Translations under genes and position numbers: made by a program | NCBI GenBank assembly: GCA_964644845.1 | Contig: CAZXXS010000078.1 | Span: 3,561-67,560, forward strand | Source: an uncultured Cytophagia bacterium | GTDB lineage: Bacteria > Zhuqueibacterota > Zhuqueibacteria > Oleimicrobiales > Geothermoviventaceae | DNA: 64,000 nucleotides | Direction of reading: 5' to 3' | Notes under the pieces: generated by a model | Told to the model about the DNA's origin: nothing | Database searches by the model: none | What the model saw: the letters and a program-made list of their open reading frames with translations, nothing else | In this document: in pieces, positions 1 through 64,000 of the stretch | Numbering within the stretch: the stretch's first letter is position 1 | Layout of the letters: the number at the start of each line of letters is the position of its first letter

Positions 1-50
1 GCGCGGAAAGCCTGGCAAACGCAGCGCTCATCAAACCTGAGGAGGATCTC

Positions 51-413
51 ATGAATCCCCAGACGAACAAGCTGCTTTACTGGGCTCCCCGTTCCCTCTG
101 CATCCTGTTCGCGCTTTTCCTCAGTCTCTTCGCCCTGGACGCTTTCGCGCAGGGCACAGGGTTTTGGCGCAACGTTGCGGCTTTTCTGATTCACCTGGCC
201 CCGGTGTACCTCGTGCTGATCGTGCTCGCTCTGGCCTGGCGTTGGGAGTGGATCGGGGCGGCCGTGTTCGTCGCGCTTGCCTTCCTTTACCTGGTGACCA
301 CCTGGGGTCGTTTTCACTGGACGGCCTACCTTGCCATTTCGGGCTCCCTCACCCTCATTGGCCTCCTGTTTCTGCTGAACTGGCTCCACAAACTGCGGTT
401 GAGAACGTCGTAG
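51..413 (+). CDS. Hypothetical integral membrane protein (about 4 TM, 120 aa)
   Basis: GAGGAGG RBS before ATG 51; four hydrophobic segments; no recognisable catalytic motif. Confidence 0.75.
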   Translation: MNPQTNKLLYWAPRSLCILFALFLSLFALDAFAQGTGFWRNVAAFLIHLAPVYLVLIVLALAWRWEWIGAAVFVALAFLYLVTTWGRFHWTAYLAISGSLTLIGLLFLLNWLHKLRLRTS

Positions 414-568
414 CGGGCTTGAGCTGTCCCTGGAGTGTCGCCAGGCGACACTCTTCCAGGAGAAATCGACGTCTTTAGCCGCTGTCATCTGCTCGAACCT
501 ACGGCGGGCTTCTCGATGCCACCGGAGGTTTCGGCAGGACAAGTCACACAACACCCGTTTGACAGAAA

Positions 569-1093
569 ATGACGGGAGGACCTGTGAAGCCGCTCAAGGT
601 AGTGCTGTTCGTTGTGGGAATGCTCGCTGTTGCCTTTTCGTCACCAGCTTCGGCGGGAGACACCAGCGTGGGCGTTCGACTCGAGTTCGTGGGCGGACCG
701 TGCATTTCCGGCGTTGTTAGCCAGCGTTTGGGGACAAACACCGTACTCAAGTTCGCGGTCGGGGGGTTCCCGGGAATCATTTTGCGGTTGCAGGCAAACC
801 TGGCGTTCGCCCCTGACCGGGACGGGACGTTCTTCGGTACCGGCGGCGTGGGCTACAACCGTTACTACCGGGGACAGGCAAACGGACACAGTCTGGTGGA
901 ACTCCACAGCGGCGTGGGCTACAGCTGGCGTGCGGGGAGCAGTGCTGTGATCGCGCCGGAAGCGGGATTGCTTTACATCCCGACTTCCGCCAATCCCTGG
1001 ATCGTGGACGTTTGGAAGAGCAACGGCGGCACCGGTCCAAAACTGCCGCTGGTCCCCTACGGCGGCGTTGACGTGCTGCACAACGCTGAGTAG
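569..1093 (+). CDS. Hypothetical exported protein, possibly a small outer-membrane beta-barrel
   Basis: Signal-peptide-like N-terminus ending ASA; Gly/aromatic-rich alternating strands (GVGYNRYY, GVGYSW). Start uncertain (569 or the GTG at 584). Confidence 0.55.
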   Translation: MTGGPVKPLKVVLFVVGMLAVAFSSPASAGDTSVGVRLEFVGGPCISGVVSQRLGTNTVLKFAVGGFPGIILRLQANLAFAPDRDGTFFGTGGVGYNRYYRGQANGHSLVELHSGVGYSWRAGSSAVIAPEAGLLYIPTSANPWIVDVWKSNGGTGPKLPLVPYGGVDVLHNAE

Positions 1094-2074
1094 GTCCTAC
1101 GCCCAACACAATGTCTCTTCCAGGGGGTCTGGTCCAGACGGGCAGCCCTTTGCAGCTTGACGCACCGAAGTGCCACCTGGGCAAAGGGTCGCTGAAGGGC
1201 AGAGGTGAATTGTGCCCTGTGTTTGGCAGGCTGTTCGGGATTGGATTCGTTGTGCCGATTGCCGAAGGGCGCAGTTGGATTGTGCTTTTCACCTGCCAGC
1301 CTCACGACACGTGGTGGCTGTTGCTCAATCAGGGGCACGCTGCCTTTGCCACCAGAGAGGACCGATGCCACCGTCCCCGGTCAACGGGCGGAAATGTTTC
1401 GACCACGAAAAAGAATTCTCGAGCCCCTTCGACTTTGTGGCCCCTGAGAAACGCAGTTTGGGGAGTCGCACACGTCGCTCCTTGCTCGAGCGCCGGGGTG
1501 TAGTTTTCGCACGGGGGCATGTTCGCTTCAACGCGAGAGGGCCCCGTCTTACGTCCTTCTCCTCCGCAGTGATGCCAGACGTCCACATGTTGGCACAATG
1601 CAGGGCGAGGACCACTTTCGGTTCTGGTCCGAAAACAATTCCGCAGAGAAGAACCAGGTCATCCCGGGAGAAAACGCTTTCCCGCTGGCAAAGAACCCGA
1701 GAATCCTCGTGAGGCAACCTGGTGCGTCCCTCGAGAGCGCCCGAAGCGGTACGACGCGCGGCCGTTGCCACCAGCCGGAGAGAGCGAGTCCCTTCCTGCA
1801 CGCATCCATTCGCTTCCGTCTTACGTCACGACGTGCACAGGAACTTCAAGCCTGTACACACCGTTCGGGCTGAACCGTCAGCCCCGTGATCGCTCACCTG
1901 GTCAGGTACGCAAAGGTTGCCAGGGTACCTCGAGCGCTTTTGACGACGGGAACTGGCCACGAGCGTTCAGCGAAAACCAAAGGCCACGTTGTCGACCTCG
2001 GAGGCTGCTTCACCGGCCACACACAAGCCATCTTTGTCAGCTCCGCAGAACCGATTGGGAAACCAGACGTTTCC

Positions 2075-2095
2075 TGTCAAGAAAAATTCTTGACA
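2075..2095 (+). promoter_or_regulatory. Perfect inverted repeat TGTCAAGAA-AAA-TTCTTGACA containing a TTGACA -35 box upstream of the peroxiredoxin pair
   Basis: 9-3-9 palindrome read directly; TTGACA at 2090-2095, 86 nt before ATG 2181; only a weak -10 (GACATT) at 17-nt spacing. Confidence 0.55.
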
Positions 2096-2180
2096 AAGTC
2101 CCCCAAATTTACGACATTGAGAATGCTTACTAATTCCTGGCAGTCCAGAGTGTGTGTCTTCAACGAAAAGGAGGTCGGGA

Positions 2181-2786
2181 ATGGCACTGAAGATCGGCCA
2201 GCCGGCCCCGGGTTTCGAGGCGAAAGCCTTCTACCGGGGCAACTTCAAGAACGTGAAGCTTTCGGACTACCGTGGCAAGTGGGTGGTGCTTCTCTTCTAC
2301 CCAGGGGATTTTACCTTCGTCTGACCCACCGAATTGGCGACAGTTGCCGCCGTCTACGACAAGCTTCAATCCCTTAACGCGGAAGTTCTGGCCATCAGCG
2401 TCGACAGCCAGTTCACACACAAAGTTTGGCACGAGCAGGAGCTCTCCAAACTCGTCGAGGGAGGGATTCCCTACCCGATGCTCTCGGACACAGGCGGTAC
2501 CATCGGCTCCCTCTACGGGGTCTACGACGAGCAGGAACACGTGAACATTCGCGGACGCTTCATCGTCGACGCAGACGGCGTGTTGCAAGCCGTGGAGCTC
2601 TTGCCCCCACCCGTGGGTAGAAGCGTAAAGGAACTCGTTCGACAGCTCCAGGCGTTGCAACACACACAGCACACCGGCGAAGCGACAACGTGCGACTGGG
2701 TGCCGGGCGGCACGACGCTTAAGCCGGGTCCTGATCTGGTTGGCAACGTCTGGCAAGTCTGGCGACCGGACGTTTCGCTGGACTGA
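2181..2786 (+). CDS. prxU: Selenocysteine-containing peroxiredoxin (AhpC/TSA, PrxU-type), Sec at codon 48
   Basis: AAGGAGGT RBS, ATG 2181; frame reads [12 protein letters not shown](2322-2324)-PTE, placing UGA exactly at the peroxidatic Cys of the FTFVCPTE motif; continues in frame into ORF 2334..2786. Confidence 0.93.
2335..2352 (+). promoter_or_regulatory. Bacterial SECIS-like hairpin of peroxiredoxin 1
   Basis: TGGCGAC-AGTT-GCCGCCG begins 11 nt after UGA; 6 of 7 pairs (one A-C mismatch, one U-G). Confidence 0.6.
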
Positions 2787-3026
2787 GCGAGTGTCGCGAA
2801 CGCTGTTCTTCTCCGGTACGAACGCGAGTGACAGCCAACACGTTCCGCCGGAGTACCGGGATCACAGTAAAACAAGGGGGCACAGTCTTAAAAGATGGGA
2901 TCACCATCCCCGCTCCAGGCGCTTTGCCTGGGGTGGGTTGCCCGCGTTTGGGATTGGCAATTTGAGCGGGCGTTCAACTCGGCTTCGAATGTGGCCGCCA
3001 CGAAACCAACCAAGGAGGTGACAGGA

Positions 3027-3776
3027 ATGAACAAGACCACAGGTCGCGCAATTGCAGCCGCCATCGGGCTCTTCTTCCTCGTGGGCTTGTTCTGGCTGTC
3101 CCCGCGCACCAGCGACACCAGCTTTGCCGCTCCGCAAAAGGCAATGAAACACCAGATGGTGAAGGAGCACAAAGCGGAGCGCATGCTTGCGCGCGTAGGC
3201 AGCCAGGCACCCGATTTCGAACTTCCGGCCTACGTGAACGGCGGATTTAAGAAAATCAAGTTGTCTGACTACCGCGGCAAGTGGGTAGTGGTTTGCTTCT
3301 ACCCCGGCGACTTCACCTTCGTCTGACCGACGGAACTGACGGCGGTCGCCGTCAAATACAAAGAGCTTCAGTCGCTGGGCGTGGAGGTGCTTGCCATCAG
3401 CACCGACAGCCGCTTCTCACACAAGATCTGGCAGGAAATCGAGCTTTCCAAAATGGTTAAAGGCGGTGTTCCCTTCCCGATGCTGGCTGACCGGGGCGGA
3501 CGAGTTGGCCGCATGTACGGGGTCTACGATCCCAAGTCGGGCGTCAACATCCGCGGTCGCTTCCTCATCGATCCGGATGGGGTGATCCAGGCAATGGAGG
3601 TCTTAGCGCCGCCGGTCGGTCGCAACGTGAATGAGCTGATTCGCCAGATCAAGGCTTTCCAGTACCACCGCAAAACGGGCGAGGTCTGTCCGGCCGGCTG
3701 GGAACCCGGTAAAAAGACTCTCAAACCGGGTCCCGACCTTGTCGGTAAGGTCTGGAAGGTCTGGAAACCCGAGTAA
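3027..3776 (+). CDS. prxU: Exported or membrane-anchored selenocysteine peroxiredoxin (PrxU-type), Sec at codon 100
   Basis: AAGGAGGT RBS, ATG 3027; N-terminal hydrophobic segment [17 protein letters not shown]; [12 protein letters not shown](3324-3326)-PTE; in frame with ORF 3381..3776; resolving motif EVCPAGW. Confidence 0.93.
3337..3354 (+). promoter_or_regulatory. Bacterial SECIS hairpin of peroxiredoxin 2
   Basis: Perfect 7-bp stem TGACGGC-GGTC-GCCGTCA starting 11 nt after UGA; GGUC loop resembles the E. coli fdhF SECIS apical loop. Confidence 0.8.
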
Positions 3777-3831
3777 GAGGACTCACCAGGATGGTGGCGG
3801 CCACCTGAATAGCCGGGTCATCTTCCGGACG

Positions 3832-3869
3832 ACAACAGGCATCCTCGCGAGGATGCCTGTTGTTTTTTT
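3832..3869 (+). terminator. Rho-independent terminator after the peroxiredoxin pair
   Basis: Perfect inverted repeat ACAACAGGCATCCTC-GC-GAGGATGCCTGTTGT followed by a T run. Confidence 0.9.
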
Positions 3870-4144
3870 GCGTCTGCGGCCCAGCTAAGCGCAAGCCGCA
3901 CGAACGTCAGGGTGCTCGGCCTGGTTCCGTGTCCTCCCTTGCAAACCAATCCTTCCCCACGCCAGCCAGACCGGACGCGGGGCGAACTGCCTCGCATTCG
4001 AGAAAGTAGAACCGAATGGACCCTGCAGGCGGAACGAAAATGCGCCCACAAACGTAAGTCCTCGTGAAGTCGCTACGTGTCCAAGGAGTTCGGGAGACGC
4101 TTGCTGCAGCGGACCCGACAGTTCTCGGGAAGGAGAGCACTGGC

Positions 4145-4786
4145 ATGCTTCAATTCACCCTGCAGGTTCTGATGGGGTTCATCGCCATCATGAACCCGAT
4201 CGGGAACGTCCCCATTTTCGTCAGCCTGGTTGATGGGTTGGATCGCTCTGCCCAGCTTCGGGTCGCAAAGCGGTCCACCACGCTCGCGTTTTTCATCGTT
4301 GCGGTGTTCACCGTTTCCGGCAACATCATCTTTCGCCTCTTTGGAATCACGCTACCGGCTTTCCGGATTGCGGGCGGCATCCTTGTGTTCATGGTGGCTT
4401 ACAATCTCGTGAATGTGCGGCGCTCACGTCAGCACTACCCACCCGAGGGTGAGCCGATTGAGCACGAGGATCCCGAGAGCATTGCCGTCACGCCCCTTGC
4501 AACACCGATCCTCGCCGGGCCGGGCACCATCTCCACAGCCATCGCCTTTGTCGGGGACCGCAGCGATCTGTTTCACATTGGGATCGTTCTGGGCGTGTTT
4601 TTCGGCGTAGCGCTCGCCACCTACGTCGCCTTTGTTTACGGCGAACTGCTCCTGGAGCGTCTGGGCAAATCCTGGATCAACATCATCACGAGACTGATGG
4701 GCTTGATCCTGGCGGTGATCGCCGTGCAGATGATCATCGAAGGGATTCACGGCTCCGTGCTGCTGTTTTCTGCTTCGGGGCGGTAG
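4145..4786 (+). CDS. marC: MarC family (NAAT) membrane protein
   Basis: IMNPIGNVPIF, FGITLPAFRIAGGILV, PLATPILAGPGTI and ITRLMGLILAVIAVQ motifs; start set at ATG 4145 after a GAAGGAG RBS. Confidence 0.9.
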   Translation: MLQFTLQVLMGFIAIMNPIGNVPIFVSLVDGLDRSAQLRVAKRSTTLAFFIVAVFTVSGNIIFRLFGITLPAFRIAGGILVFMVAYNLVNVRRSRQHYPPEGEPIEHEDPESIAVTPLATPILAGPGTISTAIAFVGDRSDLFHIGIVLGVFFGVALATYVAFVYGELLLERLGKSWINIITRLMGLILAVIAVQMIIEGIHGSVLLFSASGR

Positions 4787-5061
4787 GATTCGCCCGCGCG
4801 GCGAGCGCGGTCCAGACCTACAGGGGAGTTCCCTTGCGCCGGGAAGCCGAGGGACGAACGTAGTCCGGGTGGCGCGCGCAGAGCGACCCGCAAAGAATTC
4901 ACGACAAAAGCCATCTTCCAAATGCACCTTGAGTAGGACCGTGGTCCAGAGTGTGCGGGCAGAGCCCGCTAAACCCTTCACACACGTGGCCGTGGCCACT
5001 GGTGTTTTTCGGTAGCGAGCAGCACTTGGGGACAGCCTGACAACTGCAAGGAGGAGGGCAG

Positions 5062-6033
5062 ATGGAATACACGCGACTGGGACGCACAGGGCTGAAAGTG
5101 AGCAGACTGTGCCTTGGCACCATGAACTTCGGTCCGAACACGAGCGAGAAGGATGCTTTTAAAATCATGGACCGAGCTCTTGAGCTCGGCATTAACTTCT
5201 TCGACACCGCTAACACGTACGGGTGGAAGAAGGGCGAGGGGATCACCGAACAGATCATCGGTCGCTGGTTGTCGCAGGGCGGTGGAAGGCGCGACCGAAT
5301 TGTGCTGGCCACCAAAGTGTACGGTGTGATGGGCGATGGGCCGAATGATCGCGGGCTCTCGGCCTACCACATCCGCAAGGCTTGTGAGGACAGCCTGCGA
5401 CGTCTTAGGACTGACCACATCGATCTGTACCAGATGCACCACATCGATCGCGACACACCTTGGGAAGAGATCTGGCAGGCCATGGAACAGCTCGTGCGCG
5501 AGGGGAAAGTCATTTACGTTGGGAGCAGCAATTTTGCGGGCTGGCACATTGCCCAGGCTCAATGTGAAGCGCAGAAGCGCCATTTCATGGGTTTGGTCTC
5601 CGAGCAGAGTTTGTACAACCTCACCAACCGGATGATCGAGCTGGAGGTAATCCCCGCGTGCCAGGCGTACGGGCTTGGCATCATCCCGTGGAGCCCACTG
5701 GCAAGTGGTCTGCTGGCGGGCTCCCTGGACAAGGTGAAAAGCGGGCGCAGGGCTGAGGAATCCACGCAGAAACGTGCCGCACAATTGCGCGATCAGCTGG
5801 GGCAATACGAGGCTCTCTGTCGTGAGCTGGGCGAAGAACCCGCGAACGTGGCACTTGCGTGGTTGCTGCACCAACCCGCCGTGACCGCACCAATCATCGG
5901 CCCTCGAACGTTGCAGCAGCTTGAGGGAGCAACGCGCGCCGTGGAAATCAAGCTCTCGGATGAGATCCTGGCCAAACTGGACAAGATTTGGCCAGGCCCC
6001 GGCGGTCCGGCACCCGAAGCCTACGCCTGGTAA
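5062..6033 (+). CDS. Aldo/keto reductase
   Basis: LGRTGLKVSRLCLGTMNFG, FFDTANTYG, VLATKVYG, IDLYQMHH, WSPLASGLL motifs; GGAGGAGG RBS. Confidence 0.93.
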   Translation: MEYTRLGRTGLKVSRLCLGTMNFGPNTSEKDAFKIMDRALELGINFFDTANTYGWKKGEGITEQIIGRWLSQGGGRRDRIVLATKVYGVMGDGPNDRGLSAYHIRKACEDSLRRLRTDHIDLYQMHHIDRDTPWEEIWQAMEQLVREGKVIYVGSSNFAGWHIAQAQCEAQKRHFMGLVSEQSLYNLTNRMIELEVIPACQAYGLGIIPWSPLASGLLAGSLDKVKSGRRAEESTQKRAAQLRDQLGQYEALCRELGEEPANVALAWLLHQPAVTAPIIGPRTLQQLEGATRAVEIKLSDEILAKLDKIWPGPGGPAPEAYAW

Positions 6034-6040
6034 GCACCCT

Positions 6041-6064
6041 ACGCCCGGTCTTCCGGGCGTTTTC
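6041..6064 (+). terminator. Rho-independent terminator after the aldo/keto reductase
   Basis: ACGCCCGG-TCTT-CCGGGCGT hairpin followed by TTTT. Confidence 0.75.
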
Positions 6065-6785
6065 TGTTCAAAGTGAGCCTTGAGCCTCCAGACCGCCCCC
6101 GGGCCAAGCAACTTTGAGTTTTCGGCCGATTGGTACCGCCGCGAGAATCCAGCATGCGGTGGACTCGTGCAACGCAAACCGGTAAGGTGCCCACCACGGA
6201 CCGGTTGAAGCCGCGTCAGGATGCTTGTGTAAGGCAGTGCTGGCTTGCTCACCTGCCGTGTCCACCGCTGCTTCAGCGAACGTCGCAGGTCAACCGTGAC
6301 AGCAGTGGATCCAACGCAAACAGCCGACCGAGGGGAGCCCCGAGACGCCGTGAGGGCGAGCTCCCAAGACCGTTCCGGTGGCGCGGACTCGGATCGCAAC
6401 GGGTTTCTGGCTGGTCTTGTCCTGGGGACCGATCTTGAAGATCAAGGCATCCCCTCTTTTCGCGTCGAGACAGAAATCTCGACCTCTCTCAAAGCCGTCC
6501 GGGACTCGATCCGTGGACCCGCGGAGCAGGTCCGCCCCGGGGAAACCACGCGAGTTTCGGCGTAAGGAATCAACCAGACGCACGGCGCGACGTGGAGTCT
6601 TCTTTGAGCTCCGGGGCCGGTGGTCCCGCTTTGCGTACAGACTGATCGACTGGCAACATGCGCTGTGGAGCACTGGGGATTGTTCAGACCAACTCCAGGC
6701 CAAACCGGGGAGCTCGCGAAAGACAAAACGCTTTGTTTGGGGCCCGCTTTTGCGTAAATTTGCCCAGAAAAACCGGAGAGCTGGC

Positions 6786-7778
6786 ATGCAGCAAGTACGC
6801 GTCGGTGTTGTCGGCGTAGGCAAGCTGGGCACCTACCACGTTCAAAACTACCTGAATATTCCGGACGCGCAGCTGGTTGGCACCTGGGACGTTGTCCCCG
6901 AGCGCATGCGCGCGGTTGAAGCGCGCTGGGGTGTGCGGAGCTACCCGTCCCTGCAGGCGCTGCTTGAAGATGTCGAAGCGGTGAGCGTGGCGGTACCGAC
7001 GACGGCGCACCGGGACGTGGCAGCGCAGGCTCTGGCTGCCGGGGTGCACTGCCTCGTGGAAAAGCCGCTGGCGTCGACCTTGGGGGAAGCGGGCGAAATC
7101 GTGCGAACCGCTGCAGACCGGGGCCTGGTACTGCACGTAGGGCATGTGGAACGCTTCAATCCTGCCATTCTTGCGCTCCGTGGAGTAGAGTTGCAACCGC
7201 GTTTCATCGAGTCGCACCGGCTTGCGCCGTTCGACCCGCGGGGTACCGATGTGCCCGTCGTCCTGGACCTGATGATTCACGACATCGACCTGATCCTCAG
7301 TTTGGTAACCTCGCCAGTACGTCGGATTGATGCCCGAGGAGTGGCGGTCGTCTCCGACGACGCCGACATCGCCAACGCCCGCCTGGAGTTCAAAGACGGC
7401 TGCGTGGCCAACGTGACAGCAAGCCGCATTTCCCAGCGGAAGATGCGCAAGCTGCGGCTTTTCCAGCGCAACGCGTACATTTCGGTAGACATGCTCCAGG
7501 GGCTAACTGAGGTTTTTCGTCTCGAAGAACACGAGGCGCCACCCCCAGACAAAGATGCCAGACTGGTTCTCGGACAGATCGACCGGGGCCAGAGGAAGCG
7601 AGCCATTTCGTACGAGCGGTTGGCCGCACCGGAAATCAACGCACTCGAAGCGGAACTCCGCGAGTTCCTGAAAGCTGTGCGTGGAGAGCCAAGTACCGGC
7701 GTAACAGGGGAGGAAGCAAAACGCGCGCTCGAAGTGGCCCTGGAAATCGAGCGGATCGTGCAGGAAACCGCCGTCTGA
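6786..7778 (+). CDS. gnnA: Gfo/Idh/MocA oxidoreductase, likely UDP-GlcNAc 3-dehydrogenase (GnnA-like)
   Basis: GVVGVGKLG Rossmann motif, LVEKP, GHVERFNPA, FIESHRLAPF and DVPVVLDLMIHDIDL; first gene of the lipid A cluster. Start moved to ATG 6786. The gnnA name rests on context. Confidence 0.75.
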   Translation: MQQVRVGVVGVGKLGTYHVQNYLNIPDAQLVGTWDVVPERMRAVEARWGVRSYPSLQALLEDVEAVSVAVPTTAHRDVAAQALAAGVHCLVEKPLASTLGEAGEIVRTAADRGLVLHVGHVERFNPAILALRGVELQPRFIESHRLAPFDPRGTDVPVVLDLMIHDIDLILSLVTSPVRRIDARGVAVVSDDADIANARLEFKDGCVANVTASRISQRKMRKLRLFQRNAYISVDMLQGLTEVFRLEEHEAPPPDKDARLVLGQIDRGQRKRAISYERLAAPEINALEAELREFLKAVRGEPSTGVTGEEAKRALEVALEIERIVQETAV

Positions 7779-7982
7779 GCGGCGGAGCTGGAGCCACCAA
7801 CTTCAAGAGCCACCTTGGGGTGGTCCGCCGGAAAGACGGGCACACCCCGGTTAGCCGCAGAACCGAAATGGAAAGACGGCTTACTCGGCCGGCAACCACG
7901 GGCACCGCTTGAGTCGCGCCAATCCGAGTATGCGAAATGCTCACGTGTCAAGTCGAAAACAAACGCCACTGGAACGGAAGGT

Positions 7983-8567
7983 ATGGCCAAGTTTGACCTT
8001 CGCGAGAAGATCTTCAACAACCGAAGCTACACACCCATTCCCCTCCTGGTTCTTGCCCTCATCCTGGCGAGACCCTCGGTCTGGTCCATTCTCGGGGGTG
8101 TGGGGTTGATGCTTGTCGGCGAGTTTTGGCGGCTCTGGGCAGTCCGCTACGCTGGAGGAGCAACCCGAACAACGTCAGGAGTCGGTGGCGACGAGCTTGT
8201 GACAGCCGGTCCGTACGCGCACCTCCGTAACCCGCTCTACCTGGGGAATCTTTTCAACGCCCTGGGCATTTGCGTGGCCGCCTGGGCGTGGATGCCCTGG
8301 ATGCTCATCGTCTGCCTTGCTTTTTTCACCGTCCAGTACGGACTCATCATCTCGCTTGAGGAGGAGTACCTCCGAGGGCGCTTCGGCGAAGCCTACAGGG
8401 CCTACGCCTCCAGTGTCCCCCGCTTCTTTCCTCGACCTCGCGCGTGGTCTGGCGCAAGTGCCCTGAACCCGCAGCCCCTCCACAGGGCCATTCGCACGGA
8501 GCGGCACACGCTCGGCTCGCTTACACTGATCACGCTGTTGATCCTGCTACGCTGGAAAGTTTTCTGA
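7983..8567 (+). CDS. ICMT/Ste14-family membrane methyltransferase (LmtA-like lipid A phosphate methyltransferase candidate)
   Basis: LVTAGPYAHLRNPLYLGN and EEEYLRGRFGEAYRAYASSVPRF motifs; ends 2 nt before lpxB. Start ATG 7983. Confidence 0.8.
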   Translation: MAKFDLREKIFNNRSYTPIPLLVLALILARPSVWSILGGVGLMLVGEFWRLWAVRYAGGATRTTSGVGGDELVTAGPYAHLRNPLYLGNLFNALGICVAAWAWMPWMLIVCLAFFTVQYGLIISLEEEYLRGRFGEAYRAYASSVPRFFPRPRAWSGASALNPQPLHRAIRTERHTLGSLTLITLLILLRWKVF

Positions 8568-8568
8568 A

Positions 8569-9732
8569 ATGGAACGCACGGTCCTGATCGTCGCTGGCGA
8601 AACGTCCGGCGACCTTCACGCAAGCCGTCTCGTGCGCGAAATGAAACGCCGATCTTCGGGGCTGCGCTTCGTTGGGATCGCCGGCCCCCGGATGCGCGCT
8701 GAAGGGGTTGAGGCGGTGTACAGGGTCGAAGCGCTGTCTTTTCTCGGGTTCGCAGAGGTGCTGCGACACCTTCCCTTCATTCGGCAGGTCTCGCGCCGGA
8801 TGACCCACCTCCTCGACGAACTGCAACCCGAATTGGTGATTTTGGTGGACTACCCCGGCTTCAACCTGCGCTTCGCCAGGCGAGCCAAGGAACGGGACAT
8901 CCCTGTGTTCTACTACATTGCCCCTCAGGTGTGGGCTTGGGGAAGCGGTAGAATCAAGAAGATGGTCGAACGCGTTGACCGCCTGGCGGTCATTCTTCCG
9001 TTTGAAGAGCACCTGTTCCGTCAGTACGGGCTGGATGCACACTTCGTGGGTCACCCACTTCTGGACCTGGCTCACGACGAAACCCCGCGCGAGCTGTTTT
9101 GTGCCCGAGCTGGGGTAAATCCGGACGCCCAACTGATTGGCTTGTTCCCTGGGAGCCGTCGGCAAGAGGTCCAGCGTCACTTGCCCGTGATGCTCGAGCT
9201 CGCTGAGCTAATCGGCGGCCAGCTACCCAACACCCGTTTCGTGGTCGCCCAAGCATCTGGTCTCGGTGAAGGTACGTACACAGCGTCGGTCAGATCCTGG
9301 CCCTCGGGTGTAAAACTGCTTCGGCAGGGGCACTACGCCTTGATGCGGCATGCTTCGGCCCTGGTGGTTGCCTCGGGTACAGCTACACTGGAAGCGGCCA
9401 TCTTCGCCACCCCGTTTGTCGTGGTGTACAAAGTGAATCCCACAACCTGGTTCATCGCAAGACGCCTGGTGAAACTGCCCTACATCGGATTGGTGAACGT
9501 GGTCGCCGGCCGTCGGGTGGTGCCGGAGCTCTTGCAACACGACTTCACCCCCGAGAATCTGGCGCAGACTGTACGAGCGCTGCTTAAAGATGAGGCGTTG
9601 CGAAACCAGATGCGCGCCAACCTTCTCGATGTGCGTCGACAACTCGGGCAACCCGGGGCAGCCGCTCGAGCCGCGGGTCTGGCCCTTGAACTTCTGTCCG
9701 GGGAAAAGGGCTCCGGGACCGCTGGGGTCTGA
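8569..9732 (+). CDS. lpxB: Lipid-A-disaccharide synthase
   Basis: IVAGETSGDLHA, ILVDYPGFNL, YYIAPQVWAWG, FVGHPL, LFPGSRRQEV, VASGTATLE motifs. Confidence 0.97.
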   Translation: MERTVLIVAGETSGDLHASRLVREMKRRSSGLRFVGIAGPRMRAEGVEAVYRVEALSFLGFAEVLRHLPFIRQVSRRMTHLLDELQPELVILVDYPGFNLRFARRAKERDIPVFYYIAPQVWAWGSGRIKKMVERVDRLAVILPFEEHLFRQYGLDAHFVGHPLLDLAHDETPRELFCARAGVNPDAQLIGLFPGSRRQEVQRHLPVMLELAELIGGQLPNTRFVVAQASGLGEGTYTASVRSWPSGVKLLRQGHYALMRHASALVVASGTATLEAAIFATPFVVVYKVNPTTWFIARRLVKLPYIGLVNVVAGRRVVPELLQHDFTPENLAQTVRALLKDEALRNQMRANLLDVRRQLGQPGAAARAAGLALELLSGEKGSGTAGV

Positions 9733-9807
9733 GACAAAAAGCGTTTGTACGAGGATCCCCGCGTTCGGGGTTACGCTCGCATTCGCCAGCACGGAGAGCG
9801 ACATCAG

Positions 9808-10470
9808 GTGAGTAGCGAGAGACGATCCGACCTGTTGTTCACGCTCGGAACGAAGTTCGCGTGGCTGCTTGTTCTCGGCCTTGGGAGATCGGCCCGCATT
9901 CGTTTCGTCGGCAGACAGAACTTGCTGCGTCTCCGCGAGGAGAACCGGCGTTTTATCCTGGCCGTGTGGCACGGGCGACTTCTGCTGCCAGTGTACCTGC
10001 ACCGAAATGAGGGCATTTGCGCCATGGTCAGCCTGCACCGGGACGGCGAGCTCATCGCTCAGACCATCCAGCGACTTGGCTACACAACGGTCCGCGGCAG
10101 CAGTACCCGAGGCGGGCGCGAAGCTTTCAACGAGATGGTGCGGGCTATTCGCGCTGGCGCCAACGCGGCCATCATCCCCGACGGCCCAACTGGCCCACGT
10201 CACCAGCTCAAACCGGGCGTACTTTTCATCGCCCAACAAACGGGCGCTGCCATTCTGCCCCTGACCTTCGCTTGCGACCGTTACATCACGTTCAACAGCT
10301 GGGACCGTTTCACACTGTGGAAACCGTTTGCCAAGTGCGTGGCCGTCTACGGTGACCCGTTCTACGTGCCGCGCACGTGGACCCTCCGTCAGGTACTTCG
10401 GGCCGGGAAAGAGCTGGAACAAAAGATGATTGAACAAGAAGCTTTCGCCGATGCACTTTTTCGAGAGTAA
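9808..10470 (+). CDS. DUF374 / LpxJ-like lipid A late acyltransferase
   Basis: ILAVWHGRLL, MVSLHRDGELIA, TVRGSSTRGG, IIPDGPTGP motifs; lies between lpxB and lpxK. Start GTG 9808 is my estimate. Confidence 0.85.
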   Translation: MSSERRSDLLFTLGTKFAWLLVLGLGRSARIRFVGRQNLLRLREENRRFILAVWHGRLLLPVYLHRNEGICAMVSLHRDGELIAQTIQRLGYTTVRGSSTRGGREAFNEMVRAIRAGANAAIIPDGPTGPRHQLKPGVLFIAQQTGAAILPLTFACDRYITFNSWDRFTLWKPFAKCVAVYGDPFYVPRTWTLRQVLRAGKELEQKMIEQEAFADALFRE

Positions 10471-11527
10471 GCTGCTCGGCTCGCCACTTCTGCCTTTGGC
10501 CTGGCTCTACGGAGGCGTAGTCAGAGCACACTCCGCGCTTTACAGATCCGGCATTTTGAAGCAGCAACGAGTGAACGCTCTGGTCGTTTCAGTGGGGAAC
10601 GTGACGGTGGGCGGGACCGGCAAAACTCCCTTCACCGCGTGGCTTGCACGGGAGCTCGCCAACCGTGGCGTGAACGTTGGGATCGTGAGCCGCGGCTACG
10701 GCAGAAAATCACGCGGCACCGTGGTCGTGTCGAACGGAAAGCAGATTCTTGCCGACGTGTACGAATCCGGCGACGAACCCCAGCTGCTGGCCCTCAAAAC
10801 GCCTGGTGTGCCGGTAATCGCGGACGAGGATCGATCCCGCGGCTGCCGCGAGGCTGAGCGACATTTTGACTGTACAGCCCTTCTCCTCGACGACGCCTTT
10901 CAACACCACCGGTTACACCGAGACGTTGACATCGTACTGGTCAACGCACAGGTCGGGTTTGGCAACGCCTACCTCTTGCCAGCCGGACCTTTACGCGAAC
11001 CACTCCGTGCGCTTCGACGCGCCAGCCAGATCGTCCTGACCCACTGCCACAGCCTGGAACAAGCGCCTGAACTCGTTGCGCAGATTCGACGGCGTTCCAG
11101 TGCCCCCCTGAGTTGCGCCGACTACACGTTCACCGGCCTCATTTCGCCGTCCGGCCGTCGTAAATCCGTCGACTGGCTGCGCGGCAAGCGTGTTGTCGCC
11201 GTGGCAGGCATCGCCAACCCGCACAGTTTTTTTCAAACCCTGACCCGTCTCGAAGCCGTGGTCACCCACACTGCAGCTTTCGTGGACCACCACTGGTACA
11301 CCCGACGCGACGTCGCTCGTGTAAGACGGCTGGTCCGGGAGACCCGTGCGCAGGCCGTCGTCACCACCGAGAAAGACCTGGTGAGGCTCACCCCGCTCCT
11401 CGGTGACGACACGCACGACTGGCTCGCACTCGAAGCGGAGTTGCTACCGAACCCAACTTTCAGGCTAAACTGGAACAATCTGATTGAACAGTGGCAAGAA
11501 GCCTCGCAGATCGCTTCAACCGGTTAG
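10451..11527 (+). CDS. lpxK: Tetraacyldisaccharide 4'-kinase
   Basis: SVGNVTVGGTGKTP P-loop, VSRGYGR, GDEP, LLDDAFQH, LLPAGPLREP, TTEKD motifs. Confidence 0.96.
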   Translation: MHFFESKLLGSPLLPLAWLYGGVVRAHSALYRSGILKQQRVNALVVSVGNVTVGGTGKTPFTAWLARELANRGVNVGIVSRGYGRKSRGTVVVSNGKQILADVYESGDEPQLLALKTPGVPVIADEDRSRGCREAERHFDCTALLLDDAFQHHRLHRDVDIVLVNAQVGFGNAYLLPAGPLREPLRALRRASQIVLTHCHSLEQAPELVAQIRRRSSAPLSCADYTFTGLISPSGRRKSVDWLRGKRVVAVAGIANPHSFFQTLTRLEAVVTHTAAFVDHHWYTRRDVARVRRLVRETRAQAVVTTEKDLVRLTPLLGDDTHDWLALEAELLPNPTFRLNWNNLIEQWQEASQIASTG

Positions 11528-11805
11528 TTCCCCCCTTCCACCAAGTTGAGTCCAGCGCTACCCGACCGCCGGCTTAGCAGCCCCACGAAAGGAAGTCTGA
11601 GCCAGCAGAGCTCGCCCTTCGGATGACACCGTAGGCGTGAGCGCGAGCGCAAACAGCGCCCCCCTGTGGTTCCTGAACAGCCGAGCCGGATCGTCCAAGG
11701 CACCGAAATTGGGCAGCCGACACAATCTCGGCACCCCTACCAGTCGCTCCGGTGGCACAGTTGCACGCGCGGAACGTTGTTCCTTCCGGTCCCGCACCGA
11801 GCGAG

Positions 11806-14265
11806 TTACTTTGCCAGCGTAACTTTTTGAATTCGAACCTCGTCGCCGAGTTTCGCGCGCACCACGTAGACCCCCGAAGGGAGATTACGCCCAGCGTTGT
11901 CCTTGCCGTTCCAACGCAAAAGGTGCTGTCCGGGCGTGAACGTCTTGTCCGCGACCATTCGCACCAGGCGTCCTCGCACATCGAACACGGCCACCTGCAC
12001 GTTTCTGGCCTCAGGCCCAGGCACGCTGAGAGTCCACTGCACACTGGGATTGAACGGGTTTGGGTAGCCAGGACTCAGCGCAAACCGCAACGGCAGAGAG
12101 GAGAAGGCTGTGGCCACGCCCGTTGGCAGACGGCGCGCCACCATCAGCCGATCCAGGTAAATGGCGCCTCTCAATCTTCCGCGACACCGAAAATGGAAAC
12201 TGTCCACGTCCAGATTGGGTCCGTCAATCCTGCCGTTTCCGGTGATCCAGCCGTACACGGAGTCACGCTTCACGTCGAAGGTTACGAGCCGCCAGCCGAT
12301 CCAGTTAATCGGGATCCAGCGTGACACTTCGTAGCCGCTTTCGTTGTCATCCAGACAGAAGCGGAACTCGTTGCCGGAACCGTCCCCGAAAATGTAGACC
12401 TCCAGGACATCGCTGGGGCCGAACTTACCGGGCGTGGCCAGCGGATCGTGGATGTCGTCGAAGAAAACCCGGATAAAACCGCTTGTGTCAGCGAACTGGT
12501 ACTTGAGACGAGCTGCACCCTCGCCGAACAGAACGTGCTCGGTACTGATTTCAAAGCTCGTGGACTCCGGCACTGTGCCGCTCGTACTGCCGGACCACTC
12601 CGGATCGTGCCAGTTGGTCAGGTACTCGAAGTCGTCGAACGTCCTCAAGACGAAATTTTCGTCGGCTACGCGGAAACGCCACACCGTGTTCTCCTGCACT
12701 GGCAAGCCGGTTGTGTCGCGCAAGGTTGTGAAAGCACGCGCGATGAAGCGTCCACCGGGCTCAAAACCCTCGGTCGGCACAAACGCAACTGTGCTGCTGT
12801 CGCCGTAAACATCAAGCACCAGACTGCCCGCTACCGCGTGGCGCAGTACGTCGATCACGTTGAAAGCGTCCAGAGTCACCGTCGCGGAATCAAGAACCTT
12901 GTTGAACGCGGCGGAAACCACGCCGTTCGGACTCGGCATGGTGTCGCCGTCAGCAGGCCAGTTCCAGAACAGACGCGCTCGGCTGTTTTCCCGGCTTGCT
13001 GTTTCAAACACAAGGGCAAAGGGATCACCCGCCACGCCGTCTCCGTTTCCGTCAATCGCTCGCCCACCCAGATCTCGTGCCGTCGTATCCACGGTCACCT
13101 GGTAGAGCGTGCCGTACTGTAACAGCCCATCCGGTTTGAAGCGCAGCACCCTGCCCTGATTCAACCAGTAGAACGAACCGTTCACCGTTGGGGAGATCGA
13201 AAAAGCCGCTTCGACCGAGGGGCGGTTCATGGGCCGACTGAACTTGATGCGTACGTCTGACGTGACTGGCACACCCTCGGCGCCAGGCGTGGGACTGGTA
13301 GCCAGGACCAGTGGCGGCACATTGGAGGTGAGTCGAAAATCGCGAAAAGTAAAGGTGTCTTCAGGCACCACAACCACTGTGGTGTCGGGGTCGTAGTCTT
13401 TCCGCGAAGCAACCAGCGTGTACGTGCCGGGTTCCAGGCCGTCCCAAGCGTAGTAGCCATTCGAGTTGTCATCGGTCACGTACTGAAGACCAGCCTCCAA
13501 GAGGGACACAGTGGCTCCGTTCAGTGGTGTGTTGCTTTCGGTGTCGTAAAGGATTCCCGCCAGAGCTCCCGTAGGGATTGTTCCGGCGTCGTAGTACTCA
13601 AGGAACGAATGGTACAGGGCGCGCGCCTCGAAACGCAGGAAATCCGGGTTCTTGAGCTTGGCCTCCTCCACAGGGTTGTCGTGAAATGTAGCCTCGGACA
13701 ACTCGCCCGGCATGGTCAGATCATTCAGCACACCCAGATTCCAGCCGCCGTTGGGCCCGCCGTAGAATGACCAGTCGCCTCGGGCCATCCAGCCCGACGT
13801 ACGTAGCCCTTCGTAAATCGTGCGAGCCATGATTTCACTCATCACGTCGGCCTGTCCGGGCCACTGCGGCCCCAGCGAACTGGAGGAGGTGTGTAGTTCT
13901 TCGTAGAGCACCAGCGTAAAGCGGTGCTGACCGTTGTAGGCATTGTGGTGAATCGAGTGGAACCAGTCGACCCCGTTTCGGTTCGCGATGTCTTCCCGCT
14001 GGGACAGGGTGGGGTTGCTGTTGGTTCGCGTCAGGATCACCGTGTCGGCGCCCGCGCTGTTCAGATAGTCGCGCAGGTAAAGCGCCACCCGCAGGTTGAT
14101 CACATGCTCGTACACCCCCGTTGGACCGTGATTGGCATTCCCCGGGCCGTGCCCCGGGTCAAGGCAAAAACTCAGGCCCGAAAGATCTGGCTCGGTCGCC
14201 AGCGCCGTCGTCACCAGACCCGCAGTAATCAAAGCAAGAAGCGTTGTGGACTTCGTAAGGTGCAT
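11806..14265 (-). CDS. Secreted multidomain N-acetylmuramoyl-L-alanine amidase (Amidase_3, carboxypeptidase-regulatory-like domain, two SbsA/Big_5 Ig domains, CBM/CIA30-like domain, FlgD/T9SS-type CTD), paralog B
   Basis: Signal peptide; Zn ligands DPGHG...EHVIN...SIHHNA and catalytic ELSEATF; IKFSRPM Ig motif; YPNPFN...VFDVRGRLVR...WNGKDNAGRNLPSGVY CTD. Confidence 0.9.
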   Translation of the reverse strand: MHLTKSTTLLALITAGLVTTALATEPDLSGLSFCLDPGHGPGNANHGPTGVYEHVINLRVALYLRDYLNSAGADTVILTRTNSNPTLSQREDIANRNGVDWFHSIHHNAYNGQHRFTLVLYEELHTSSSSLGPQWPGQADVMSEIMARTIYEGLRTSGWMARGDWSFYGGPNGGWNLGVLNDLTMPGELSEATFHDNPVEEAKLKNPDFLRFEARALYHSFLEYYDAGTIPTGALAGILYDTESNTPLNGATVSLLEAGLQYVTDDNSNGYYAWDGLEPGTYTLVASRKDYDPDTTVVVVPEDTFTFRDFRLTSNVPPLVLATSPTPGAEGVPVTSDVRIKFSRPMNRPSVEAAFSISPTVNGSFYWLNQGRVLRFKPDGLLQYGTLYQVTVDTTARDLGGRAIDGNGDGVAGDPFALVFETASRENSRARLFWNWPADGDTMPSPNGVVSAAFNKVLDSATVTLDAFNVIDVLRHAVAGSLVLDVYGDSSTVAFVPTEGFEPGGRFIARAFTTLRDTTGLPVQENTVWRFRVADENFVLRTFDDFEYLTNWHDPEWSGSTSGTVPESTSFEISTEHVLFGEGAARLKYQFADTSGFIRVFFDDIHDPLATPGKFGPSDVLEVYIFGDGSGNEFRFCLDDNESGYEVSRWIPINWIGWRLVTFDVKRDSVYGWITGNGRIDGPNLDVDSFHFRCRGRLRGAIYLDRLMVARRLPTGVATAFSSLPLRFALSPGYPNPFNPSVQWTLSVPGPEARNVQVAVFDVRGRLVRMVADKTFTPGQHLLRWNGKDNAGRNLPSGVYVVRAKLGDEVRIQKVTLAK

Positions 14266-14286
14266 TCCAAGTACCTTCCAGTTCTC

Positions 14287-15237
14287 TTACTTCGCAGTCA
14301 CATCCAGTACGTAGATCGCGTTTGTAGAATCGTCGTGGAAGACCAGTCGTCGGCCATCAGGCGACCAGCAGGGGTCCATTTCCAGCATGTCCGCAGTGCG
14401 AGTCAGCTGAACGCGTTCAGAACCGTCGGGTCGCACAGCGTAAAGGTCAGAAGCCAAGTAGCGGTGGCCGTCGTCCTTCGCAACGAAGAACACAATCCAC
14501 TGCGAGTCCGGCGACCAACGTGGCCGGTTTCCAGGACCCAGGTCCACCAACGTCTTTCCGTCTGAGCTCACCACGAAAAGGTCTCCGCCAGAGACCTCAA
14601 AAACTAACAGTTGTCCGTCAGGAGACGGGCGAAGATTCAACACGTAGCCTTCGCCGTCAGCTTGGAAGAGGGGTTTCTCTCGCCCGACACGGAAAATCGC
14701 ACTCCCTTTTGCGTAGAACGTTCGTTCCGGTACCCGGGAAAGAGCTTCAACTTTGCCGTTGGAACCAACCGTCCAAGACTCGAGCTCCTCGGCGGCAAAA
14801 AGCACAACCTGATTGTCTCCCACCCAACGAGGCACCCCAGCCATCCGTTTCCGCCAGTCCGTCAGCTGAGTAACGCGTCCGGTGGCCACATCGATGATCT
14901 GGACGGCGTGTTCGCGCCTCTTGTTGCGCTCGCGACTAACCCGGCACAGAATCGCGCGACCGTCGGGCGACCAAGACATGCCAAATCCTGCCCCAAGAGC
15001 ATCGGTCAGTTGCCTGACCCCCGAACCATCCGCTGCCACAAGCCAGATGCCCTGGTAGTTCGGCCGTGTGGCAGCAATCCAGCGGCCGTCTGGGCTCCAC
15101 ACCGGGTGCGCCAGGGCTTCTCCCTCCGGGGAGAGTCTGACAGGCGGTCCAACTGCCCGCAGCTTGCCGAAAGCGTTCACGCTCAGGGCTAAACCGAGCA
15201 GAAAAACAAGAGCAGATCCCGTACGCCGAAAACTCAT
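14287..15237 (-). CDS. Exported TolB-like beta-propeller (PD40 repeats)
   Basis: Signal peptide; repeated WSPDG/PSPDG/WSPDS motifs. Confidence 0.88.
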   Translation of the reverse strand: MSFRRTGSALVFLLGLALSVNAFGKLRAVGPPVRLSPEGEALAHPVWSPDGRWIAATRPNYQGIWLVAADGSGVRQLTDALGAGFGMSWSPDGRAILCRVSRERNKRREHAVQIIDVATGRVTQLTDWRKRMAGVPRWVGDNQVVLFAAEELESWTVGSNGKVEALSRVPERTFYAKGSAIFRVGREKPLFQADGEGYVLNLRPSPDGQLLVFEVSGGDLFVVSSDGKTLVDLGPGNRPRWSPDSQWIVFFVAKDDGHRYLASDLYAVRPDGSERVQLTRTADMLEMDPCWSPDGRRLVFHDDSTNAIYVLDVTAK

Positions 15238-15881
15238 TCCAAAAACCTCCTCGAGAATGTCACACTCAGAGCCAAGAAACAGCTACGGCATCGCCTCCAG
15301 GGCGATGCGCTGTGCGCTCTTTTCTTCAGCCAGCACCCGTGGCCCCAGAGCCGCCTCCTCCGGCACAATGGAGCCCGCCCACACGGATGGCGCTGACCAC
15401 GCTCGACATCCGCCGAACCCGCTTCTCTCTAACGAAGACCGTCAGGCAGAGTTTCCCGTGCGAGCTTCCTTTATGAGCTCGCGCACACTGTCCAGCACGA
15501 CTCAAAACAACGCGCGGTTTCGCGCTCGCCCGCAGCTTGACCAAGCGTCACCCCTTGGCCGAAAAATCCTTGCGGACAACCCCTCCGCAGCCGGTGAACA
15601 TCGATCCTGCTGGCGTTGTGGGAAGCGCGAAACGAAACCAGGACCTGTCTCTTCAGGAAGTGCTGCTGACTCACCCCCTCCCGCCAGGGCGCAGGATCCT
15701 GCCAAGAAAAAGCACTGGCTCGCCACTGGCGAGCCTCTTAGCAAAACCGGGAACCAAAGAACCAAACAACTCTCCCACGAGAGTTCTTGGACCCGGCACC
15801 ATTTCCCAGAGCGAAATCAACTCAGTGCGCGACTTCACACCACCGCTCGCACAAGCCGAGATCTCCCGGTCAAACAGCCGG

Positions 15882-18356
15882 CTACCGAAGCAGGACCAGC
15901 CGTCCGATTTGAATCTGCCCACCAACGGTCAGACGGGCAAAGTAGATGCCGCTGGGTAGGTCCTGTCCACTTCCGTCGCGACCGTCCCAGGTGAAACGGT
16001 GCCAGCCTTCCGTCGTCTGGCCACGCCACAGGGTTGCCACCTGTTGACCAAGCAGGTTGATTACCTCGAGCACACCTTCACGTCCCACCGCTCCCGGTCC
16101 AATCCAAAACTTGATTTCCGTAGCGCTTCGAAAAGGGTTCGGCCAGTTGGGTGCCAACCGAAATTCTTTGGGTGCGCTCTCTCGCCGTTGGCGGTCGTGC
16201 CAGAGAACGGCTGTGGCGGGAGAACGAGCCAGTAGTACCAGGCGGTCGAATCCCAGTTCACCGGCAAGCTGCCCAGCTTGCTCAAGGCGCAACCCCAGGA
16301 AGAGCAAGCTGTCGGCATCGGCGCGCCCGTTGCCACCGGGGCCAGGAACAAGGTCCTCACCGACACACACTTCCAGCGATTTCCAGCCTGCCCAGTCGAT
16401 CTTGTTCGCTACGGAGTACTCCTCGCCGTCCAGATCCTGGAAGACCAAGCAGAGCACGTTGCCACTCTGGTCACCGCGCACGGCAACCGTCAGCATCTCA
16501 TCGCGTGCCACCTTTTCCGGAAGCCAGGCGGCCGGTTTCTCCCGGTTGATGAGCAACACGGAGCCAGGAACGTCGAAACGGTAGCGAAGCAATCCGTACA
16601 CGCTGTCACCGTACGCAGGTCCACGGACCAGCTCGAAGGCGGTACTGTCGACACAAATCGCAGAGCTGTCGCCCTCGACTTCCAGCGACCAGGCCAAGGT
16701 GTCGGCAGCAAAATCGTCCAGAATCACCGGGTACAACGGCCTGGACGAAGCGTAGAAATCCCACCGAAAGTAGTTCTCAAGCTGTCCCCCGCTCAGGTCG
16801 CTCAGATTCTTCATCACAGCGACTTTGTAGCCGAGACCCGCTTCCAGATCGCGAAGGGCAAACACAGCAAGTCTTCCGCCAACGAAGCCACGACTCGAGT
16901 CGATCATTTGCTCCGAGTACTGCACTGCCACGGGCACGCGGATGCGGCGGTGGCTCATCAGAAGCACGGCGTCGTCGGTCACAACGTGGGGATCCAGACG
17001 TTTGTTGAAAAGCACCCAGAGAATGTGCCCGGGCACAACGCCCGTGTCCTCACGTGCAGGCTCGAAGTCAATCACGGCGAGCGCAGCTGTGTCCAGCGGC
17101 GCTGTGTGAAAGCGGACTTCAAAATCCCCACCGGGCTGTCCGTCCGCGTCACCGTCCAACGGGTGCCCGTAGCGGTCCGTGCAAGCCTCCGTCAACAAAA
17201 GCCTGTACTCTGTGTCAAAAGCGAACCGCGTGCGGGGTGTAAAAACGACCTGGCGAGAATCATCGGACCATTTCCACCGGCCGTGAACCGGCGGCTCCAG
17301 GGCCAACCCCTGTTCGACCGAGAGCGGATCCATCGGACGGCTGAAACGCACGGCCAAGGAAGTTTGGACGGGGACATCCCTTGCTCCGTCCTGTGGGTAA
17401 ACGGTCTCCACAGTGGGTGGCGTCACGGGAACGAGACGGAAATCAAGGAACGCAAATTGGCCCCGGCTCACGCGCACAGTGTCCCGAGCTGGCTCGTGCA
17501 AGGAGTCGACTGCCAGAACTTCGTACAGGCCCGGGTCAAGATCCGCCAAAACGTACAATCCGTTGCCGAAATGATCGGTGGTCAACGTTGTGTCCAGAGG
17601 CATCACACGAACACTGGCTCCGTCCAGTGGCCGACCCGCGTCCATGTCCGAAACAATGCCTGCTAAGGCACCGGTTATCGGGGGTTCTTGGCCGTAGTAC
17701 TGCAGGAAGCTTTGCAGCAACGCCTTCGCTTCGAGCTGCAAGAATCCCTGGTTACGAAGTTTACGTTCTTCAACGGGGTGATCAAAAAACGTTGCTTCGG
17801 ACAGTTCGCCCGGCATGGTCAGATCGTTCAGCACGCCAAGGCGCGAAGGGATGCCGTAAAAGGTGTAGTCGCCGTACACGCGTGCCGACTCTGTTCGCAG
17901 AGCGTGGTAGATCTCCGCTGCCATGATGTGACTCATGACGTCGGCCTGGCCGGGCCACTGCGGCCGGTGATTTGCCAGCTCCTCGTAAAGCAACAGCGTG
18001 TAGCGCGCACTCCCGTGCTCTGCGTTGTGATGAATCGAATGAAACCAGTCGACACCGGCCCGGTTGGCGATGTCTTCGCGCTGGCTCAGCGACGGGTTCG
18101 TGTGAATTCGCGTGAGGATGACAGTGTCGGCCCCCGCTGCTCTCAGGTAGTCGCGAAGCTTGAGCGCTACTTGGAGGTTGATTGTGTGTTCGTGCAGGCC
18201 CGTTGGTCCCTGATTCTGATTTCCCGGACCATGCCCGGGATCCACGCAAATGCTGATGCCTTCCAGCGACTGGCCGAGACCTGCGGTTGCAGGTACAAAC
18301 AGTCCCATCCCGAGCAGAAAAGCAAGCGTACGTTTGCAAAAATCGGAACGCGGCAT
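15882..18356 (-). CDS. Secreted multidomain N-acetylmuramoyl-L-alanine amidase, paralog A (same architecture as 11806..14265)
   Basis: Signal peptide; DPGHG...EHTIN...SIHHNA...ELSEATF; VRFSRPM Ig motif; WPNPF...WDGRDGSGQDLPSGIY CTD. Confidence 0.9.
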   Translation of the reverse strand: MPRSDFCKRTLAFLLGMGLFVPATAGLGQSLEGISICVDPGHGPGNQNQGPTGLHEHTINLQVALKLRDYLRAAGADTVILTRIHTNPSLSQREDIANRAGVDWFHSIHHNAEHGSARYTLLLYEELANHRPQWPGQADVMSHIMAAEIYHALRTESARVYGDYTFYGIPSRLGVLNDLTMPGELSEATFFDHPVEERKLRNQGFLQLEAKALLQSFLQYYGQEPPITGALAGIVSDMDAGRPLDGASVRVMPLDTTLTTDHFGNGLYVLADLDPGLYEVLAVDSLHEPARDTVRVSRGQFAFLDFRLVPVTPPTVETVYPQDGARDVPVQTSLAVRFSRPMDPLSVEQGLALEPPVHGRWKWSDDSRQVVFTPRTRFAFDTEYRLLLTEACTDRYGHPLDGDADGQPGGDFEVRFHTAPLDTAALAVIDFEPAREDTGVVPGHILWVLFNKRLDPHVVTDDAVLLMSHRRIRVPVAVQYSEQMIDSSRGFVGGRLAVFALRDLEAGLGYKVAVMKNLSDLSGGQLENYFRWDFYASSRPLYPVILDDFAADTLAWSLEVEGDSSAICVDSTAFELVRGPAYGDSVYGLLRYRFDVPGSVLLINREKPAAWLPEKVARDEMLTVAVRGDQSGNVLCLVFQDLDGEEYSVANKIDWAGWKSLEVCVGEDLVPGPGGNGRADADSLLFLGLRLEQAGQLAGELGFDRLVLLARSPATAVLWHDRQRRESAPKEFRLAPNWPNPFRSATEIKFWIGPGAVGREGVLEVINLLGQQVATLWRGQTTEGWHRFTWDGRDGSGQDLPSGIYFARLTVGGQIQIGRLVLLR

Positions 18357-18828
18357 GAGGGGAAGGCTCGTTCGAGATTCCGGTCGAATTCACACAAGAA
18401 TCGCGCTCACATCTACAGACTCCGAGGACCAATCTACGCCAAAGGAGGCAGCAAATCAAGTGCTTTTCGTCGCAGGGGCCGTCCTCGGCTCTTCGAGGAA
18501 AACGCCACGTTTTCCCCGCTCACGCGCCCTTAGCGCAAAACGAGGTCTGAGCAGTATCCTGTAGATTTGCACTCCGCAGCTAAGTCGGCTGCATTGGAAC
18601 GCCAAACGCCTCTTCGCAAAATGCTTCTGTGCCACGGGGTTGGACGAAGCTCTGGAGACCCAATCCTTACGGCGGAAAGCGGTTTGCTGGCACCTCTACC
18701 CTGTCAGGACACCGCGCCCAATCCCAGGCGGTCCAAGTTCAGGAAAACGGTACCCGGATTTTCTCCGCCGGCGTGGTCGCCGGAGAAAACGGCTTAGCCA
18801 AAACCCGCCAGAGCGACGATCCGTTTTC

Positions 18829-19938
18829 TCAGGGTGAGCGCAGTCCAGAAAGGTCGGTCGGCACGGTACCCTCGAGAAACTGGCGGAGCACCCGGCTCAA
18901 CACAGTGAGCGCCTCGACGCTGACGCACTCGGAGGGCGTGTGCGCCACTGCCAGTTCCCCGGCGCCCAGAATGACGCTGGGGAGACCGGCCTTCACCAGA
19001 TTTTGAGCGTCGGTCCAGGCGGACATGCCCACCAGACGCGCGGGTAAGCCTGTGGTCACCTCGTAGGCACGCACGAGTTCGCGGACCACCGCAGCCTCCG
19101 GCGACGTCACAAAAGGTGGATCGTGGTGGTGAACCTCGTACTGCGCCCCCCAGCGCTCCACAGTTGCCAGCACGCCGTCTCGCACAGCGTCGAGGCCGTG
19201 CTCGGGAAGCACGGGAAGATCGATCTGAAACGTGCAGCGATCGGGGGTAAGCTGCACATCCAGTCCCCCTTCGATCCGTCCAACGTTCACACCGAGCTGA
19301 TCAAAGCGACTGTTGCTCGAACGCCAGAAGGGTAACCGCCTAAGCTCAGCGATCAAGTCCAGGGCCTTCAGGATCGCGTTGTCTGCTTCACGGAAAGTGG
19401 CGCCGTGCGAAGCAGTTCCAGCTACGGTGACCGTCAGTTCCAGCGTACCAGCCTGTGCAACAGCGATGCCGAGATCCGTCGGCTCCAGAACCACGGCCCC
19501 TTCCAGTTGGTCCTGCCAGGGCCACCCGAATCCCTCGGAGCCCTTCGCCTCGTTCTCTTCGTCCACAAAGAAAGCCAGCGCGACCCCCACGCCCTGGCCA
19601 GCAGCTTCGAGGGCCGCCAGAAGAGCGGCAATCTGGCCCTTTGTGTCCACAACACCGCGTCCACAAGCGAGCCCGTCTTTGACCACGGCGTTGAAACCTT
19701 GTGGGTGGCCCCACACGGGGACGGTGTCCACGTGTGTGGCAATTAAGAAGCGCGAACGCCCGCGACGCGCGTACAGGTTGGGCCGTCCAGCCAACACCTC
19801 CTCCAGCTTGACCTCAAAGTGAAGCTCCTTCAGGAAGCTGGCAAGCCACAGCTGGACTTCACGCTCCTGCCCGGTCGGGCTTGGAATGCGGACGAGGTCC
19901 GTCAGCCTGCGGAGGATTCGCGCAGCATCTTGATCCAT
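18829..19938 (-). CDS. M20 family metallo-hydrolase (ArgE/DapE-like deacylase or peptidase)
   Basis: ATHVDTVP, GRGVVDTKG, VDEE, VLEPT, AHTPSE metal and catalytic motifs; start set at ATG 19938. Confidence 0.88.
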   Translation of the reverse strand: MDQDAARILRRLTDLVRIPSPTGQEREVQLWLASFLKELHFEVKLEEVLAGRPNLYARRGRSRFLIATHVDTVPVWGHPQGFNAVVKDGLACGRGVVDTKGQIAALLAALEAAGQGVGVALAFFVDEENEAKGSEGFGWPWQDQLEGAVVLEPTDLGIAVAQAGTLELTVTVAGTASHGATFREADNAILKALDLIAELRRLPFWRSSNSRFDQLGVNVGRIEGGLDVQLTPDRCTFQIDLPVLPEHGLDAVRDGVLATVERWGAQYEVHHHDPPFVTSPEAAVVRELVRAYEVTTGLPARLVGMSAWTDAQNLVKAGLPSVILGAGELAVAHTPSECVSVEALTVLSRVLRQFLEGTVPTDLSGLRSP

Positions 19939-20444
19939 TTTCCCTGCCGGCCGATCTCGCGAAAGCCGTGACGTTCGTACATGGCCCGAGCCCTGGTGTT
20001 CCCTTCGCCCACCCAAAGGATTACGCGTGGGTTTTCCCTTTCCATCGCGCGCACAGCGGTTTCAAAAAGCCGCCGTCCCACACCATGGCCACGGTAGGCA
20101 GGAACCACCACCATTTCGTGGATGTTTCCGACTTGCCCAAGCGTCTCGTCCTGCCACTTCGTGTGAGCCGAGACGAATCCCACGGGCTCACCGTCCTTGT
20201 TCCATGCCACAAAAAAGTGTGTCGGATCGCCGTAGTACAGCCAGTCCAGGTACTTCAACACGCGATCCCGATCGGTGTAAGCGTACTCCTCAAGGTCGCC
20301 GTAGGCAGCCTGGTAGATTTCCGCTAACCGGTCCCGCCACTCAAGATACTCCGCCTCGTCCTTGAACGGACGAACGGATTCCTCGCGTTTCCCCGCATCC
20401 GGCGCAGCTACTTTCGGGACTTGTCGAGTCCTGGCCACACCCAA
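19902..20444 (-). CDS. GNAT family N-acetyltransferase
   Basis: IHEMVVVPAYRGHGVGRRL acetyl-CoA motif and NTRARAMYERHGF; start uncertain. Confidence 0.88.
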   Translation of the reverse strand: MGVARTRQVPKVAAPDAGKREESVRPFKDEAEYLEWRDRLAEIYQAAYGDLEEYAYTDRDRVLKYLDWLYYGDPTHFFVAWNKDGEPVGFVSAHTKWQDETLGQVGNIHEMVVVPAYRGHGVGRRLFETAVRAMERENPRVILWVGEGNTRARAMYERHGFREIGRQGKWIKMLRESSAG

Positions 20445-20478
20445 AATCAGCTCCCAGCCGGTACAGTCGACTACTCAC

Positions 20479-20504
20479 AAAAATAGCCGCCCGTTTAGGC
20501 GGCT
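20479..20504 (-). terminator. Rho-independent terminator downstream of tRNA-Ser
   Basis: Minus strand AGCCGCC-TAAACG-GGCGGCT then ATTTTT, immediately after the CCA end. Confidence 0.8.
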
Positions 20505-20506
20505 TG

Positions 20507-20599
<93 letters not shown>

Positions 20600-20606
20600 G
20601 TCGGTG

Positions 20607-20634
20607 AATTTAGAAAAATCCCCGGCTTAGTCAA
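20607..20634 (-). promoter_or_regulatory. Sigma70-type promoter of tRNA-Ser
   Basis: TTGACT-N16-TAAATT ending 7 nt before the tRNA 5' end; a 16-nt spacer is typical of stable-RNA promoters. Confidence 0.7.
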
Positions 20635-21537
20635 GGGGTTTCTCGGCGGTCTCCCTCGTCTACCCGCCACACTTGAAAAACGCCACCGCGTGGAAAAAAC
20701 CGTCTCCGATCCAAGCACCCGGCCGCAATACCCTACCCACGTTAGGAGCCAAAGGTTCCCGCCCACGTCGAAAAATGTCCGAGCTGAGCCCTGTTCCAGC
20801 ACCGCCAGGACACCTGCCCTCCCGGAGCAAAATGCCTTTCCAGTCCTGATCAGTTCGGCGAGAATCAAAGCGCCCTGAGCTCATCTGCTTTGGTGTGGGC
20901 CGTCCAGGTGACGCCGATTCCCGGGAGAACCCTATTTGGCCCCCCTGATCGACCGACAGTCAGCTGCCCTTTTTCTTACAACTTTCTTACAACGTTGTCC
21001 GTACACGTGGCCGCTGCCTCCCGAACGTGGCCAGCGCTCCACGGCTAAGCATTCCAGAAACAAAAGTAGAAGTTCCGTCCTCAGTCGGGCAGCAGGGAAC
21101 ATCCGCTCGGATGTGGCCCAGACTGAAAGGCGAATTCGCAAGCGACAGCCGAGGTGTTCTTCCAGGTCTTCGAAAGCTCACCGGAAGATCCGGGGGGCCA
21201 ATCTGACCAGCTTGTGTGTACCTGGGCAACCCGCTGGCGAAGAGGCGTTTTCTCGGCGAGAGAAAAGAGGGAACTTCTGGACTGTTTCCAGAGTGCCCGG
21301 GAATTCAATTCGCGGGCTATTTCATGCGTAAACCCGCTAAGGCAGGTTCGAAACCCAACCGGCTTCAACTGGTCTTCACCAGGCTTGGTCAAAAACTGGA
21401 AATCCCAGGCCGAAGTGCAGAGCGATCCTTAAGCTCCTCCCTTAGCCTGGAAACGGTTTTGCCGACAAGAATCAAGCCGCTCTAACGGGTCCGCGAGTTA
21501 CCACGGGAAAATAGGCGAGTCCCTGACCACTTGCTGC

Positions 21538-21566
21538 TTGCGGTTGGCCGCGGGGTTCGCTAAATT
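21538..21566 (+). promoter_or_regulatory. Putative sigma70 promoter of the small Cys-rich protein / HAD operon
   Basis: TTGCGG-N17-TAAATT, the same -10 hexamer as the tRNA promoter. Confidence 0.4.
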
Positions 21567-21640
21567 CTGCGGCAAGTCAAATCGATGGTTGTTTGACGCA
21601 ACGTACTCACTCTGTTCAGTCGCAACTCTGGAGGTCAGGG

Positions 21641-21841
21641 ATGGCAGAGTGCAAACACTACCAGGAGAATCTTAGCCGCTGCAACTGTACGTACGAGCCA
21701 TGTTCTCGGAAGGGCTACTGCTGCCAGTGCATCGCGTACCACAGGGCACACGGCGAGTTGCCAGCGTGTTTCTTCCCGGACGACGTCGAACGGACGTACG
21801 ACCGTTCCATCCGCCGATTCGTTCAGCTTCACTCCCGCTGA
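21641..21841 (+). CDS. Small cysteine-rich protein (DUF6485-like, 66 aa)
   Basis: GGAGGT RBS; C...CxCxxxxC...CCxC..H......PxCFF...E.TYDRS pattern. Confidence 0.8.
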
Positions 21842-21869
21842 CCCCGAAACACACAAGGAGATCGAACGC

Positions 21870-22544
21870 TTGGATTTTGAAGCCATCATTTTCGATCTTG
21901 ACGGAACACTGGTGGACACCGCACCAGACGTGTGGCGCTCGGCAAACCACACCCTGCGCTTGATGGGATTGCGCGAAATTACCCTTGAACAAGCCCAGCG
22001 AAGCATCGGGCCTGGTCCGGACAATTTCGCTCGCATCGTCCTTCCCCAGGGGCAGCTCGACCGCTTCGACGAATTCATCAGCCTTTTCCGCCAGCACTAC
22101 GCCGACCACTGCCTCGACAACACGCAGCCTTTCCCCGGTGTGATTCAGCTTTTGCAGCAACTGGATTTCATTCGTAAGGCTGTGGCGAGCAACAAACCCC
22201 GTGTGTACACGGAGAAAATCCTGGATCAACTCGGTTTGATGCCTTTTTTCGACACCGTTGTTGGCCCTGAGGATGTTCAGCGGGTCAAACCCGAACCGGA
22301 CATGTTGCTTCTTGCGGCGCAACGTCTGGAGGCAAGACCTGCCCGGACACTCATGGTCGGCGACACCGACAACGACATCCTTGCAGCACGCCGTGCAGGG
22401 ATGCCAACGTGCGCCGTAACTTACGGGTACAGTCCCAAAACCGTGCTGTTAGCCTTGAGGCCGGATTACTTGATCGATTCCCCCCTGGACCTACTGGAGG
22501 TGCTGGGCGTGCCTTCCAGAGCCGCCAGTACCGCTGCCAGGTAG
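21870..22544 (+). CDS. HAD-IA phosphatase (phosphoglycolate phosphatase / MupP-like)
   Basis: FDLDGTLVDT, VASNKP, KPEP, MVGDTDND motifs; TTG start. Confidence 0.88.
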   Translation: MDFEAIIFDLDGTLVDTAPDVWRSANHTLRLMGLREITLEQAQRSIGPGPDNFARIVLPQGQLDRFDEFISLFRQHYADHCLDNTQPFPGVIQLLQQLDFIRKAVASNKPRVYTEKILDQLGLMPFFDTVVGPEDVQRVKPEPDMLLLAAQRLEARPARTLMVGDTDNDILAARRAGMPTCAVTYGYSPKTVLLALRPDYLIDSPLDLLEVLGVPSRAASTAAR

Positions 22545-22711
22545 GCGTGGATTGTTACCCGGCCTCCGCTGCTGACAGTGCGAGCAGCTGTGCACTTCAC
22601 GCCTACGTTTGGGTCGGAACAACAAGGGCTACAGCGGCCATCGTTGTGCAAACCCGACCTTGGACTCAGTCGCAGTGATTCATTCAAGCAAACCCGTTTG
22701 GAGGTCTCGGA

Positions 22712-23842
22712 ATGAACGTGTCTCGTAAGGAATTTTTGGAAATCTCCGGGCTCACGCTCGCGGGTCTCGGTTTCGGTAGGCTTCTTGGGCGCGTAAACGT
22801 TGCGAAAGCCTCCACGAAAGGCTTCACCTTGAGCTACAAGCCGATCCGCCTTGTTCTGAAACACGCCTGGACCCTCAGCCGCAACACCAGCACCTACAAG
22901 GACAACGTGTTCGTGAAGCTTGAGGCCGACGGTGAATTTGGCCTTGGCGAAGCGGCTCACAACGTTCGCTACCACGAAACGCTGCAAACCACAACGGAGA
23001 CGCTCGAGAAGGCTCGCCCCACCCTCGCAAATGCCGATCCGTGGCATTTTGTCGACACACAGCTTACCATTTTCGGGCTTGTCAAAGGCCAAAACGCCGC
23101 AAAAGCCGCCCTCGACATGGCCATGTTAGACTGGATTGGCAAGAAACTCGGTGTTCCCCTGTACCGGTTCTGGGGCCTCAATCCCAAGAAAGCACCGCAA
23201 ACCACTTTTTCAATTGGCATCGACAAGCCAGAGGTGATCAAACAAAAGGTGCGTGAAGCAGCGCCTTACCCGATTCTCAAAATCAAGATGGGCAAAGGCA
23301 ACGACGAGGAAATTCTCAAAGCCATCCGCGATGTGACGGACAAGCCGCTGCGCGTGGATGTGAACGAAGGTTGGAAAACCAGAGAAGAGGCCCTGCGCAA
23401 AATTGAGTGGCTGGCAAAAAACGGCGTGGAATTCGTGGAACAACCCATGCCGGCTGACAAGTTCGAGGATTCGGTGTGGCTAAAGGAACGCTCGCCGCTG
23501 CCCATCATTGCCGACGAATCCGTTAAGACATCGGCGGACATCCCAAAGCTCGCCGAGGCCTTCCACGGTGTGAACATCAAAGTGGACAAGGCCGGTGGAC
23601 TTCAGGAGGCGTACCGGGCCATCTGGATGGCGAAGGCCGTCGGCTTGAAGACCATGCTCGGCTGCATGATCGCCAGTTCCCTGTCCATCACCGCCGCAGC
23701 GCACCTTTCGCCGCTCGTGGACTACGCAGACCTGGACGGGAATCTGCTCATTTCGAACGACCCGTTCGAAGGCGTCAAAGTAAAGGACGGCTGGTTGATT
23801 TTGCCGGACAGACCGGGCATCGGTGTGAAGGGCTCGTTCTGA
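22712..23842 (+). CDS. Dipeptide epimerase (L-Ala-D/L-Glu epimerase, enolase superfamily) with a Tat-like signal
   Basis: KIKMG, DVNEG, EQP, DES, NIKVDK, DLDG motifs; N-terminus SRKEFL plus hydrophobic stretch and AKA site. Confidence 0.88.
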   Translation: MNVSRKEFLEISGLTLAGLGFGRLLGRVNVAKASTKGFTLSYKPIRLVLKHAWTLSRNTSTYKDNVFVKLEADGEFGLGEAAHNVRYHETLQTTTETLEKARPTLANADPWHFVDTQLTIFGLVKGQNAAKAALDMAMLDWIGKKLGVPLYRFWGLNPKKAPQTTFSIGIDKPEVIKQKVREAAPYPILKIKMGKGNDEEILKAIRDVTDKPLRVDVNEGWKTREEALRKIEWLAKNGVEFVEQPMPADKFEDSVWLKERSPLPIIADESVKTSADIPKLAEAFHGVNIKVDKAGGLQEAYRAIWMAKAVGLKTMLGCMIASSLSITAAAHLSPLVDYADLDGNLLISNDPFEGVKVKDGWLILPDRPGIGVKGSF

Positions 23843-24265
23843 GCCGGATCGCCAGATGACTGAGGCCACCGACTTTCGGTGACAGAATCCTCAGCGCTGC
23901 GCGAAGCGTCTGAACTACTTCAGCGCTCTCGTAAGAGGGCTCCGTGGTTGGTTTTCTTTGCACAGATCCAGGAACTGCACGGGCTCAACTGTGGCGTCGG
24001 ACCGGTGTCCCGAATTCAGGACTCTTTCACTTCAGACACCCGTGTCTGCACGAGAAGTGTGGGAAGTGGTTCTGCTTTTGGCAGTGCGTCTGGTCGCGGT
24101 AGAACTGTTTCGTCCGGGCGTTCCCGTGCCTGTGTGTCGCATGTTTCCCACCTGCCGAGCTGACAGGGCTCGCACCCCGGACCACGGCGCTCGAACCTAC
24201 ACACCGACCGTCCAGTTCAACGGCGTTGTTGCGGGGGTACCGTACAACTTGCGTGGAGGTGCGTC

Positions 24266-25168
24266 ATGCACAACACGGCGAAACCCCTGGTCCTTTCCCT
24301 CGTTCTTCTCTCTTTACCTTCGTCACCGTCTGCAGCGGCTCCTGGAGCAGGCCTCTTACTTGTAGCCCACGGAGCGCCCGGCAAAAGCTGGACGCAACCG
24401 ATTCTGCACCTGGCGACCAGGGTCGACAGCGTTCTCAAGGAGCGGGGGGAACGTCCTTTCTGTCGCGTCGCGGTTGCTTTTCTGGAATTCGCCAAACCAA
24501 CCGTTGCTGAGGCTGTTTCGGCCCTTGAGCGCGAAGGGGCCGATTCCGTTTTTGTTCTGCCCATTTTCATCGCTCCCTCGGGACACACGCTACGCGACCT
24601 GCCCAACGTGCTGGGGCAATCAGCGGACCCGGACGTTCTTCAGCAGCTCGCCGACGAAAGTACGCCAATTGTTCGTACGCGTGCCCACGTGACCGTTGGT
24701 CCCACGCTGGCCTACGGCGATTTTCTCGAGCGCGCTCTGGTCCGGCAGGCCAAGCGAATCTCCACCAGGCCAGATTCCGAAGCCGTGGTCATCCTGGCGC
24801 ACGGAGATTCGGATTTCGCGCCCATCTGGCGCAAGTTGCTGATTCGACTCGGGGCCGCTGTGTGCGGCCGTACTGGCATCAGCTGGTTCAACTTTGCCAC
24901 CGTCGAAACGGGTCAGGCATTTCTGGAAAACGGGTTACCAGTCATCCGGCAGGCTCTCGAAGCGCGTCCTCGCGTACTCGTGCTCGGCCTGTACGTGAAT
25001 TTGCCAGCAGAAAAGATCGCCAAACGTCATCAGGACCAGCTTCGAACCCTCTTGAGCAACTTTCGCGGGCGCCGTGTTCTGTTCTCCAGCGCAGCGATTG
25101 TCAACGATCCGGATCTCCCAGCCTGGTTAGCTGGCCTGGCCACAAGCATCCGCCGAGCAAGACGCTAA
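24266..25168 (+). CDS. Exported CbiX/SirB-type class II chelatase-like protein
   Basis: Signal peptide; LLVAHG, VAFLEFAKPT, LPIFIAPSGHT; second domain with VILAHG. Confidence 0.78.
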   Translation: MHNTAKPLVLSLVLLSLPSSPSAAAPGAGLLLVAHGAPGKSWTQPILHLATRVDSVLKERGERPFCRVAVAFLEFAKPTVAEAVSALEREGADSVFVLPIFIAPSGHTLRDLPNVLGQSADPDVLQQLADESTPIVRTRAHVTVGPTLAYGDFLERALVRQAKRISTRPDSEAVVILAHGDSDFAPIWRKLLIRLGAAVCGRTGISWFNFATVETGQAFLENGLPVIRQALEARPRVLVLGLYVNLPAEKIAKRHQDQLRTLLSNFRGRRVLFSSAAIVNDPDLPAWLAGLATSIRRARR

Positions 25169-25456
25169 AAGCACGCGCCAGCAGGCTCAAATGACGAGGA
25201 GTTCGCAGGCCCTTCCTGATCAAATGTTTACGGACTCGACGCAATTCGCTCCTACAGTGAGTCTCCTTTACCATTCTGCAAGTGCTTTTCGCAGCTGACG
25301 GAGGGTCTCCCTTGTTTGTCCACTTCCGCGACGTTGGGGCACTGCACTTGGTGCGTGTCGATTCGGTCCTGGATCGCGTTCTGCAGGTCGGAAGCATCAA
25401 AGTTCGACAGCTAATGTTAGGTTAACAGCTCCGCAACCCATCGGAAGGTTCATGCC

Positions 25457-27814
25457 ATGGCCATTTCTGAGAAAATGCGCACCTACATCCAGTTTGAAAT
25501 CCCCGAGGAGGCGATTTTCAATCCGGACCGCTGGGCGTTTGCCTACGTAACCACACTGACGGGTTGGGACTCCGGGCCGTCCGGCCTCAGTACCAGCCTG
25601 CGTCTGAGCGACGGATCTGAGGCGTGGCTCGACGTTTCCGTTTGGGCACCCGGTGCACTCCGTTTCCGGTTTGGCAGGCCAGGCAGGCACTGGCCCGATT
25701 GTTCGGAAATGCTCACCGGGCATCCAGAGCCCGCACCCCACAAAGTCGAAAGCGGCGGCAAAACACTGGTTTTTCGGGCGCCTGGCGTGGAGGTCAGGAT
25801 CGAACAGGACCCCTGGCAATTGGAAATTCGCGACGAACGAGGCCACGTGCTTCAGCGGACGCACGACGTCGGCCCATTGAAGCAGCATTTCCCCCTTTAC
25901 CCGCTGGGTCTGCAGCGGGAACAGAGGACGAACCGTGTCCGGGTGTTTGCCAGTTTCGACCTCTGGCCGGATGAAGGCCTTTTCGGACTCGGTGAAAAGT
26001 TCGGGCCTTTGAACAAACGGGGACAGCGTGTTGTCTCCTGGGATTCGGACACGACCAACTGTTCCACTGACCGCGCGTACAAGAACGTCCCTTTTCTGAT
26101 GTCAACTCGCGGCTACGGGCTGTTTCTGCACGACAGTCACCGCATCGAGTACGAACTGGGCAGCTGGAGTTTCACGGCCACCAGTTTCGCCGTGGAGAAC
26201 GATGGCCTGGAATGGTTCTTCATCTACGGTCCCGAACTGCGGCAAGTTCTGCGACGGTACACGGCTTTGACAGGCAGAGCCCCAGTGCCACCTCTCTGGA
26301 GCTTTGGCCTCTGGATGTCTCGTTTCGGCTACAAGAATCGGGCAGAGCTGGAAGAAATCGCCACCAAACTGCGCCGGCACCGCATTCCCACCGACGTGTT
26401 GCATTTGGACCCTTTTTGGCTTCACAAGGATCGCTACTGTGACCTCGAGTGGGACGAAACGGCCTTTCCAAACCCGGAGGAGATGCTTCAAGGCCTTGCC
26501 CAGCAGGGTTTCAAGGTGTGCCTCTGGGAACAGCCGTTTGTACCCGTGAGCTCGTCGATGTACCGCGAAGGGGCAGAAAAGGGCTACTTTGTTCGAGACG
26601 GGGAGGGAAACATCCTTCTCATCCACGACTTCGAGGAAAAAGAAACAGCGGTCGTGGATTTCACCAATCCCGAAGCCGTTCGGTGGTACCAGGACAAACA
26701 CCGTCGTCTGCTCAAACAGGGCGTCGCCGTTTTCAAAACCGACATGGGCGAAGCCGTGCCGCGGGAAGCCGTGTTCGCCGACGGCCGGCATGGCGACGAA
26801 ATGCACAATCTCTACCCGCTGCTGTACAATCGTACGGTCTGGGAAACTGTCGCAGAAAAATGGAACGGCTGTGGGATCGTTTGGGGACGCTCGGGCTACG
26901 CGGGGAGTCAGCGCTACCCGGTGAACTGGGGTGGCGACTCATTCAGCACGTTCAGCGAGATGGCCGCTGTGCTCCGCGGGGGGCTCAGTTACGGACTTTC
27001 CGGCGTCCCGTTCTGGAGTCAGGACATCGGTGGCTTTCAGGGGGGAAAACCCAGTCCAGAGCTCTACGTACGCTGGGCCCAGTGGGGACTGCTGAACTCG
27101 CACAGTCGCTGCCACGGCGTGCAGCCTCGTGAACCCTGGGAGTACGGCGAAGAGGCAGAACGCGTGTTCCGAACATTCGCCGAACTGCGCTACAGCCTCT
27201 TGCCCTACATTTGGAGTGCAGCACACGAGGCGTCCGAAACGGGGCTTCCTGTAATGCGACCGCTTGTTCTCGAGTTTCAAAAGGATCCGACCACCTGGCA
27301 CATTGACACACAGTACCTTTTCGGGCCGTGGCTTCTTGTCGTACCTGTGCTGGAAGCAGGCGGGTCGGTGCGCTTCTACTTGCCTCCAGGTTTTTGGCTG
27401 GACTTCTGGACGGGCGAAGTTCTGGAAGGTCCCTCCTGGCACGAACGCGTCGTGCCCCTGGACAAGATTCCGCTTTTCCTCCGCGAAGGCGCGCTCGTAA
27501 GCAGGGCACCCGTAGGCCAGTTCGTCGGCGAAAAACCGTGGTCTCCGCTGGAACTGGAAATGTTTGTCACCTCAAGCTCCGAGTGGACGCTCAGAGACAG
27601 CACAGGACGCCCTCAACGGGTACGGGTGCAGGTGGCGGAAGGTCTTGCCGACATCCGTTGGGACCCGCTACCTACAAACGTCCACCTGGTGTGGCGTGGG
27701 CCAGTTCGGGTTGACGCCTTTCGACTGAACGGTTTACTACCGGAAGCCCAACCCCAGACACTTCCCTCGGGGGAAAATCGGGTCAACGCTGTGTTTGACC
27801 AACACACGAGGTAG
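25457..27814 (+). CDS. Glycoside hydrolase family 31 (YicI/alpha-xylosidase-like)
   Basis: FGLGEKFGPLNKRG, AYKNVPF, FKTDMGE nucleophile, WGGD acid/base, SQDIGGF, RYSLLPYI, QYLFG motifs. Confidence 0.93.
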   Translation: MAISEKMRTYIQFEIPEEAIFNPDRWAFAYVTTLTGWDSGPSGLSTSLRLSDGSEAWLDVSVWAPGALRFRFGRPGRHWPDCSEMLTGHPEPAPHKVESGGKTLVFRAPGVEVRIEQDPWQLEIRDERGHVLQRTHDVGPLKQHFPLYPLGLQREQRTNRVRVFASFDLWPDEGLFGLGEKFGPLNKRGQRVVSWDSDTTNCSTDRAYKNVPFLMSTRGYGLFLHDSHRIEYELGSWSFTATSFAVENDGLEWFFIYGPELRQVLRRYTALTGRAPVPPLWSFGLWMSRFGYKNRAELEEIATKLRRHRIPTDVLHLDPFWLHKDRYCDLEWDETAFPNPEEMLQGLAQQGFKVCLWEQPFVPVSSSMYREGAEKGYFVRDGEGNILLIHDFEEKETAVVDFTNPEAVRWYQDKHRRLLKQGVAVFKTDMGEAVPREAVFADGRHGDEMHNLYPLLYNRTVWETVAEKWNGCGIVWGRSGYAGSQRYPVNWGGDSFSTFSEMAAVLRGGLSYGLSGVPFWSQDIGGFQGGKPSPELYVRWAQWGLLNSHSRCHGVQPREPWEYGEEAERVFRTFAELRYSLLPYIWSAAHEASETGLPVMRPLVLEFQKDPTTWHIDTQYLFGPWLLVVPVLEAGGSVRFYLPPGFWLDFWTGEVLEGPSWHERVVPLDKIPLFLREGALVSRAPVGQFVGEKPWSPLELEMFVTSSSEWTLRDSTGRPQRVRVQVAEGLADIRWDPLPTNVHLVWRGPVRVDAFRLNGLLPEAQPQTLPSGENRVNAVFDQHTR

Positions 27815-27847
27815 ATCGGAGAGCGAGAAAAGCACGGAGCGAACCGG

Positions 27848-28903
27848 ATGGAACAACTGGGCTGGGGCATCATCGGTTGTGGCGTGATCGGGTACTGGCA
27901 CGACCAGGCGGTGCGCCAGAATGCAGATCGGGCCCGGGTTGTCGCCTACTGCGACAGTAAGAGGGAACGCGCTGAGCGCTTCAATCAACAGTATGCCCAC
28001 GGCAGCGCACGCGTGTACGCGGACTTTCGCGAGATGCTACGAGATCCCAATGTGGACGTGGTGTCAGTCTGCACCCCTTCCGGCTACCACATGGAGCCCG
28101 TCCTGGCAGCGGCAGCGGCAGGGAAACACATTCTTTGCGAGAAACCGATTGAGATCAAACTCGACCGCATCGACCGCATGATCGACGCGGCGGAGAAGCA
28201 CCGCGTCAAGCTTGCGGTCGTCTTCCAGCGGCGCACGTACGAGCCTTGCCAAAAGATCAAAGCCGCTCTGGACGCCGGGGAGCTCGGCAGGCCAATCCTT
28301 GGAAGCGTCTACCTCAAGTATTTCCGCAGTCAGCACTACTACAACTCCGGTGCGTGGCGTGGCACCTGGGACTTAGATGGCGGTGGGGCCCTGATGAACC
28401 AGGGAATTCACGGGATCGATTTGCTGCTCTGGTTCATGGGCGACGTGCGCAGCGTGGTCGCCAAGATCCGTACGCTGTCGCGTAAAATCGAGACGGAAGA
28501 CACGGCTGTAGCATCTTTGGAGTTTACCAGCGGTGCGCTCGGCACCATCGACGGCACCACAGCCGCAAACCCCGGCGAGCCAACACGCCTTGAGCTCCAC
28601 GGAGTTCGCGGAACCATCATTTTCGAGGAATCAAGAATTACAAAGTGGGCTGTCGGTGGCGACGAAAATCACCCCGCTGCTGAAGTGAAACTTCCAGCGG
28701 AAGAAGCCGAGCCGGCCGGAGGGAAGCTCGACGAGAAAGCGCTCGCAGGTCTGGGCCACGTCCGACATGTGGCTGATCTCCTCGGTGCCATCGAGCAAGA
28801 CCGCGACCCATTGGTTACGGCAAAAGAGGCTCGTCGCTCAGTCGAGTTGATTCTCGCCATTTACGAGTCGTCAAGGATCAATCAGGAAATTGTACTCCGT
28901 TAG
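27848..28903 (+). CDS. Gfo/Idh/MocA family oxidoreductase
   Basis: GIIGCGVIG, LCEKP, WRGTWDLDGGGALMNQGIHGIDL motifs. Confidence 0.92.
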   Translation: MEQLGWGIIGCGVIGYWHDQAVRQNADRARVVAYCDSKRERAERFNQQYAHGSARVYADFREMLRDPNVDVVSVCTPSGYHMEPVLAAAAAGKHILCEKPIEIKLDRIDRMIDAAEKHRVKLAVVFQRRTYEPCQKIKAALDAGELGRPILGSVYLKYFRSQHYYNSGAWRGTWDLDGGGALMNQGIHGIDLLLWFMGDVRSVVAKIRTLSRKIETEDTAVASLEFTSGALGTIDGTTAANPGEPTRLELHGVRGTIIFEESRITKWAVGGDENHPAAEVKLPAEEAEPAGGKLDEKALAGLGHVRHVADLLGAIEQDRDPLVTAKEARRSVELILAIYESSRINQEIVLR

Positions 28904-28927
28904 TTTCTTTGCCAAAGGAGGGAGGTC

Positions 28928-31024
28928 ATGAAGCGCCAGGGGTGCGTCATTTTCGCAGTGTTCATGTTGCTGACAGCGAGCAGCACGCCAACGCTCGCCC
29001 AGTACGTGCCGTTTCGTGCCTGGGACGACAAAGCGCTAAGCTGGAATGTGCTACGCTGGGGCTACGGCCAGATGCTGGAGGATCACATCCGCCGGGTGGC
29101 ATTTGAGGCAAACCTGCACAGAGCTTGGCCGAAGACTCCGCAAGCCATTCGGGAAAAGCAAAGAGCGTTGCGTGCCCAGTTGTGGCACATCTTCGGACTG
29201 GACCAGCTGAAGAAAGTTCCTCTCCAGGCGAGAATCACCGGGGAAGTAGACCGCGGAAATTTCGTCATCCAAAAGTTGATCTACCGGAGTCTTCCAGGGG
29301 TGTACGTGACGGGAAATGTCTACGTACCGAAGGATGGACAACAGAAGCATCCGGCAGTCTTTTGCCCACATGGCCACTGGCCGCAGGGGCGTTTTCAGCC
29401 CGCCGTTCAAGCGCGAGCCGTTGGTCTCGTCAACCTGGGGTACGTCGTCTTGACCATCGACAAGTACGGTTACGGCGAACGGCGTTTCACCGGTCACTGG
29501 GACGCTTTCTACCTGCTGCCTTCAGGACTGACGCTGGAGGGGCTGCAGATCTGGGACAACATGCGCGGCATCGACTACCTGCTCAGCCGGTCCGACGTCG
29601 ATCCAAGTCGGATTGGCATCACTGGCGCATCCGGTGGCGGCAACCAAACCATGTACACCGCAGCCCTGGACACTCGGATCGCAGCGGCTGTGCCTACGGC
29701 CTCGGTAAACACGTTCGATGGCCTTTTCTTCCGCGGTATTGGCTGTGTCTGTGAAGGGACTCCGAACATCCTGCGCTTCGCCGACGAGTGGGATGTGCTC
29801 GCTTGCATCGCCCCACGGGCGCTGTTGATCCCCAGCAACGTGCTCGACCCCATCTTCCCCGTCGCAAAGACCCGCGAAGCGTACTTTCGCACACGGGACG
29901 TTTACGCAGCTCTGAACGCCAGGGACCGCATCGCCATCCGGCACTTCTACGACAAGCATTCTTACAACCGCGAGGTCCGGGAGGTGATGTACGGATGGTT
30001 CGAACACGTTTTCAGACACAAGAAATTTGAGGCTGTACCTGAGCGTCCTGAGTGGCTCCCAACGGAAGATTTTAGCGAGCTTAGAGTTCTGGAAGACGGT
30101 AAATTTCCAGAGGACGCAAAAACACTTACCGACATTGCGATTGCCTTCGGGCGCCGGTTTGAACACCCGCAGAAGTTCGCCGCAAAAAGGGAGCTGGAAT
30201 CCTACCGAAAAAAGGTGCTACCTTTCCTGCGCGACCAGGTCTTTGGTGGTTTTCCCGAAGAGCCCGGTGAGGTCAGGGTTCAGGTCATCGACACCACGAA
30301 CTACCGAGGCTGGCGAATGGAAAAGTGGCTCATCTGGAGCGATTGGGACATTTTGCTTCCGGCCGTGTTCGTCCACGCAGAAAAACCGGTGGGAACCGTC
30401 GTCCTGGCGAATTCAGCCGGTAAGTCGCGCGCTTTCGTCGACAACTGGGTCCTCGAAGCCCACAACCGCGATTTCAACGTGCTCGCCGTCGATCTTCGGG
30501 GTGTAGGTGAAACGGCGGAGAAGACGCGCCTCCTTGTACAGAACGGACTCGTGGCCGGAAAACCGGTTCTCGGCGAATGGGTCTGGGACTACCGTCGCTG
30601 CGTCGATGCCTTGCAGCGACAGAACGTCCAACCGGAAACGCCTGTGTTCCTCGTAGGTGACGGCCCCCTGGGCCTTTCTGCAGCTCTGACCCCCTTGTTC
30701 GACCGACGGGTTCGCGGCGTTGCAACTTTGGGAACTCTTGGAACGTACATCGCACGCGACCGCTACGATGTAGACTGGGTGTACTACCTGCATGGGATCC
30801 TGAAGGAAGCAGACATTCCGCAGTTACTGGCCCTGGCAGCTCCTGCGCGGCTGGTTCTAGCCGGAGCCATCTGGCCTTCTGGCGAACCAGTAACATCCGA
30901 GGAAGCTCGACAGCTCTTTCAGCCAGTGGCTAGCGCGTACAAGCTTCTGGGTCAGACAAAGCAATTCGTTTTGCTCCACAAAACCGGCATTCGTGCTTCC
31001 CTGAAGGCGCTGTTGCCTCAGTGA
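28928..31024 (+). CDS. Secreted tandem alpha/beta-hydrolase (acetylxylan-esterase-like)
   Basis: Signal peptide; PHGHW, IGITGASGGG nucleophile elbow, DPIFP; second degenerate hydrolase domain (AVDLRGVGE; LVGDG lacking Ser). Confidence 0.82.
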   Translation: MKRQGCVIFAVFMLLTASSTPTLAQYVPFRAWDDKALSWNVLRWGYGQMLEDHIRRVAFEANLHRAWPKTPQAIREKQRALRAQLWHIFGLDQLKKVPLQARITGEVDRGNFVIQKLIYRSLPGVYVTGNVYVPKDGQQKHPAVFCPHGHWPQGRFQPAVQARAVGLVNLGYVVLTIDKYGYGERRFTGHWDAFYLLPSGLTLEGLQIWDNMRGIDYLLSRSDVDPSRIGITGASGGGNQTMYTAALDTRIAAAVPTASVNTFDGLFFRGIGCVCEGTPNILRFADEWDVLACIAPRALLIPSNVLDPIFPVAKTREAYFRTRDVYAALNARDRIAIRHFYDKHSYNREVREVMYGWFEHVFRHKKFEAVPERPEWLPTEDFSELRVLEDGKFPEDAKTLTDIAIAFGRRFEHPQKFAAKRELESYRKKVLPFLRDQVFGGFPEEPGEVRVQVIDTTNYRGWRMEKWLIWSDWDILLPAVFVHAEKPVGTVVLANSAGKSRAFVDNWVLEAHNRDFNVLAVDLRGVGETAEKTRLLVQNGLVAGKPVLGEWVWDYRRCVDALQRQNVQPETPVFLVGDGPLGLSAALTPLFDRRVRGVATLGTLGTYIARDRYDVDWVYYLHGILKEADIPQLLALAAPARLVLAGAIWPSGEPVTSEEARQLFQPVASAYKLLGQTKQFVLLHKTGIRASLKALLPQ

Positions 31025-31192
31025 CAGCCTCATTTTCGGGTAGCTTCGTCGAAGCGTTCAGCATCGTGTCGGTCCCGAACTGTGGCACCCCCGTTTGCGT
31101 CGAGTTTGGCCTGTTCAATCACGGCATTTCGCTGTTGCGAACCAAGCAGTACCAGGTGCTTTGAAACGTACAAGTCTTTCCGGAGGCAGGTG

Positions 31193-32263
31193 ATGACCGA
31201 ACTAACGTCCCGAGAACGTGTCCTACTGGCCCTCTCGCACCGCAAGCCGGACCGTGTGCCCATTCACGACGCACCGTGGGAAACCACCATCGACCGCTGG
31301 AAACAGGAAGGCATGCCAGCAAACGCCATTCCGGAGGAGTACTTCGGCTACGAGCTGCGATTGTTCGGCTTTGATGGCTCGCTCCAGCTCCCGAAAAAGG
31401 TTGTGGAAGAAACCGACGAGTTTGTAATCGTCAGAAACGCGGACGGAGCGACCCGGAAGGACTGGAAACACCGGACGTCCACGCCAGGGTACCACGAATT
31501 TTTGATCCAGGATCGTGCAGCGTGGGAGGAACACAAGCACCGTTTGGCGTGGAACGATTCGCGGGTGGAGTGGGAAAAGGAGCTGAAGCGTTTCCGGCGG
31601 GAAAAAGAAGCCGAACGTTTTTGCGTGTTCGCAGCCGTAACCGGTTACGACCGGGCCCAGGGCCTAATTGGCAGCGAGCGACTTCTGATTGCCATGCTGG
31701 AAGATCCAGCCTGGATCAGAGACGTGTTTGCAACCGTCGCTGATCTGACAATTCAGGCCGCTGAAGAAATGCTGGCTCGCGGATTCGACTTCGACGGCGT
31801 TTGGCTGTTCAACGACATGGGCTACCGGAACGCCACCTTGTTCTCACCTCAACTCTACCGGGAGCTGATCAAACCAATCGACCATCGCCTTGTGGACTTT
31901 TTCCACGGCCGAGGGCTCAAAGTCATTCTGCACAGCTGTGGTTGCGTGAAAGCCCTCATTCCGGACCTCATCGAAGTAGGGTTCGACTGTCTCCAGCCTC
32001 TGGAAACCAAAGCAGGAATGGATCTCGTGGAGCTCAAGAAGCTCTACGGTGATGCACTGGCGTTCATGGGAGGCATCGACGTACGGAAAATGGCTCACCC
32101 AGACCCAGCGGTCATCGAAGAGGAGATCCGGATCAAGTTCGCTGCCGGGATGGCTGACGGTGGGTACATTTACCACTCAGACCACTCCGTCCCGGACAAC
32201 GTATCCCTGGAACGGTACCGTTACGTGCTCGACCTTGTGCAGAAGTACGGTATCTACCAGTAA
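31193..32263 (+). CDS. Uroporphyrinogen decarboxylase-like / MtaA-CmuA family protein
   Basis: MTSRERV-like start, PDRVP, FNDMG, ILHSCG, LQPLE, LAFMGGID, GGYIYHSDHSVP; GGAGG RBS, start ATG 31193. Confidence 0.85.
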   Translation: MTELTSRERVLLALSHRKPDRVPIHDAPWETTIDRWKQEGMPANAIPEEYFGYELRLFGFDGSLQLPKKVVEETDEFVIVRNADGATRKDWKHRTSTPGYHEFLIQDRAAWEEHKHRLAWNDSRVEWEKELKRFRREKEAERFCVFAAVTGYDRAQGLIGSERLLIAMLEDPAWIRDVFATVADLTIQAAEEMLARGFDFDGVWLFNDMGYRNATLFSPQLYRELIKPIDHRLVDFFHGRGLKVILHSCGCVKALIPDLIEVGFDCLQPLETKAGMDLVELKKLYGDALAFMGGIDVRKMAHPDPAVIEEEIRIKFAAGMADGGYIYHSDHSVPDNVSLERYRYVLDLVQKYGIYQ

Positions 32264-32319
32264 TTCCGGTCGTTTTGCCGCTTTGGGGTCTGGAAAAAGC
32301 GGGGAAGGAGGGGAAAATC

Positions 32320-33375
32320 ATGACGCAAGCAAAACAGGCACACAGACGCAGGGTGCTGTTGCCCCCTGGATACGCTGAACTACTGGAAGCGCTGAAAGCC
32401 CGGATTCGGTCGGCACAGGTTCGGGCGGCACTTTCAGTAAATCGAGAGCTTGTGCTTTTGTACTGGCAAATCGGTAAAGACATTTTGGAGCGGCAACGCC
32501 GGGAGGGTTGGGGCAGCAAGGTCATTGACCGGCTTGCGCGCGACCTGAAACGGGAATTCCCGAAGATGAGGGGGTTTTCGCCCCGCAATCTAAAGTACAT
32601 GCGCACATTCGCGGAGGTCTACCCCAATGAGGAATTTGTGCAAGAGGTACTTGCACAAATTCCGTGGTACCACAACATCACCCTCTTGGAGAAAGTAAAA
32701 GATCCACACGAGCGTCTCTGGTACGTCCAGCAAACACTGCAGAACGGTTGGAGCCGGAACGTTCTGGTTCTTCAGATTGAGAACGGTCTTTACTGGCGCC
32801 AGGGCAAAGCGGTCACTAACTTCGAAGCCACTCTGCCTCCGGCGCAGTCCGACCTGGCCCGTTCTTTGATCAAGGATCCCTACGTTTTCGACTTCCTCTC
32901 ACTGGGCCTCGAAGCGCAAGAACGCGATGTCCAGCGAGAACTTCAGAACCATCTTCGCGATTTTCTTCTGGAGCTGGGGAAAGGTTTCGCGTTTGTGGGC
33001 AGCCAGTACCGGTTAGAGGTAGGTGGAGAGGATTTCTACATCGACTTGCTCTTTTACCAGATCCGGCTGCGTTGCTACGTCGTGATTGACCTAAAGGTGG
33101 GCAAATTCAGACCCGAGTACGCAGGTAAGATGAGTTTCTACCTTTCAGCCGTAGACAACCTGCTCCGGGGGCCTGCTGATCGTCCCAGCATTGGCCTCAT
33201 TCTTTGCAGAGACAAGAATCGGGTTGTGACCGAGTACACGTTGCGAGATTTGCACAAGCCGATGGGCGTCGCGACGTACCGGGTCGGTCAGGCGTTGCCG
33301 GCGGAGCTGCAGCAAACGCTGCCCACACCAGAGGAACTGGAAGCACAATTCCGTCATCTGCCCCCACAACCCTGA
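32320..33375 (+). CDS. DUF1016 / YhcG PDDEXK nuclease domain protein
   Basis: VNRELVLLYWQIG, GWGSKVIDRLARDL, GFSPRNLKYM, KDPYVFDFL, FLLELGKGFAFVG, IDLLFY, VIDLK motifs. Confidence 0.93.
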   Translation: MTQAKQAHRRRVLLPPGYAELLEALKARIRSAQVRAALSVNRELVLLYWQIGKDILERQRREGWGSKVIDRLARDLKREFPKMRGFSPRNLKYMRTFAEVYPNEEFVQEVLAQIPWYHNITLLEKVKDPHERLWYVQQTLQNGWSRNVLVLQIENGLYWRQGKAVTNFEATLPPAQSDLARSLIKDPYVFDFLSLGLEAQERDVQRELQNHLRDFLLELGKGFAFVGSQYRLEVGGEDFYIDLLFYQIRLRCYVVIDLKVGKFRPEYAGKMSFYLSAVDNLLRGPADRPSIGLILCRDKNRVVTEYTLRDLHKPMGVATYRVGQALPAELQQTLPTPEELEAQFRHLPPQP

Positions 33376-33644
33376 ACGGGGCTGAAGCTCGCCCGGTAGA
33401 ACAAACCACTCATCCTTTCGAATTCAGGTTCAACCCGTCGAGTCTGGCCACGGAGCTGGCTCGTCTCGACAGGCCGTCGGGCTCGGCGAAGCCAATCCCC
33501 AGGCCCAAAGGGAGCAGAACAGTTCTGAACCGTGGGGCGAGGACAGGCTACGCGGCGCCGGGATTGTCGCTGCCCCCGTCCCTACCGGACGGGATTTCTC
33601 CGCGTGGTCCAACCTGCTTTTCCACGGAGGTTCCAGATCGCGCG

Positions 33645-35075
33645 CTAAAACCGGCTGTTCAATCGAAATTCGACACCCCGAAATTCGGGCACGAAAGCGC
33701 AAACGCCCCCGGAACAGAGCAAACCCGCCCGCCTTGAGCCAATCGTCAGCACAGCCTGGTGCCGTCCGTCCAGGGTAGCCGAAAAAACGAGAGCCGGAAG
33801 CGTCTTCCGCTCCTCAATCGGATTGGAACTCCGGTCGATTTGCACTGCAACAGAGTAAGAGGAGGCTTTCGCCAGATTGAACGTCACCAACTGGTTCCAG
33901 TAGTTAGGTCCATCCACCAGGCGTACACGCTGGAGCTGAACGTCCAGGAATGTGCTCCAGACTGTGGTCAGGTAGCGTTCTACTTCAATTGCCCCCGTCC
34001 GCACGCTCTCCCGTCCGAACATGTGGTCCGACGTTTCATCCAGCACAGCCCTGAGATTCCACTGTCCAAGTTGTTCGTAGCGGACGTCCAGAAACCACTC
34101 GTGGTAACGCGAATGAGGAGCGTTCGTGTGGGTAGCTCCACGATTAACAAGCACGACCACGGACCATCCCGTTGCCGGAGCAGACGTGAATTGAACCTGA
34201 AACCCACGTTCATCCCGCGGCCACAGCAAATGCGTGTGCCGATTCAGGAGAGCCACGGAGTGCGTCGGCACCAACGGCGGAGGATTGTTGAACGGGAGAT
34301 CGAAATTCAGGTAGTCTTTCCACTCGAAACTGAAAGCCCCAAGCGGCAGAGCGACCGACGCTGCCGTGTAGAAGGCGTGCGAAGCAGCACCTCTGAACCA
34401 GACTCCCACGCTCCGCCAGGCGTATTCGGACGTCACGTTGAGCAAATCACCGAGCCAGTGTGCGCGCACGGCCCCAAAATCCGCTCGATCAAAAGCAAAC
34501 CGGTCGGAAGGGTACCAGCGCATCGCCGCCGTACCAACCTTAAACCTCGGCATCAGCCAAAGGTTGACGTCCGCTCCTCTGACCACGTTCTCGCGTCGTC
34601 CGGTCTCTGGACTGAGGGGTTGCGCAGAGAAAAAACGCCCATCTGCCCGGGAACCCTGATACTCCAGCCACACGCCGTCCGCGTTCCGATCCTGGACGAA
34701 TGAACGCTCGATTCGATCCAAAACCAGCGTGCGCAGCTCGAAAGATTGGAAGAGCAAGCCTTGCCCGATCTTCTCGTAGTAATTGCCGAAACGCATCCGC
34801 AGTCCACCGTGACGGACCTCCACGAAACGCTGACTAATTTTGCCGAACGAACCCAACTGCGGGGTGGACTGGGCCATCTCCAACCGGAAACCAAAACGAA
34901 TATTCTGCGCCCAGAAATCTGTGTCCAGCCAGTCGCGCAACACATCCGAATTGTCCGCCGTCGACCTGCTGTACTCAAGGCGGTTGGCAGCAAGCACGTT
35001 GTCAAATGGCTGTGCCCGTCCCCACGTTGGGAAAACTACCAGTCCGATTCCCGCCACTGTCCACCAGAGCTTCAT
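33645..35075 (-). CDS. DUF6029-like outer-membrane beta-barrel with a C-terminal CSGGVC loop
   Basis: Signal peptide (start ATG 35075); GNYYEKIGQGLLFQSFE motif; C-terminus RRAGLLCSGGVCAFVPEFRGVEFRLNSRF with terminal Phe (BAM-type signal). Confidence 0.8.
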   Translation of the reverse strand: MKLWWTVAGIGLVVFPTWGRAQPFDNVLAANRLEYSRSTADNSDVLRDWLDTDFWAQNIRFGFRLEMAQSTPQLGSFGKISQRFVEVRHGGLRMRFGNYYEKIGQGLLFQSFELRTLVLDRIERSFVQDRNADGVWLEYQGSRADGRFFSAQPLSPETGRRENVVRGADVNLWLMPRFKVGTAAMRWYPSDRFAFDRADFGAVRAHWLGDLLNVTSEYAWRSVGVWFRGAASHAFYTAASVALPLGAFSFEWKDYLNFDLPFNNPPPLVPTHSVALLNRHTHLLWPRDERGFQVQFTSAPATGWSVVVLVNRGATHTNAPHSRYHEWFLDVRYEQLGQWNLRAVLDETSDHMFGRESVRTGAIEVERYLTTVWSTFLDVQLQRVRLVDGPNYWNQLVTFNLAKASSYSVAVQIDRSSNPIEERKTLPALVFSATLDGRHQAVLTIGSRRAGLLCSGGVCAFVPEFRGVEFRLNSRF

Positions 35076-35223
35076 CCGTCGCCGTACTCTGTGTGCGTTA
35101 TTTGGCCGCTGTCCTTTCACCTCAGGTTTCCCGTAAAGATCAACGCGTCGCTACAGAAGCACTTTTCACCTGTCAACAGCCTCGTCACCCTCATCAACAA
35201 GTCGAAAGCGAAGTCGAAGTCGT

Positions 35224-35751
35224 TCACTCTTCTGTCCGCTGCCAGTCTTTCAAGGCCCGAATCACTGCCTCCTCAAGCGTTTTTTCATCCCCAGGCGAAT
35301 AACCCACGTGCTCCCAGAGAACCTGCAAATCCTTCCCGATGAGCAGGCTCGTGGGCAACACACTCACGCGAAACAAACGCGACAATTCCTGATTTCGATC
35401 AAGGATCACGGTAAAGCGGAAACGTCGTCCGCGTACGAGCGAGCGAACACGGGAGGCTGTGGCCTCACCGTCCTCGCTGATGGCCAGCAGCGAAAAACCG
35501 TCCCCTTTGAAGCGGGCGAAAATCTCGTCCAGGTAGGGCAATTCCTTTTGACAGGGAGCGCACCAGGTGGCCCAGAAGTTCAGAAGGACGGGTCCCTTCT
35601 CTGTGAGCTCACTCAAGTGCACACGTTTCCCATCGAGGGAACGTGCTCGAAGATCAGGAACGCGTCTCAAATCCCCAGCTGCGAACCCGGGCGCCCTACC
35701 CAGGAGAAGAACAACGAGGGCCAAAACAACCGTCCGGCTAAGAGTTCGCAT
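35224..35751 (-). CDS. Exported TlpA-family thiol-disulfide oxidoreductase
   Basis: Signal peptide; LLNFWATWCAPC active site; cis-Pro VLPT. Confidence 0.93.
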   Translation of the reverse strand: MRTLSRTVVLALVVLLLGRAPGFAAGDLRRVPDLRARSLDGKRVHLSELTEKGPVLLNFWATWCAPCQKELPYLDEIFARFKGDGFSLLAISEDGEATASRVRSLVRGRRFRFTVILDRNQELSRLFRVSVLPTSLLIGKDLQVLWEHVGYSPGDEKTLEEAVIRALKDWQRTEE

Positions 35752-35963
35752 CTCAAAACCTCTTCAGCTTTGCGTGGAAACGACCGACCCAGGCTAGCAG
35801 TGCAGCCTTCTTACCGCCCTGCCGCAGCTTAAATTCGTCTCGGTAGACATACCTTCGGGAAAGCGCGACGACGTTTGCGCTCAGCCTGGGAAACCTGGTC
35901 AGACCTCGCAGGGTGGTTGGCCCCAGCACTGCCGTCCCAAAGCTGCTCCGTCAGTCCGCGCAA

Positions 35964-36785
35964 CTAACGGAACACCGCAACGCGTCTCGTCGCCACGTCT
36001 TGACCGCACCTTGCGCGGATCAAGTAGACCCCTGCAGGAACTTGGTTACCGCTTCGGTCCCTGCCATCCCAGACAACACTTCTTCCACCAGATCCCACCG
36101 GCCCCCGAAAAAGGAATCGAATTTTCCGGCCCCGGAGATCAAACACCGCCACTTCTACAGGCTCATTTCGAGAGGCCCAGATGCGCACTCGCGCGGCGCT
36201 GGATCTTCCATCCGGCACAAAGGGATTTGGGTAGACGGCACTCAGCTGGAAATTTTCGGGCGCAGCCCTGGGCGTCTCATCCTTCACACCCGTCTGCGGG
36301 AGCCAGGTCTCAATGGTCTGGATGAGCGCCGCTTTGTCGTAGCCGTAGTTGGTGTAACGAACTACCCAATCTGGACTGAGGACCACATTGTGAGGAATGT
36401 ACCCCATCCCGTACTGCCTCCACACCTTCCCCTGGGAGTCCAGTAGAATTTGGTACCTTAGACCAAACTGGTTCCTGAAGGTTTCCACCGTAGAGGCAGC
36501 CTCCTTCAGGTTGATTCCAATGACCTGAAGCCCCTTGTCTTTGTAAACCTCAAAGATGTCTTTCTGTAAGCTCGGAGCCTCCGAGCGGCAGGCAGGTCAC
36601 CACGTCGCAAAGAAATTCAGTAAAACAACTTTTCCTTCGTAGGCTTTCAGCCGCACGTCGGCACCACGAAGGTTCTTGAGAACGAAATCGCGAACGGTGT
36701 CGCCGACGGCGTACTGTGCTTTGCTTGTGACAGGCAATGACAGAAGAAGAGCCACCCCCGCTGCTACGACCCTACCTCCTCGCAT
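35964..36785 (-). CDS. Selenocysteine redoxin (TlpA/AhpC fold, UPAC active site) fused to a FlgD/T9SS-type CTD; Sec at codon 63
   Basis: ORFs 36597..36785 and 35964..36488 share a frame; bridging sequence reads LLNFFATW-TGA-PACRSEAPSLQKDIFEVYKDKGLQVIGIN; signal peptide; cis-Pro YIPH; CTD YPNPF...VFDLRGRKIR...WDGRDRSGNQVPAGVY. Confidence 0.9.
36570..36586 (-). promoter_or_regulatory. Bacterial SECIS hairpin of the Sec redoxin
   Basis: Minus strand GCTCGGA-GGC-TCCGAGC, a perfect stem starting 11 nt after the UGA at 36597-36599. Confidence 0.78.
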
Positions 36786-36896
36786 GTTTTCCTCCCTCTT
36801 GCTGGTGAATACCCGCTTTGCTTAACGAACCACGTCGACGAGATCGATATTCCCGCTAATCGAAAATTCAGAGCCACCCTGTTCGCTCGGTGAAGG

Positions 36897-37799
36897 TCAA
36901 AGGGTTCTGCCAGCCCCCTGCACCTGAGTGCCTGCAAGCCGCTCCAGCGCCTTTACGAGCGCCTGGGTACCGAGCTCTCCCTCTCCTGCCGCCTCGCACG
37001 AGGCAAAAAGCTGGTGGACGGTGCTCACCCCCAGGAGAGGCAGGTGTTCTTGCCGAGCAGCTTCCAGGGCAAGGCGAAGATCTTTTTGCTGCAGCTTGAT
37101 CATGAAGCCGGGTGCGAAATCGCGCTGCACCATTTTGGGACCCAGATTGGCCAGTTGCCACGAGCCAGCAGCCCCACCTTTAGTCGCCTCGATCACTCTG
37201 GCCGGATCAACCCCCATCTTGCTGGCAAAGAGCAGCGCTTCCGAAACCGCAAGATTGGTTACCGCCACCAGGATCTGGTTGCAGAGCTTCGTCGTCTGCC
37301 CCATTCCGTGGTCACCCATGTAAGTGATTGATTTGCCGAGCACCTCGAAAATCGGCAGGCAGCGCTCAAACACGGAACGCTTCCCGCCCACCATGATTGC
37401 CAAAGTCCCTGCCTCTGCTCCGACGTCTCCACCGCTAACCGGCGCATCCAGCATCTCGACGCCTTTCTCGGCCAGACGGGTAGCCATCGCCTGGGTTGCG
37501 GAAGGTGAAATCGTGCTCATGTCGATCACAACCAGTCCTTTTCGGGCCCCCTCGACCACACCGTTCTCGCCGAACAACACCCGTTCCACGTCGGGCGTGT
37601 CTGGCACCATCGTGATAACCACATCCACCTGTTCGGCCACTTCTGCCGGACTTCGAGCCGGCTTCGCCCCTTCACCGGCAAGCTCTTCGACGGCCTGCCG
37701 ACTGCGGTTGTGCACCACAAGCGGGAATCCCGCCTTCAACAAATTCCGGGCCATGGGCTTGCCCATGATCCCCAGACCAATGAACCCAACCCGCTCCAT
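36897..37799 (-). CDS. garR: NAD(P)-dependent beta-hydroxyacid dehydrogenase (2-hydroxy-3-oxopropionate reductase-like)
   Basis: GFIGLGIMGKPMA, IDMSTISP, LDAPVSGG, GQTTKLCNQ, KDLRLAL motifs; AAGGAGGT RBS, start ATG 37799. Substrate not certain. Confidence 0.82.
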   Translation of the reverse strand: MERVGFIGLGIMGKPMARNLLKAGFPLVVHNRSRQAVEELAGEGAKPARSPAEVAEQVDVVITMVPDTPDVERVLFGENGVVEGARKGLVVIDMSTISPSATQAMATRLAEKGVEMLDAPVSGGDVGAEAGTLAIMVGGKRSVFERCLPIFEVLGKSITYMGDHGMGQTTKLCNQILVAVTNLAVSEALLFASKMGVDPARVIEATKGGAAGSWQLANLGPKMVQRDFAPGFMIKLQQKDLRLALEAARQEHLPLLGVSTVHQLFASCEAAGEGELGTQALVKALERLAGTQVQGAGRTL

Positions 37800-38076
37800 T
37801 TTGAACACCTCCTTGCCGAACGCTGTCCATTTCCAGCAAAACCCGGGCTTACGCCTTGAACCAGCTCACGCCGTCGGGAACCGACACGAAAGCAAAGCTC
37901 CAGCGAGATCACCGCGCGCCGCCACCCGACGAGACGCGGACGCAGTAGTCGCCGTCTCCAGCCAGAACAAACGGAGCCACGCGATTTAGCACGGTGTTTG
38001 CAAGCACTGGTCGGAATTTCTCTGCCCAAGCTCCGGGAAAAGCTTTCACTGTCCAATTTCGAAACAGGAGGTCCAG

Positions 38077-38394
38077 TTGAAAACCAGCCAGCTCACCCGC
38101 ACTTTTCTGGCATTCCTGTTCGGTCTGGCAATGGGTACCATGGGGGCGGTCACAGTTGTCCGCGAAGCCGTACCTCTTCGCAACCATGTGGTAATGATCG
38201 GCATTTACCTGGCCGGGGCCGTTCCTCTGGTGCTCATCGTGTTTCTCTGGTACCTGCACGTGGTGCGCACCTTTAAACGGCTGTTGGGCGAGAAAGCTGG
38301 TGCCCTTGTCAGCAACTTCACCTCGCTCGTCTTCGTGGGACTTTTTGTGATGTACCTGCTGGTTGTCGGTCTTTTCTACGCGGCAACATACTGA
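38077..38394 (+). CDS. Hypothetical membrane protein (3 TM, 105 aa)
   Basis: GGAGGT RBS before a TTG start; three hydrophobic helices. Confidence 0.7.
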   Translation: MKTSQLTRTFLAFLFGLAMGTMGAVTVVREAVPLRNHVVMIGIYLAGAVPLVLIVFLWYLHVVRTFKRLLGEKAGALVSNFTSLVFVGLFVMYLLVVGLFYAATY

Positions 38395-38601
38395 GCCACC
38401 TCCAGGCGTTGCCACGTCTGTGTGGGAATCACGGTGCGAAGGTGTTTTTTTCAGGACGCCGGGAGATGTCCGACAAACACGGCCCACGGGCCGTAACGCC
38501 GCAAGCGATCGGCGTACCCAGATCACACCAACCTCGTGATGCACAGGGGTGCTGCCGCACAATCCGCCTTAGAAGGCGGTCACAGCATTCGCCCACCTGC
38601 T

Positions 38602-39114
38602 TCAGTGTTCGTGAGGGACCCCTTTGATGTGCAGAATCAGGTGCTCCCGGTCCTCGAACTGTTCAACCCAGCCGTAGTTGGCGTCGGTTTTGGAATCGAG
38701 CTCGCGCACGTACGGCTTGATGTCCAAAAGTGGTGTGCCGTCGAAAGCATCCAGACCGGAGACACGGACAACATTCCCCTCGATGCCGAGCAAGCGGACC
38801 ACCGAAAGCCCCAGTGGATTCGGCCGGTTGGGCGAACGGCTGGCGAAAACCCCAACGGTCACGCCACCCGCCCACGGAGGTCGGACGATCAGCTCCACAT
38901 CCCCTTCTACGCGGTGCAAGTAGTACAGCACCGTGATGTACCGGAAGGTTTCAAGCCCCTTCAGACCCTGCTCGTAGACCGGATCCAGCACCAGACGGAA
39001 GTCCCCCTCGTCGCCGTCAACCGGTTGGTAAGGCGCGTTGTTCCTGTACGGCGTGCGAATGACGCCGATCGGTTGAAGCACCATTGCCTCAGAACGGAAA
39101 TCGTCCTCGTTCAT
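38602..39114 (-). CDS. trmO: tRNA (N6-threonylcarbamoyladenosine(37)-N6)-methyltransferase, TsaA/TrmO family
   Basis: PIGVIRTP, GVFASRSPNRPNPLGLS, LDAFDGTPLLDIKPY motifs. Confidence 0.92.
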   Translation of the reverse strand: MNEDDFRSEAMVLQPIGVIRTPYRNNAPYQPVDGDEGDFRLVLDPVYEQGLKGLETFRYITVLYYLHRVEGDVELIVRPPWAGGVTVGVFASRSPNRPNPLGLSVVRLLGIEGNVVRVSGLDAFDGTPLLDIKPYVRELDSKTDANYGWVEQFEDREHLILHIKGVPHEH

Positions 39115-41156
39115 TCCATCAACCGTTGAACCTGTTCGCTCGTCCCGGCAACCAGCAGCGTGTCGCCCAGCTCGATGCGGTAGTCCGGCGACGGCACCAC
39201 CGTGTTGTTGCTGCCAGAACTCGATTTTCGAATCAAGATCACCTCGACACCGTAATTTGCGCGCACATTCAGCTCGCGTAGTGTTTTACCCGCAAAGTGG
39301 GGTGGGGCTTCAACTTCTGCGAGAACGTAGCCCTCGCCAAGGTTTACCGTTTTTGTGCGTTGCACCCACGACAACGCTCCGTGCATCCCACTGGAAAGAT
39401 CGCGGCGCATCAGCTCCCGATTGTACACTTCGAGCACGTCTGATTTTCGCACCGATCCCACCAGGCGCCCCTCGTCCAAAACTGGCAGTTCCTCCACGTT
39501 CTCACGCGTAAAGAGCCGCATGGCCATGTCCAGATTGTCGTCAGGGCGTAGCGACGGGTACGTAGGATCGGCGAGATCTCGGGCAATGATGAGCTCGTCC
39601 AGCCACTCTTTGTCCAAAATTACCTGCCTGAGCTGGTGCACGGAAATGGTACCCAGGTACTCCTTGGTGTCCCTGACCACAAAAAACTCAGACCGCGGCG
39701 AATTTACCGCCAGGTCGACGAGTTTCCGAAAGGGCGTCTGCTCGTTCACAACCACGGGATCTCGTGTCAGCACGGACTTCACACTTAGCCGGCGCAGCAC
39801 GTTGAACTCCAGCGGTTGGAACAGCTCGATCCCCCTGCGGACCAGCTTTTCGGTGTAAATGGAAGTTCGCTTAAGACGGGTAGCCAGAAGTACCGAGATC
39901 ACACAGGCAGCCATCACAGAAGGGATGATCTTGTAGTCGCCGGTCATCTCGAAAATGATGATCATCGCGGTGAGTGGGGCGTGTGTTGTGGCCGCTACAA
40001 CGGCTCCCATCCCCACCAGAGCGTAGGCGCCTGGACCTGCGGTAACGGACGGGAACAAGTGGTGTACCAACGTTCCCAGCAACCCACCGGTCATGGCCCC
40101 CAAAAACAGAGAAGGAGCAAAAATGCCACCGGATCCGCCTGACCCGAGGGTCACAGATGTGGCGAAAAGTTTCAGCAAAATGAGCGCCAGAAGGAGGTAC
40201 CAAACGCCTTTCCCGGCCAGTGCCATGTCGATTGTTTCGTAACCCACGCCCAGAATGTGAGGGAAAGCTAAGGCGAGAACACCAACCAACAGGCCTCCGA
40301 TGGCTGGCTTGGTGATGTCCGGCACGCGCATCGCATCGAAAACATCCTCCACGCGGTAGAGCAACGTGGTAAACCCCACACCCACAAATGCGGCCACAAG
40401 ACCGAGAAGGGCGTACGGAATCAGTTCGAAACCGCTCACAAGCTCGTAACGCGGTACGATGAAAGCCGGCATGTCCCCAAGGAAATAGCGTGACACGACG
40501 GTGGCTACGACCGACGAGATTACGATGGGGCTGAACTGCGGCACACCAAAATCGCCCAGAATGATCTCAACCGCGAACAGTGCACCAGCGATCGGAGCGT
40601 TGAACGCACCAGCGATGCCAGCAGCCGCACCACACCCAACCATCGTACGCAGGCGCCGGGCTGACACTTTCAACCCCTGACCGATGGACGAACCCAGCGC
40701 TGAACCAATCTGAACAATCGGTCCCTCGCGTCCCGTGGATCCACCCGTGCCGATGCAAACCGCGGAAGCAAGCGCCTTGATCAGGACCACCCTTGGTCGG
40801 ATCACTCCCCCGTGGACAGCCACAGCTTCCATCACCTCCGGCACACCGTGCCCACGAGCCTCAGTGGCGATCCGGTAGACCATCGGTCCCACAATCAGGC
40901 CACCAATTGCGGGGATGAAGATTAACACGTACCACGGGATGCGGTGAGCCGCCTCAAGCAGGTTGTTCCAGGATCCGAAAGAAACCCACTGAAAAAAACC
41001 GATCAGGTAGCGCAAAGCCACTGCTGTCAGGCCTCCGCCTACGCCGATCACAGTGGCCACCAAAATCATGAAAACATACTCCGAAGCTTTGAGCCGCGCG
41101 AGGTAGTACCTCCACAACCCACCGGCCCGTGCCGCACTCATCATTTTCCGTTGCAC
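39111..41156 (-). CDS. CLC chloride channel/antiporter with a CBS pair and a C-terminal TrkA-C (RCK_C) domain
   Basis: GHGVPE, GSTGREGP, AFNAPIAG, FAVEII, GGIFAPSL motifs; CBS repeats; GKTLRELNVRANYGVEVILIR TrkA-C. Start may be 41144. Confidence 0.92.
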   Translation of the reverse strand: MQRKMMSAARAGGLWRYYLARLKASEYVFMILVATVIGVGGGLTAVALRYLIGFFQWVSFGSWNNLLEAAHRIPWYVLIFIPAIGGLIVGPMVYRIATEARGHGVPEVMEAVAVHGGVIRPRVVLIKALASAVCIGTGGSTGREGPIVQIGSALGSSIGQGLKVSARRLRTMVGCGAAAGIAGAFNAPIAGALFAVEIILGDFGVPQFSPIVISSVVATVVSRYFLGDMPAFIVPRYELVSGFELIPYALLGLVAAFVGVGFTTLLYRVEDVFDAMRVPDITKPAIGGLLVGVLALAFPHILGVGYETIDMALAGKGVWYLLLALILLKLFATSVTLGSGGSGGIFAPSLFLGAMTGGLLGTLVHHLFPSVTAGPGAYALVGMGAVVAATTHAPLTAMIIIFEMTGDYKIIPSVMAACVISVLLATRLKRTSIYTEKLVRRGIELFQPLEFNVLRRLSVKSVLTRDPVVVNEQTPFRKLVDLAVNSPRSEFFVVRDTKEYLGTISVHQLRQVILDKEWLDELIIARDLADPTYPSLRPDDNLDMAMRLFTRENVEELPVLDEGRLVGSVRKSDVLEVYNRELMRRDLSSGMHGALSWVQRTKTVNLGEGYVLAEVEAPPHFAGKTLRELNVRANYGVEVILIRKSSSGSNNTVVPSPDYRIELGDTLLVAGTSEQVQRLME

Positions 41157-41202
41157 CCTTCCATCGTCGGTATGCTCTCAGAAAAAGCTCACACCTCCTG
41201 TG

Positions 41203-41841
41203 TCATCCCCCAATTGGCCAGAGCAGAAAAACGGCCACGTCCCAGACGGCATGCGAGAGAATTCCAGGCCACAAATTCCCGCTCGTCGCCAGCACGCTGC
41301 CCCAGAACAGTCCAGCGGTAAGCGCCGCACCCACAAGCATTAAGTTACCGGACCAGATGTGCACCGCCGCGTAAATCCCCGCTCCAACCAGAACAGCCCA
41401 CCAGCGTTGAAACCGACAGTGCTCGAGGTTTTTCTGCACAAAACCTCTCCAAAAGATTTCTTCGGCTGGCGCGATCAAGAAAACAAGTGCCAGGCCGATC
41501 ACGCGCGGGTCCGTTCCACTTCGAATCTGGTAGATGGCGCCGACTTGCGCGTGTGCGGAAGGTAACAAGACGCCAGCCAACTCGTTGCCAAGCCAAAACA
41601 CACCGTAAAGGGCCGCTGCCAACCCCGCCCCGAGAGGAAGCCATCGCCAGCGCCAGGTGAGCAAACCGAGCACTTGAGCTTGGTCCTGAACGACAGCCCA
41701 CAAAGCCAGAGTTCCTGCCGAGAGGCTCATCAACAGCCAAAAGTTACCCGCACCTAAGCCGAACATGACCCCCCACAAAATAAAAGCGACCGCCAGCGGC
41801 AGAGCAAGCCTGGCGATCGCTCCTTTGTCGCAGCGGTTCAT
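41203..41841 (-). CDS. CPBP (Abi/CAAX) family intramembrane glutamic endopeptidase
   Basis: APAEEIFWRG, YAAVH, ILSHAVWD motifs; hydrophobic. Confidence 0.9.
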   Translation of the reverse strand: MNRCDKGAIARLALPLAVAFILWGVMFGLGAGNFWLLMSLSAGTLALWAVVQDQAQVLGLLTWRWRWLPLGAGLAAALYGVFWLGNELAGVLLPSAHAQVGAIYQIRSGTDPRVIGLALVFLIAPAEEIFWRGFVQKNLEHCRFQRWWAVLVGAGIYAAVHIWSGNLMLVGAALTAGLFWGSVLATSGNLWPGILSHAVWDVAVFLLWPIGG

Positions 41842-41854
41842 ACCAATCGCTGAA

Positions 41855-43201
41855 TCAGATCAGCTTTTCGACAACCAGAGCCAGCGCGAAAACCACACCA
41901 AATTGTGTCACAAGCTGCGCTGTCCGCAGGTCCATCGTGAGCAGTTCCGGGGAGTTGAAGGCCTGAATTTTCTTGAACAGCTTCACGTTCTTCAAAGCTG
42001 TGGGCAGCGTAACAAGAACGGCCAGAGTAACAGGCGGGAAAAGCCCGAGAATCACCGCCACCACGGTCACAAAATAGGCACCCAGCACCAAGATCAGGTA
42101 GGGCACCTTAGCTCGTTCCAGACCGAGGTTCATCGGCACGGTCTTCACAGCGGCCTTCGCATCGTTCAGGATGTCGCGCGTGTTGTTCGCGTACAGGACA
42201 GCGGTGATCAAAAGGCCAATGGGCACAGAAGCCAACAGCACGTTCCAGCTGAAATGCTGTGTTAGCACGTAGTACGAGCCCAGAACCATCAGCGGACCGA
42301 AAGTGAGGAAAACCATCGCCTCACCAAGCCCACGGTACTTGAACCCGAGCGGACGCCCGCCGTAGAAATAACCTGCAACCACACCAATCCCACCGAGGAG
42401 CAGGATGACCCAGTCGATGCGAATCGTCAGGTAGAAACCAATCAACGAGCCTACCGCGAAAGCGGCGATGCCCGCCCAAAGGACCTTGCGCGGCGGCAGG
42501 TAGCCCTCAACGAGCAGTTTCGTGCCCCCAAATGTGTCGTGACGGTCGACACCGTGAGCGAAATCGAAATACTCACTCGTCAGATTGGTACCGACGTGCA
42601 GAAGAAACGCACCGAGAAGCACCAGAGGCAAAAGCTCCCAGTTGACATGTCCTGGAAACGTCAACGCAAACCCCGCGCCAATCAACCCTGCCAGCGTGGT
42701 AAAACTGAGGCTGAAAAAGCGCATCACCTGGACCCAGTACTTGCTCTGGGGCAGGCGTTTGCTCCCGACTTCCGTTACGATTTCGCGCCGTGGAGAAACG
42801 CCGCGCCGGTGGTCAGTCAGGTAGAATTTTTCCGGCACAATTTTGACAAGGACAATCCCCGGGATGACCTCGATGAAAGGTTTCATCTCCGGGTTTTTCT
42901 CCACCAACGCAGCCTTGATGTCCGGGTACTCATCAACGGGTCCCCAAACAATCGCGCGTCCTTCGCCTTGGGCAAACACATCCGGCGTACCGCGGTCGAT
43001 TGTGAACGTCACGCGTTCGGGGTGTTTCCGAATGTTCGCCAGCGAGCGCGCGTCCGGTTTAAGGGCGATCCACAGCGCGTCGTCGTCACCCACAAAGTAC
43101 ACTTTAGCGGACCAGCTCTCAGCGCCGGTTCCCGAAGCCAACGTCAGCGTCTTCGACTCGTTGAGTAGTTCCTTCAGAGTCTCGTTCAGTTTCCCGCTCA
43201 A
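41855..43201 (-). CDS. Fusion: PNPOx-like split-barrel domain plus UbiA/MenA-type prenyltransferase
   Basis: AAGGAGG RBS 9 nt before TTG 43201; N-domain LTLAS...KVYFV...SLANIRKHPERVTFTID; C-domain NLTSEYFDFAHGVD, YRGLGE, YANNTRDILND and many TM helices. Confidence 0.82.
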   Translation of the reverse strand: MSGKLNETLKELLNESKTLTLASGTGAESWSAKVYFVGDDDALWIALKPDARSLANIRKHPERVTFTIDRGTPDVFAQGEGRAIVWGPVDEYPDIKAALVEKNPEMKPFIEVIPGIVLVKIVPEKFYLTDHRRGVSPRREIVTEVGSKRLPQSKYWVQVMRFFSLSFTTLAGLIGAGFALTFPGHVNWELLPLVLLGAFLLHVGTNLTSEYFDFAHGVDRHDTFGGTKLLVEGYLPPRKVLWAGIAAFAVGSLIGFYLTIRIDWVILLLGGIGVVAGYFYGGRPLGFKYRGLGEAMVFLTFGPLMVLGSYYVLTQHFSWNVLLASVPIGLLITAVLYANNTRDILNDAKAAVKTVPMNLGLERAKVPYLILVLGAYFVTVVAVILGLFPPVTLAVLVTLPTALKNVKLFKKIQAFNSPELLTMDLRTAQLVTQFGVVFALALVVEKLI

Positions 43202-43882
43202 ATCCCTTACCCTCCTTGCTCGTCGTCTTTCTGTTTCTCCCTTGCGGCCTTTCAGGCAGCCGAAAATACAAATTTCAAATGAGATACGCAACCCCGGCCT
43301 GATCCAGCGCTACCTCCATTTTCACGTGGGAACTGACGGACACACCAACCTGGCCTGGCTGTTGTCGACTAAACGGGTTCCAGGTCAAAACGCCCCTTCA
43401 AAAAAACCGTGCAATTCGAAACGGCCATGAACTGCTGGGCCTTTCTCGCGGTGCACAGAAAATCCGCTCACCAGGCAAACAGAGTCAAATGCGTGGAAAC
43501 GGCTCGAAGCCGTCGGAAACCTTACTTGCCACACAGATCGGAGGATTTGTAGACAAAGTGCCGGCCGTACCGTGGCAGCGGTTTCTGTACCCACGGAACC
43601 TTTCGGGATTCAGTCAAAACTCCGCTGTGGCCTGCCGAGTACACGACAGATCGACACGCCAGGCCGAAAAAACGTCCTCCTCAGCGCCAATTCGCAGACT
43701 GCGGCCCTGCCGGCTGCGGCGGCGCCTTCGGAGGGGGGCTGCACGCGGCGCTACCCCGTCCCATCGCACCAGCCTCGCGGATCCGAAGCATCGCGACCGT
43801 CGTAAAAATGGCTGGAACACAGTACGAACTGGCTTGCTCCAGGCGGACTGATCAGGCTTCACTCGAGGAGGTGGTTTGCATC

Positions 43883-44440
43883 ATGGTCCCAGAACGCCGC
43901 AGAGACGCTGGACTCTACCGGTTCTTCCGAAAATGGACGGGTGTTGCGTTCGAGGACCTTGGCCTGCACTCCAGCCAGATCGCCGAGTACGTAAGCGACT
44001 TGCTCGCTCGTTTCGCGCGCACAGAAAATATTTACCGAATTCGCGACCTACGCGGCCGCACACTGAACACGATTGTGGACATGCTCCTCGAGGCCGAGGA
44101 AACCAGCCACATCGGTCAGCCGGGATTTGATCCGTTTCGTGAGCGGGAAATCCGCAAGCACGTGGGCGACTTTGCCCTTTTCATGACGGGCATTTTTCGC
44201 GACTACGTGCAGCAGCTCGGCGTGATGAGCCTCTACACACGCGAGGGCGAACGCTCCTACTACGAGGTCTACGAATTCGACAGCAGTCTCTCCGTTCCCG
44301 GAAGCGAGCTGTTCAAGCAACTTTTTCAGGACTTTGAGCGAGTTTCTGGGGCCCTGGACTACATGCGCCGTGTTTACTTCCGTCCTGAGCGTCACAGCGG
44401 TCCTTACCGGTCTCTGCTGGAACGCCTCCGAAACTGGTGA
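43883..44440 (+). CDS. Conserved hypothetical protein (185 aa)
   Basis: GAGGAGGT RBS; protein-like helical sequence with YVSDLLARF, RKHVGDFALFMTGIF and EGERSY. Confidence 0.78.
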   Translation: MVPERRRDAGLYRFFRKWTGVAFEDLGLHSSQIAEYVSDLLARFARTENIYRIRDLRGRTLNTIVDMLLEAEETSHIGQPGFDPFREREIRKHVGDFALFMTGIFRDYVQQLGVMSLYTREGERSYYEVYEFDSSLSVPGSELFKQLFQDFERVSGALDYMRRVYFRPERHSGPYRSLLERLRNW

Positions 44441-44582
44441 CGGGCCGGGTTGCGGAAAAACAGCCCCCCTGACGCCAATTCGGCAACGCGAAACGGAGGG
44501 GTCTGCCCGTCCAGCGCAGCTTTTGGAGCTGGCGTCGGCCAGGATTTGTTGTGGAATCAACACCAACAGCTCGAGTAAAACG

Positions 44583-45554
44583 CTACAACCTCGGGAGTTT
44601 CTCTACTCGCTCGTGCAAGCGTTGTTCCACTTCTTCCACCACTTGTTGCGGCAACTCCCAGTCGGCGGCGGGTGCCGTTTCCTCAATCTGGTCCGGCCGG
44701 CGCGCGCCAACAATGGCCGAGGTAACCTCCGGCCGGCGCAACACCCAGGCGATCGCAAGTTGAGCCACAGAGCGACCGTAGCGGGACGCAATTTTCCTAA
44801 GCTGTTCAACCAGCTCCAGATTTACGCTGAATTCCGGTTCGTTGAAAGCGGGGCTGCGCCGACGCCAGTCGTCTTGAGGGAGCTGCTGTAGCCTTTCACG
44901 GGTGAACTTACCCGTCAGTAAACCGCTGCCCATGGGCGAGTAAGCAACCACGCCGATCCGATTCTCTGCACAGAAAGGTAAGAGCTCCGTCTCCACGTCT
45001 CGTCGCAACATCGAGTACGGCGGTTGTAACGACGCCACCGGGTGAATCTTCTGCACGCGCTTGATCTGCTCTACGCTGAAATTCGAGACACCGATGTAGC
45101 GAACTTTGCCTTCCTCCACAGCCTTAGCCATTTCGCCCCAAGCTTCTTCGATGTCCTCGTCCGGGTTGGGCCAATGGATCTGGTACAGGTCGATGACGTC
45201 CACGTTGAGCCGACGCAAGCTCGCTTCCAGTTCCTGACGCACGCTCCAGGCTTTGAGACGACCGGAGACTCTGCCCCTGGCGTCCCAGACCAGCCCGCAC
45301 TTTGTGGCGATGATCACCTCATTGCGCCGTCCTGCAATAGCCTTGCCCACAATTTCTTCGCTGTGGCCGAGACCGTACACCGCAGCGGTGTCGATCCAGT
45401 TGACACCCAGATCCAGCGCTCGTTGGATCGTGGCAATCGACTCGCGATCATCCTGCGGCCCCCAACCCCACTGCCAAGGGCCTCCGATGGCCCACGCGCC
45501 CAGTCCGACAGTTGTTAACTCCAGGTCCGTGTAACCCAGTTTCCGTTTACGCAT
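44583..45554 (-). CDS. Aldo/keto reductase
   Basis: GLGAWAIGG, WIDTAAVYGLG, IATKCG, IDLYQIHWP, GVSNFS, YSPMGSGLL motifs; start ATG 45554. Confidence 0.93.
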   Translation of the reverse strand: MRKRKLGYTDLELTTVGLGAWAIGGPWQWGWGPQDDRESIATIQRALDLGVNWIDTAAVYGLGHSEEIVGKAIAGRRNEVIIATKCGLVWDARGRVSGRLKAWSVRQELEASLRRLNVDVIDLYQIHWPNPDEDIEEAWGEMAKAVEEGKVRYIGVSNFSVEQIKRVQKIHPVASLQPPYSMLRRDVETELLPFCAENRIGVVAYSPMGSGLLTGKFTRERLQQLPQDDWRRRSPAFNEPEFSVNLELVEQLRKIASRYGRSVAQLAIAWVLRRPEVTSAIVGARRPDQIEETAPAADWELPQQVVEEVEQRLHERVEKLPRL

Positions 45555-46191
45555 TCTCACCTCCGTCCTGTTCTCCGAAAAGTTGCAGCACACACGTCGT
45601 CTCCGAGACGGTTGCCGTGCCCGCCGACTACGCACCTACCCTGCCAAGGCAAAGGTACTTTGTGTCAACGCTTTGTTCAAGTGCCATTATTCCCGCGGAC
45701 TGCGTTGCTTTTCGAATTACAGCACCTCACAGGCAACAAATAACGAGAGCCACCCTCACAGCCGTGCAAACCGCCACGGCACACGAGGCCGCGGCCACGG
45801 AACCCAGCCACGTGCAAAAAGGACTTCGGCAGGCAGGCTCGGCAAGATCCATCAGCCAACCGAGCGCACGGATCCTGCTTGCCTTTCCCTCAATTCAACC
45901 GGCTTCGGTCCCTTGAAACACGCAATCAGAACCTGCCGAAAGAAAATCCTTAAAGGTCGCTTTCTCACTTAGGCATCTGCCTCCCGGCGACACAAAGCAA
46001 ACCCCGTCTGGCAAAATCAAAAAACCCGTGGACCGCAAAACCCCACGGCCGTTGTTCCAAAATTCAGGGGGCTCGCAACCGGGCTGGTCGTCCTGATTTC
46101 CCGTGACAGTGCGGCGCTTGTAACCTGCCTGGAGTTTGCGATTAGCCCAACTGTTTTGTACATTCGCGAACCAGCGCCAGGAGGATTGCCG

Positions 46192-46950
46192 ATGTCCACG
46201 AAATCCGCTTCTCTTTTCACGTTCCTTTTCTCGGTCAAAGGCCACCACGTCGGGCCTGAGGGCTGGGCGCACGCCTGGTTCGTTCAGAACGTGGCGCAGG
46301 ACGTCTCGGTGGCAGTGAGCGAGGCGCACGGTTTCAACAGCGCCTGGTACCGTGCCGCCCAAAGCGGCTGGGTCATGCGTAGTTTCGAGGCCGACTACCG
46401 CCGTCCCTGGGTCCTGGAACAAGACCTCGTCGCTGAAACCTGGATCAGCAAACGCACGCGCGTTCTGGCTGTGCGGCAGTACTTGTTCAGGGACGTTAAG
46501 ACGAACAAGCCCGTAAGCGGTGCACAGGCCGAGTGGGTGTACATCAACACGTCCACGGCCCGCCCCACCACGATCCCGAAGGTCTTCGCTTCCCGCTACA
46601 TCCTTCACCCACGTACAGCGCTTCAAGAGATTGACTTTCCCCAGGAAAAAGCAGTGTTGATCGGCACAGTCGATTTCCGCGTGCGCTACTCCGACCTGGA
46701 CACCAACGCGCACGCGAACAACGTGGCTTACATCCGCTGGATCACGGACGCACTGCAGGAAACCGGCGCTACCGGCCGCCCCGTCTGGTGGAAAATTCAG
46801 TTCAAACTGCCGGCTGGTTTAACTGAGAATTTGCGTGTTGAGGTTTGCAGCACCGGAACGGGCACCGAAGGCGCAGGCTGGCAAGTAAACGTTTTCAGCA
46901 AAGACCGCGGTAGCGTGCTCGCTGCCGCGCGGGTCCTGACGGCACCCTGA
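46192..46950 (+). CDS. Acyl-ACP thioesterase family (double hotdog)
   Basis: GGAGG RBS; WVMRSFEADYRRP, VRYSDLDTNAHANNVAYIRW motifs. Confidence 0.85.
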   Translation: MSTKSASLFTFLFSVKGHHVGPEGWAHAWFVQNVAQDVSVAVSEAHGFNSAWYRAAQSGWVMRSFEADYRRPWVLEQDLVAETWISKRTRVLAVRQYLFRDVKTNKPVSGAQAEWVYINTSTARPTTIPKVFASRYILHPRTALQEIDFPQEKAVLIGTVDFRVRYSDLDTNAHANNVAYIRWITDALQETGATGRPVWWKIQFKLPAGLTENLRVEVCSTGTGTEGAGWQVNVFSKDRGSVLAAARVLTAP

Positions 46951-47038
46951 TGGGGACTGCGACCTTCAGGAAGGGCGTAAGGCCAGGCATTTCCGGTGGG
47001 GTTGAACCCGCTTACGACGCGGCTTCTGGCAGACCGAC

Positions 47039-48079
47039 TCAAGAAGAGGTCTGCAGTTGCACCTCCGCCTTGTGCAGTGTTTCTTCGCTGCGACTGATTC
47101 GCGAAAGGGAGTACCCTTCCTTTCCAGCAAAGATGAACCCCACCAGCGCTACAGGCAGGAAGCTGATGGCGTGCACAGCCACCGCAAAGCTCAGCGAAGC
47201 GGAAGCCGGAATCCCAAACAGCTCCAGCGATTTCATGCAAAGCCAGTGGTAAGTACCCACGTAGCCTGGAGAGCTCGGCACCACTACCGCGATTGTCGTA
47301 ATCACCAGTGTCACCAGAGCCGCGTTCCAGGGCAGGTCGTAAGCACGGGAAAGATCAAACGCCTGAAACCCAAATACGAACACCAACACGTACCCCGCCC
47401 AAATCAGGACCGACAGGACAGCCAACCACAGGTAATCCAGCCTGCGCCGCAGAGGTACAACGCCGCGAGCGAATTCCCGGATGAGAGCAGCCACTTTGTC
47501 CGCCAGTTTCCGCGACAACGGCCCGAGCAAACGCCGTACCCACCGCGTAACCGTGCCCTCGTACTTGCGCAAAGCAACCAAGAAAACGATCAGGGCCAAA
47601 GCAAAGGCAAACGTCAGGTAGCCGCTTGTGCGTACCCAGGCAGGGAAGGGGAAAATCACGAACGTGACCCCCATGATCACGATCAAGGTGAGCACGTCAA
47701 TCACGCGCTCAACAGCAATGGTGGCCAGCGCGAGACTGGCGGGCAGACCACCTTTCTTCCCGATGATGTAAGCCCGCAGCACTTCGCCGAGATGCGCCGG
47801 AAGCACGTCGTTGGCCATGTAGCCAATCATGAGCGCGCTGAAAAGCTGCCCTGAGCGGAAACGGTGTACAGGATCGAGCAGCAATTTGTGCCGCACGGCT
47901 CTCAGCCAGTGGCTGCCGAAAAGAGCCGCCAGGGCCGGCACAAACCACCAGTAGTCAGCCTGAACAAGCGCCTGTCCAACCTGGTGTAGGTCTACCCCCT
48001 TGATGGCAAGGTACAGGAAAAACACGCTGATGGCCAACCCAACGAACAACCGCAAGCTCTGTTTGATCCTTTTCGCCAT
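47039..48079 (-). CDS. Lysylphosphatidylglycerol synthase TM-domain / flippase-like membrane protein
   Basis: LRAVRH, IGYMANDVLPAHLGEVLRA, ERVID, VPSSPGYVGTYH motifs. Confidence 0.88.
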   Translation of the reverse strand: MAKRIKQSLRLFVGLAISVFFLYLAIKGVDLHQVGQALVQADYWWFVPALAALFGSHWLRAVRHKLLLDPVHRFRSGQLFSALMIGYMANDVLPAHLGEVLRAYIIGKKGGLPASLALATIAVERVIDVLTLIVIMGVTFVIFPFPAWVRTSGYLTFAFALALIVFLVALRKYEGTVTRWVRRLLGPLSRKLADKVAALIREFARGVVPLRRRLDYLWLAVLSVLIWAGYVLVFVFGFQAFDLSRAYDLPWNAALVTLVITTIAVVVPSSPGYVGTYHWLCMKSLELFGIPASASLSFAVAVHAISFLPVALVGFIFAGKEGYSLSRISRSEETLHKAEVQLQTSS

Positions 48080-48097
48080 CAGCCACTCCAGGTCATT

Positions 48098-49189
48098 CTA
48101 CACACCAAACCTCACGGTGATCACGTCGCCGTCTTTGACGACGTAGTCTTTGCCCTCAAGCCGCAAAACCCCTTCCTCGCGGCACCTGGCAAATGAGCCA
48201 AGCCGAACCAGGTCTTCGTACGGAACAACCTCCGCCCTGATGAACCCTCGCTCCAGATCGCTGTGAATCACACCGGCTGCTTCCTTGGCACGCGTGCCAC
48301 GCCGAATGGTCCAGGCTCGTACTTCTTTCTCGCCAGCCGTGAAAAAGTTGACGAGCCCAAGCAGTTCGTACGAGTCGCGGATCAGCCTGGACCGCGCCGG
48401 TTCCGTCAGGTTCATGTCGTCCAGGAAAGCCCTGGCGTCTTCCGGCTCAAGCTGTGCAATCTCGGCTTCGATTTGGGCACAAACGGCCGTGACGCGCGTG
48501 TTTGGCACCGCCGCCACGTCGGCGAATTTGTCAAGCCAAAGCTGCTCTTCCCCGAGCTCGTTCTCCCCGATGTTGACCACGATCAGGGTCGGTTTCAGCG
48601 TCAGGAAACTGTACCCGCGGACGACCTTTTCTTCCTCCGGTGCCAGCTCGAGGATGCGCAGGGGTTGGTTGTCCTCCAACACTGTCCGGAAACGACTCAA
48701 CAGCTCGAGTTCGAACAGCTCCTCTTCATTTTTCGTCTTGTGCGCTGTTTTCTCAAGCCTCGCGATCCGGTTCTCTACGATCGCCAGGTCTGAGAGCAAA
48801 AACTCGGCCATCAGCTCGTCCAGGTCTCGAACGGGATCCACATTCCCCAGCGGGTGCGGTACAGACTCATCCCCGAAAGCTCGAAGAACGATCAGGAGTT
48901 CGTCCAGGGTGCGGATGTAGCCGAGGAACTCGTCGTCGAGCCCAGAGCGAGAGCCTCCTTCGCGCTGGACCGGTGCCATGTCCACGTACTCAACAGTGGC
49001 TGGCGTCACCTTGCGCGGCTGGAAGATCGCTGCCAGATGCTCCAGGCGTTGGTCTGGAACATTCACTACGGCCCGATGGGTCTCGCGCTTGCCACCCATG
49101 AATTTGTCCACGGCTACCGTTCCACCCGTCAGCGCGTTGAAAAGAGTCGTTTTGCCCGAAAGGGGTAATCCCACAATGCCGACGATCAT
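48098..49189 (-). CDS. ychF: Redox-regulated ATPase YchF
   Basis: GIVGLPLSGKTTLFNALT, VPDQRL, FLTLKP, FFTAGEKEVRAW, AAGVIHSDLERGFIRAEV, GKDYVVKDGD. Confidence 0.96.
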   Translation of the reverse strand: MIVGIVGLPLSGKTTLFNALTGGTVAVDKFMGGKRETHRAVVNVPDQRLEHLAAIFQPRKVTPATVEYVDMAPVQREGGSRSGLDDEFLGYIRTLDELLIVLRAFGDESVPHPLGNVDPVRDLDELMAEFLLSDLAIVENRIARLEKTAHKTKNEEELFELELLSRFRTVLEDNQPLRILELAPEEEKVVRGYSFLTLKPTLIVVNIGENELGEEQLWLDKFADVAAVPNTRVTAVCAQIEAEIAQLEPEDARAFLDDMNLTEPARSRLIRDSYELLGLVNFFTAGEKEVRAWTIRRGTRAKEAAGVIHSDLERGFIRAEVVPYEDLVRLGSFARCREEGVLRLEGKDYVVKDGDVITVRFGV

Positions 49190-49213
49190 TTCGGCCTCCT
49201 GCGCCCTGCTCGT

Positions 49214-49927
49214 TTACCCGTCACAGCCATCCGCACCAAGTCCCAGGCGACACTCAAGCCGCTGAACACCACGGAGCACGTCAAGAAAAGTCGTGTACGG
49301 TTCAAAAGCGTAGCCATTCTCTCGACACCAGTCCTGCAAAGGCCCTTTGGCGAAAATGTAGTCGGCGGCTTCCACACCGTGTCGGTCACTGATGCCATCG
49401 CCGACGAAAACTGCGAAATCGCCGTCTTCACGAAGTCGCCGGATGTGGTAGCCTTTGCAGTTCGCACACTCGTCGCACTCAATCCCGTGGTAGGGCAGTT
49501 CCGGCACGATTACACCGCCGTCCAAGAGCACGGCTTTGTTCGAGTAGAATTCCACGTCTTCAAGGCCGGCTTTCGCGAGGACTCGACGAATGTAAATGTC
49601 CAACCCGTCGCTCAGTACGGTGACAGGGTAGCCACGCTGGCGACAGTACCGTACGAATTGCGGGAAATGCGGATCCACAGTCTGCTGGCTCAGCAATCTC
49701 TCGAATTCCCGAGAGTCAAAGCGGCTGGCGGCGCAGATTTCCTCCAGGTACTCTTTGGACGTAATCTCGCCACGGATGTAGCGGTCTACTGTTTCCTGCC
49801 AGCGCTCTTTTCCGGCAAAGGTCTGAAAAAACAGGTCCCCCACGTCGTTTACAGCCGTTGTGCCATCGAAATCGCAAAAGATGCGAAGCCTTTTGACGTC
49901 AGTCTCTGTCCCAACCGGATTGTTCAT
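49214..49927 (-). CDS. MtnX-like HAD-IB phosphatase
   Basis: FCDFDGTT, VLSDG, CANCK, VGDGISD, ADYIFAK motifs. Confidence 0.85.
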   Translation of the reverse strand: MNNPVGTETDVKRLRIFCDFDGTTAVNDVGDLFFQTFAGKERWQETVDRYIRGEITSKEYLEEICAASRFDSREFERLLSQQTVDPHFPQFVRYCRQRGYPVTVLSDGLDIYIRRVLAKAGLEDVEFYSNKAVLLDGGVIVPELPYHGIECDECANCKGYHIRRLREDGDFAVFVGDGISDRHGVEAADYIFAKGPLQDWCRENGYAFEPYTTFLDVLRGVQRLECRLGLGADGCDG

Positions 49928-50421
49928 GCTTGTCCCACTGGAGTTGCTGGTTCAATCCCGTCACTGTCGCCGAGATTTTGTTCATCATCTACCAAGAAAT
50001 CCCTGTCAAAGAGCGAAGAACAGCACATTCTCGCCCACTCCGAGGACACCACCACAAGCCCCTTGCAGCGTTTCAGCCGCGGCAACCGGGCGGCACTGCC
50101 CAGCGGTTTCGCCTTCTTACGAGCCCGCAGTCCCGACCAGACTGGAGCTCAGCAGGTCCGCTGCTCCTCGAAGGCACCTCCCCGACACGCCACACGCACT
50201 CCGGACTGGAAGCACGTGTCCCAAAACAAGCGTGGCGCCCGCTGCCACTGCGGACGCCACACTAAAAGGTTCTCGTCAGAAGCCGAGGAAGAGCGTTGCC
50301 GTTTATCTCCGCTCCGTCGGAACGGTCTTCCCGCCCCAGCAGAAGGCTCTCCGAGCAAACAAGCAGTTTCAGGCCCGAAAGCCTGTACACGCTTTGCCCA
50401 GGCTACATCGACGCGGCAGAC

Positions 50422-53109
50422 CTACTTGGCCTGTTCTTCCTCGACTACCGCCTGCGCAGCGGCAAGACGGGCAATGGGTACGCGGAAAGGCGAGCAACTG
50501 ACGTAGTTCATACCCACACGGTGGCAGAACTTGACCGACTTGGGCTCACCGCCGTGCTCACCACAAATACCCACCTTGAGTTCGGGCCGCGTGCTGCGTC
50601 CGCGCTCGACACCCATCTTCACCAGCTGACCAACACCTTCCTGATCCAGCACCTGGAACGGATCCTCTTTGAGGATCTTCTTCTCGATGTACATCGGCAG
50701 AAACTTGCCGACATCATCGCGCGAGTACCCGAACGTCATCTGCGTCAAATCGTTGGTGCCGAAGGAGAAGAACTGGGCCTCGCTTGCGATCTTGTCCGCC
50801 GTCAGCGCTGCACGCGGCACCTCGATCATCGTGCCAACCAGGTACTCAACCTCAACGCCGTACTTGTCCATCACTTCCTTGGCCACCCGGTCAATGACCT
50901 CTTTCTGGTTTTGGAACTCTTCGACGGTCCCGACAAGCGGAACCATCACTTCGGGCAGCACCTTTACACCCTGTTTGGTCAGCTCGCAAGCAGCCTCAAA
51001 GATGGCGCGCGTCTGCATCTCGGTGATCTCGGGGTAAGCAATGCCGAGACGGCAACCGCGGTGGCCAAGCATCGGGTTCAGCTCGTGCAACGATTCGACC
51101 CGTTCTTTTACCTTCTCGACCGGGACACCCAGCTCATCAGCCACCTCGCGCTGGGCCTCTTCTTCCTGCGGCAAGAATTCGTGCAACGGGGGATCGAGCA
51201 ACCGAATCGTTACGGGCAGGCCTTCCATGACCTTGAAGATGCCCAGGAAATCTTCCTTCTGGTACGGCAGAATCTTGTCGAGGGCTTTCCGCCGACCCTC
51301 TTCGTCCTCGGCCAGGATCATTTCGCGCATGGCCTTGATGCGCTCGCCCTCGAAGAACATGTGCTCGGTGCGACACAGGCCGATGCCCTCAGCGCCGAAG
51401 TTGCGCGCCACCTGGGCGTCATGCGGCGTGTCGGCGTTGGTGCGCACACCCAGTTTGCGGATTTCGTCCACCCACTGCATCAGTTCAGCGAACTCGCCGG
51501 TCATTTGCGGTTCCACCGTTGGCACTTGCCCGAGCATTACTTCGCCCGTCGAACCGTCGATGCTGATCCAGTCGCCCTCTTTCACCACAATGTCGCCAAC
51601 TGTGAACTGTTTCTTCGCGTAGTCCACATTGAGAGCGCCGCAGCCAACAACGGCTGTCTTGCCCATGCCGCGGGCTACAACGGCTGCATGCGAGGTCATG
51701 CCGCCACGAGCCGTCAGAATGCCTTCCGCCGCGTGCATGCCGCCCACGTCCTCCGGCGACGTCTCTAACCGGACCAGGATTACCTTCTCACCCCGCTTGG
51801 CCCACTCTTCGGCGTCGTCGGCGTGAAAAACGACACGACCCGTTGCTGCCCCAGGAGAAGCCGGCAGTCCTTTGGCGATCACTTTCTTCTCCGCCTTGGG
51901 ATCGAACATTGGGTGCAGTAGCTGGTCGAGCTGGTCGGGCGTTACCCGCATGATGGCCGTCTTCTTGTCGATCAAACCTTCTTTCACCATGTCCACAGCC
52001 ATTTTGACCGCGGCCTTGGCAGTCCGCTTGCCTACGCGGGTCTGAAGCATCCACAGGCGTCCCTGCTGAATCGTGAACTCGATGTCCTGCATGTCTTTGT
52101 AGTGCTTCTCAAGGCGATCCCGGATCTCCTCGAGTTGTTTGTAAGCTTCCGGCATCACCTCTTCCAGCGTCTTCTGATCTGGCGAGGTCTTGGTGGCCTT
52201 GTTGATCGGCTGCGGCGTGCGGATGCCAGCTACCACATCCTCGCCCTGGGCGTTCACCAAATACTCGCCGTAGAAAATCTTCTCGCCCGTGGCCGGGTCG
52301 CGCGTGAAGGCAACACCCGTGGCGGAGTCCTCACCCATGTTCCCAAAAACCATGGCTTGCACGTTCACCGCGGTGCCCAGGTCGTCGGGAATCTTGTTGA
52401 GTTTGCGGTACGTGATGGCCCGTTCGTTGTTCCAGGACTCGAAGACAGCGCGAATGGCACCCCACAGTTGCTCCCACGGATCCTGCGGAAACTCTACTCC
52501 CTTCCGCTCTTTGATCAGTCGCTTGAACTCCTGCACCAGGGTCTTCAGATCCTCGACGGTGAGGTCAGTGTCCCACTTGTAGCCTTTCTGCTCTTTGAGA
52601 CGATCGATGATCTCTTCGAAGGGATCGATCTCTTCTTTCGATTCCGGCTTCAGACCGAGAACCACGTCCCCGTACATCTGAACGAATCGGCGGTAGGAAT
52701 CCCAGGCAAAGCGCTCGTTGCCTGTTTTCTTGGCAAGCCCTTTTACCGTCTCGTCGTTCAGACCCAGGTTCAACACCGTGTCCATCATGCCAGGCATCGA
52801 AATGGGGGCCCCGGAACGCACCGACACCAGGAGAGGATTCTCCGGATCACCGAACTTGGAGCCCATGATCTTCTCGATGTGTTCGATGCCCTCCTTGACC
52901 TGCTTCTCAAGCTCGGGGGGGAATTTGTTGCCCGACTCGTAGTACTGTTTGCACATTTCCGTCGTAATCGTGAAGCCTGGCGGCACAGGAATCCCCAAAC
53001 GTGCCATCTCAGCCAGGTTCGCCCCCTTACCACCGAGCAGGTTCTTCATCTCGGCGCTACCTTCAGCGGTACCACCTCCGAATTTGTACACCCATTTCTT
53101 CTCAGCCAT
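50422..53109 (-). CDS. ppdK: Pyruvate, phosphate dikinase
   Basis: [35 protein letters not shown] phospho-His, [28 protein letters not shown]. Confidence 0.98.
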
Positions 53110-53739
53110 CGTCGTCCTCCAAGTTTTTCAGAACCCGTCCGTGGAGAGCACCGTAAGTCACGATTGTTCAGTCCAAGCCGACATGCTGTAACGCCCCTCC
53201 GCTGCAGCAGTCAGCGCAGAAACCACATCATAACGGCAAAACGCCTTGAATCCGACATCTTTCTACGCCTTGTCTACGCGATGCGTTCGCCAAAATTTTC
53301 GTCTTCTGCGACGCTGCACTTCGCCCGTTGACCCTTCACAGACCTGAGACGGAAGCGAAACAAAACGTTGGGAGGTGCGCCCGGATCGGTGCGGCGAGGC
53401 GTTTCGCGTAAAGCGCAGAGTTGACCGAAGCACAAGTTTTCCCCACCAGATCCCCCTTCTAAAGTGAACCGATTTTGTGAACCACATTGCGACTCGGGAT
53501 CCAGCCGCAAAATCCAGTGGAGCAGGATCTCCCAGGAATCGCACAGCCGCCAACAGCGAACCTTTGCCGTTTCGCGCCCGCTTTGCAACGGTGGTTTCGT
53601 CCTGTCCGAACGTCGCAGGACGTCCCCAGAGCAGATTACACGGGCGACAACCCTGAGACTGCTGCGGAGCCGACTGGTTCTGCCCCCTCAGCCAGCCGAC
53701 ATTCCGCCGGCACAGGCACTGCACCCCGCTGTTCCCACA

Positions 53740-54264
53740 TCAGAGGAAAAAGACGCCCAGCCCGGCGGCGACAACGATCACGAGGATCGGGTGCACTTTC
53801 AGGAAAGTGAGTACAACGAAGCTGGCCAGCGCGAGCACACCAGCTTGCCAGTTTGCCACGCTTCTTGGGAAAAGAGTCCAGACCACCCACGCCAGCATGC
53901 CAATCACCACGGGGCGCAGCGCCATGAACATGCCGTTGATGCGGGGATTGTCCTTGTGCTCGTAGAGCAGGTACGCGAAAATCAGCATGCCAATGGCAGC
54001 CGGCGCACTGACACCCAAAATCGCGACCAGGCTACCGAGCAATCCCGCCACTTCCCAGCCAACAAAGGCCGCCAGTTTTACCGCAATGGGTCCAGGCAGC
54101 GCGTTGCCCATGGCCAGAGCATCCACGAATTCCTCCGGTGTGAGCCAGTGGTGGAGGTCTACCACTTCTGCCTGGATCAGCGGGATCATGGCAGGTCCGC
54201 TGCCGAAACCGAATGTCCCAACCTTGGCGAAGGCCAGGAACAACTTGCCAAGCGCCACAACCAA
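53740..54264 (-). CDS. chrA: Short-chain chromate transporter (CHR family)
   Basis: KVGTFGFGSG, WLTPEEF, NALPGPIA, ALRPVV motifs; single CHR domain. Confidence 0.85.
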   Translation of the reverse strand: MVVALGKLFLAFAKVGTFGFGSGPAMIPLIQAEVVDLHHWLTPEEFVDALAMGNALPGPIAVKLAAFVGWEVAGLLGSLVAILGVSAPAAIGMLIFAYLLYEHKDNPRINGMFMALRPVVIGMLAWVVWTLFPRSVANWQAGVLALASFVVLTFLKVHPILVIVVAAGLGVFFL

Positions 54265-54266
54265 CG

Positions 54267-55964
54267 TCAGTTCTCCGAGGAACTCTGCTTCACCTCACCG
54301 CTAAGAATGGCCGTGTACTGGTCCGGGTTCGTCAGGATTGCGACCGCCTTCTGCAGCTGTTTGTCGTCGTCGAACGTTGCCTCCACCGCGGCTTTGGTTC
54401 CCCAGAGCTTGGCGGCAATTTCCCGTTGCAGTGCCTGGCGAATGAAGTCGATGCTCTCCTGGAACTCTCTTTCCTTTACCTCTTTCAGCCGCTCGTCGAT
54501 GGTCTTCAACCCGGGTTCCAGCGACGCCAGAAATCCAGCCCGTTTGGCCTCCTTCTTGAAGTCGTCGTAGGCGTCCTCGCCTTCCACCTTGTAATCAAAC
54601 TTGTTTTTTTTCAGGAAGTCGCGAAACTCAGCGATCAACGCGTCATCCACCTGAAAATCGCGCGGGAGATTTGGGTGCTTGGTAGAGTATTCGACGGCAA
54701 AGTTGAACAACATGGATTTCATCAAAAGCGCGATTTCAAGGGCGTTGAGCGAATCGGCTTTCACGATTACGTCCGGCGTGATGCCACCTCCGCCCTGTAC
54801 CTCGCGGCCATGCAGCGTGTGGTAGACCTTGGCACTGTCATTCTCAAAGGTTTTGTTCAGAAGGACTTCCTGCTCACGTCTGAACACTTCTGGCTTCTGG
54901 ATCAAACGCCCGCTCGGAATGTAGTACTTGGCCGTGGTGATTTTAACGGCCGCATCCCGGGAGATCGGCACCACCGTTTGCACCAGCCCTTTACCGTACG
55001 TTGGTTCGCCCACAATCACGCCGCGATCGAGGTCCTGGATGCAGCCAGAAACGATCTCCGAAGCCGACGCACTGTAACCGTTCACCAGTACCGCCAGAGG
55101 TCCCTCCGGCCAACTCGGGCTCCGTCTGGACCGGAATTCCTGCTGGGCCTCTTTGATGCGACCTCGTGTACTCACGATCAGTTGCCCTTTGGGCACAAAA
55201 TTCTCCGCCACCTCAACTGCCGCTTCCAGCATACCGCCCGGGTTGTTGCGCAAATCCAAAATGATGGCCCGCGCTCCCTGGTTGCGCAACTCGTTAACGG
55301 CTTCACGAACTTCCTTCCCAGCGTTGCGCGAGAAACGTGTGAGTTTGATCAGACCGACGCCGTCGCGAACCATTCCTGCGTAGCTCACATCTTTCGGATG
55401 GATCTCGTCGCGAATCAAGCGAAATTCCAGAGGCTCTGGCACCCCGGGCCGCCGAATCTTGATTGTCACGGGGGTACCTTTCGGGCCGCGCAACCTGGCA
55501 GCCGTCTCGGAAATGCTCAGTCCCTTTGTGGAGACCCCGTCAACCTCGATGATCTGATCGCCTTCCCGGATGCCTGCGCGCATGGCCGGCGTGTCCTCGA
55601 ACGGCGGTTCAACCACCGTAGGCCAACCATTACGCATGCCGATACGCATGCCGACACCACCGTAAGCACCGCGGGTCATGATATTCAGCTCTGTCTTCCC
55701 CTCCTTTTCGATCAACACCGTGTAGGGGTCCAGAGCATCCAGCATGCCGTTGATGCCGGCGTGCATGAACTTGTCCGGATCGATTGGCTCCACGTACCGC
55801 TGGGTCACTTCTTCGAACACGCGTCCGAACAAGCCGATGTTCTTACGCACACTGGCGTAGTAGTCCTGGCCTGTTAGCCCGACCGTTGTGGAAAGCCAAC
55901 CGCCAAACGTGATCGCCGTCAGAATCAGAACAACGACGACGCCAACATTTTTCTTGCTACGCAC
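54267..55964 (-). CDS. ctpA: S41 carboxy-terminal processing protease
   Basis: LDPYT, PDZ GGVGM, IILDLRNNPGG, NGYSASASEIV (catalytic Ser), TYGKGLVQ (Lys), GGITPD. Confidence 0.95.
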   Translation of the reverse strand: MRSKKNVGVVVVLILTAITFGGWLSTTVGLTGQDYYASVRKNIGLFGRVFEEVTQRYVEPIDPDKFMHAGINGMLDALDPYTVLIEKEGKTELNIMTRGAYGGVGMRIGMRNGWPTVVEPPFEDTPAMRAGIREGDQIIEVDGVSTKGLSISETAARLRGPKGTPVTIKIRRPGVPEPLEFRLIRDEIHPKDVSYAGMVRDGVGLIKLTRFSRNAGKEVREAVNELRNQGARAIILDLRNNPGGMLEAAVEVAENFVPKGQLIVSTRGRIKEAQQEFRSRRSPSWPEGPLAVLVNGYSASASEIVSGCIQDLDRGVIVGEPTYGKGLVQTVVPISRDAAVKITTAKYYIPSGRLIQKPEVFRREQEVLLNKTFENDSAKVYHTLHGREVQGGGGITPDVIVKADSLNALEIALLMKSMLFNFAVEYSTKHPNLPRDFQVDDALIAEFRDFLKKNKFDYKVEGEDAYDDFKKEAKRAGFLASLEPGLKTIDERLKEVKEREFQESIDFIRQALQREIAAKLWGTKAAVEATFDDDKQLQKAVAILTNPDQYTAILSGEVKQSSSEN

Positions 55965-56253
55965 GCCTATCTACCTCCTTTGAACGTGAGCACCGCGCCC
56001 CCTCTTCACCTTTTCCAGCAGCCAAACTGAACAGCAACCGCTGTGCCACTCGCCGTTTCTTGGGGAGATCAACCCGAAAACACCGGCTTTGTTCCACCGT
56101 CGGTCAAGCTCGCCCCCCCGCGAAATCTCCTGCTGTGCAATCGCCATCCGTTGACGGGATCGAACCACTCCTGCGCAGGAGGCATCAAATCCACGGTGTT
56201 TTTCGCCCCTTGGCTACCACTGAACCGCGCCGCAACGCCTTGAGCCGCAAGTT

Positions 56254-56925
56254 CTACGCGTCACCATTTTCCGTACCGTTCCCTCCGGAGTGACGCAGAT
56301 TCGCCAACAACGGACCAACCCTTGCCCAGATTTGCTGACTCAAGGTGTCGGGCTCCTGAAGCCCGTCCAGCACTACCACCCGTCGGGGTTCGTCGTCAGC
56401 CAGCTTCAAGTAGCCTCGCCGCACACGCTCCCGAAACCAATGGTCTTCGCTTTCCAATCTGTCTCGCTCACCACCAAGTCTGTGCAGGCGGCGAGCACCT
56501 TCATCCGCCGGGACATCGATGCAGAATGTCAGGTCCGGCACCAAACCCAGCGAACCGAGTTCGTTAGCTCTACGAATTAGGCTGAGATCAATCCCTCGAC
56601 CGTAACCCTGATACGCGGTTGTTGAGTCGAAAAAGCGGTCGCAGACCACGACCTTACCCGCCTCCAGCGCAGGCCGGATCTTCTCGGCTACCAGCTGGGC
56701 CCGTGCCGCCTCGTACAGCAAAAGCTCCGTCACCGGAGCCATTTCGTGAAGCTGGCGATCGAGTAGTAGCTCTCGAATTCGCTCGGAGATCCGTGTACCA
56801 CCCGGGTCTCGCACGAACAGCACTTCGTGCCCGGTCCGTTCCAACTGTCGGCAGAGCCGCTCGGCCTGGGTGGTTTTACCGCATCCGTCAATCCCCTCAA
56901 AGGTAATGAAGAGCCCGCGCGGCAT
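56254..56925 (-). CDS. tmk: Thymidylate kinase
   Basis: FITFEGIDGCGKTTQ, RDPGGT, VCDRF, AYQGYGRG, PDLTF; start ATG 56925. Confidence 0.97.
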   Translation of the reverse strand: MPRGLFITFEGIDGCGKTTQAERLCRQLERTGHEVLFVRDPGGTRISERIRELLLDRQLHEMAPVTELLLYEAARAQLVAEKIRPALEAGKVVVCDRFFDSTTAYQGYGRGIDLSLIRRANELGSLGLVPDLTFCIDVPADEGARRLHRLGGERDRLESEDHWFRERVRRGYLKLADDEPRRVVVLDGLQEPDTLSQQIWARVGPLLANLRHSGGNGTENGDA

Positions 56926-56932
56926 TTTACGC

Positions 56933-58330
56933 TCAGATGTCGATGAACTTCCAGTGTCCACCGCGGAACCGCCAGATGTTCAGAGCCAGGCGAGCAAATT
57001 CGCCAACCGTGTGCACGGACCAGATGCCAAGCAGTCCCGCTCCGAGAATAAACGTGACCAACCAGCCGAATCCAACTTCGAAAATAGCGGAGCTGATTAC
57101 CGCCAGCCACATGAGCCAACGCAGGTCACCCGCCCCACGCAGGTGCCCCATGATTACACCGCCCATGGCTTTGGGAATCTGCACCACAGCGAACACGTAG
57201 AGAACACGCGCGCCCAGAGAAACCACCTGGTGGTCCGAAGTCACGAACAGGCGAACAATCTCGTCTGAGAAGAGAACGAGCGCAGCAACGATGGCCGTCA
57301 CAAACACGCCGACCACCGCGTTCGCCGTGTGAGCCGTCCTTTCGGCCAACTGACGGTCTGAAGCTCCGAGGTTTTGGCCCATCAGCGTCATGGCGCCTAC
57401 CCCGAAGCCGAGGTAAATCATGCTGAGCACGCCTTGAATTCGCAGCAGCACGCCGTGGGCTGCAAGTGCCGTCACGCCCAGCATGGCCGCGTAGCTCATC
57501 ATGATGAACTGCGCCACCGCCCAGACCAGCTGCTCCACCGTGGTCGGAAAGCCAGCGTTAAACAGTCGCCGCAAGCTGCGCCAGTTTGGTGTCGTCAGCT
57601 CACGAAAAGACAGAAAGATGCGGCTCTTGTGCGAACGAAGCAGCACAAACGTGGCCACAAAACCTACGCTGTGCGAAATGCCCACAGCCAGAGCCGCGCC
57701 GCGCACTTCCAGCCGGGGGAAACCGAACAAGCCAAAGATCAGCAGCGGCGCCAGGACAAGATTCAGGCCGTTGATCAGCACGTTGATGATCATCGAGTAG
57801 TGGGTGTCGCCCGATCCCCGGACGATGCCCACAGCGATGAAATTCAAAATGATGAACGGCCCGAACACAGCGACTGTACGCAGGTAAGTCACGCCTGCGG
57901 CACGGGCCGCCTCTGTTCCCTCGTGGCGAATGAGCTGGAAAAGATACACGGCCCCGCCGTACCAGATGGCCGAAAAAAGCACCGCCACGATGACGCCGAT
58001 CATCAGGGACTGGCCGAGGATGTGATTTGCTTCCCAATCCTCGCCAGCCCCCACGTGGCGCGAAATGATCAAAGAACTGCCAACCACAAACGTCAGAATG
58101 ACCGTGAAGAACAGGATCACGATCTGGATGGCCATGGCGACGCCGGCGAAATCGGCCGCGCTGAGCTTGCCGATCAGGATGGCCTCAATCGTCCACATGA
58201 TCGTTTGAGACGACAGATCCACCACCGCCGGCAGGGAGGTTTTCAGGATGTTCTTCAAAGGTGACGCTGCGACGTAACGCCGCACGGGCCGGGCCGTCGT
58301 CACCTCAGCATCCCGTTCAACCTTGCTCAC
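56933..58330 (-). CDS. MATE family efflux transporter
   Basis: About 12 TM; RGSGDT...M, NLVLAPLLIFG, GAALA, GQNLGA motifs. Confidence 0.92.
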   Translation of the reverse strand: MSKVERDAEVTTARPVRRYVAASPLKNILKTSLPAVVDLSSQTIMWTIEAILIGKLSAADFAGVAMAIQIVILFFTVILTFVVGSSLIISRHVGAGEDWEANHILGQSLMIGVIVAVLFSAIWYGGAVYLFQLIRHEGTEAARAAGVTYLRTVAVFGPFIILNFIAVGIVRGSGDTHYSMIINVLINGLNLVLAPLLIFGLFGFPRLEVRGAALAVGISHSVGFVATFVLLRSHKSRIFLSFRELTTPNWRSLRRLFNAGFPTTVEQLVWAVAQFIMMSYAAMLGVTALAAHGVLLRIQGVLSMIYLGFGVGAMTLMGQNLGASDRQLAERTAHTANAVVGVFVTAIVAALVLFSDEIVRLFVTSDHQVVSLGARVLYVFAVVQIPKAMGGVIMGHLRGAGDLRWLMWLAVISSAIFEVGFGWLVTFILGAGLLGIWSVHTVGEFARLALNIWRFRGGHWKFIDI

Positions 58331-58402
58331 ACGCAGCCCAGTTTGCTTTCTTCACCGTCCCGCCAGGAACGCGCCAGCACGCCAGACCAGAGGTGCGCGT
58401 TC

Positions 58403-59719
58403 TCAATCGTAGTATTCCAGGCCCAGATGCGTGATCAGCTCCTCGCCGCGCAGGTAACGCAGCGTGTTCTTGAGCTTCATGAGCTGGATGAACAGGTCAT
58501 GCTCGGGGTACAGGCCCGGAGCCGTCATCGGCGACTTAAAGTAGAACGACAACCACTCCTGAATGCCGTACATGCCAGCGCGTTGGGCCAGATCCGTGAA
58601 CAGAGCCAGGTCAAGTACCACCGGAGCAGCCAGAATCGAATCGCGGCACAGAAAATCGATCTTGATCTGCATCGGGTAACCGAGCCAACCGAAAATGTCC
58701 AGGTTGTCCCAGCCCTCTTTGTTGTCGCCGCGCGGTGGGTAGTAGTTGATGCGCACCTTGTGGTAGTAGCCCTGGTACAGATCCGGGTACAAATCGGGCT
58801 GCAAAATGTAGTCCAGTACACCGAGCTTGCTCACTTCTTTGGTTTTCTCGGCTTCCGGATCATCCAGAACCTCGCCGTCGCGGTTGCCGAGAATGTTTGT
58901 CGAGAACCAGCCCTCGAGGCCGAGAAGACGCGCCTTCAACCCCGGGGCAAGGATGGTTTTCATCAAGGTTTGACCCGTCTTGTAATCTTTCCCGGCAATC
59001 GGGATTTTCCTGTCCTTGGCGAGTTGCGTAAGCGCCGGGATGTCCGTGGTCAGGTTGGGCGCACCATTCACAAAAGGCACACCCTTCATCAACGAGGCGT
59101 AGGCGTAAATCATGCTCGGTGCGATGGCCGGATGATTCTCCTTCATCGCCTTCTCAAACGCCTCCAGGTCGTTGTGCACGTCGTGAGGCGTCATGTACAC
59201 TTCCGTACTGCCGCACCAGATCGTCACTGTGCGATCCACTTTGGTTTCTTCCTGGAAGCGGGCGATGTCGTCCATCAGCTGCTGGGCCAGTTCGTACTTA
59301 TTCGCAGCTTTCTTGACGTTCGGCCCATCCAGCTTCTTCACGTAGTTCTTGTCGAACACAGCCGGCATCGGCTTGATGGTCTGAAGAAAATCCTTGATCT
59401 GGTCGAGATGGGTGTCGGAAAGCACACCCGCCTTCTTGGCAGCTTCGTAAGCACTGTCCGTAAAGATGTCCCAACCACCGAACACAAGGTCATCCAGCTC
59501 CGCCAGCGGTACAAAATCCTTGATCTTGGGCACGCGATTCTCTGTGCGTTTGCCGAGGCGAATCGTGCCCATTTGGGTCAGCGAACCAATTGGCTTTGCC
59601 AAACCGCGACGCACCAGTTCAACACCGGCCATGAACGTCGTACTGACAGCTCCCATGCCCGGCGTCAGAACACCGAGCTTTCCCTTCGGCTCTGCAATTT
59701 CAACACCCTTCTCGATCAC
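58403..59719 (-). CDS. ino1: myo-Inositol-1-phosphate synthase
   Basis: GMGAVSTT, VFGGWD, IAGKDYKTGQT, WFSTNILGNRDG, GDNKEGWD, CRDSILAAP, SFYFKSP. Confidence 0.96.
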   Translation of the reverse strand: MIEKGVEIAEPKGKLGVLTPGMGAVSTTFMAGVELVRRGLAKPIGSLTQMGTIRLGKRTENRVPKIKDFVPLAELDDLVFGGWDIFTDSAYEAAKKAGVLSDTHLDQIKDFLQTIKPMPAVFDKNYVKKLDGPNVKKAANKYELAQQLMDDIARFQEETKVDRTVTIWCGSTEVYMTPHDVHNDLEAFEKAMKENHPAIAPSMIYAYASLMKGVPFVNGAPNLTTDIPALTQLAKDRKIPIAGKDYKTGQTLMKTILAPGLKARLLGLEGWFSTNILGNRDGEVLDDPEAEKTKEVSKLGVLDYILQPDLYPDLYQGYYHKVRINYYPPRGDNKEGWDNLDIFGWLGYPMQIKIDFLCRDSILAAPVVLDLALFTDLAQRAGMYGIQEWLSFYFKSPMTAPGLYPEHDLFIQLMKLKNTLRYLRGEELITHLGLEYYD

Positions 59720-59796
59720 GACCTCTCCTCCTACCTGTTTCTGTTGGTACAGCCTGTCTGCCCGGGTTCCACGCCCGGACAGCTTCGTACCTCAAA

Positions 59797-60162
59797 TCAA
59801 CTTCCAGTCCGAGCACGCACCAGTTCGTTACCTTCGCCCAGCAAAACAATGGTCGGTCTCCAGTGCAGGACTTCGTCCTCGTGCACCAGACCGTAGGAAA
59901 GGATGATGATCCGGTCGCCCACCTGTCCGCGCCGCGCCAACGGTCCGTTCAGACAGACGGTTCCGGAACCACGCTCTCCCGGAATCAGGTAAGTCTCCGA
60001 CCGATCTCCATTGTTCAGGTTCAGAACCTGAACGCGTTCATTCGGATACAATCCCGCCACGTCCATCAAGTCTTCGTCCAGCGTCAGACTTCCTTCGTAC
60101 TCGAGTTCTGTCTGCGTTACAACAGCGCCCTGGATCTTGGCACGCAAGACCTGAATCAACAT
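59797..60162 (-). CDS. panD: Aspartate 1-decarboxylase proenzyme
   Basis: AKI...YEG|SLTLD self-cleavage site, NNGDRSETY, CLNGP; start ATG 60162. Confidence 0.9.
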   Translation of the reverse strand: MLIQVLRAKIQGAVVTQTELEYEGSLTLDEDLMDVAGLYPNERVQVLNLNNGDRSETYLIPGERGSGTVCLNGPLARRGQVGDRIIILSYGLVHEDEVLHWRPTIVLLGEGNELVRARTGS

Positions 60163-60853
60163 TGCCTCACACCTCAGTGCAGTTTCCGAGCAGGCGTACG
60201 GTTCCCCACCCAATCAGCATTTGTGCTTGCGAACAGCCTGACGAGCGAGCGTTTTGCCTCCAGCCCTACGCGTCACGTGTCCCCCAATTTCCACGGCAAC
60301 ACGCGGCTGCGCCGGGAAGGGAACGTCCGTGTCCGGGAGCAGCAGGGCCAAAACGCGTAGCCCAAGCCCGCTCGAAAAGGACGAATCCTTCGAGCCAAAT
60401 CGGTGTGCGCGCGATCCGAAATTTGAATTCACCAGCAGGGCTGAGACACACGCACTCGCCGCTGGGGGTAACTCCCACTCTGGAGCCGGAAAACTCACCC
60501 ACAGGGGCACTTTTCACCTTGAGTCATGCCAGGTTAAGTCCGGCTCTAACCTCAAAATTGTGACGGCCACCCAGATTGACCCGTCGATTGACCACCGAAA
60601 ACAGGCGCCAACCAAACATTTGGCGTCTGGCCGTACCATCGTACAGCGACGACCAGGCGAAAATCAGAACTGCAAAGTCGTCTCGGCCCAACTCCGTCAG
60701 GCCATCCAGGATCGAAAAAGGCACCACGCAACCGCAAACCACAGCGTGCAAAACGCTTCGCTGCCCCCCACCCGTGCCCTTCGCGGACTTCCTGAGGCCA
60801 ATTGGCGTACCACACAGCTGTTTCGAAGTCCCTGTCCGCCGGTAAGTTCTGCC

Positions 60854-61513
60854 TCAGTCGGCGTCGAAGCTCTGGCCCTCCGGTAACGTGTCGCCCTTGC
60901 GACCATTTTCCTGAGACCAGATGTAGTGAATCCGCTGAATCGCCGTGATGTTCGCCAGTACAGCGACAATCAGGATGGCCACAATCAGCAACACCTCGTG
61001 CAACAGCGCGCTCACGCCCAAGTACACAACACGTTCTGCCCGCTGCATGATGCCGATCTTGCACTCAAAACCAAGACCCTCAGCGCGCGCCCGCACGTAG
61101 CTCACCATCACCGAGCCCCCCATGGCCACCAAAATCGCCACCACAACCCACTCTTTGCCTGTCTGGAAGAAGTACAAAGCCATGCCGAGAAAAACCAGAA
61201 TCTCAGAGTAGCGATCCAGGGTCGAATCGTAGAGCGCGCCGAACCGCGTCACTTTGCCGGTGCCGCGGGCCACCCGACCGTCCAGCATGTCGCACACCCC
61301 GCCCAGCAACATCAGGGCCCCGCCCCAGTGGATGTGCCCGAAGGCAAACACCGCGGCTGCAATCACGTTGAGGCCGAATCCGACAGTGGTAAAGACGTTT
61401 GGGTTGACTTCCAGCTTGACGAAAAAGTCAATCAACGGCTGAATCAACCTTACGAAACCATCCCTAAGCGGCTGAGGAAGAATGTCTATTTTGATCTTTG
61501 CCGTCTCCGACAC
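60854..61513 (-). CDS. CDP-alcohol phosphatidyltransferase (phosphatidylinositol-phosphate synthase-like)
   Basis: PNVFT, DMLDGRVAR..G..TRFGALYDSTLDR signature; SYVRARAEGLG...GIMQRAER. Start GTG 61513 estimated (61594 possible). Confidence 0.88.
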   Translation of the reverse strand: MSETAKIKIDILPQPLRDGFVRLIQPLIDFFVKLEVNPNVFTTVGFGLNVIAAAVFAFGHIHWGGALMLLGGVCDMLDGRVARGTGKVTRFGALYDSTLDRYSEILVFLGMALYFFQTGKEWVVVAILVAMGGSVMVSYVRARAEGLGFECKIGIMQRAERVVYLGVSALLHEVLLIVAILIVAVLANITAIQRIHYIWSQENGRKGDTLPEGQSFDAD

Positions 61514-61547
61514 TTTAGGCGCCTCACTCTGGTCTTCGTCCACAGCG

Positions 61548-62282
61548 TCAGACGGAGCTTTCAATCCTGGCCCGACGCGTACAGCCTTCCACAATCAGAA
61601 CCATTTCGCCACGCAGCTTTCGGCCTTCCGCTACCCGGGCAAGTTCAGAAAGTGTTCCTCGCAGAATCTCCTCGTGAATTTTGGTCAGTTCACGCACCAC
61701 AACGGCTCGTCGGTCGCCCAAGAAATTGTGCAGATCGCGCAACGTCCTGAGCAACCGGTGAGGGCTTTCGTACAGCACAATCGTGCGCGGTTCCTCGACC
61801 AGCTGTTCGAGACGTTTCTGCCGGCCTTTCTTTGCCGGCAAAAAGCCTTCGAACACAAATCTGTCTGTCGGCAGACCCGAGACAACGAGTGCCGCCACAA
61901 AAGCTGTTGGTCCCGGAATCGGACTGACCGGTACACCCGTCTGGGCACAGAGACGAACCAGGTAGAAAGCGGGATCGGAGATCCCCGGCGTACCCGCGTC
62001 ACTAATCACGGCCACGCTCTGGCCCGCCTGGAGTCGTGCCACAAGCTCCGGGGCACGCCGTTCTTTGTTGTGATCGTGGTAGCTGACGAGCGGCGTCTCG
62101 ATTCCGTAGGCCTTGAGCAAACGTCGCGAGTGCCGCGTGTCTTCGGCCGCAATCACGTCCACAGCTTGCAGCACCTCCACGGCCCGGAATGTCACGTCCT
62201 GCAAATTGCCGATCGGGGTGCTGACGACGTACAACGTCCCTTTCTGAATCTTCGCACCCTTGTCGACGCCCTCACTCGTCAC
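61548..62282 (-). CDS. rsmI: 16S rRNA (cytidine(1402)-2'-O)-methyltransferase
   Basis: GTLYVVSTPIGNLQD, IAAEDTR, ISDAGTPGISDP, FEGFLP, YESPHR, RELTKIHEE. Confidence 0.96.
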   Translation of the reverse strand: MTSEGVDKGAKIQKGTLYVVSTPIGNLQDVTFRAVEVLQAVDVIAAEDTRHSRRLLKAYGIETPLVSYHDHNKERRAPELVARLQAGQSVAVISDAGTPGISDPAFYLVRLCAQTGVPVSPIPGPTAFVAALVVSGLPTDRFVFEGFLPAKKGRQKRLEQLVEEPRTIVLYESPHRLLRTLRDLHNFLGDRRAVVVRELTKIHEEILRGTLSELARVAEGRKLRGEMVLIVEGCTRRARIESSV

Positions 62283-62630
62283 AGCCGAGAACCGTTGGGG
62301 AACTGGTTTGTCTCACAGGGCCGCAGGGCCCTACCCATGCCGCACACGGAAACCGCCCAGCCCGCCTCCGCAGCAGCGCAAACTTCGTCACCTGGCTACA
62401 GCCCGACGCGTCAGCTTGTTTGCACTTCCCAGCCGTACCGTACCAAAAGCTGCACATCTGGTCCATTCCGCGTCAATTCCCCGCGACACACAAGTCCCCC
62501 CCACAAAACCCGCTAGCTCTTAGGCCCCAAACCCACTCCGCAGGTTCTCGCGCTCGTGGTAGCCTGGTGCGCGTCCAACCTGTCGCCATCGGCGCGTCGC
62601 CCACACCCGGGTCGCTTGGCCCATTCGTTT

Positions 62631-64000
62631 TCAGAGCTTGTACCGCGTGTCGTTCGGGCTTCGTCCCTTAGCCGGAGCCCGTTTCGGAAGCACTGAGCGC
62701 AACGTCTTGCGAATGATTTCCAGCCCCTTGCTCGCTTCTTCCTTGCTCAGGTTCAACGGCGGACGGAAGCGAACCGAACGGTCACCGCTGGCAAGAAGAA
62801 TCAACCCATTCTTGAGGGCCTTCTCCAGAAACGTGTTGCGGAGCTCTTTCGTTGGCAGGTCGAATGCGATGAAGAGCCCACGTCCTCGGACATTTGTCAT
62901 CTGGCCGTCCGTGTCCCGAGCCATGTCCAGAAGACCATCCAACAGGTACTCGCCCACTCTGGCGGCGTTTTCCACCAGGTTTTCTTCCTGAATAATCTCG
63001 AGGATTCGCGTAAAGCGCACCATGTCCACAAGGTTGCCGCCCCAGGTGGAATTGATGCGACTCGACTCCTGGAACACGTGGCCTTTCACCTCGTCCAGCC
63101 GTCTTCCCGCCAGAATGCCGCACACCTGCGTTTTTTTGCCAAACGCCATGATGTCGGGCTTCACACCGAAGTGCTCGTGGGCCCACATCTTCCCGGTCAG
63201 ACCAACGCCGGTTTGTACTTCGTCGAAAATTAGCAGGATCTCGTGTTCGTCGCAGATCCCGCGCAACGCCTTGAAAAACTCCGGCCGGAAGTGGTTGTCG
63301 CCGCCTTCACCCTGGATCGGTTCGATGATCAGAGCCGCAATGTCGTCCGGGTCTTGCGAGATGGCCTGACGGATTTGCCGCAGACTGACTTCCTCGGCTT
63401 CCTTTACCTTTGCCAGGTTCTCCTCGTTCAGAGGAAACGTGATTTTCGGATTGAGAACACGTGGCCAATTGAACTTCGGGAAGTACTGGTATTTGCGTGG
63501 ATCGCTCGTGTTCGTGAGCGACAGCGTGTAGCCCGAGCGCCCGTGAAAGGCTTCGCGAAAGTGAATTACCTTGTGCCCCTTCTCTTCGGTGTACCCCTTC
63601 TCGAAGTTCTTGCGAACCTTCCAGTCGAAAGCGGCTTTAAGCGCGTTTTCCACGGCGAGTGCACCGCCGTCGATCAAAAACATGTAAGGCAAGTAATCGG
63701 GGATGGCGTAGCGGGAAAAGGTTTCCACGAACTCGGCCATCTCGACCGTGTAGAAATCCGAATTTGAGGGCTTGTTGACTGCCACGCGCAACAGCTTCTT
63801 GCGCATGTCGGCCGTTTTTAGCTTGGGATGATTGTGTCCCACCGGAGCTGTGGCAAAGAACGTAAAAAAGTCGAGATACTTCTTCCCCGTCAGCGCGTCG
63901 ACGATGTAAGAGCCTTTGCTCCGATCCAGATCCAGCACCATGTCGAATCCATCCACAAGCATGTGCTTGCGGAGGATGGCGTGAACCTGGTCGGGCCGAA
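62631..64000 (-). CDS. lat: L-lysine 6-aminotransferase (class III PLP); 5' end lies beyond the window
   Basis: Frame open to the window edge (RPDQVHAILRKHMLVDG); NKPSNSD, GGALAVENALK, FHGRSGY, QGEGGDNH, DEVQTG, FGKKTQV, INSTWGGN. Confidence 0.93.
   Translation of the reverse strand, partial: RPDQVHAILRKHMLVDGFDMVLDLDRSKGSYIVDALTGKKYLDFFTFFATAPVGHNHPKLKTADMRKKLLRVAVNKPSNSDFYTVEMAEFVETFSRYAIPDYLPYMFLIDGGALAVENALKAAFDWKVRKNFEKGYTEEKGHKVIHFREAFHGRSGYTLSLTNTSDPRKYQYFPKFNWPRVLNPKITFPLNEENLAKVKEAEEVSLRQIRQAISQDPDDIAALIIEPIQGEGGDNHFRPEFFKALRGICDEHEILLIFDEVQTGVGLTGKMWAHEHFGVKPDIMAFGKKTQVCGILAGRRLDEVKGHVFQESSRINSTWGGNLVDMVRFTRILEIIQEENLVENAARVGEYLLDGLLDMARDTDGQMTNVRGRGLFIAFDLPTKELRNTFLEKALKNGLILLASGDRSVRFRPPLNLSKEEASKGLEIIRKTLRSVLPKRAPAKGRSPNDTRYKL

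Follow-up and report, generated by a model that had tools for sequence, protein, structure and literature searches.

Why does a bacterium keep two selenocysteine peroxiredoxin genes side by side, the second of which encodes an N-terminal leader? The window (the whole stretch of DNA that was analyzed, 64,000 nucleotides) comes from a 4.6-Mb Calditrichota genome and contains two adjoining genes of the PrxU family, which we call prxU-a and prxU-b. We hold it likely, with a probability of about 0.7, that both encode functional selenocysteine (Sec) peroxiredoxins, that PrxU-a works in the cytoplasm, and that PrxU-b is exported and re-reduced with electrons fed by DsbD. The features of the locus are as follows.

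2075 to 2095, plus strand: perfect 9-3-9 palindrome, TGTCAAGAA-AAA-TTCTTGACA, the right arm giving a TTGACA (-35-like) hexamer
2170 to 2174, plus strand: Shine-Dalgarno (SD) sequence GGAGG of prxU-a, 6 nt 5' of the ATG at 2181
2181 to 2786, plus strand: prxU-a, 201 aa, Sec48, leaderless, terminal stop TGA
2322 to 2324, plus strand: UGA at codon 48 of prxU-a, predicted to be read as Sec, aligned with the peroxidatic Cys
2335 to 2352, plus strand: SECIS hairpin of prxU-a, GGCGAC-AGUU-GCCGCC, with one A.C mismatch in the stem
2787 to 3026, plus strand: spacer between prxU-a and prxU-b, 240 nt, conserved only in its last ~40 nt, which include the SD sequence
3014 to 3018, plus strand: SD sequence GGAGG of prxU-b, 8 nt 5' of the ATG at 3027
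3027 to 3776, plus strand: prxU-b, 249 aa, Sec100, with N-terminal leader, stop TAA
3027 to 3128, plus strand: leader of PrxU-b, residues 1 to 34, with n-region MNKTTGR, h-region A8-L24 (17 aa) and c-region
3141 to 3185, plus strand: Met/His/Lys-rich linker of PrxU-b, residues 39 to 53
3324 to 3326, plus strand: UGA at codon 100 of prxU-b, predicted to be read as Sec, aligned with the peroxidatic Cys
3337 to 3354, plus strand: SECIS hairpin of prxU-b, UGACGGC-GGUC-GCCGUCA
3831 to 3871, plus strand: intrinsic terminator-like site 3' of the pair, a 15-bp stem followed by a T-run

Both products have the Pfam domain AhpC-TSA and are PrxU-type Sec peroxiredoxins, as an earlier note on this DNA had proposed. 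Against NCBIfam NF040737 (the PrxU equivalog model, annotated as thioredoxin-dependent, with a curated cut-off of 270) PrxU-a reaches 315.9 and PrxU-b 378.7 bits, and a six-frame search of the genome with the same model returned them at 312.7 and 373.3 bits. BLASTP aligns the two proteins without gaps over 197 aa at 62% identity, residue 53 of PrxU-b pairing with residue 1 of PrxU-a. In each gene the in-frame TGA lies at the peroxidatic position, in the FTFV-UGA-PTE context read in the earlier note; in the alignment with human Prx2 it stands opposite the peroxidatic Cys, within a PxxxTxxC context. The best solved relatives of PrxU-b are typical 2-Cys peroxiredoxins with the same GEVCPAGW motif (human Prx2, E=1.4e-53); its resolving Cys221 (TGT at 3687-3689) stands in GEVCPAGW, identical to the Prx2 context, so that the canonical EVCP motif previously noticed in the second copy is indeed present. 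PrxU-a is without canonical EVCPAGW and has its C-terminal Cys171 in GEATTCDW, displaced by +2 residues; its orthologs in two related genomes, G001 and G004, retain GEAT[TV]CDW. Compared with the orthologs of G001, dN/dS is 0.043 for prxU-a and 0.022 for prxU-b.

From sequence comparison we predict that both UGAs are recoded as selenocysteine and that both products are peroxidases. The frame of prxU-a is conserved on either side of the UGA in 3 genomes, and purifying selection across the UGA is strong (dN/dS 0.02-0.04). Searching the whole window with Rfam at gathering thresholds matched no SECIS family, the sole match being one tRNA (the window's single tRNA is a tRNA-Ser according to ARAGORN), and the hairpin was therefore analyzed directly. 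It occupies positions +11 to +28 after the UGA and has an xGUx tetraloop in 102/102 distinct PrxU genes. Across these 102 genes 91% of the stem cells are paired, with compensatory changes at 3 pairs, and the observed pairing was reached by 0/500 shuffles; a register slid by 3 nt still pairs at 85%, and the hairpin overlaps Ala/Val codons. Single-sequence folding of the 72 nt that follow each UGA yielded nothing remarkable in the z-scores, and the comparative analysis alone is informative. The Sec apparatus of the genome is complete, comprising a tRNA-Sec gene adjoining selB, plus selA and two selD copies. SelB would recode the peroxidatic UGA in both genes at the hairpin that begins 11 nt downstream.

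The 15-bp stem and T-run, which span 3831-3864, agree with the single strong terminator that had been placed after the pair, and no plus-strand terminator was found within the spacer at 2787 to 3026. When the spacers of this genome, G001 and G004 were aligned, the ~40 nt 5' of the leader ATG proved conserved amid otherwise unconserved sequence. We rejected the spacer as a conserved RNA element because its conservation is confined to the translation-initiation region. The palindrome at 2075 to 2095 is a possible operator or promoter for the pair. It has no further copy at <=3 mismatches in the 4.6-Mb genome, and no full sigma-70 site came up in a consensus promoter scan. As the operator of a regulon it was discarded, being present in a single genomic copy and absent upstream of the third prxU gene described below. 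A gene for a MarC-family membrane protein lies downstream of the pair and ~2 kb without recognizable genes lie upstream; in G004 synteny is not retained outside the pair.

What distinguishes the second product is its N terminus. The ~50 extra residues with a hydrophobic helix seen by the earlier note are 52 residues, hydrophobic from 8 to 24, and the strong ribosome-binding site that it ascribed to this gene is the GGAGG at 3014-3018. The charged residues K3 and R7 precede the hydrophobic stretch A8-L24, and the c-region contains a putative signal peptidase I (SPase I) site, S-F-A|A-P, that fits the -3/-1 rule. The leader of the ortholog in G004, which represents another genus, reads MVRKGIGR-TMALLVGLLVVALWIW-...SSYA|GP; it has diverged in its letters and keeps the same n/h/c layout, with S-[FY]-A|[AG]-P retained. 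The same leader is present in the metagenomic variants P0004-P0006, and the composition of the linker is retained despite indels in P0005, P0006 and G004. An AF2 model of PrxU-b has an isolated helix at residues 4-19, disorder at 20-36, a second helix at 37-48 and a confident peroxiredoxin domain after it.

Because prxU-b has a conserved and, it appears, translated membrane-targeting leader, its product probably works outside the cytoplasm. In both genera the residues that precede the helix add up to a net charge of +2 to +3 and those that follow it to ~+1, a modest bias; this distribution predicts an N-in/C-out orientation, and the catalytic domain of PrxU-b is therefore probably periplasmic. 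We infer its export, topology, cleavage, catalytic cycle and reductant as follows. PrxU-a, having no leader, would stay in the cytoplasm. The positive n-region and 17-residue hydrophobic helix of PrxU-b would take it to the Sec translocon and orient it N-in/C-out, so that the domain with Sec100 and Cys221 would come to lie on the periplasmic face of the inner membrane. There signal peptidase may free it at S-F-A|A-P, or it may stay tethered through the Met/His-rich linker; a 17-aa h-region with 10 residues between its end and the putative cleavage site is atypical of a cleaved signal peptide. Periplasmic Sec100 would reduce peroxide and become a selenenic acid, which would form a selenenylsulfide with the partner subunit's Cys221. 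Re-reduction of the selenenylsulfide would then fall to an exported CxxC protein of the thioredoxin fold, supplied by the single three-domain DsbD of the genome. Of the earlier proposal that Sec peroxidases are deployed on both sides of the inner membrane, the apparently translated leader and its signal-peptide or anchor architecture stand; it had left out a third Sec-PrxU, and export is a prediction.

Three other explanations of the pair have to be weighed against this one. Translation of prxU-b might begin from one of the internal Met codons, M40, M44 or M53, and yield an ordinary cytoplasmic PrxU, the upstream hydrophobic reading frame being fortuitous or giving a minor isoform, and M53 does align exactly with Met1 of PrxU-a, at a position where Met or Val is common among PrxU long forms. 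However, M53 has no SD sequence at a workable spacing (the nearest GGAG is 15-17 nt off), and GGAGG lies 5-8 nt 5' of the leader ATG in three genomes (this one, G001 and G004), SD sequence and leader ATG being kept across two genera and the rest of the spacer not. Codons 1-52 differ between this genome and G001 by 7 synonymous and 4 non-synonymous changes, a dN/dS of 0.107 that indicates in-frame purifying selection on the leader, and the variant P0006 has Lys at the position equivalent to Met53. A start downstream of the hydrophobic segment, which the earlier note had itself named as fatal to its proposal, is countered by this evidence; we regard it as quite improbable, and the 52-residue extension appears to be translated from the ATG at 3027. 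That one or both UGAs are true stops in decaying fragments, or encode Cys or Trp instead of Sec, seems to us barely credible: the frame and high conservation run past the UGA in >100 genes of many phyla, dN/dS over the full length is 0.02-0.04, the Sec machinery is complete, the SECIS stem covaries, and a curated NCBIfam equivalog model exists for the family. In its favor, gene callers split all such genes and leave N-terminal fragments of ~83-100 aa in databases, and prxU-a evolves faster, on a long branch, with a mismatch in its SECIS stem.

The third explanation accepts the leader and places the enzyme differently: PrxU-b would be fixed to the inner membrane by its helix and face the cytoplasm (N-out/C-in, peripheral or amphipathic) and act as a lipid-hydroperoxide reductase fed by cytoplasmic thioredoxin. 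The positive-inside rule points to N-in in both genera, the small-x-small motif S-[FY]-A|[AG]-P is conserved after the helix, and related PrxU proteins of other phyla bear classical cleavable signal peptides, all of which speak against such an arrangement. It draws some credit from the helix, which at 17 aa exceeds the usual length in cleaved signal peptides and has a charge bias of just +2/+3 versus +1, from the thioredoxin-dependent annotation of PrxU, and from the failure to find a linked periplasmic reductant. On balance we think a cytoplasm-facing PrxU-b unlikely, and we continue with the exported enzyme.

How would an exported PrxU-b be re-reduced? The earlier note had suggested recycling by a TlpA-like protein encoded elsewhere in the window.

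35224 to 35751, minus strand: TlpA-like exported thioredoxin-fold ORF with signal peptide and WCAPC

This gene lies 31 kb from the pair, on the other strand and inside a separate three-gene module. No TlpA ortholog was found at E<=1e-25 in G004, which carries the pair; orthologs occur in 6 relatives without PrxU-b or the pair. On this phyletic pattern, a negative co-occurrence, TlpA was ruled out as a dedicated partner of PrxU-b, and the suggested link finds no support. The genome encodes a single DsbD (PF02683 match of 190 bits in a 654-aa ORF) with alpha, transmembrane (two Cys) and gamma (WCVAC) domains, and three exported CxxC thioredoxin-fold proteins, the TlpA-like one included; the role of reductant could equally fall to DsbD or to at least two of the exported CxxC proteins besides TlpA. 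The candidates are thus the TlpA-like protein, the C44 lipoprotein with WCPPC, the C-terminal domain of C122 and the gamma domain of DsbD. No reductant gene linked to the pair was found at the locus, and no thioredoxin-like or DsbD gene recurs near nine loci of signal-peptide PrxU in other phyla.

A third Sec-PrxU gene of the genome, on another contig, is the vertically inherited copy (c). In the PrxU tree, the backbone of which is weak, a, b and c fall in three separate clades, with prxU-a on the long branch of a faster-evolving gene. An AU test does not reject monophyly of a and b (p=0.349), and the pair may have arisen by local duplication or by separate acquisition, the two histories weighed in the earlier note. 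Leaders recur on Sec-PrxU proteins of other phyla, in ~12% of the 105 sequences sampled; ~10 Sec-PrxU proteins of Deltaproteobacteria, Ignavibacteriota and other groups have classical signal peptides, and by this sampling a leader on a PrxU family member is uncommon yet not unique. Most sampled members have an N-terminal Cys motif, which both genes of the window are without. The resolving Cys could be that of the N-terminal motif in c, the canonical C-terminal Cys in b and the displaced C-terminal Cys in a; because the three paralogs differ in its location, they form a natural set for studying the resolution of selenenic acid.

If PrxU-b is exported as we propose, the bacterial selenoproteome would gain a redox selenoprotein exported via the Sec translocon. 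A bolder reading is tentative and, taken whole, somewhat doubtful: PrxU-b, a selenoenzyme, would be the first AhpC/Prx1-type peroxiredoxin known to work in a bacterial periplasm, tethered or released at the outer face of the inner membrane, recycled with electrons from DsbD and equipped with a linker that may sense metals or oxidants or be sacrificial. On this reading it would form, with the signal-peptide PrxU proteins of other phyla, an envelope selenoperoxidase system that is widespread among anaerobes and of which we found no description in the literature searched. The genes also expose an annotation problem: since public gene calls split PrxU genes at the UGA, the leader-bearing N-terminal pieces are deposited under the labels "hypothetical" or "redoxin", at a length of ~80-120 aa.

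PrxU of Eubacterium (Peptoclostridium) acidaminophilum is a selenocysteine peroxiredoxin (Sohling et al. 2001, as cited in PMC13188914). It has in common with the pair the AhpC/Prx1-type fold, Sec in PxxxTxxU and a SECIS element just after the UGA. In comparison, PrxU-b gains a hydrophobic leader together with a C-terminal resolving Cys of the canonical kind, and the Cys of PrxU-a is displaced by two residues. The characterized E. acidaminophilum enzyme is reportedly a cytoplasmic protein of ~200 aa with no resolving Cys.

Closer in function to the enzyme that we propose is PprX of Caulobacter crescentus, a periplasmic peroxiredoxin for which TlpA and ScsB/DsbD act as reductants (Cho et al. 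2012, PMC3322552). Its electrons pass from a DsbD-type membrane transporter to a thioredoxin-like protein or come directly from the DsbD gamma domain, and PprX, of the BCP/PrxQ type, is the sole peroxide-reducing thiol pathway shown experimentally in the bacterial cell envelope (PMC3322552). A signal sequence, a place in the cell envelope and a DsbD-type electron supply are what PprX shares with our model of PrxU-b. PprX relies on Cys and belongs to the BCP/PrxQ subfamily, whereas PrxU-b has Sec and falls in the AhpC/Prx1 subfamily, and we draw the TlpA/DsbD link for PrxU-b by analogy. A leader-bearing Sec peroxiredoxin of the AhpC/Prx1 type would widen envelope peroxide defense to another subfamily and to selenium chemistry.

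Within the family, the Sec-PrxU proteins with signal peptides from Deltaproteobacteria, Ignavibacteriota and other MAGs (loci L082, L085, L086, L098, L102, L106 and L125-L127; proteins P0040 and P0043) share with PrxU-b the Sec site and a hydrophobic N-terminal export signal, and L085 and L125 group with PrxU-b in the tree with weak support. They have a short classical signal peptide followed by the family's N-terminal Cys motif, CVxPAxGP, and no C-terminal Cys; in PrxU-b the helix is longer, the N-terminal Cys motif is missing, and a Met/His-rich linker and EVCP are present. Structures of mammalian peroxiredoxin 4 (3vwu, 3tkp) match PrxU-b at E~1e-51, and this protein is a typical 2-Cys peroxiredoxin of the same subfamily with an N-terminal signal sequence. 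It resides in the ER, an extracytoplasmic compartment that is oxidizing for thiols. Mammalian peroxiredoxin 4 differs from PrxU-b in being eukaryotic and in having Cys instead of Sec, and the likeness is one of analogy only.

Two genes for selenocysteine (Sec, U) peroxiredoxins of the PrxU type lie in tandem in the window, and the second carries a leader that probably places its product outside the cytoplasm.

2181-2786, + strand: prxU-a, 201 aa, in-frame TGA at 2322-2324 (codon 48)
3027-3776, + strand: prxU-b, 249 aa, in-frame TGA at 3324-3326 (codon 100)
3831-3864, + strand: terminator with a 15-bp stem, 3' of the pair

Reading both in-frame TGAs and their motifs at this place bore out the tandem described in an earlier, sequence-only note. 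The two genes share an identical 14-residue Sec-site motif, each has a GGAGG box upstream of its ATG, and no + strand terminator was found between them. An ungapped alignment of the two proteins over 197 residues gives 62% identity. PrxU-b has the canonical GEVCPAGW; PrxU-a has GEATTCDW instead, with the Cys shifted two residues later, and this displaced Cys171 (2691-2693; GEAT[TV]CDW) is kept in both genera that hold the pair. A perfect 9-3-9 palindrome, TGTCAAGAAAAATTCTTGACA, stands 86 nt 5' of prxU-a at 2075-2095 and is overlapped by a TTGACA hexamer; no second copy of the palindrome with up to 3 mismatches was found in the whole genome. The approximately 2 kb 5' of the pair (1-2180) contained just overlapping low-quality ORFs, with no Pfam match in the frames tested.

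The assignment of the pair to PrxU, as the earlier note had it, is secure and is the ordinary part of the finding: both proteins have an AhpC-TSA domain and score 316 (PrxU-a) and 379 bits (PrxU-b) with the NCBIfam PrxU equivalog model, whose curated cut-off is 270 bits. The assembly (4.6 Mb, GC 58.8%) encodes a tRNA-Sec (anticodon tca) adjoining selB, as well as selA and two copies of selD (contigs C97:146624-147550 and C29:28244-29167). One selD carries an in-frame TGA and is thus itself a selenoprotein gene; the other may encode a fusion protein, as it sits in an open frame of 764 aa. Each prxU UGA is followed at +11 to +28 by a hairpin, UGACGGC-GGUC-GCCGUCA in prxU-b and GGCGAC-AGUU-GCCGCC, with a single A.C mismatch, in prxU-a. 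Across the 102 distinct PrxU genes gathered here the tetraloop is always xGUx (102/102), and 91% of hairpin cells are paired, compared with 23-46% when the partners are slid by 1-2 nt or +3 nt; the 85% that remains at -3 nt is due to a repeat of GCN codons. Compensatory G-C/A-U/U-A changes are seen at three pairs, and none of 500 column shuffles matched the observed pairing. In fdhF, E. coli SelB recognizes an apical loop of this kind, bearing GU and lying at about the same distance. Compared over their full length with the orthologs in the same-genus genome G001 (labelled a Calditrichota MAG), a has a dN/dS of 0.043, b of 0.022 and a third paralog of 0.023. Within the limits of sequence evidence, we regard Sec decoding of both UGAs as settled.

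Is the leader of PrxU-b made? Residue 53 of PrxU-b aligns with residue 1 of PrxU-a, leaving 52 extra N-terminal residues, and five lines of evidence suggest that this extension, noticed earlier as carrying a hydrophobic helix, is translated. In all three genomes with the pair a GGAGG lies 5-8 nt upstream of the leader ATG, whereas no GGAG comes closer than 15-17 nt to the internal Met53 (Met52 in G004, the sister-genus genome with the pair). Of the 240-nt spacer between the genes, essentially just the ~40 nt adjoining the ATG at 3027 are conserved within the genus, and these are in part conserved as far as G004. Over codons 1-52, the comparison with G001 shows 7 synonymous changes and 4 nonsynonymous ones, the latter conservative (dN/dS 0.107). 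The G004 leader, MVRKGIGR TMALLVGLLVVALWIW QPPQGAKSSYA/GP (slash at the small-x-small site), has diverged in sequence and retains the n-region, h-region and small-x-small site of the leader in the window (34 residues, then AP). Finally, the metagenomic variant P0006 has Lys at the position of Met53, which hence is not the general start. The Shine-Dalgarno spacing, the dN/dS and this Lys argue against a start downstream of the hydrophobic segment.

An AF2 model of PrxU-b has an isolated helix (4-19), disorder (20-36), a second helix (37-48) and a confident peroxiredoxin domain from residue 55. The second helix falls in the linker between the first helix and this domain, a segment (residues 39-53; 3141-3185) with many Met, His and Lys residues. 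Despite indels, this composition persists in the linker's counterparts, AMKHKMMMKEHKAEHM and AMKPQMVKMKEHKAEHK (variants) and AMKMEGCAEKMEHRM (G004); the linker might bind metal or scavenge oxidants. In both genera the leader helix is preceded by a net charge of +2 to +3 and followed by one of about +1, which by the positive-inside rule predicts an N-in/C-out topology with a periplasmic catalytic domain. The leader may be either a signal anchor or a cleaved signal peptide; a cleaved one would be unusual in its h-region (16-17 residues) and in the 10 residues that separate this from the S-[FY]-A/[AG]-P site. PrxU-b is probably extracytoplasmic.

How would such an enzyme be reduced? The TlpA proposed earlier to recycle the exported copy does exist at 35224-35751 (- strand), with a signal peptide, WCAPC and Redoxin/Thioredoxin_8 domains, as the middle gene of three.

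33645-36785, - strand: DUF6029 protein (491 aa); TlpA-like WCAPC protein; redoxin with an in-frame TGA (Sec) and a FlgD-Ig-like C-terminal domain

The partnership itself found no support: the gene is 31 kb from the pair, no ortholog was detected at E<=1e-25 in G004, and orthologs occur in six relatives without PrxU-b. We therefore reject TlpA as the specific partner; it has no special claim over the genome's other candidates, namely, one three-domain DsbD, a WCPPC lipoprotein and a TPR lipoprotein with a C-terminal WCGPC domain. In Caulobacter, the envelope peroxiredoxin PprX is reduced by TlpA, itself fed by ScsB, and direct reduction by the DsbD gamma domain is also possible (PMC3322552). 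By this precedent, a DsbD-fed route to PrxU-b is plausible.

The idea of Sec peroxidases on both sides of the inner membrane is reasonable but incomplete, as the genome holds three paralogs.

Contig C29:106714-107409 (locus L001/L042): third Sec-PrxU, c-type (FTFVUATE), 425 bits

The c-type is the copy carried by about half of 40 related genomes. The a+b tandem is seldom found: it was seen in this genome, G001 and one of three sister-genus genomes (G004); the leader-bearing b-type occurs in 3/167 genomes of the phylum, and three close variants are known from metagenome assemblies. In the tree, a, b and c form three separate clades on a weak backbone, the c clade being well supported (17 rows from genomes of the same class), with a (on a long branch) and b placed among PrxU of other phyla. 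Monophyly of a+b was not rejected by the AU test (p=0.349), so the pair may stem from an old duplication or from separate acquisition; the a/b split is clearly older than the two genera. By path length to the G004 orthologs (0.86 versus 0.23), the a-type lineage is ~4x faster than the c-type, with purifying selection persisting. Paired PrxU genes occur in other phyla too (locus L068).

Within the family, an exported form is not unique, and PrxU-b is a minority variant. Classical signal peptides are present on ~10 of 105 distinct Sec-PrxU sequences, from Deltaproteobacteria, Ignavibacteriota and unclassified MAGs (for example, MQKKRIFAVLAMVAIMIIFTGVSTVMA/QD). Signal-peptide PrxU are also sited in oxidative-stress clusters in other phyla; at locus L127 the ORFs after one such gene look rubrerythrin-like, flavodoxin-like and Tpx-like, an identification made by eye from N-terminal sequences. 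In a review from 2026 on the selenoproteome of prokaryotes (PMC13188914) we saw no treatment of exported Sec peroxiredoxins, and the terms "signal peptide" and "periplasm" are absent from it. About 85 of the 105 (the c-type copy and loci L023-L036 and L049-L127) are extended at the N terminus by 30-45 aa that include a single conserved Cys. In most phyla its motif is M-x-E-x-K-[DE]-x-C-[VA]-x-P-[AT]-x-G-P; the Calditrichia have GCARPTGGPVGE. The C-terminal resolving Cys is missing from nearly all of these proteins, and the selenenic acid may instead be resolved by the N-terminal Cys. The other exported Sec-PrxU keep this N-terminal motif and are without the C-terminal Cys, whereas PrxU-b is without the N-terminal motif and has the canonical EVCP. 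The combination of a leader, a Met/His-rich linker and a canonical resolving Cys is distinctive of PrxU-b.

Follow-up and report, generated by a model that had tools for sequence, protein, structure and literature searches.

The stretch of DNA analysed here (64,000 nucleotides, hereafter the window) comes from an uncultured bacterium of KSB1 type, within the FCB group, and appears to carry an operon for lipid A assembly, composed of gnnA, a short methyltransferase gene (MT), lpxB, lpxJ and lpxK. Taken as a whole, with methylation and a 2,3-diamino-glucose (GlcN3N) backbone included, this explanation was judged to have somewhat better than an even chance of being right. We infer from sequence that MT is catalytically active, that its substrate is lipid A, that it methylates a phosphate in a SAM-dependent reaction at the cytoplasmic face and that GlcN3N is incorporated, and we lean modestly towards all of these together. 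Leptospira is the only group for which a methylated lipid A phosphate has been described, and the modification is discussed there as a possible reason why its lipid A is recognised unusually by innate immunity (PMC10248169, 2023); the operon suggests that methylated lipid A may occur outside Leptospira.

Gene order and the late lipid A genes

All five genes of the original prediction were found, co-oriented on the + strand, and all five identities held. The unit is bounded at its 5' end by a terminator-like hairpin (6041..6060, + strand) that follows an aldo-keto reductase gene lying upstream; its 8-pair stem contains 7 G-C pairs and precedes a T run. The 750-nt spacer 3' of the hairpin was unique and non-conserved. 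Then follow gnnA (6786..7778), MT (7983..8567), lpxB (8569..9732), the DUF374 gene (9745..10470) and lpxK (10430..11527). The MT reading frame is open from a TTG at 7815 (7815-8567); the real start is almost certainly the ATG at 7983, giving 194 aa, because every homologue has about 190 aa and starts at the corresponding position. A gap of 2 nt between MT and lpxB had been predicted, which was essentially right: the MT stop ends at 8567 and the lpxB ATG lies at 8569, leaving 1 base. Among the 30 top-scoring loci of the phylum, 16 had the order gnnA-MT-lpxB-DUF374-lpxK and 29 had lpxB directly downstream of MT, so these genes do not lie together by chance.

The lpxB product (lipid-A-disaccharide synthase, 387 aa) scored 315 bits on TIGR00215, above the equivalog cut-off of 190, and 336 bits on PF02684. 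The lpxK product (tetraacyldisaccharide 4'-kinase) likewise exceeded its equivalog cut-off (TIGR00682, 239 bits against 92; PF02606, 317 bits); with the ATG at 10451 as its likely start, lpxK overlaps the DUF374 gene by 20 nt, just as it does in relatives. The DUF374 reading frame encodes a late acyltransferase of 241 aa (PF04028, 100.6 bits), and its start may be slightly downstream, since relatives have 219-224 aa. In Rickettsia typhi LpxJ, residues W60/H61, D86, D132 and W172/D173 are essential by mutagenesis (PMC6148475). All of them were kept in the protein of the window, within the motifs VWHG, HRDG, PDGP and SWDR, bearing out the predicted LpxJ-type assignment. With the LpxJ proteins of Helicobacter, Campylobacter, Wolinella and Rickettsia (PMC6148475) it shares PF04028, all six essential residues and a gene located among lpx genes. 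It coexists with two LpxL-type acyltransferases encoded elsewhere in the genome, which does not fit a simple one-for-one replacement of LpxM; LpxJ would add a secondary acyl chain alongside these two enzymes. Because of the two LpxL-type acyltransferases and the LpxK-made 4'-phosphate, the lipid A of this bacterium need not resemble that of Leptospira.

GnnA and the backbone sugar

The gnnA product, a Gfo/Idh/MocA UDP-GlcNAc 3-dehydrogenase of 330 aa (PF01408, 105 bits), matched PDB 7bvj/7bvk end to end with 208 bits, while the next solved structure reached 74 bits. We take 7bvj to be the GnnA of Acidithiobacillus ferrooxidans, an enzyme reportedly studied by Sweet et al. in 2004 and by Manissorn et al. 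in 2020; the paper on this structure is cited in PMC11446377. The two proteins share the Gfo/Idh/MocA fold and a gene beside lpx genes; unlike in A. ferrooxidans, no gnnB adjoins the gene in the window. Identity to the single Leptospira counterpart was 41% (229 bits), and the protein was the only one of its kind in its own genome at E ≤ 1e-40. The best NCBIfam match was the archaeal UDP-GlcNAc 3-dehydrogenase model (188 bits, below its cut-off of 450). The similarity was thus specific to characterised GnnA over other Gfo/Idh/MocA enzymes, and the gene predicted to be gnnA-like encodes a GnnA orthologue. Orthologues were present in 147 of the 167 genomes of the phylum (98 of the 105 high-quality ones), and gnnA formed part of lpx operons in the window as well as in other phyla, with the order fabZ-gnnA-lpxA-lpxB in L198.

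GnnA would open the route to UDP-GlcNAc3N by oxidising UDP-GlcNAc at C3, so 2,3-diamino-glucose probably makes up the lipid A backbone at least in part, its 3-acyl chains being linked as amides. Such a backbone is plausible here; within the FCB group, lipid A with GlcN3N is already known from Capnocytophaga (PMC3342949). Absence of gnnB from the window, as originally noted, was confirmed; it is uninformative, because Leptospira gnnA has no adjacent gnnB either. A search of the genome for the partner gene found no dedicated gnnB, but two candidate 3-aminotransferases. Among seven DegT genes, these two belonged to the sugar-3-aminotransferase class (C12:99027-100154 and C4:6746-7846; best PDB matches QdtB, DesV and WbpE), and both lay in glycan or amino-sugar clusters.

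These aminotransferase results bear on a different explanation, in which the backbone is ordinary GlcN and the GnnA product goes to a surface glycan or finds no working aminotransferase partner for lipid A. It would account for the finding that gnnB was not next to any lpx gene, and for the position of the phylum's conserved 3-aminotransferase gene, which adjoins a phosphoglycosyl-transferase gene in a glycan cluster with its own Gfo/Idh/MocA gene. The single LpxA of the genome (C119:8547-9299) does not speak against it, as its ranking against solved structures, with L. interrogans LpxA (3hsq) in fourth place, gave no discrimination; we know of no sequence signature for the selectivity of LpxA for UDP-GlcNAc3N. 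Nevertheless, the retention of GnnA in nearly all high-quality genomes and its place within lpx operons argue against a role confined to glycans, Leptospira makes GlcN3N lipid A without a gnnB beside gnnA, and the aminotransferase of the glycan cluster could feed UDP-GlcNAc3N to both pathways. We therefore consider an ordinary GlcN backbone unlikely, at roughly one chance in five, and retain GlcN3N as the plausible backbone sugar.

The methyltransferase and its relation to LmtA

MT (P0001) scored above the gathering thresholds of two Pfam families, PEMT (PF04191, 42.4 bits against 25) and ICMT (PF04140, 27.9 bits against 24). Its AF2 model (pLDDT 89.6) exhibited the ICMT fold, and Foldseek aligned the model with Tribolium ICMT (5v7p) at an rmsd of 1.8 Å over 117 columns and with Ma-ICMT (4a2n) at a TM score of 0.57. 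The motifs RxPxYxGN and EExxL...F, which serve SAM binding and catalysis in the ICMT fold, were invariant across 43 family members. These Pfam scores, the fold and the cofactor motifs assign MT to the ICMT/PEMT superfamily. Because the acceptors methylated within this superfamily range over carboxylates, amines, thiols and phosphates, the acceptor atom does not follow from homology. The substrate of ICMT itself is a prenylated protein, which is unexpected in bacteria. In public annotations, members of the short MT family are named isoprenylcysteine carboxyl methyltransferase or Ste14.

LmtA of Leptospira is the lipid A Kdo2 1-phosphate O-methyltransferase according to the TIGR04571 entry and to Boon Hinckley et al. 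2005, as cited in PMC10248169. The comparison with LmtA extended over the whole MT protein. By hhalign (99.8%, E of 6.7e-29, 178 columns), residues 5-185 of 194 were placed on residues 9-198 of 253, and identity was 31% over 156 aa. MT and LmtA were reciprocal best hits: LmtA was found with P0001 in six Leptospiraceae genomes, and P0001 with LmtA in the genome of the window. The tested members of the short family scored best on TIGR04571 (51–67 bits), with the isoprenylcysteine methyltransferase model behind (32–41 bits), in contrast to a paralogue from the same genome (on C122), which was flat at ~30 bits on three models. Both proteins have the ICMT/Ste14 fold, an N-terminal F..RSY.P, RxPLYxGN, EExxL..F and a C-terminal Glu, and both occur in organisms with GnnA. 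Twenty-seven columns were conserved across the short family, a long LmtA-like family and Leptospira LmtA; conserved F11, R14, S15, Y16, P18, R62 and E173 lie outside the portion that aligns to solved ICMTs. The latter (4a2n, 5v7p) resemble MT in the fold of the catalytic core and the SAM-binding motifs but have neither the RSY motif at the N terminus nor the C-terminal helix bearing the conserved Glu.

Orthology of MT to LmtA (TIGR04571) was ruled out by a score of 50.9 bits against a cut-off of 325, by a length of 194 aa against 253 and by its position in a sister clade. Leptospira LmtA itself scored 425–474 bits, and the long forms 187–247 bits end to end. A quick ML tree placed the short family in a clade of its own (SH-aLRT 91) and nested Leptospira LmtA in the long family (SH-aLRT 90). 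MT does not have the ~250-aa length and C-terminal extension of that clade: compared with LmtA, it is missing a segment of ~18 residues that follows TM1 as well as the final ~55 residues, and because of the latter its substrate or regiochemistry may differ. The location of the genes differs as well, since MT forms part of lpx operons and neither Leptospira lmtA nor the KSB1 long forms do. The original prediction of an LmtA-like enzyme, to be placed by phylogeny against LmtA and phospholipid methyltransferases, thus stood in part: MT is specifically LmtA-related rather than a generic ICMT/PEMT protein and is tightly linked to lipid A genes, but it is not LmtA itself. On these comparisons, MT belongs to a large, undescribed "short" family that is the closest relative of LmtA.

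Genomic context, distribution and the probable acceptor

Gene context ties MT to lipid A. Five architectures were observed: gnnA-MT-lpxB-DUF374-lpxK, as in the window; lpxD-lpxC/fabZ-lpxA-MT in Latescibacterota, with no lpxK or waaA nearby and no lpxB adjacent; gnnA-MT alone, with no adjacent lpxB; MT-lpxB without gnnA in family f11, including one 100%-complete genome; and an LpxB-like::MT fusion within an lpxD...gnnA-lpxA-lpxB operon. Across the loci examined, no phospholipid synthesis genes adjoined MT. GnnA and MT varied independently across the phylum, and because MT occurs without gnnA in family f11, the complete genome included, the 3-amino group is probably not its target.

This context weighs on two further explanations. 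MT might methylate membrane lipids in general, as a PEMT-like phospholipid N-methyltransferase would, and be co-expressed with outer-membrane biogenesis genes while lipid A is not its substrate; PEMT was the best Pfam match (42 bits), and the public names of the family would agree with such a generic enzyme. We hold this to be improbable, given that the linkage was specific to lipid A in five architectures across phyla, with an LpxB-like fusion among them, that phospholipid synthesis genes were not adjacent and that the similarity to LmtA was full-length and specific, in contrast to the flat profile of the paralogue. Even less credence, indeed very little, was given to the idea that MT acts mainly as a membrane anchor or partner of the peripheral enzyme LpxB, with methyl transfer secondary or lost. 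It would explain the near-universal adjacency to lpxB, the translational coupling (1-nt spacer here) and the LpxB-like::MT fusions, but a pure scaffold would not keep SAM-binding and catalytic motifs invariant in 43 members, and neither Latescibacterota nor the gnnA-MT pairs had an adjacent lpxB.

In a phylum survey of 167 genomes, the short form was found in 72, the true LmtA-like long form in 22, and both in one only. The hypergeometric P for this exclusivity, which ignores phylogeny, was 2.8e-5 by genome and 0.007 by genus. The form switched between short and long from genus to genus inside six families. The long family resembles the short one in its conserved columns and its presence in the same phylum; it differs in its much higher TIGR04571 scores and in containing Leptospira LmtA in the tree. 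The complementary distribution suggests that the two forms do the same job.

The acceptor might nevertheless be another group on lipid A or LPS, such as the LpxK-made 4'-phosphate, the Kdo carboxylate, or a backbone hydroxyl or amine. Gene linkage points to the lipid A pathway only and not to an acceptor atom, the MT family is shorter than LmtA and forms a sister clade, its catalytic core aligns to canonical ICMTs, which methylate carboxylates, and lpxK shares the operon. We regard such an acceptor as a minority possibility, with about the same low probability as the GlcN backbone. The tightest partner of MT is lpxB, and the substrates of LpxB carry the 1-phosphate only and no Kdo; in Latescibacterota MT comes after lpxA, and neither lpxK nor waaA is close by; the occurrence without gnnA argues against the 3-amino group, and the distribution complementary to the long forms suggests the job of LmtA. 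The 1-phosphate is thus preferred. MT would be an active SAM-dependent ICMT-fold methyltransferase working, as LpxB and LpxK do, at the cytoplasmic face of the inner membrane, and would most likely O-methylate a lipid A precursor phosphate, namely the 1-phosphate on lipid X, the disaccharide-1-phosphate or later intermediates. One negative charge would be capped in this way ahead of export.

More broadly, methylation of lipid A phosphate may not be peculiar to Leptospira, an idea to which we give slightly less than even weight. Two related families, the long LmtA type and the short LpxB-linked or LpxB-fused type, would be spread over many mostly uncultured phyla; the short type would form a functional unit with LpxB and modify lipid X or disaccharide-1-phosphate at an early stage, and the types would have replaced each other repeatedly within KSB1. 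If this is true, methyl capping of lipid A phosphate charges would be a widespread envelope strategy of environmental diderms, including KSB1 and Latescibacterota, with bearing on outer-membrane cation bridging, cationic peptide resistance and the prediction of endotoxin from metagenomes. The compact 190-aa enzyme with its defined partner LpxB could then serve as a model for the re-tooling of the ICMT fold from carboxylate to phosphate methylation.

Proteins of the long LmtA-like family (~246 aa) were found in many uncultured lineages and were annotated only as 'isoprenylcysteine carboxylmethyltransferase family'. At E ≤ 1e-10 the long LmtA type comprised 5914 proteins, with named matches in Desulfobacterales, Pseudomonadota, Desantisbacteria and Aureabacteria, in addition to KSB1 genomes. 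The neighbourhoods of the phylum's long genes showed no adjacent lpx genes and no linkage to lpxB, and for this reason the long and short forms could have different roles. The long LmtA-like gene of one genus adjoined a weak PAP2 phosphatase-like gene.

The lipid A operon and its genomic setting

The five-gene lipid A operon of the original prediction was confirmed. Five co-oriented genes, all on the + strand, occupy 6786–11527, and every assignment was supported by both Pfam and NCBIfam: a Gfo/Idh/MocA oxidoreductase, the putative GnnA orthologue (6786–7778), an ICMT/PEMT-family membrane protein (MT, 7983–8567), lpxB (8569–9732), a DUF374 protein (9745–10470) and lpxK (10430–11527), with lpxB and lpxK scoring above the NCBIfam equivalog cut-offs. 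The interpretation placed on this operon was partly supported, since the GnnA and LpxJ assignments held and MT proved to be LmtA-like only. The MT reading frame is open from 7815; its start was placed at ATG 7983, because all homologues are ∼190 aa long and begin there. The MT stop codon and the start of lpxB are one base apart. The closest named homologues were from candidate division KSB1, followed by Latescibacterota and Bacteroidetes MAGs.

The operon lies on contig C78 of a 4.6 Mb assembly (94% complete), and the remaining Raetz pathway is encoded elsewhere in this genome, with bamA-ompH-lpxD-lpxC/fabZ-lpxA on contig C119 and waaA on C86. The DUF374 protein holds the motifs VWHG, HRDG, PDGP and SWDR, which correspond to W60/H61, D86, D132 and W172/D173 of Rickettsia typhi LpxJ, all essential in that enzyme (PMC6148475). 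Judged from these motifs, the protein belongs to the LpxJ family. Because two LpxL-family acyltransferase genes are also present (on C32 and C35), acylation is not purely of the predicted LpxJ type.

A terminator-like hairpin at 6041–6060 closes the upstream aldo-keto reductase gene. The spacers before gnnA (6034–6785, 752 nt) and between gnnA and MT (7779–7982, 204 nt) are single copy in the genome, and neither a credible ORF nor an Rfam match was found in them. A riboswitch or structured leader before MT was considered for the 204-nt spacer, the only one folded, and was rejected, as there was no Rfam match and no excess folding energy (z-score of 0.19). Conservation of the two spacers in genomes of the same family was not found. 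In one such genome (G083) the aldo-keto reductase gene adjoins gnnA with a gap of 30 nt, and the gnnA-MT gaps of relatives are mostly ∼5–190 nt, shorter than that of the window, indicating that the spacers are specific to the window's lineage.

Relation of the methyltransferase to LmtA

Reference LmtA sequences were taken from saprophytic Leptospira genomes, picked by their 16S primer pattern. These genes encode proteins of 253 aa that score 425–474 bits on the NCBIfam LmtA model TIGR04571 (cut-off 325). MT and LmtA share 31% identity across 156 residues. The best match of MT in six Leptospiraceae genomes was LmtA, and the best match of LmtA in the window's own genome was MT, with the sole paralogue (C122:18413–18961) second. 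When a profile of 43 MT-family sequences was compared with an LmtA profile, the match had a probability of 99.8% and an E-value of 6.7e-29 over 178 columns, that is, the whole short protein. Each family member tested matched TIGR04571 best (51–67 bits), with the isoprenylcysteine methyltransferase model below it (32–41 bits). A generic match was dismissed, as the ICMT paralogue of the same genome scored ∼30 bits on three models alike.

The AF2 model of MT (pLDDT 89.6) showed an ICMT fold, with an rmsd of 1.8 Å to 5v7p over 117 columns and a TM-score of 0.57 to 4a2n, and the cofactor motifs were invariant in the MT family. It was found that 27 columns are conserved in the short MT family, in a long LmtA-like family (∼246 aa) and in Leptospira LmtA; among them are an N-terminal F..RSY.P motif, R62 and the C-terminal glutamate E173, none of which falls in the part alignable with solved ICMTs. 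In five proteins of 410–604 aa (P0255, P0265, P0300, P0325 and P0385) the PEMT/ICMT domain of the short-family type occurs twice in tandem; these therefore represent internal methyltransferase duplications.

MT is nevertheless not LmtA itself. MT reached only 51 bits against the TIGR04571 cut-off, and in comparison with LmtA, ∼18 residues following helix 1 and ∼55 residues at the C-terminus are missing from it. A quick ML tree placed the short family in a clade of its own (SH-aLRT 91) and nested Leptospira LmtA within the long family (SH-aLRT 90); the root of this tree was not established, because the outgroups (the paralogue from the same genome and two Leptospiraceae paralogues) sat on branches of 5–6 changes per site, which makes their placement meaningless. 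On sequence grounds, the MT family is a distinct, shorter and undescribed sister family of LmtA. A literature search found no papers on LmtA homologues outside Leptospira. The long family comprised 5914 proteins at E ≤ 1e-10, with a query from a genome of the KSB1 phylum, and among the best 120 of these matches Desulfobacterales, Pseudomonadota, Acidiferrobacterales, Desantisbacteria and Aureabacteria were named. Four of twelve long-form loci in the phylum scored 187–247 bits on TIGR04571 end to end.

Gene neighbourhoods and distribution of the two forms

Five gene architectures link the short MT to lipid A genes: the gnnA-MT-lpxB-DUF374-lpxK order of the window; bamA-ompH-lpxD-lpxC/fabZ-lpxA-MT in Latescibacterota; the gnnA-MT pair alone; MT-lpxB(-DUF374-lpxK) without gnnA, in families f15 and f11 of the phylum; and an LpxB-like domain fused to MT (P0318 and P0355). 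The gene for P0355 (locus L198:6001–7848) belongs to an operon reading lpxD-x-lpxC-fabZ-gnnA-lpxA-lpxB-[LpxB-like::MT]-metallophosphoesterase, where x encodes a 353-aa protein. Read-through artefacts were rejected as the source of the fusions, because the LpxB-like part comes first in them, at the N-terminus, whereas in KSB1 the MT gene precedes lpxB. Of the 30 loci with the best scores in the phylum, 29 had lpxB directly downstream of MT (the thirtieth was truncated) and 19 had gnnA directly upstream, implying that the core conserved pair is MT-lpxB.

The short form was present in 72 of the 167 genomes of the phylum (178–311 bits on the family profile), and a further 22 gave a weaker match only (91–112 bits). 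Twelve of these 22 were examined (loci L191–L195 and L201–L207 in genomes G024, G035, G083, G085, G088, G099, G104, G107, G118, G149, G150 and G167), and all had the long LmtA-like form, with 127–218 bits on the LmtA profile; five of them were 35–43% identical to Leptospira LmtA. The two forms occurred together in one genome only (G083). The hypergeometric probability of at most one overlap was 2.8e-5 by genome and 0.007 by genus, with kinship ignored. Within six families (f7, f8, f9, f14, f15 and f21) short and long forms switched between genera. Two interchangeable ways of fulfilling one function would give such a complementary pattern. No lpx genes were found next to the long forms at the loci inspected.

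Families f12 and f13 have GnnA and neither MT form. Family f11 (genomes G127 and G128; locus L188) has MT-lpxB-DUF374-lpxK, and no GnnA was found in it at E ≤ 1e-40, including in one 100%-complete genome. MT is therefore independent of the 3-amino group, in keeping with phosphate as the acceptor. The phylum shows several states, of which the gnnA and MT combination of the window is one.

It is very probable that the substrate of MT is lipid A or one of its precursors, and somewhat more likely than not that what it methylates is a lipid A phosphate. The proposed site of action is the cytoplasmic side of the inner membrane: with SAM, LpxB and LpxK operating there, MT would transfer a methyl group to such a phosphate. 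We infer the activity itself as well as the acceptor atom and the substrate stage; the most likely target would be the 1-phosphate contributed by lipid X, because MT is constantly paired or fused with LpxB.

Directly beside the long form, the gene at L192:8341–8889 (G150) and its syntenic counterpart in L193 encode a small protein of the PAP2 superfamily, its score of 26.4 bits falling slightly short of the gathering threshold. This neighbour was seen in one genus, and the two genes are a candidate lipid A phosphatase/phosphate methyltransferase pair.

GnnA and the aminotransferase step

Over its full length the window dehydrogenase aligned with PDB 7bvj/7bvk (208 bits), and the next solved Gfo/Idh/MocA protein reached 74 bits; 7bvj is GnnA of A. 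ferrooxidans (Manissorn et al. 2020, as cited in PMC11446377). It was 41% identical to its single counterpart in the saprophytic Leptospira genomes and is the sole such gene in its own genome. Across the phylum, 147 of 167 genomes hold a GnnA orthologue; among the 105 high-quality genomes, 98 do. The gnnA-like assignment was thus borne out, and by similarity the protein is accepted as a GnnA orthologue. In Leptospiraceae (loci L152–L155) the gnnA orthologue directly follows a conserved gene run. In L152 (Leptospira vanthielii), the one locus scanned with Pfam, this run is the heat-shock operon hrcA-grpE-dnaK-dnaJ; ORF sizes and order match in L153–L155 (a second Leptospira, a Leptospiraceae MAG and Turneriella).

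Whether GlcN3N enters lipid A would be decided by an aminotransferase and by LpxA. Within the FCB group, lipid A containing GlcN3N has already been described, from Capnocytophaga canimorsus (PMC3342949). As to the selectivity of LpxA, its ranking against solved LpxA structures does not discriminate. That the window lacks gnnB is uninformative, because no gnnB was found beside gnnA in Leptospira either; nor was one found beside lpxA on C119. The search for gnnB recovered seven DegT genes in the genome, two of them of the sugar-3-aminotransferase class (C4:6746–7846 and C12:99027–100154), whose best solved relatives are QdtB, DesV and WbpE. Neither matched a GnnB-specific NCBIfam model, and both lie in glycan or amino-sugar clusters, the C12 gene with WbpB-like, WbpD-like and WbpE-like genes and glycosyltransferases, the C4 gene beside an epimerase and an ArnT-like protein. 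DegT genes of this class occur in 131 of the 167 genomes, a distribution that cannot tell the two paralogues apart. In small genomes with a single such DegT, its neighbour is a homologue of a 472-aa membrane protein of the C12 cluster, probably a phosphoglycosyl-transferase by sequence, which points to a glycan context. No dedicated gnnB was identified among the DegT genes of the genome, although a single aminotransferase could plausibly be shared. In the L198 operon, gene x (353 aa), which lies between lpxD and lpxC, was also considered as gnnB and rejected, being no DegT and having no family match.

The cluster at C12:96527–103038 encodes, in order, the 472-aa membrane protein, a glycosyltransferase, the WbpE-like 3-aminotransferase, a hexapeptide acetyltransferase, a second Gfo/Idh/MocA dehydrogenase and a further glycosyltransferase. 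It is likely a 2,3-diacetamido-sugar pathway, and its aminotransferase could double as GnnB. At C4:1164–8879, the neighbours of the DegT gene code for an NAD-dependent epimerase/dehydratase and an ArnT-like membrane glycosyltransferase of 623 aa; ∼5 kb farther on in this contig is a GT2 (ArnC-like) gene. The arrangement is reminiscent of arn-type pathways, in which an amino sugar is attached to lipid, and possibly reflects a further modification of lipid A or LPS.

Follow-up and report, generated by a model that had tools for sequence, protein, structure and literature searches.

Genes and domain architecture of the locus

The window, a stretch of 64,000 nucleotides from the genome of an uncultured Cytophagia bacterium, contains three same-strand ORFs coding for two paralogous amidases, here AmiA' and AmiB', and, between them, an exported β-propeller (Table 1). 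This arrangement had been anticipated by the original prediction and required a single correction: AmiB' is set off by a terminator hairpin and a 644-bp spacer, and the propeller gene lies 21 bp ahead of the AmiA' gene. When aligned to another genome of the same genus and to a sister contig, the spacer is weakly conserved except for the terminator and a ribosome-binding site. The locus is a conserved two-gene cassette, formed by a T9SS-targeted amidase and a Sec-exported PD40 propeller, of which the amidase part is present in two copies.

Table 1. Features of the propeller–amidase locus, numbered from the first letter of the window.
Feature	Position	Strand	Description
AmiA' ORF, 819 aa	11806..14265	(-)	Signal peptide, Amidase_3, CarboxypepD_reg, Big_5 x2, β-domain X, T9SS type-A CTD
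AmiA' C-terminal sorting domain (CTD), residues 734-819	11809..12066	(-)	TIGR04183 28.4 bits (cut-off 23); FlgD_ig 33 bits
AmiA' β-sandwich domain X, residues 535-715	12121..12663	(-)	All-β in AF2 model; outside any Pfam family
AmiA' Amidase_3 catalytic domain, residues 31-228	13582..14175	(-)	Zn ligands H39, E53, H106; catalytic E191
Exported PD40 β-propeller, 316 aa	14287..15237	(-)	Dedicated amidase partner with Sec signal peptide and without CTD
Spacer, 644 bp, between AmiB' and the propeller–AmiA' unit	15238..15881	(-)	Alignment with same-genus genome and sister contig
Intrinsic-terminator-like hairpin GGCTCGCCAGTGGCGAGCC and T run	15707..15735	(-)	3' of AmiB'; kept in G111 and L001
AmiB' ORF, 824 aa	15882..18356	(-)	AmiA' architecture; old paralog, amidase-then-propeller clade

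Both amidases match the Amidase_3 profile (PF01520; 79.9 and 79.2 bits for AmiA' and AmiB', cut-off 27), along with CarboxypepD_reg, two Big_5 domains and FlgD_ig. Their domains follow the same order: signal peptide, Amidase_3, CarboxypepD_reg, two Big_5, a β-sandwich and a type-A T9SS CTD, with TIGR04183 (Por_Secre_tail) matched at the extreme C-terminus of AmiB' as well (25.7 bits). While their end-to-end alignment gives 39% identity, the Amidase_3 domains are 70% identical and the stretch GVLNDLTMPGELSEATF is the same in both, in agreement with the identical order and near-identical catalytic segments that had been noted. Elsewhere, identity falls to 37% in the CRD, 33 and 24% in the two Big_5 domains, 32% in the β-domain and 30% in the CTD. 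The divergence that had been ascribed to CBM-like domains is thus real but not confined to one module, since all non-catalytic domains diverge (24–37%). The DGNGDG/DGDADG loop lies within a nearly invariant motif, D405-G406..D409-G410, with which the first Big_5 domain ends. AmiA' and AmiB' are old paralogs: a recent tandem duplication was ruled out by the tree, which places AmiB' in a clade with amidase-then-propeller gene order.

The proposal that variable CBM-like modules set the target range found no support. Domain X is conserved throughout the amidase family, with a divergence no greater than that of the Ig domains. Pfam searches revealed no CBM homology for this domain (best match Lyase_N, E 0.04), and a PDB profile search returned weak similarity to FlaA sheath proteins alone (E 0.01–0.04); as neither search gave a CBM family, an assignment of the domain as a CBM lacks support. 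In the AF2 model, its β-sandwich is compatible with a CBM at the level of fold class alone.

The catalytic residues H39, E53, H106 and E191 align with the motifs of PDB 4rn7 and are invariant in sets of 12 and 69 homologs, so that the Zn/Glu set, initially described as complete, holds without exception. The AF2 model of AmiA' (pLDDT 92) superimposes its catalytic domain on CwlV (1jwq; TM 0.87, rmsd 2.2 Å), AmiC2 (TM 0.86) and LytH (0.86), the compact enzymes ranging overall from 0.84 to 0.87, against 0.63–0.74 for E. coli AmiA and AmiB. In a profile alignment with 4rn7, a large insertion is absent from AmiA', and neither this alignment nor the structure comparison revealed an autoinhibitory helix of the AmiA/B/C type. 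An AmiA/B/C-like autoinhibited enzyme was also rejected on NCBIfam scores (AmiA 30 bits, cut-off 400; AmiB 21–28, cut-off 532; AmiC 12–17, cut-off 700). The catalytic domain begins a few residues past the signal-peptide cut, without a propeptide, and no AMIN domain was found in AmiA' or AmiB'. Judging from the model, the catalytic domain resembles the compact, non-autoinhibited Amidase_3 enzymes such as CwlV. Two further Amidase_3 ORFs, located elsewhere in the source genome, can serve cell division.

The third protein matches the PD40 profile (74.7 bits), and its AF2 model (pLDDT 93.8) shows a propeller beginning near residue 40, with six PD40 motifs and 24–26 strands, hence six or seven blades. 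The closest folds found by Foldseek are the TolB propeller domain and WD40 proteins, the TolB C-terminal domain ranking first by E-value (8e-12). The original designation as "TolB-like" is therefore correct for the PD40 fold but not for identity: the protein scores 73 bits against TIGR02800 (cut-off 343), lacks the TolB N-terminal domain and has amidases instead of tol-pal genes as neighbors. A profile search of the source genome retrieved no TolB above cut-off. Export without a CTD, as first proposed, is sustained by the Sec signal peptide and extends to the approximately 100 orthologs, all with a Sec leader and none with a CTD. In the bacterial family of the source organism, a paralogous propeller is found in synteny with Amidohydro_3, an unrelated hydrolase, which may point to a broader role in substrate handling.

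Conservation of the pair across genomes

The co-occurrence and synteny expected of functional partners hold well beyond the window, and the absence of co-occurrence that would have refuted the original prediction is decisively contradicted. Among 121 genomes of the phylum, 60 contain both genes, one the amidase alone, two the propeller alone and 58 neither; the propeller is thus an obligate companion, present in 60 of the 61 amidase-carrying genomes. In addition, 58 of 67 amidase copies directly adjoin a propeller gene on the same strand, with median gaps of 20–39 bp. At some loci, the two genes overlap by 4–8 bp. A CTD was present in all 38 catalytic-positive neighbors of the propeller. These co-occurrence counts derive from whole-genome searches, as a scan with the amidase alignment was swamped by matches to the PNPF motif in the CTD, leaving only about 8 full-length loci out of 80.

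The same pairing occurs in Ignavibacteriota, in Balneolales, including cultured strains of Gracilimonas, Rhodohalobacter and Balneola, in Fidelibacterota, in bin522 and in CP030158. In Zixibacteria SM23_81, the propeller gene overlaps a different gene coding for an Amidase_3+fn3+CTD protein of 659 aa, and a CTD-less amidase ortholog of 810 aa has no propeller beside it. Propeller and amidase consequently form a cassette of two genes that have stayed together in at least five phyla of the FCB group. We found no description of it in the literature and regard it as undescribed.

The amidase family is mostly single-copy, vertically inherited and undiversified, with about 40% identity across families, a value shared by the propeller. 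No third conserved gene emerged from neighbor clustering of 40 loci, and a peptidoglycan-salvage neighborhood as a general feature was rejected for the phylum on the same basis. Some loci of Ignavibacteria and Balneolaceae have AMIN-Amidase_3, NamZ, NagB/PIG-L, MFS and β-lactamase/S11-like genes around the pair, NamZ and the AMIN-amidase adjoining the cassette in Gracilimonas and in one Ignavibacteria contig. The window itself contains peptidoglycan-salvage genes of the D-Glu type.

Probable export of the amidases and proposed role of the propeller

The source genome encodes SprA (775 bits), PorU (879 bits) and a PorV-family protein (114 bits), each above cut-off, as well as more than 100 ORFs carrying the same type of CTD as AmiA' and AmiB'. 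Because of these translocon and sortase genes and of their type-A CTD, export of both amidases across the outer membrane is likely on sequence grounds, which supports the initial assumption that the CTD directs them there. In this genome (94% complete), the GldM models TIGR03517 and PF12081, which are Bacteroidota-built and for which no positive control rang, found no match. GldK, searched with a model of the same origin and again with no responding positive control, reached 69 bits (cut-off 350), its two weak loci corresponding to cytochrome-linked FGE-sulfatase proteins. The export machinery may thus be incomplete or divergent, PorK/GldK and PorM/GldM being undetected with Bacteroidota-built models.

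Proteins destined for the T9SS acquire their fold in the periplasm, prior to export. The explanation that we tentatively favor, with slightly less than even confidence, combines an extracellular peptidoglycan amidase, used more probably for scavenging than for killing, with a periplasmic propeller acting as transit inhibitor or holdase. In the scenario that we infer for binding, inhibition, secretion and substrate, amidase and propeller would both reach the periplasm via Sec, where the amidase would fold. Since it has neither a propeptide nor a blocking helix of the AmiA/B/C type, the folded enzyme would be active beside the cell's own sacculus, and it is this lack which makes a periplasmic guard plausible. 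The propeller, having no CTD, would stay behind and may bind the catalytic domain and/or the CTD as a stoichiometric inhibitor or as a holdase. Holding or guarding the amidase in the periplasm is, in our view, its most likely role. The CTD would then pass the amidase on to the SprA translocon, ending this hold, and PorU processing would leave the enzyme outside, either free or surface-anchored. There, it may free peptidoglycan of foreign or detrital origin from its stem peptides, mainly for nutrient scavenging. Foreign peptidoglycan had been proposed as the target from the outset, for scavenging or antagonism; the conservation of a mostly single-copy, vertically inherited and undiversified gene favors the former and makes antagonism less likely.

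Several observations count against a guard. The CTD-less Zixibacteria ortholog also passes through, or stays in, the periplasm, yet has no adjacent propeller. A conserved terminator separates the transcription of AmiB' from that of the propeller. The Amidohydro_3-linked paralogous propeller, the undetected PorK and PorM and the lack of a natural propeller–amidase fusion among the top 150 representatives point the same way. Every characterized partner of an Amidase_3 enzyme is, to our knowledge, an activator (EnvC/NlpD, ActH-LytH and GerS-CwlD).

This last point also supports a serious rival, unlikely as we hold it to be, in which the amidase requires the propeller as an activator or as a non-catalytic subunit; the propeller might stabilize Zn binding, open the groove or choose the substrate, and maybe be co-exported with the amidase as a complex. 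The structure-search matches of the AmiA' model include PDB 8c0j, 7tj4 and 7rag (EnvC-AmiB, ActH-LytH and GerS-CwlD, respectively), and the catalytic domain counts both LytH and CwlD among its nearest structural relatives. Tight translational coupling, gene overlaps included, suits a stoichiometric complex, and the paralogous propeller likewise stands beside an amide hydrolase. S9 peptidases are gated by PD40 propellers. However, since no ortholog has a CTD, the propeller would remain periplasmic while the enzyme leaves, unless it rides along with its cargo, for which we know of no T9SS precedent, and activating the amidase in the periplasm would threaten the producer's own wall.

Alternatively, the propeller could be a cargo-specific secretion chaperone or adaptor, keeping a 90-kDa multidomain cargo transport-competent or presenting its CTD to the translocon while leaving catalysis uninhibited. 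The invariable CTD of the paired amidases and the choice made in Zixibacteria, where the propeller pairs with a CTD-bearing Amidase_3 protein and not with the more similar CTD-less ortholog, would fit such a role. Cargo-specific T9SS accessory genes (PorP/SprF-like) also exist for type-B CTDs. This option is nevertheless improbable, as more than 100 other CTD proteins of the source genome manage without such a partner and we know of no need of type-A CTD cargo for dedicated chaperones.

Little credence can be given to an amidase acting on the producer's own wall, in turnover, recycling or separation, under periplasmic regulation by the propeller and with a CTD unused for export in this lineage. 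While the failure of the Bacteroidota-built models to detect PorK and PorM and the wall-recycling genes around the Ignavibacteria and Balneolaceae pairs are in line with this idea, SprA, PorU, PorV and the many CTD ORFs favor a working CTD pathway, and separate housekeeping Amidase_3 genes are present in the genome. Moreover, the recycling context is not conserved inside the phylum according to neighbor clustering, and half of the phylum lacks both genes, which argues against a core wall function. Finally, amidases serving as antibacterial weapons, with the propeller as a classical immunity protein against sister-cell attack, are scarcely credible: although a secreted peptidoglycan hydrolase with an adjacent exported partner is typical of effector–immunity systems (PMC3391265; PMC10933484), an extracellular enzyme has no access to the wall of intact diderm neighbors, so that sister cells need no protection, the family evolves no faster than the propeller, and no polymorphic-toxin features were seen.

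Significance and comparison with known systems

In sediments, peptidoglycan makes up a large stock of organic carbon and nitrogen, and the cassette occurs in abundant lineages of sediment and marine heterotrophs, most of them uncultured. A T9SS-directed amidase spanning phyla would offer a genetic marker of peptidoglycan mining outside the cell, and its strictly co-inherited propeller raises the question of how T9SS moves a folded, dangerous wall hydrolase past the cell's own wall. As an inhibitor, the propeller would define a new class of amidase inhibitors; as an activator or a subunit, a new type of Amidase_3 regulator. Both options are directly testable in the cultured carriers Rhodohalobacter sp. 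8-1 and Gracilimonas sp. BCB1. Pursuing the favored inhibitor or holdase reading to its full extent, the PD40 propeller might be the first proteinaceous Amidase_3 inhibitor, conferring "transit immunity", and the first cargo-specific periplasmic T9SS guard, within a mobile cassette distributed across Calditrichota/KSB1-like lineages, Ignavibacteriota, Balneolales, Fidelibacterota and Zixibacteria. This broader claim is possible, though we regard it as doubtful. If true, FCB bacteria could safely export a constitutively active wall-degrading enzyme and thereby mine peptidoglycan necromass.

In scavenging of the AmiE/NagZ/NamZ type, known from Bacillus subtilis and Tannerella forsythia, an amidase removes stem peptides before exo-glycosidases digest the glycan. 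The cassette shares with these systems an amidase, here predicted, that removes stem peptides and, in Gracilimonas and one Ignavibacteria contig, the vicinity of NamZ and an AMIN-amidase. These systems have neither a propeller partner nor a T9SS route and, within the phylum of the window, the cassette has no conserved catabolic neighbors. AmiA/AmiB-EnvC, AmiC-NlpD, LytH-ActH and CwlD-GerS have the same catalytic fold and Zn/Glu residues, and likewise an obligatory partner encoded in the genome. In all of these, the partner, of LytM, TPR or LolA-like fold, activates an enzyme directed at the producer's own wall, whereas the cassette combines a secretion CTD, a catalytic domain devoid of the AmiA/B/C blocking helix and a propeller.

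Tse1-Tsi1 and Tae-Tai also associate a peptidoglycan amidase with a periplasmic all-β partner, and Tsi1, which is reported to inhibit the Tse1 amidase, is described as β-propeller-like (PMC3391265). The Tae enzymes, of NlpC/P60 or CHAP fold, are delivered into prey by injection, and the matching immunity proteins counter attack by sister cells; the cassette relies instead on the Sec and T9SS route, and any protection would be exerted in cis, during transit. Potempins, the inhibitors encoded directly beside the T9SS-secreted KLIKK peptidases of Tannerella forsythia (PMC9890683), present the same association of a CTD-bearing T9SS hydrolase with an adjoining small, exported, CTD-less protein, which is specific for its hydrolase and usually encoded upstream. 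However, potempins are outer-membrane lipoproteins of 98–132 residues that inhibit peptidases in one species only (PMC9890683), whereas the cassette pairs a PD40 propeller of about 290 residues, with a signal-peptidase-I leader and a proposed inhibitory role, with a peptidoglycan amidase in at least five phyla.

Architecture of the two amidases and the propeller

As originally described, the two amidases, AmiA' and AmiB', and the intervening propeller are encoded by three ORFs at the expected positions, all on the minus strand. Both amidases match the Amidase_3 profile (79.9 bits for AmiA' and 79.2 bits for AmiB', cut-off 27), CarboxypepD_reg, two Big_5 domains and FlgD_ig, and the predicted T9SS-type C-terminal domain (CTD) was recovered in both with TIGR04183, the NCBIfam type-A T9SS sorting domain (28.4 and 25.7 bits, cut-off 23). 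Full-length alignment gave 39% identity, with 70% in the catalytic domain, 37% in CarboxypepD_reg, 33% and 24% in the first and second Big_5, 32% in a beta-sandwich without family assignment (domain X) and 30% in the CTD; divergence is thus about equal across all non-catalytic domains. The motif GVLNDLTMPGELSEATF, quoted earlier, is identical in both proteins, and the complete Zn/Glu set (H39, E53, H106 and E191) proved invariant when 12 and 69 homologs of several phyla were aligned; the DGNGDG loop is part of a nearly invariant D-G-x-x-D-G motif ending the first Big_5. The description of divergent "CBM-like" domains is partly supported: domain X (residues 535-715), an all-beta sandwich, is divergent, though no more so than the other non-catalytic domains, and since it has no Pfam match and at most a weak resemblance (E 0.01-0.04) to the FlaA sheath proteins of spirochaetes, the label "CBM-like" is a guess from fold class.

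Features of the amidase locus in the window
Feature	Position	Strand	Remarks
AmiA'	11806-14265	minus	ORF, 819 aa
PD40 propeller	14287-15237	minus	middle ORF, 316 aa
Spacer	15238-15881		644 bp
Hairpin and T run	15735-15707		3' of AmiB'; hairpin itself 15717-15735
AmiB'	15882-18356	minus	ORF, 824 aa
ArgE/DapE-type M20 deacylase	18829-20016	minus	just upstream of AmiB'
GNAT	19902-20444	minus	overlaps M20 gene, just upstream of AmiB'
MR_MLE racemase	22712-23842	plus	few kb from AmiB', opposite strand

The amidase model is of high confidence (pLDDT 92), its pTM of 0.63 pointing to flexibly arranged domains. The closest structural matches of its catalytic domain are compact Amidase_3 enzymes, namely CwlV (1jwq; TM-score 0.87, rmsd 2.2 A), AmiC2 and LytH (both 0.86), 4rn7 (0.84, with a continuous profile alignment) and CwlD (0.80), while E. 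coli AmiA and AmiB reached 0.63-0.74. In contrast to AmiA/B/C, which carry a blocking helix, it has neither such a helix nor a propeptide, and it starts about 8 residues past the predicted leader-peptidase site.

The propeller (PD40, 74.7 bits) carries a Sec leader but lacks a CTD. Its model, likewise of high confidence (pLDDT 93.8), comprises 24-26 strands, and six PD40 motifs can be recognised in it; among PDB entries, TolB C-terminal propellers gave the best E-value (8e-12) and WD40 propellers higher TM-scores. The description "TolB-like" is thus justified by structural likeness and fails as an assignment to TolB itself, the equivalog scoring 73 bits against a cut-off of 343 and the TolB N-terminal domain being missing. 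The window's genome encodes no TolB above this cut-off.

A G+C-rich hairpin with a T run, kept in one same-genus genome and one sister contig, follows AmiB', and AmiA' starts 21 bp past the propeller stop. This arrangement argues for separate units, of which one likely holds AmiB', by itself or perhaps together with the M20 and GNAT genes upstream of it, and the other the propeller and AmiA'. The GAGGAGG ribosome-binding site 5' of the propeller is conserved with relatives. Outside these two elements the spacer is not conserved and, as it spans only 165 bp in the sister contig, most of it is probably not functional RNA.

Distribution and pairing of the two genes

The same amidase architecture was found in more than 460 database proteins (796-896 aa among those listed), whose sources are named, among others, as Calditrichaeota, KSB1, Zixibacteria, Fidelibacterota and Ignavibacteria, MAGs labelled Calditrichaeota being the closest named relatives of the window proteins. 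The source records annotate such proteins as "Ig-like domain-containing protein", "T9SS type A sorting domain-containing protein" or "hypothetical protein", and a literature search yielded no paper on this family or on its pairing with the propeller. In the window's phylum, Zhuqueibacterota, 61 of 121 sampled genomes carry the amidase, nearly always as a single copy, two copies occurring in the window's genus and a few other genomes.

Co-occurrence of propeller and amidases had been named as one test of the original prediction. A propeller search of the same 121 genomes (E <= 1e-25) returned 62 carriers: 60 genomes possess both genes, one the amidase only, two the propeller only and 58 neither (Fisher's p = 6e-31, not corrected for phylogeny). 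The propeller is directly adjacent on the same strand for 58 of 67 amidase copies (40 upstream, 18 downstream), and eight of the nine other copies lie on contigs without any propeller. Across 40 loci with +/-8 kb flanks, the CTD was present on all 38 neighbours with a catalytic-domain match, 39 of 41 propellers had a hydrophobic N-terminus, and the median intergenic gap was 39 bp where the propeller lies upstream and 20 bp where it lies downstream. Clustering of neighbour ORFs retrieved the propeller in 40/40 loci, the amidase-holding cluster in 38/40 and the next family in at most 7, which makes the cassette a self-contained two-gene unit. Collectively, these data establish propeller and amidase as obligate partners. 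No natural fusion was found among the best 150 representatives.

In a maximum-likelihood tree, AmiB' falls (support 99/93) inside a clade whose members all have the amidase before the propeller wherever the order is known, and AmiA' sits in another lineage, where this order is reversed. The two are therefore old paralogs, and the locus resembles two cassettes, one of either type, that share a single propeller.

Outside the phylum, the adjacency recurs in Ignavibacteriota (with 4-bp overlaps in loci L118 and L119), at a second Ignavibacteriaceae locus, in Gracilimonas sp. BCB1, Rhodohalobacter sp. 8-1, Balneola, one Fidelibacterota MAG, bin522 and the complete genome CP030158. At the second propeller-amidase locus in an Ignavibacteriaceae genome (L124:3040-5327), the amidase is split into 653-aa and 141-aa frames, possibly by frameshift, pseudogenization or assembly error. 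A conserved trio precedes the pair in the Ignavibacteria-type contigs L118 (621-6082) and L119 (717-6006); it is made up of two unknown proteins, one of ~381-383 aa and one of 785-798 aa, and a beta-lactamase2/Peptidase_S11-like protein of 574-583 aa. In Zixibacteria SM23_81, the 810-aa amidase ortholog has an Fn3-like end instead of the CTD and no propeller beside it, as on a second Zixibacteria-type contig; the SM23_81 propeller ortholog shares an 8-bp overlap with another gene, which encodes a 659-aa Amidase_3+fn3+Por_Secre_tail protein. The propeller thus goes with catalytic domain and CTD in combination rather than with the middle domains.

Probable secretion and substrate

The window's genome (4.6 Mb, 94% complete) encodes SprA (775 bits), PorU (879 bits) and PorV-family proteins (up to 114 bits) above cut-offs, over 100 ORFs that carry this CTD at their end, and two further Amidase_3 ORFs which can serve as housekeeping enzymes. 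PorK/GldK and PorM/GldM gave no score, although these models are Bacteroidota-built and no positive control scored, leaving absence unproven; the two loci with a weak GldK match encode cytochrome-linked FGE-sulfatase proteins. The T9SS motor and ring may be divergent or missing. Elsewhere in this genome (L129:5367-6437), multihaem cytochromes and an FGE-sulfatase-domain protein are neighbours of a DUF2202 protein that carries a T9SS CTD.

Export would carry this constitutively open amidase with its CTD beyond the cell's own sacculus, which suggests that its substrate should be foreign or detrital peptidoglycan. Between scavenging and antagonism we favour scavenging, because the gene is mostly single-copy and vertically inherited, amidase and partner evolve equally fast, and the wall of intact diderm neighbours is beyond its reach. 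Neighbouring genes provide some lineage-specific backing: in Gracilimonas and Ignavibacteria loci, the genes around the pair encode NamZ, AMIN-Amidase_3, NagB/PIG-L, an MFS transporter, a beta-lactamase/S11-like protein and an MR_MLE epimerase. Within the window's phylum, clustering over the 40 loci revealed no conserved catabolic neighbour. Some backing also comes from the genes upstream of AmiB' in the window. The MR_MLE protein there best matches the N-acetyl-D-Glu racemase DgcA, with 225 bits and so short of the cut-off of 400, ahead of L-Ala-D/L-Glu epimerase (136 bits). Together, M20, GNAT and MR_MLE could form an acetylate-racemise-deacetylate route for stem-peptide D-glutamate; a DgcN-DgcA route for D-Glu use has been mentioned (PMC10845958).

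A ~930-aa protein stands beside the cassette in 7 of 40 phylum loci (e.g., L140:5057-7852, L003:12731-15562 and L117:8109-10982). Its N-terminal 690 residues, without family match, contain the motifs GSDTAIW, LHYHTF.WTDY.GDG and WHYMDN and precede Golvesin_C and the CTD. The Zixibacteria ortholog (48% identity over 838 aa), also with an Fn3-like end, directly follows the CTD-less amidase. This protein may be a third, glycan-acting partner.

The propeller and known amidase partners

In the window's own genome, a paralogous PD40 propeller (31% identity to that of the window) follows an exported, lipoprotein-like Amidohydro_3 hydrolase at a distance of 211 bp and precedes a TPR protein (L170:4996-6732, 6944-8062 and 8756-10144 for hydrolase, propeller and TPR protein), an order kept in three more genomes of the family Geothermoviventaceae.

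Taken as a whole, the model in which the propeller acts as a putative periplasmic transit inhibitor or holdase of the amidase, as originally suggested, is tentative and falls a little short of probable. The synteny of the paralogous propeller with an Amidohydro_3 hydrolase counts against it, as do the likely separate transcription of AmiB' and the CTD-less Zixibacteria ortholog, which manages without an adjacent propeller. Moreover, to our knowledge, all known Amidase_3 partners are activators. Inhibitor or holdase function is favoured by the lack of a built-in restraint in the amidase, by the missing CTD, owing to which the propeller would stay behind, and by the Zixibacteria partnership, which follows the CTD-bearing enzyme. 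It is also favoured by the potempins, an analogous solution for T9SS peptidases (PMC9890683). What is new in this system is the conserved cassette and the pairing of an Amidase_3 enzyme with a propeller; its parts are of known kinds.

What the first reader, a model, noticed from the sequence alone, without database searches (positions are those of the whole stretch)
33645..36785. Candidate trans-envelope thiol/selenol relay: surface Sec-redoxin, periplasmic TlpA and an outer-membrane barrel with a CxxxxC loop
Seen: three co-oriented genes encode (i) a signal-peptide redoxin with a UPAC site and a FlgD/T9SS-type CTD, (ii) a signal-peptide TlpA with WCAPC, and (iii) a DUF6029-like barrel whose CSGGVC pair lies just before the final strand. 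Established: the last strand of a beta-barrel runs toward the periplasm, so the preceding loop is extracellular or folded into the lumen; TlpA proteins are reductants; no function is known to me for DUF6029. My recollection that Bacteroidota DUF6029 genes often neighbour TlpA and Omp28-like genes needs checking. Inference: electrons pass from periplasmic TlpA through the barrel Cys pair to a surface selenoenzyme, an outer-membrane analogue of DsbD that reduces extracellular disulfides, peroxides or surface proteins.
Basis: partly seen in the sequence, partly recalled or inferred. Interest (0 to 1): 0.85.

Follow-up and report, generated by a model that had tools for sequence, protein, structure and literature searches.

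The report
Conserved outer-membrane thiol/selenol redox module
Three neighbouring genes (a surface-targeted selenocysteine redoxin, a periplasmic TlpA-type reductase and a 24-stranded outer-membrane barrel with an invariant cysteine pair) form an undescribed module kept together in at least eight bacterial phyla; it may carry reducing power across the outer membrane, but that function is untested.

Summary
On the minus strand lie three genes. The first (35964-36785) is a signal-peptide redoxin with an in-frame TGA giving W-U-P-A-C and a T9SS-type C-terminal domain. The second (35224-35751) is a signal-peptide TlpA/ResA-like protein with WCAPC. The third (33645-35120) is a DUF6029 barrel with CSGGVC 17 residues from its C-terminus.

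The TGA is a real selenocysteine codon. 53 of 70 second-redoxin genes in other genomes carry TGA where the rest carry Cys. 96% of TGA contexts have a hairpin 10-12 nt downstream, with many different stem sequences, against about 28% of Cys controls.

The Cys pair is present in every full-length DUF6029 sequence examined (337 aligned). In 80 species-representative loci, 76 have a TlpA-type gene within 700 bp and 70 have a second redoxin within 2 kb. One lineage fuses TlpA to the barrel in a single polypeptide.

Electron flow from TlpA through the barrel to the surface redoxin remains inference. AlphaFold does not resolve the Cys loop, and no inner-membrane electron donor is linked. I rate the relay about 0.45. 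The main rival is a transport barrel whose Cys pair is merely maintained by the two redoxins.

The parts
35964..36785 (-). Gene for the second (surface-targeted) redoxin, 273 aa including one selenocysteine: signal peptide, ResA/TlpA-like thioredoxin fold with W-U-P-A-C, and a C-terminal Ig-like sorting domain
   Evidence: Read-through translation. Pfam and NCBIfam hits. Nearest solved structures by sequence are ResA, DsbE and CcmG. Orthologues flank DUF6029 in 70 of 80 loci.
36597..36599 (-). In-frame TGA = selenocysteine codon, the first residue of the UxxC active site
   Evidence: It aligns with TGA in 53 loci and with Cys codons in 17 loci. The reading frame and conservation continue downstream.
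36570..36586 (-). SECIS-like hairpin GCUCGGA-GGC-UCCGAGC, starting 11 nt after the UGA
   Evidence: Fold. A hairpin of at least 5 bp at the same distance is found in 53 of 55 unique TGA contexts, with about two dozen different stem sequences and G-containing loops, against 26-30% of Cys controls.
35967..36236 (-). C-terminal sorting domain (FlgD_ig / T9SS type A Por_Secre_tail) of the redoxin
   Evidence: The same domain ends two other secreted proteins in the window. Orthologues carry PF18962 Por_Secre_tail.
35224..35751 (-). Gene for the TlpA/ResA-like periplasmic thiol-disulfide oxidoreductase, 175 aa, with a signal peptide (…GFA|AG) and WCAPC (Cys codons 35560-35562 and 35551-35553)
   Evidence: A TlpA-type gene lies within 700 bp of DUF6029 in 76 of 80 loci. 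Its stop overlaps the DUF6029 start in 6 of 6 annotated loci. It is fused to DUF6029 in P0085/L089.
33645..35120 (-). Gene for the DUF6029 outer-membrane beta-barrel. This is the longest ORF; the likely start is ATG 35075, giving 476 aa with signal peptide MKLWWTVAGIGLVVFPTWGRA|QPF. 24 transmembrane strands are predicted.
   Evidence: PF19494. AlphaFold2 pLDDT 87.6, pTM 0.83, 24 strands. The best structural matches are the 24-strand usher pores FimD/PapC, TM about 0.5.
33699..33716 (-). Invariant Cys pair C469-S-G-G-V-C474 (motif RRxGxxCxxGxC) in the loop before the last strand
   Evidence: C469, G472 and C474 are 100% conserved in 337 unique sequences. CxxxxC lies 17-20 residues from the C-terminus in 155 of 159 family sequences (exactly 17 in 148); the 4 exceptions lack the conserved C-terminal end and look truncated. 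No Sec substitution was seen.
34230..34331 (-). Most conserved loop of the barrel (extracellular loop 7 and flanking strand ends): EWKDYxxF…NNPPxLxxxHSxxLLNRHxH
   Evidence: It is predicted as a long loop with a short helix between strands 13 and 14.

Best explanation
The three genes encode one envelope redox module. TlpA (signal peptide, no anchor) works at the periplasmic face of the DUF6029 barrel. It is made in step with the barrel through overlapping genes, and in one lineage it is fused to the barrel's periplasmic N-terminus. The barrel carries an invariant CxxGxC pair in its last extracellular loop, beside a cluster of conserved lumen-facing residues at the outer mouth. The second redoxin is sent to the cell surface, by a T9SS C-terminal domain here or as a lipoprotein in some lineages, and uses selenocysteine as its attacking residue in most non-Bacteroidota lineages. 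The most likely function is delivery of reducing equivalents across the outer membrane: TlpA (reduced elsewhere by a CcdA/DsbD-type protein) -> barrel Cys pair -> surface seleno-redoxin -> extracellular or surface disulfides, or oxidised surface proteins. TlpA may be docked inside the wide lumen, as MtrA sits in MtrB or LptE in LptD. Shown here: the genes, the Sec codon and its hairpin, the targeting signals, the invariance of the Cys pair, the cross-phylum synteny and the fusion. Inferred: the direction of electron flow, the participation of the barrel Cys pair, the docking and the final substrate.
For: The module is conserved. 76 of 80 loci have a TlpA-type gene within 700 bp and 70 of 80 have a second redoxin within 2 kb. 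These are the only universally conserved neighbours. The neighbourhood survives changes of gene order and strand: redoxin-TlpA-barrel here and in KSB1, TlpA-barrel-redoxin in Bacteroidota and Balneolota, and opposite-strand flanking in Latescibacterota. TlpA and DUF6029 overlap in 6 of 6 annotated loci. A TlpA-DUF6029 fusion lacks an internal signal peptide. The Cys pair is invariant in 337 sequences. It lies in the last extracellular loop of a 24-strand barrel. The second redoxin is always given a surface or outer-membrane address: a CTD, a lipoprotein signal followed by CSKDDD in a Bacteroidales locus, or PEGA domains. Both redoxins are closest to the reductases ResA, TlpA, DsbE and CcmG. 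Sec at the attacking position is supported by hairpin statistics. There are two precedents: a surface T9SS thioredoxin with no known reductant, HBP35 (PMC2907840), and a barrel-sheathed trans-outer-membrane electron conduit with the same gene order, MtrCAB (PMC7198977).
Against: There is no direct evidence of electron transfer or of any protein-protein contact. AlphaFold2 does not resolve the Cys loop (pLDDT <50 at SGGV), so reachability from the periplasm is unknown. By topology the pair is on the outside, where a periplasmic TlpA could reach it only through the lumen or before membrane insertion. The barrel Cys are never replaced by Sec, even in Sec-using lineages. No CcdA/DsbD gene is linked. 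A few loci have a non-redoxin CTD protein in the second position (L054, L061), and one has TlpA only (L058). Intergenic gaps of 148 and 212 nt in the window leave co-transcription untested.
Confidence: 0.45

Rival explanations
1. DUF6029 is a transport channel of unknown substrate, and its extracellular Cys pair is a structural or gating disulfide. The two redoxins are dedicated maintenance factors. TlpA handles the pair while the unfolded barrel crosses the periplasm, and the surface redoxin resets it after oxidation or reduction outside. No electrons flow through the membrane.
For: The pair sits in an extracellular loop that a folded-state periplasmic TlpA cannot obviously reach. It is never replaced by Sec. 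Many conserved charged lumen residues and the NNPP…LNRH loop suggest a binding or transport site independent of redox. Dedicated oxidoreductases encoded next to their single client are known (ResA, StoA; names).
Against: It needs two separate redoxins on two sides for one disulfide. A surface redoxin would still need a source of electrons. The TlpA-barrel fusion keeps TlpA tethered to the mature barrel, which is unnecessary for a one-off folding step.
Confidence: 0.3
2. The module is a surface antioxidant system. The seleno-redoxin acts as a peroxidase or as the reductant of oxidised surface proteins (for example methionine sulfoxide repair), and the barrel only lets a small reductant or the oxidant through. 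The Cys pair is incidental to catalysis.
For: There is AhpC/TSA family similarity. Sec resists over-oxidation (established chemistry). An MsrA gene lies about 4 kb away in 22 Latescibacterota loci.
Against: The active site is a thioredoxin-type WUxxC, and the closest structures are ResA and DsbE, not peroxiredoxins. The MsrA linkage is lineage-specific. This reading does not explain the absolute invariance of the barrel Cys pair.
Confidence: 0.1
3. The barrel is a metal or metalloid uptake channel. Its two Cys, with conserved His, bind a thiophilic ion and must be kept reduced. This parallels TlpA keeping the CxxxC site of the copper chaperone ScoI reduced.
For: The TlpA-ScoI precedent (established knowledge; TlpA structures appear). 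There are conserved His residues in loop 7 (H287 83%, H297 89%).
Against: No metal transport, chaperone or regulator gene is conserved nearby. The His residues are not universal. CxxGxC is not a known metal motif.
Confidence: 0.08
4. DUF6029 is a polysaccharide export porin, as suggested from HHpred similarity to the Wzi barrel, and the redoxins are unrelated neighbours.
For: PMC9603273 reports DUF6029-like similarity for Wzi-barrel homologues near OPX genes. Alginate exporter AlgE appears among the structural matches.
Against: No OPX, Wza, Wzx or glycosyltransferase genes are conserved near any of the 85 loci. The redoxins are the only conserved neighbours. The structural matches are generic barrels with TM 0.3-0.5.
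Confidence: 0.04

Closest known systems
DsbD/CcdA -> TlpA/ResA/CcmG extracytoplasmic reducing pathways
   Same: Both redoxins are signal-peptide, thioredoxin-fold proteins with CxxC/UxxC sites, closest in sequence to ResA, TlpA, DsbE and CcmG. The proposed logic is the same: a membrane protein with a Cys pair hands electrons from one compartment to a redoxin in the next.
   Different: The membrane component is an outer-membrane beta-barrel with no similarity to DsbD or CcdA (alpha-helical, inner membrane). The pair is CxxxxC in a loop. The acceptor is on the cell surface and is a selenoprotein. NCBIfam scores are far below the TlpA and ResA cut-offs (58.8 against 230; 95.5 against 170).
MtrCAB porin-cytochrome complex (Shewanella)
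   Same: Three components: a surface redox protein, a periplasmic redox protein and a large barrel (26 strands there, 24 here). The gene order surface-periplasmic-barrel matches the window. In MtrCAB the periplasmic partner is sheathed in the barrel and touches the surface partner (PMC7198977).
   Different: There are no haem motifs (no CxxCH in any of the three proteins) and no homology. The chemistry would be thiol/selenol-disulfide exchange, which needs direct contact. The complex is not demonstrated.
HBP35 of Porphyromonas gingivalis
   Same: A thioredoxin-motif protein with a T9SS C-terminal domain. It is located on the cell surface and is active in the insulin reduction assay (PMC2907840).
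   Different: HBP35 uses Cys, also binds haemin, and has no described barrel or TlpA partner. Homology to the window protein was not tested.
[quoted passage not shown]
   Same: The same Pfam domain and the same UxxC motif (PMC9312934).
   Different: That family is defined by domain and motif only. The surface sorting domain and the fixed partnership with TlpA and DUF6029 are not part of its description.
LptD-LptE plug-and-barrel
   Same: A large barrel (26 strands) that houses a protein of about 20 kDa in its lumen. LptD is among the structural matches. It is offered as a model for how TlpA could reach the outer mouth.
   Different: There is no sequence relation. LptE is a lipoprotein, and the function is LPS insertion.

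Membership tests
DUF6029 (PF19494) | Match to the Pfam profile above the gathering score | tested here: met
   70.7 bits against a cut-off of 27. All homologues carry PF19494.
DUF6029 (PF19494) | C-terminal RRxGxxCxxGxC motif about 17 residues before the terminal aromatic residue (a feature found here, not in the Pfam text) | tested here: met
   CSGGVC at residues 469-474. The two Cys and the Gly are 100% conserved in 337 sequences.
TlpA / ResA equivalogs (NCBIfam NF047696, NF002854) | Score above the curated whole-protein cut-off | tested here: not met
   TlpA model 58.8 bits against 230; ResA model 95.5 against 170. It is a member of the broad AhpC-TSA/Redoxin/TlpA-like superfamily only.
TlpA-like extracytoplasmic reductase (broad sense) | Signal peptide plus a thioredoxin fold with WCxPC | tested here: met
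   N-terminal signal peptide and WCAPC. Pfam hits are above their cut-offs. ResA is the best PDB match at 1.2e-24.
Bacterial selenoprotein | In-frame UGA aligned with Cys in homologues, with conservation continuing downstream | tested here: met
   53 loci have TGA and 17 have Cys at the same column.
Bacterial selenoprotein | SECIS-type hairpin shortly after the UGA, with a G in the apical loop | tested here: met
   The hairpin is at 36570-36586. 96% of TGA contexts have one against 26-30% of Cys controls, with varied stems. No Rfam family reached threshold.
Bacterial selenoprotein | selA/selB/selD and tRNA-Sec present in the genome | not testable with these tools
   None are in the 64-kb window. 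The only tRNA is Ser-CGA. The rest of the genome is not available.
T9SS cargo (type A CTD) | C-terminal sorting domain matching TIGR04183 / PF18962 | tested here: met
   TIGR04183 scores 23.9 against 23 (marginal) and FlgD_ig 29.1 against 27. Orthologues have clear PF18962 hits.
T9SS cargo (type A CTD) | T9SS machinery (SprA, PorV, PorU and others) in the genome | not testable with these tools
   None is in the window. There is indirect support: two other proteins in the window end in the same domain.
DsbD/CcdA | Homology to the DsbD transmembrane domain, with Cys in helical hairpins | tested here: not met
   There is no DsbD or CcdA Pfam/NCBIfam hit for the barrel, and it is all-beta. The resemblance is functional analogy only.
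Porin-cytochrome (MtrCAB-type) | Multihaem cytochromes (CxxCH) and an MtrB/PioB barrel | tested here: not met
   No CxxCH motif occurs in any of the three proteins. There is no MtrB_PioB hit.
T9SS-associated barrels (PorP/SprF, PorV, PorQ) | Match to the corresponding profiles | tested here: not met
   Only PF19494 is found at E<=0.01, and there are no NCBIfam hits for the barrel.

The most novel reading that the evidence does not exclude
This is the first thiol/selenol-based electron conduit across a bacterial outer membrane: a 'porin-redoxin' complex. A periplasmic TlpA docks in a 24-strand barrel and, through the barrel's invariant Cys pair, keeps a cell-surface seleno-redoxin reduced. That would give FCB-group bacteria catalytic disulfide-reducing power outside the cell.
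Probability: 0.4. Interest if true: 0.92.

Novelty: new variant of a known kind. Interest (0 to 1): 0.8.

Why it matters
No mechanism is known for supplying reducing equivalents to thiol oxidoreductases on the outer face of the outer membrane, although such proteins exist (HBP35). If this module does that job, it extends the DsbD/TlpA logic by one membrane. It would also be a non-haem counterpart of porin-cytochrome conduits.

It would assign a role to DUF6029, a family of more than 1,600 sequence clusters. It would also explain why so many environmental FCB-group lineages spend selenocysteine on a secreted redoxin.

The question can be tested directly. Cultured organisms carry the all-Cys version as a compact operon: Maribellus comscasis, Reichenbachiella agarivorans and Gracilimonas mengyeensis.

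Tried and rejected
- The Rfam scan of the window found only a tRNA and no SECIS family.
- Folding the single downstream region alone was not significant (z = -1.08), so I switched to a comparative test with Cys controls.
- A first attempt to count module completeness undercounted TlpA genes because it used only one query's hits. It was redone correctly.
- The promoter/terminator scan was at background level and says nothing about co-transcription.
- Two AlphaFold2 runs fix the barrel (24 strands) but not the Cys loop.
- Foldseek returned only generic large barrels.
- I looked for Sec substitutions at the barrel Cys positions as a sign of catalysis and found none.
- I looked for a conserved CcdA/DsbD, Omp28 or polysaccharide-export neighbour. 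None is general.
- Chance adjacency is rejected.
- Pseudogene or sequencing error for the TGA is rejected, because the same codon recurs in 53 loci.
- Literature searches linking T9SS, TlpA and selenoproteins found nothing relevant.
Full report
**What is in the window.** Three co-oriented minus-strand genes lie between a 3-hydroxyisobutyrate-dehydrogenase-like gene (36897-37808) and a plus-strand YhcG/DUF1016 nuclease gene (32275-33375).

- Gene 1 (35964-36785) is split by the ORF finder into 62 aa and 174 aa pieces. The pieces are in one frame and are separated by a single TGA at 36597-36599. Reading through gives a 273-aa protein with the active site FFATW-U-PAC-R. It has a cleavable signal peptide. 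It hits Pfam AhpC-TSA (1.7e-25) and Redoxin, and has a C-terminal Ig-like domain that passes both FlgD_ig (29.1 bits against 27) and, marginally, the T9SS type A sorting-domain model TIGR04183 (23.9 against 23).
- Gene 2 (35224-35751) encodes a 175-aa signal-peptide protein with WCAPC. Its closest solved relatives by sequence are ResA, DsbE and TlpA.
- Gene 3 (33645-35120, probable start 35075) is a DUF6029 protein (70.7 bits against 27). CSGGVC lies 17 residues from a C-terminal ...LNSRF.

The nearest relatives are Calditrichota MAGs (82-83% identity), so the window probably comes from that phylum.

**The TGA is selenocysteine.** I located the homologous active-site codon in every redoxin gene flanking a DUF6029 gene in 85 fetched loci.

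- 53 of 70 second redoxins in the 80 GTDB-representative loci have TGA at exactly this position, and 17 have Cys.
- Downstream of the TGA, 53 of 55 unique contexts (96%) form a hairpin of at least 5 bp, which in 47 of them begins 10-12 nt after the codon. The apical loops contain G (CGUGC, CGGGU, AGG, GGC, GGUC).
- The stems have about two dozen different sequences, for example GCUCGGA/UCCGAGC here, CUCUCG/CGAGAG, GGGCGG/CCGUCC, UCGCGG/CCGCGA and GCUGU/ACAGC. Pairing is therefore kept while sequence changes.
- The same 30-nt region after the Cys codon of Cys-type genes forms such a hairpin in 26-30% of cases. This control includes the TlpA genes of the same loci.
- Mean folding energy is -9.0 kcal/mol for TGA contexts against -3.5 for those TlpA controls (p = 5e-11).

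In the window the hairpin is at 36570-36586. On its own it was not significant, and Rfam has no matching family; the comparative evidence carries the argument. [quoted passage not shown] The Sec machinery could not be checked, because the window holds only tRNA-Ser.

**The barrel and its Cys pair.**

- With an 81-sequence alignment, AlphaFold2 gives pLDDT 87.6 and pTM 0.83, with 24 transmembrane strands. The first, shallower run agreed.
- Foldseek finds only generic large barrels. The best matches are the 24-strand usher pores FimD and PapC (TM about 0.5), followed by LptD.
- Short turns (2-5 residues) alternate with longer loops, and both termini must be periplasmic. This places the Cys-containing segment (ORF numbering 464-479) in the twelfth and last extracellular loop. 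The residue pattern after C474 (acidic and basic residues on both faces) does not fit a lipid-embedded strand.
- The family is large: 1,635 clusters at 50% identity with E <= 1e-3.
- In 159 retrieved sequences, CxxxxC lies 17-20 residues from the C-terminus in 155 (exactly 17 in 148). The other four lack the conserved C-terminal end and look truncated.
- In 337 unique full-length sequences, C469, G472 and C474 are 100% conserved.
- The other near-universal residues are E232, E266, K268, Y270, N293, R294, E304, Q308, E341, R463 and E484. They alternate along strands 11-16 and 23-24, near the extracellular ends of those strands, and they flank loop 7, which carries the motif NNPPxL...H...LLNRH. 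The conserved surface is therefore the outer mouth of the lumen, next to the Cys loop.
- AlphaFold does not settle the loop itself (pLDDT <50 at S-G-G-V). I cannot say whether the pair is a disulfide, whether it points into the lumen, or how far down it can reach.
- In no locus is either Cys replaced by Sec.

- Annotated contigs for KSB1 and Zixibacteria homologues show [redoxin with an extra domain]-[TlpA-like]-[DUF6029].
- A scan of one genome per species gave 80 loci from Latescibacterota (40), Bacteroidota (8), Calditrichota (7), Gemmatimonadota (7), KSB1 (5), Zixibacteria (3), and single loci from Ignavibacteria, Eisenbacteria, Balneolaceae, Rhodothermales and others.
- A TlpA-type gene (x[WYS]CxPC, usually TWCKPC) lies within 700 bp of DUF6029 in 76 loci, and within 1 kb in 78. 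A second redoxin lies within 2 kb in 70 loci. Most exceptions are contig ends.
- Clustering all flanking ORFs shows the redoxins are the only neighbours conserved across lineages. No CcdA/DsbD, polysaccharide-export or metal genes recur.
- The neighbourhood survives rearrangement. The order is redoxin-TlpA-barrel here and in KSB1, and TlpA-barrel-redoxin in Bacteroidota, Balneolota and some Calditrichota. In Latescibacterota both redoxin genes lie on the opposite strand, on either side of the barrel gene.
- In all six annotated loci outside the window's own clade, the TlpA stop overlaps the DUF6029 start.
- Three cultured organisms carry the compact Cys-only operon TlpA-DUF6029-redoxin/Por_Secre_tail: Maribellus comscasis, Reichenbachiella agarivorans and Gracilimonas mengyeensis.

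**A natural fusion.** One family representative (P0085, 655 aa; three database members on at least two contigs) is a TlpA domain (FWASWCGPC, E = 5e-26 to the window TlpA). A linker of about 25 residues joins it to the first strand of a DUF6029 barrel, with no internal signal peptide. It is one continuous ORF in contig L089. The N-terminus of an outer-membrane barrel is periplasmic. The fusion therefore places TlpA at the periplasmic face and argues that it works attached to the mature barrel, not only during folding. The gene upstream of the fusion encodes a CTD protein with an N-terminal CxxC segment and weak, sub-threshold Omp28 and DUF1223 similarity.

**Where the second redoxin goes.**

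- In the window and most loci it ends in the CTD. Two other large secreted proteins in the window (Amidase_3 + Big_5, at 11806-14265 and 15882-18356) end in the same domain, so this organism uses the domain as a general sorting signal. The genes lpxB and lpxK show that it is a diderm.
- In a Bacteroidales locus (L082) the second redoxin is instead a lipoprotein beginning C-S-K-D-D-D. From my own knowledge, this matches the Bacteroidota lipoprotein surface-export signal.
- In Zixibacteria and Ignavibacteria it is a lipoprotein with PEGA domains.
- Some Calditrichia and Balneolaceae have both a lipoprotein redoxin and a CTD redoxin.
- Different addresses with the same destination suggest that the outer location is the point. 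A few loci have a non-redoxin CTD protein in this position (L054, L061).

**Mechanism.** The shown facts fit a three-layer arrangement: a periplasmic reductase, an outer-membrane protein with an essential Cys pair at its outer mouth, and a surface redoxin.

I add a concrete suggestion for how the geometric problem could be solved. A 24-strand barrel has a lumen of roughly 30-35 A by my geometric estimate. That is comparable to barrels that house a protein: LptE in LptD, or MtrA in the 26-strand MtrB (PMC7198977). TlpA could insert from below and meet the Cys loop at the top. MtrCAB has the same gene order as the window (surface partner, periplasmic partner, barrel) and is the closest system in how it works. 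There is no homology, and there are no haem motifs.

HBP35 of P. gingivalis shows that a T9SS-exported thioredoxin can sit on the surface and be active in vitro (PMC2907840). How such proteins are recycled is not addressed there.

The main rival (about 0.3) is that the barrel is a transporter with a structural or gating disulfide serviced by two dedicated redoxins. Antioxidant (0.1), metal-site (0.08) and polysaccharide-porin (0.04; suggested in PMC9603273) readings are less well supported.

**Novelty and verdict.** Each part belongs to a known kind: a TlpA-like reductase, a UxxC Prx-like selenoprotein, a T9SS cargo domain and a Pfam DUF. The fixed partnership, the invariant barrel Cys pair and the fusion appear undescribed. 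DUF6029 occurs in only two papers of the library (two versions of one work), in another context. Searches joining T9SS, TlpA and selenoproteins found nothing relevant.

I classify it as a new variant of the extracytoplasmic thiol-reducing pathways. There is a substantial chance (about 0.4) that it is a categorically new trans-outer-membrane thiol conduit.

Noticed in passing
L089:2215-4182 (proteins P0085, P0277, P0278): A natural single-polypeptide fusion of a TlpA domain to the N-terminus of a DUF6029 barrel, with no internal signal peptide. It is preceded by a 683-aa CTD protein with an N-terminal CxxC segment and weak Omp28/DUF1223 similarity.
   Followed up: partly
window 11806-14265 and 15882-18356 (minus strand): Two paralogous proteins of about 820 aa (Amidase_3 + CarboxypepD_reg + Big_5) end in the same FlgD_ig/Por_Secre_tail domain as the seleno-redoxin. 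A PD40 beta-propeller gene lies between them.
   Followed up: partly
L002-L005, L023, L049 (Zixibacteria, Ignavibacteria): An extended version of the module: a Fer4_5 membrane iron-sulfur protein, a small ORF, an Omp28-like protein and an unknown 196-aa protein lie upstream of a PEGA-domain lipoprotein redoxin, TlpA and DUF6029. The iron-sulfur protein could be a lineage-specific electron input.
   Followed up: partly
L047:8556-10002 and L060:8526-9971: Two tandem Sec-containing redoxin genes (HN-U-PTC-R and HN-U-DLC-R) lie downstream of DUF6029 in some Latescibacterota, each with its own hairpin after the TGA.
   Followed up: no
L054:8935-9960 and L061 (minus strand): In these Latescibacterota loci the position of the second redoxin is taken by a CTD protein with dockerin/EF-hand-like repeats and no detectable redoxin domain.
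   Followed up: partly
22 Latescibacterota loci, e.g. L014:11119-11916: A methionine sulfoxide reductase A gene (GCFWC motif) and an aldo-keto reductase gene recur 4-5.5 kb from DUF6029, in this phylum only.
   Followed up: no
window 32275-33375 (plus strand): A YhcG/DUF1016 PDDEXK nuclease gene lies immediately downstream of the module on the opposite strand. It marks the end of the conserved block.
   Followed up: no
window 8569-9732 and 10430-11527: The lipid A genes lpxB and lpxK show that the organism has an LPS outer membrane.
   Followed up: no
window 33580-33600 (minus strand, just after the DUF6029 stop): A GC-rich hairpin CCCGTCC-GGTA-GGGACGGG with no T-run lies about 45-65 nt after the stop codon (stop at 33645-33647). 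It may be a terminator of a type the simple scan does not recognise.
   Followed up: no
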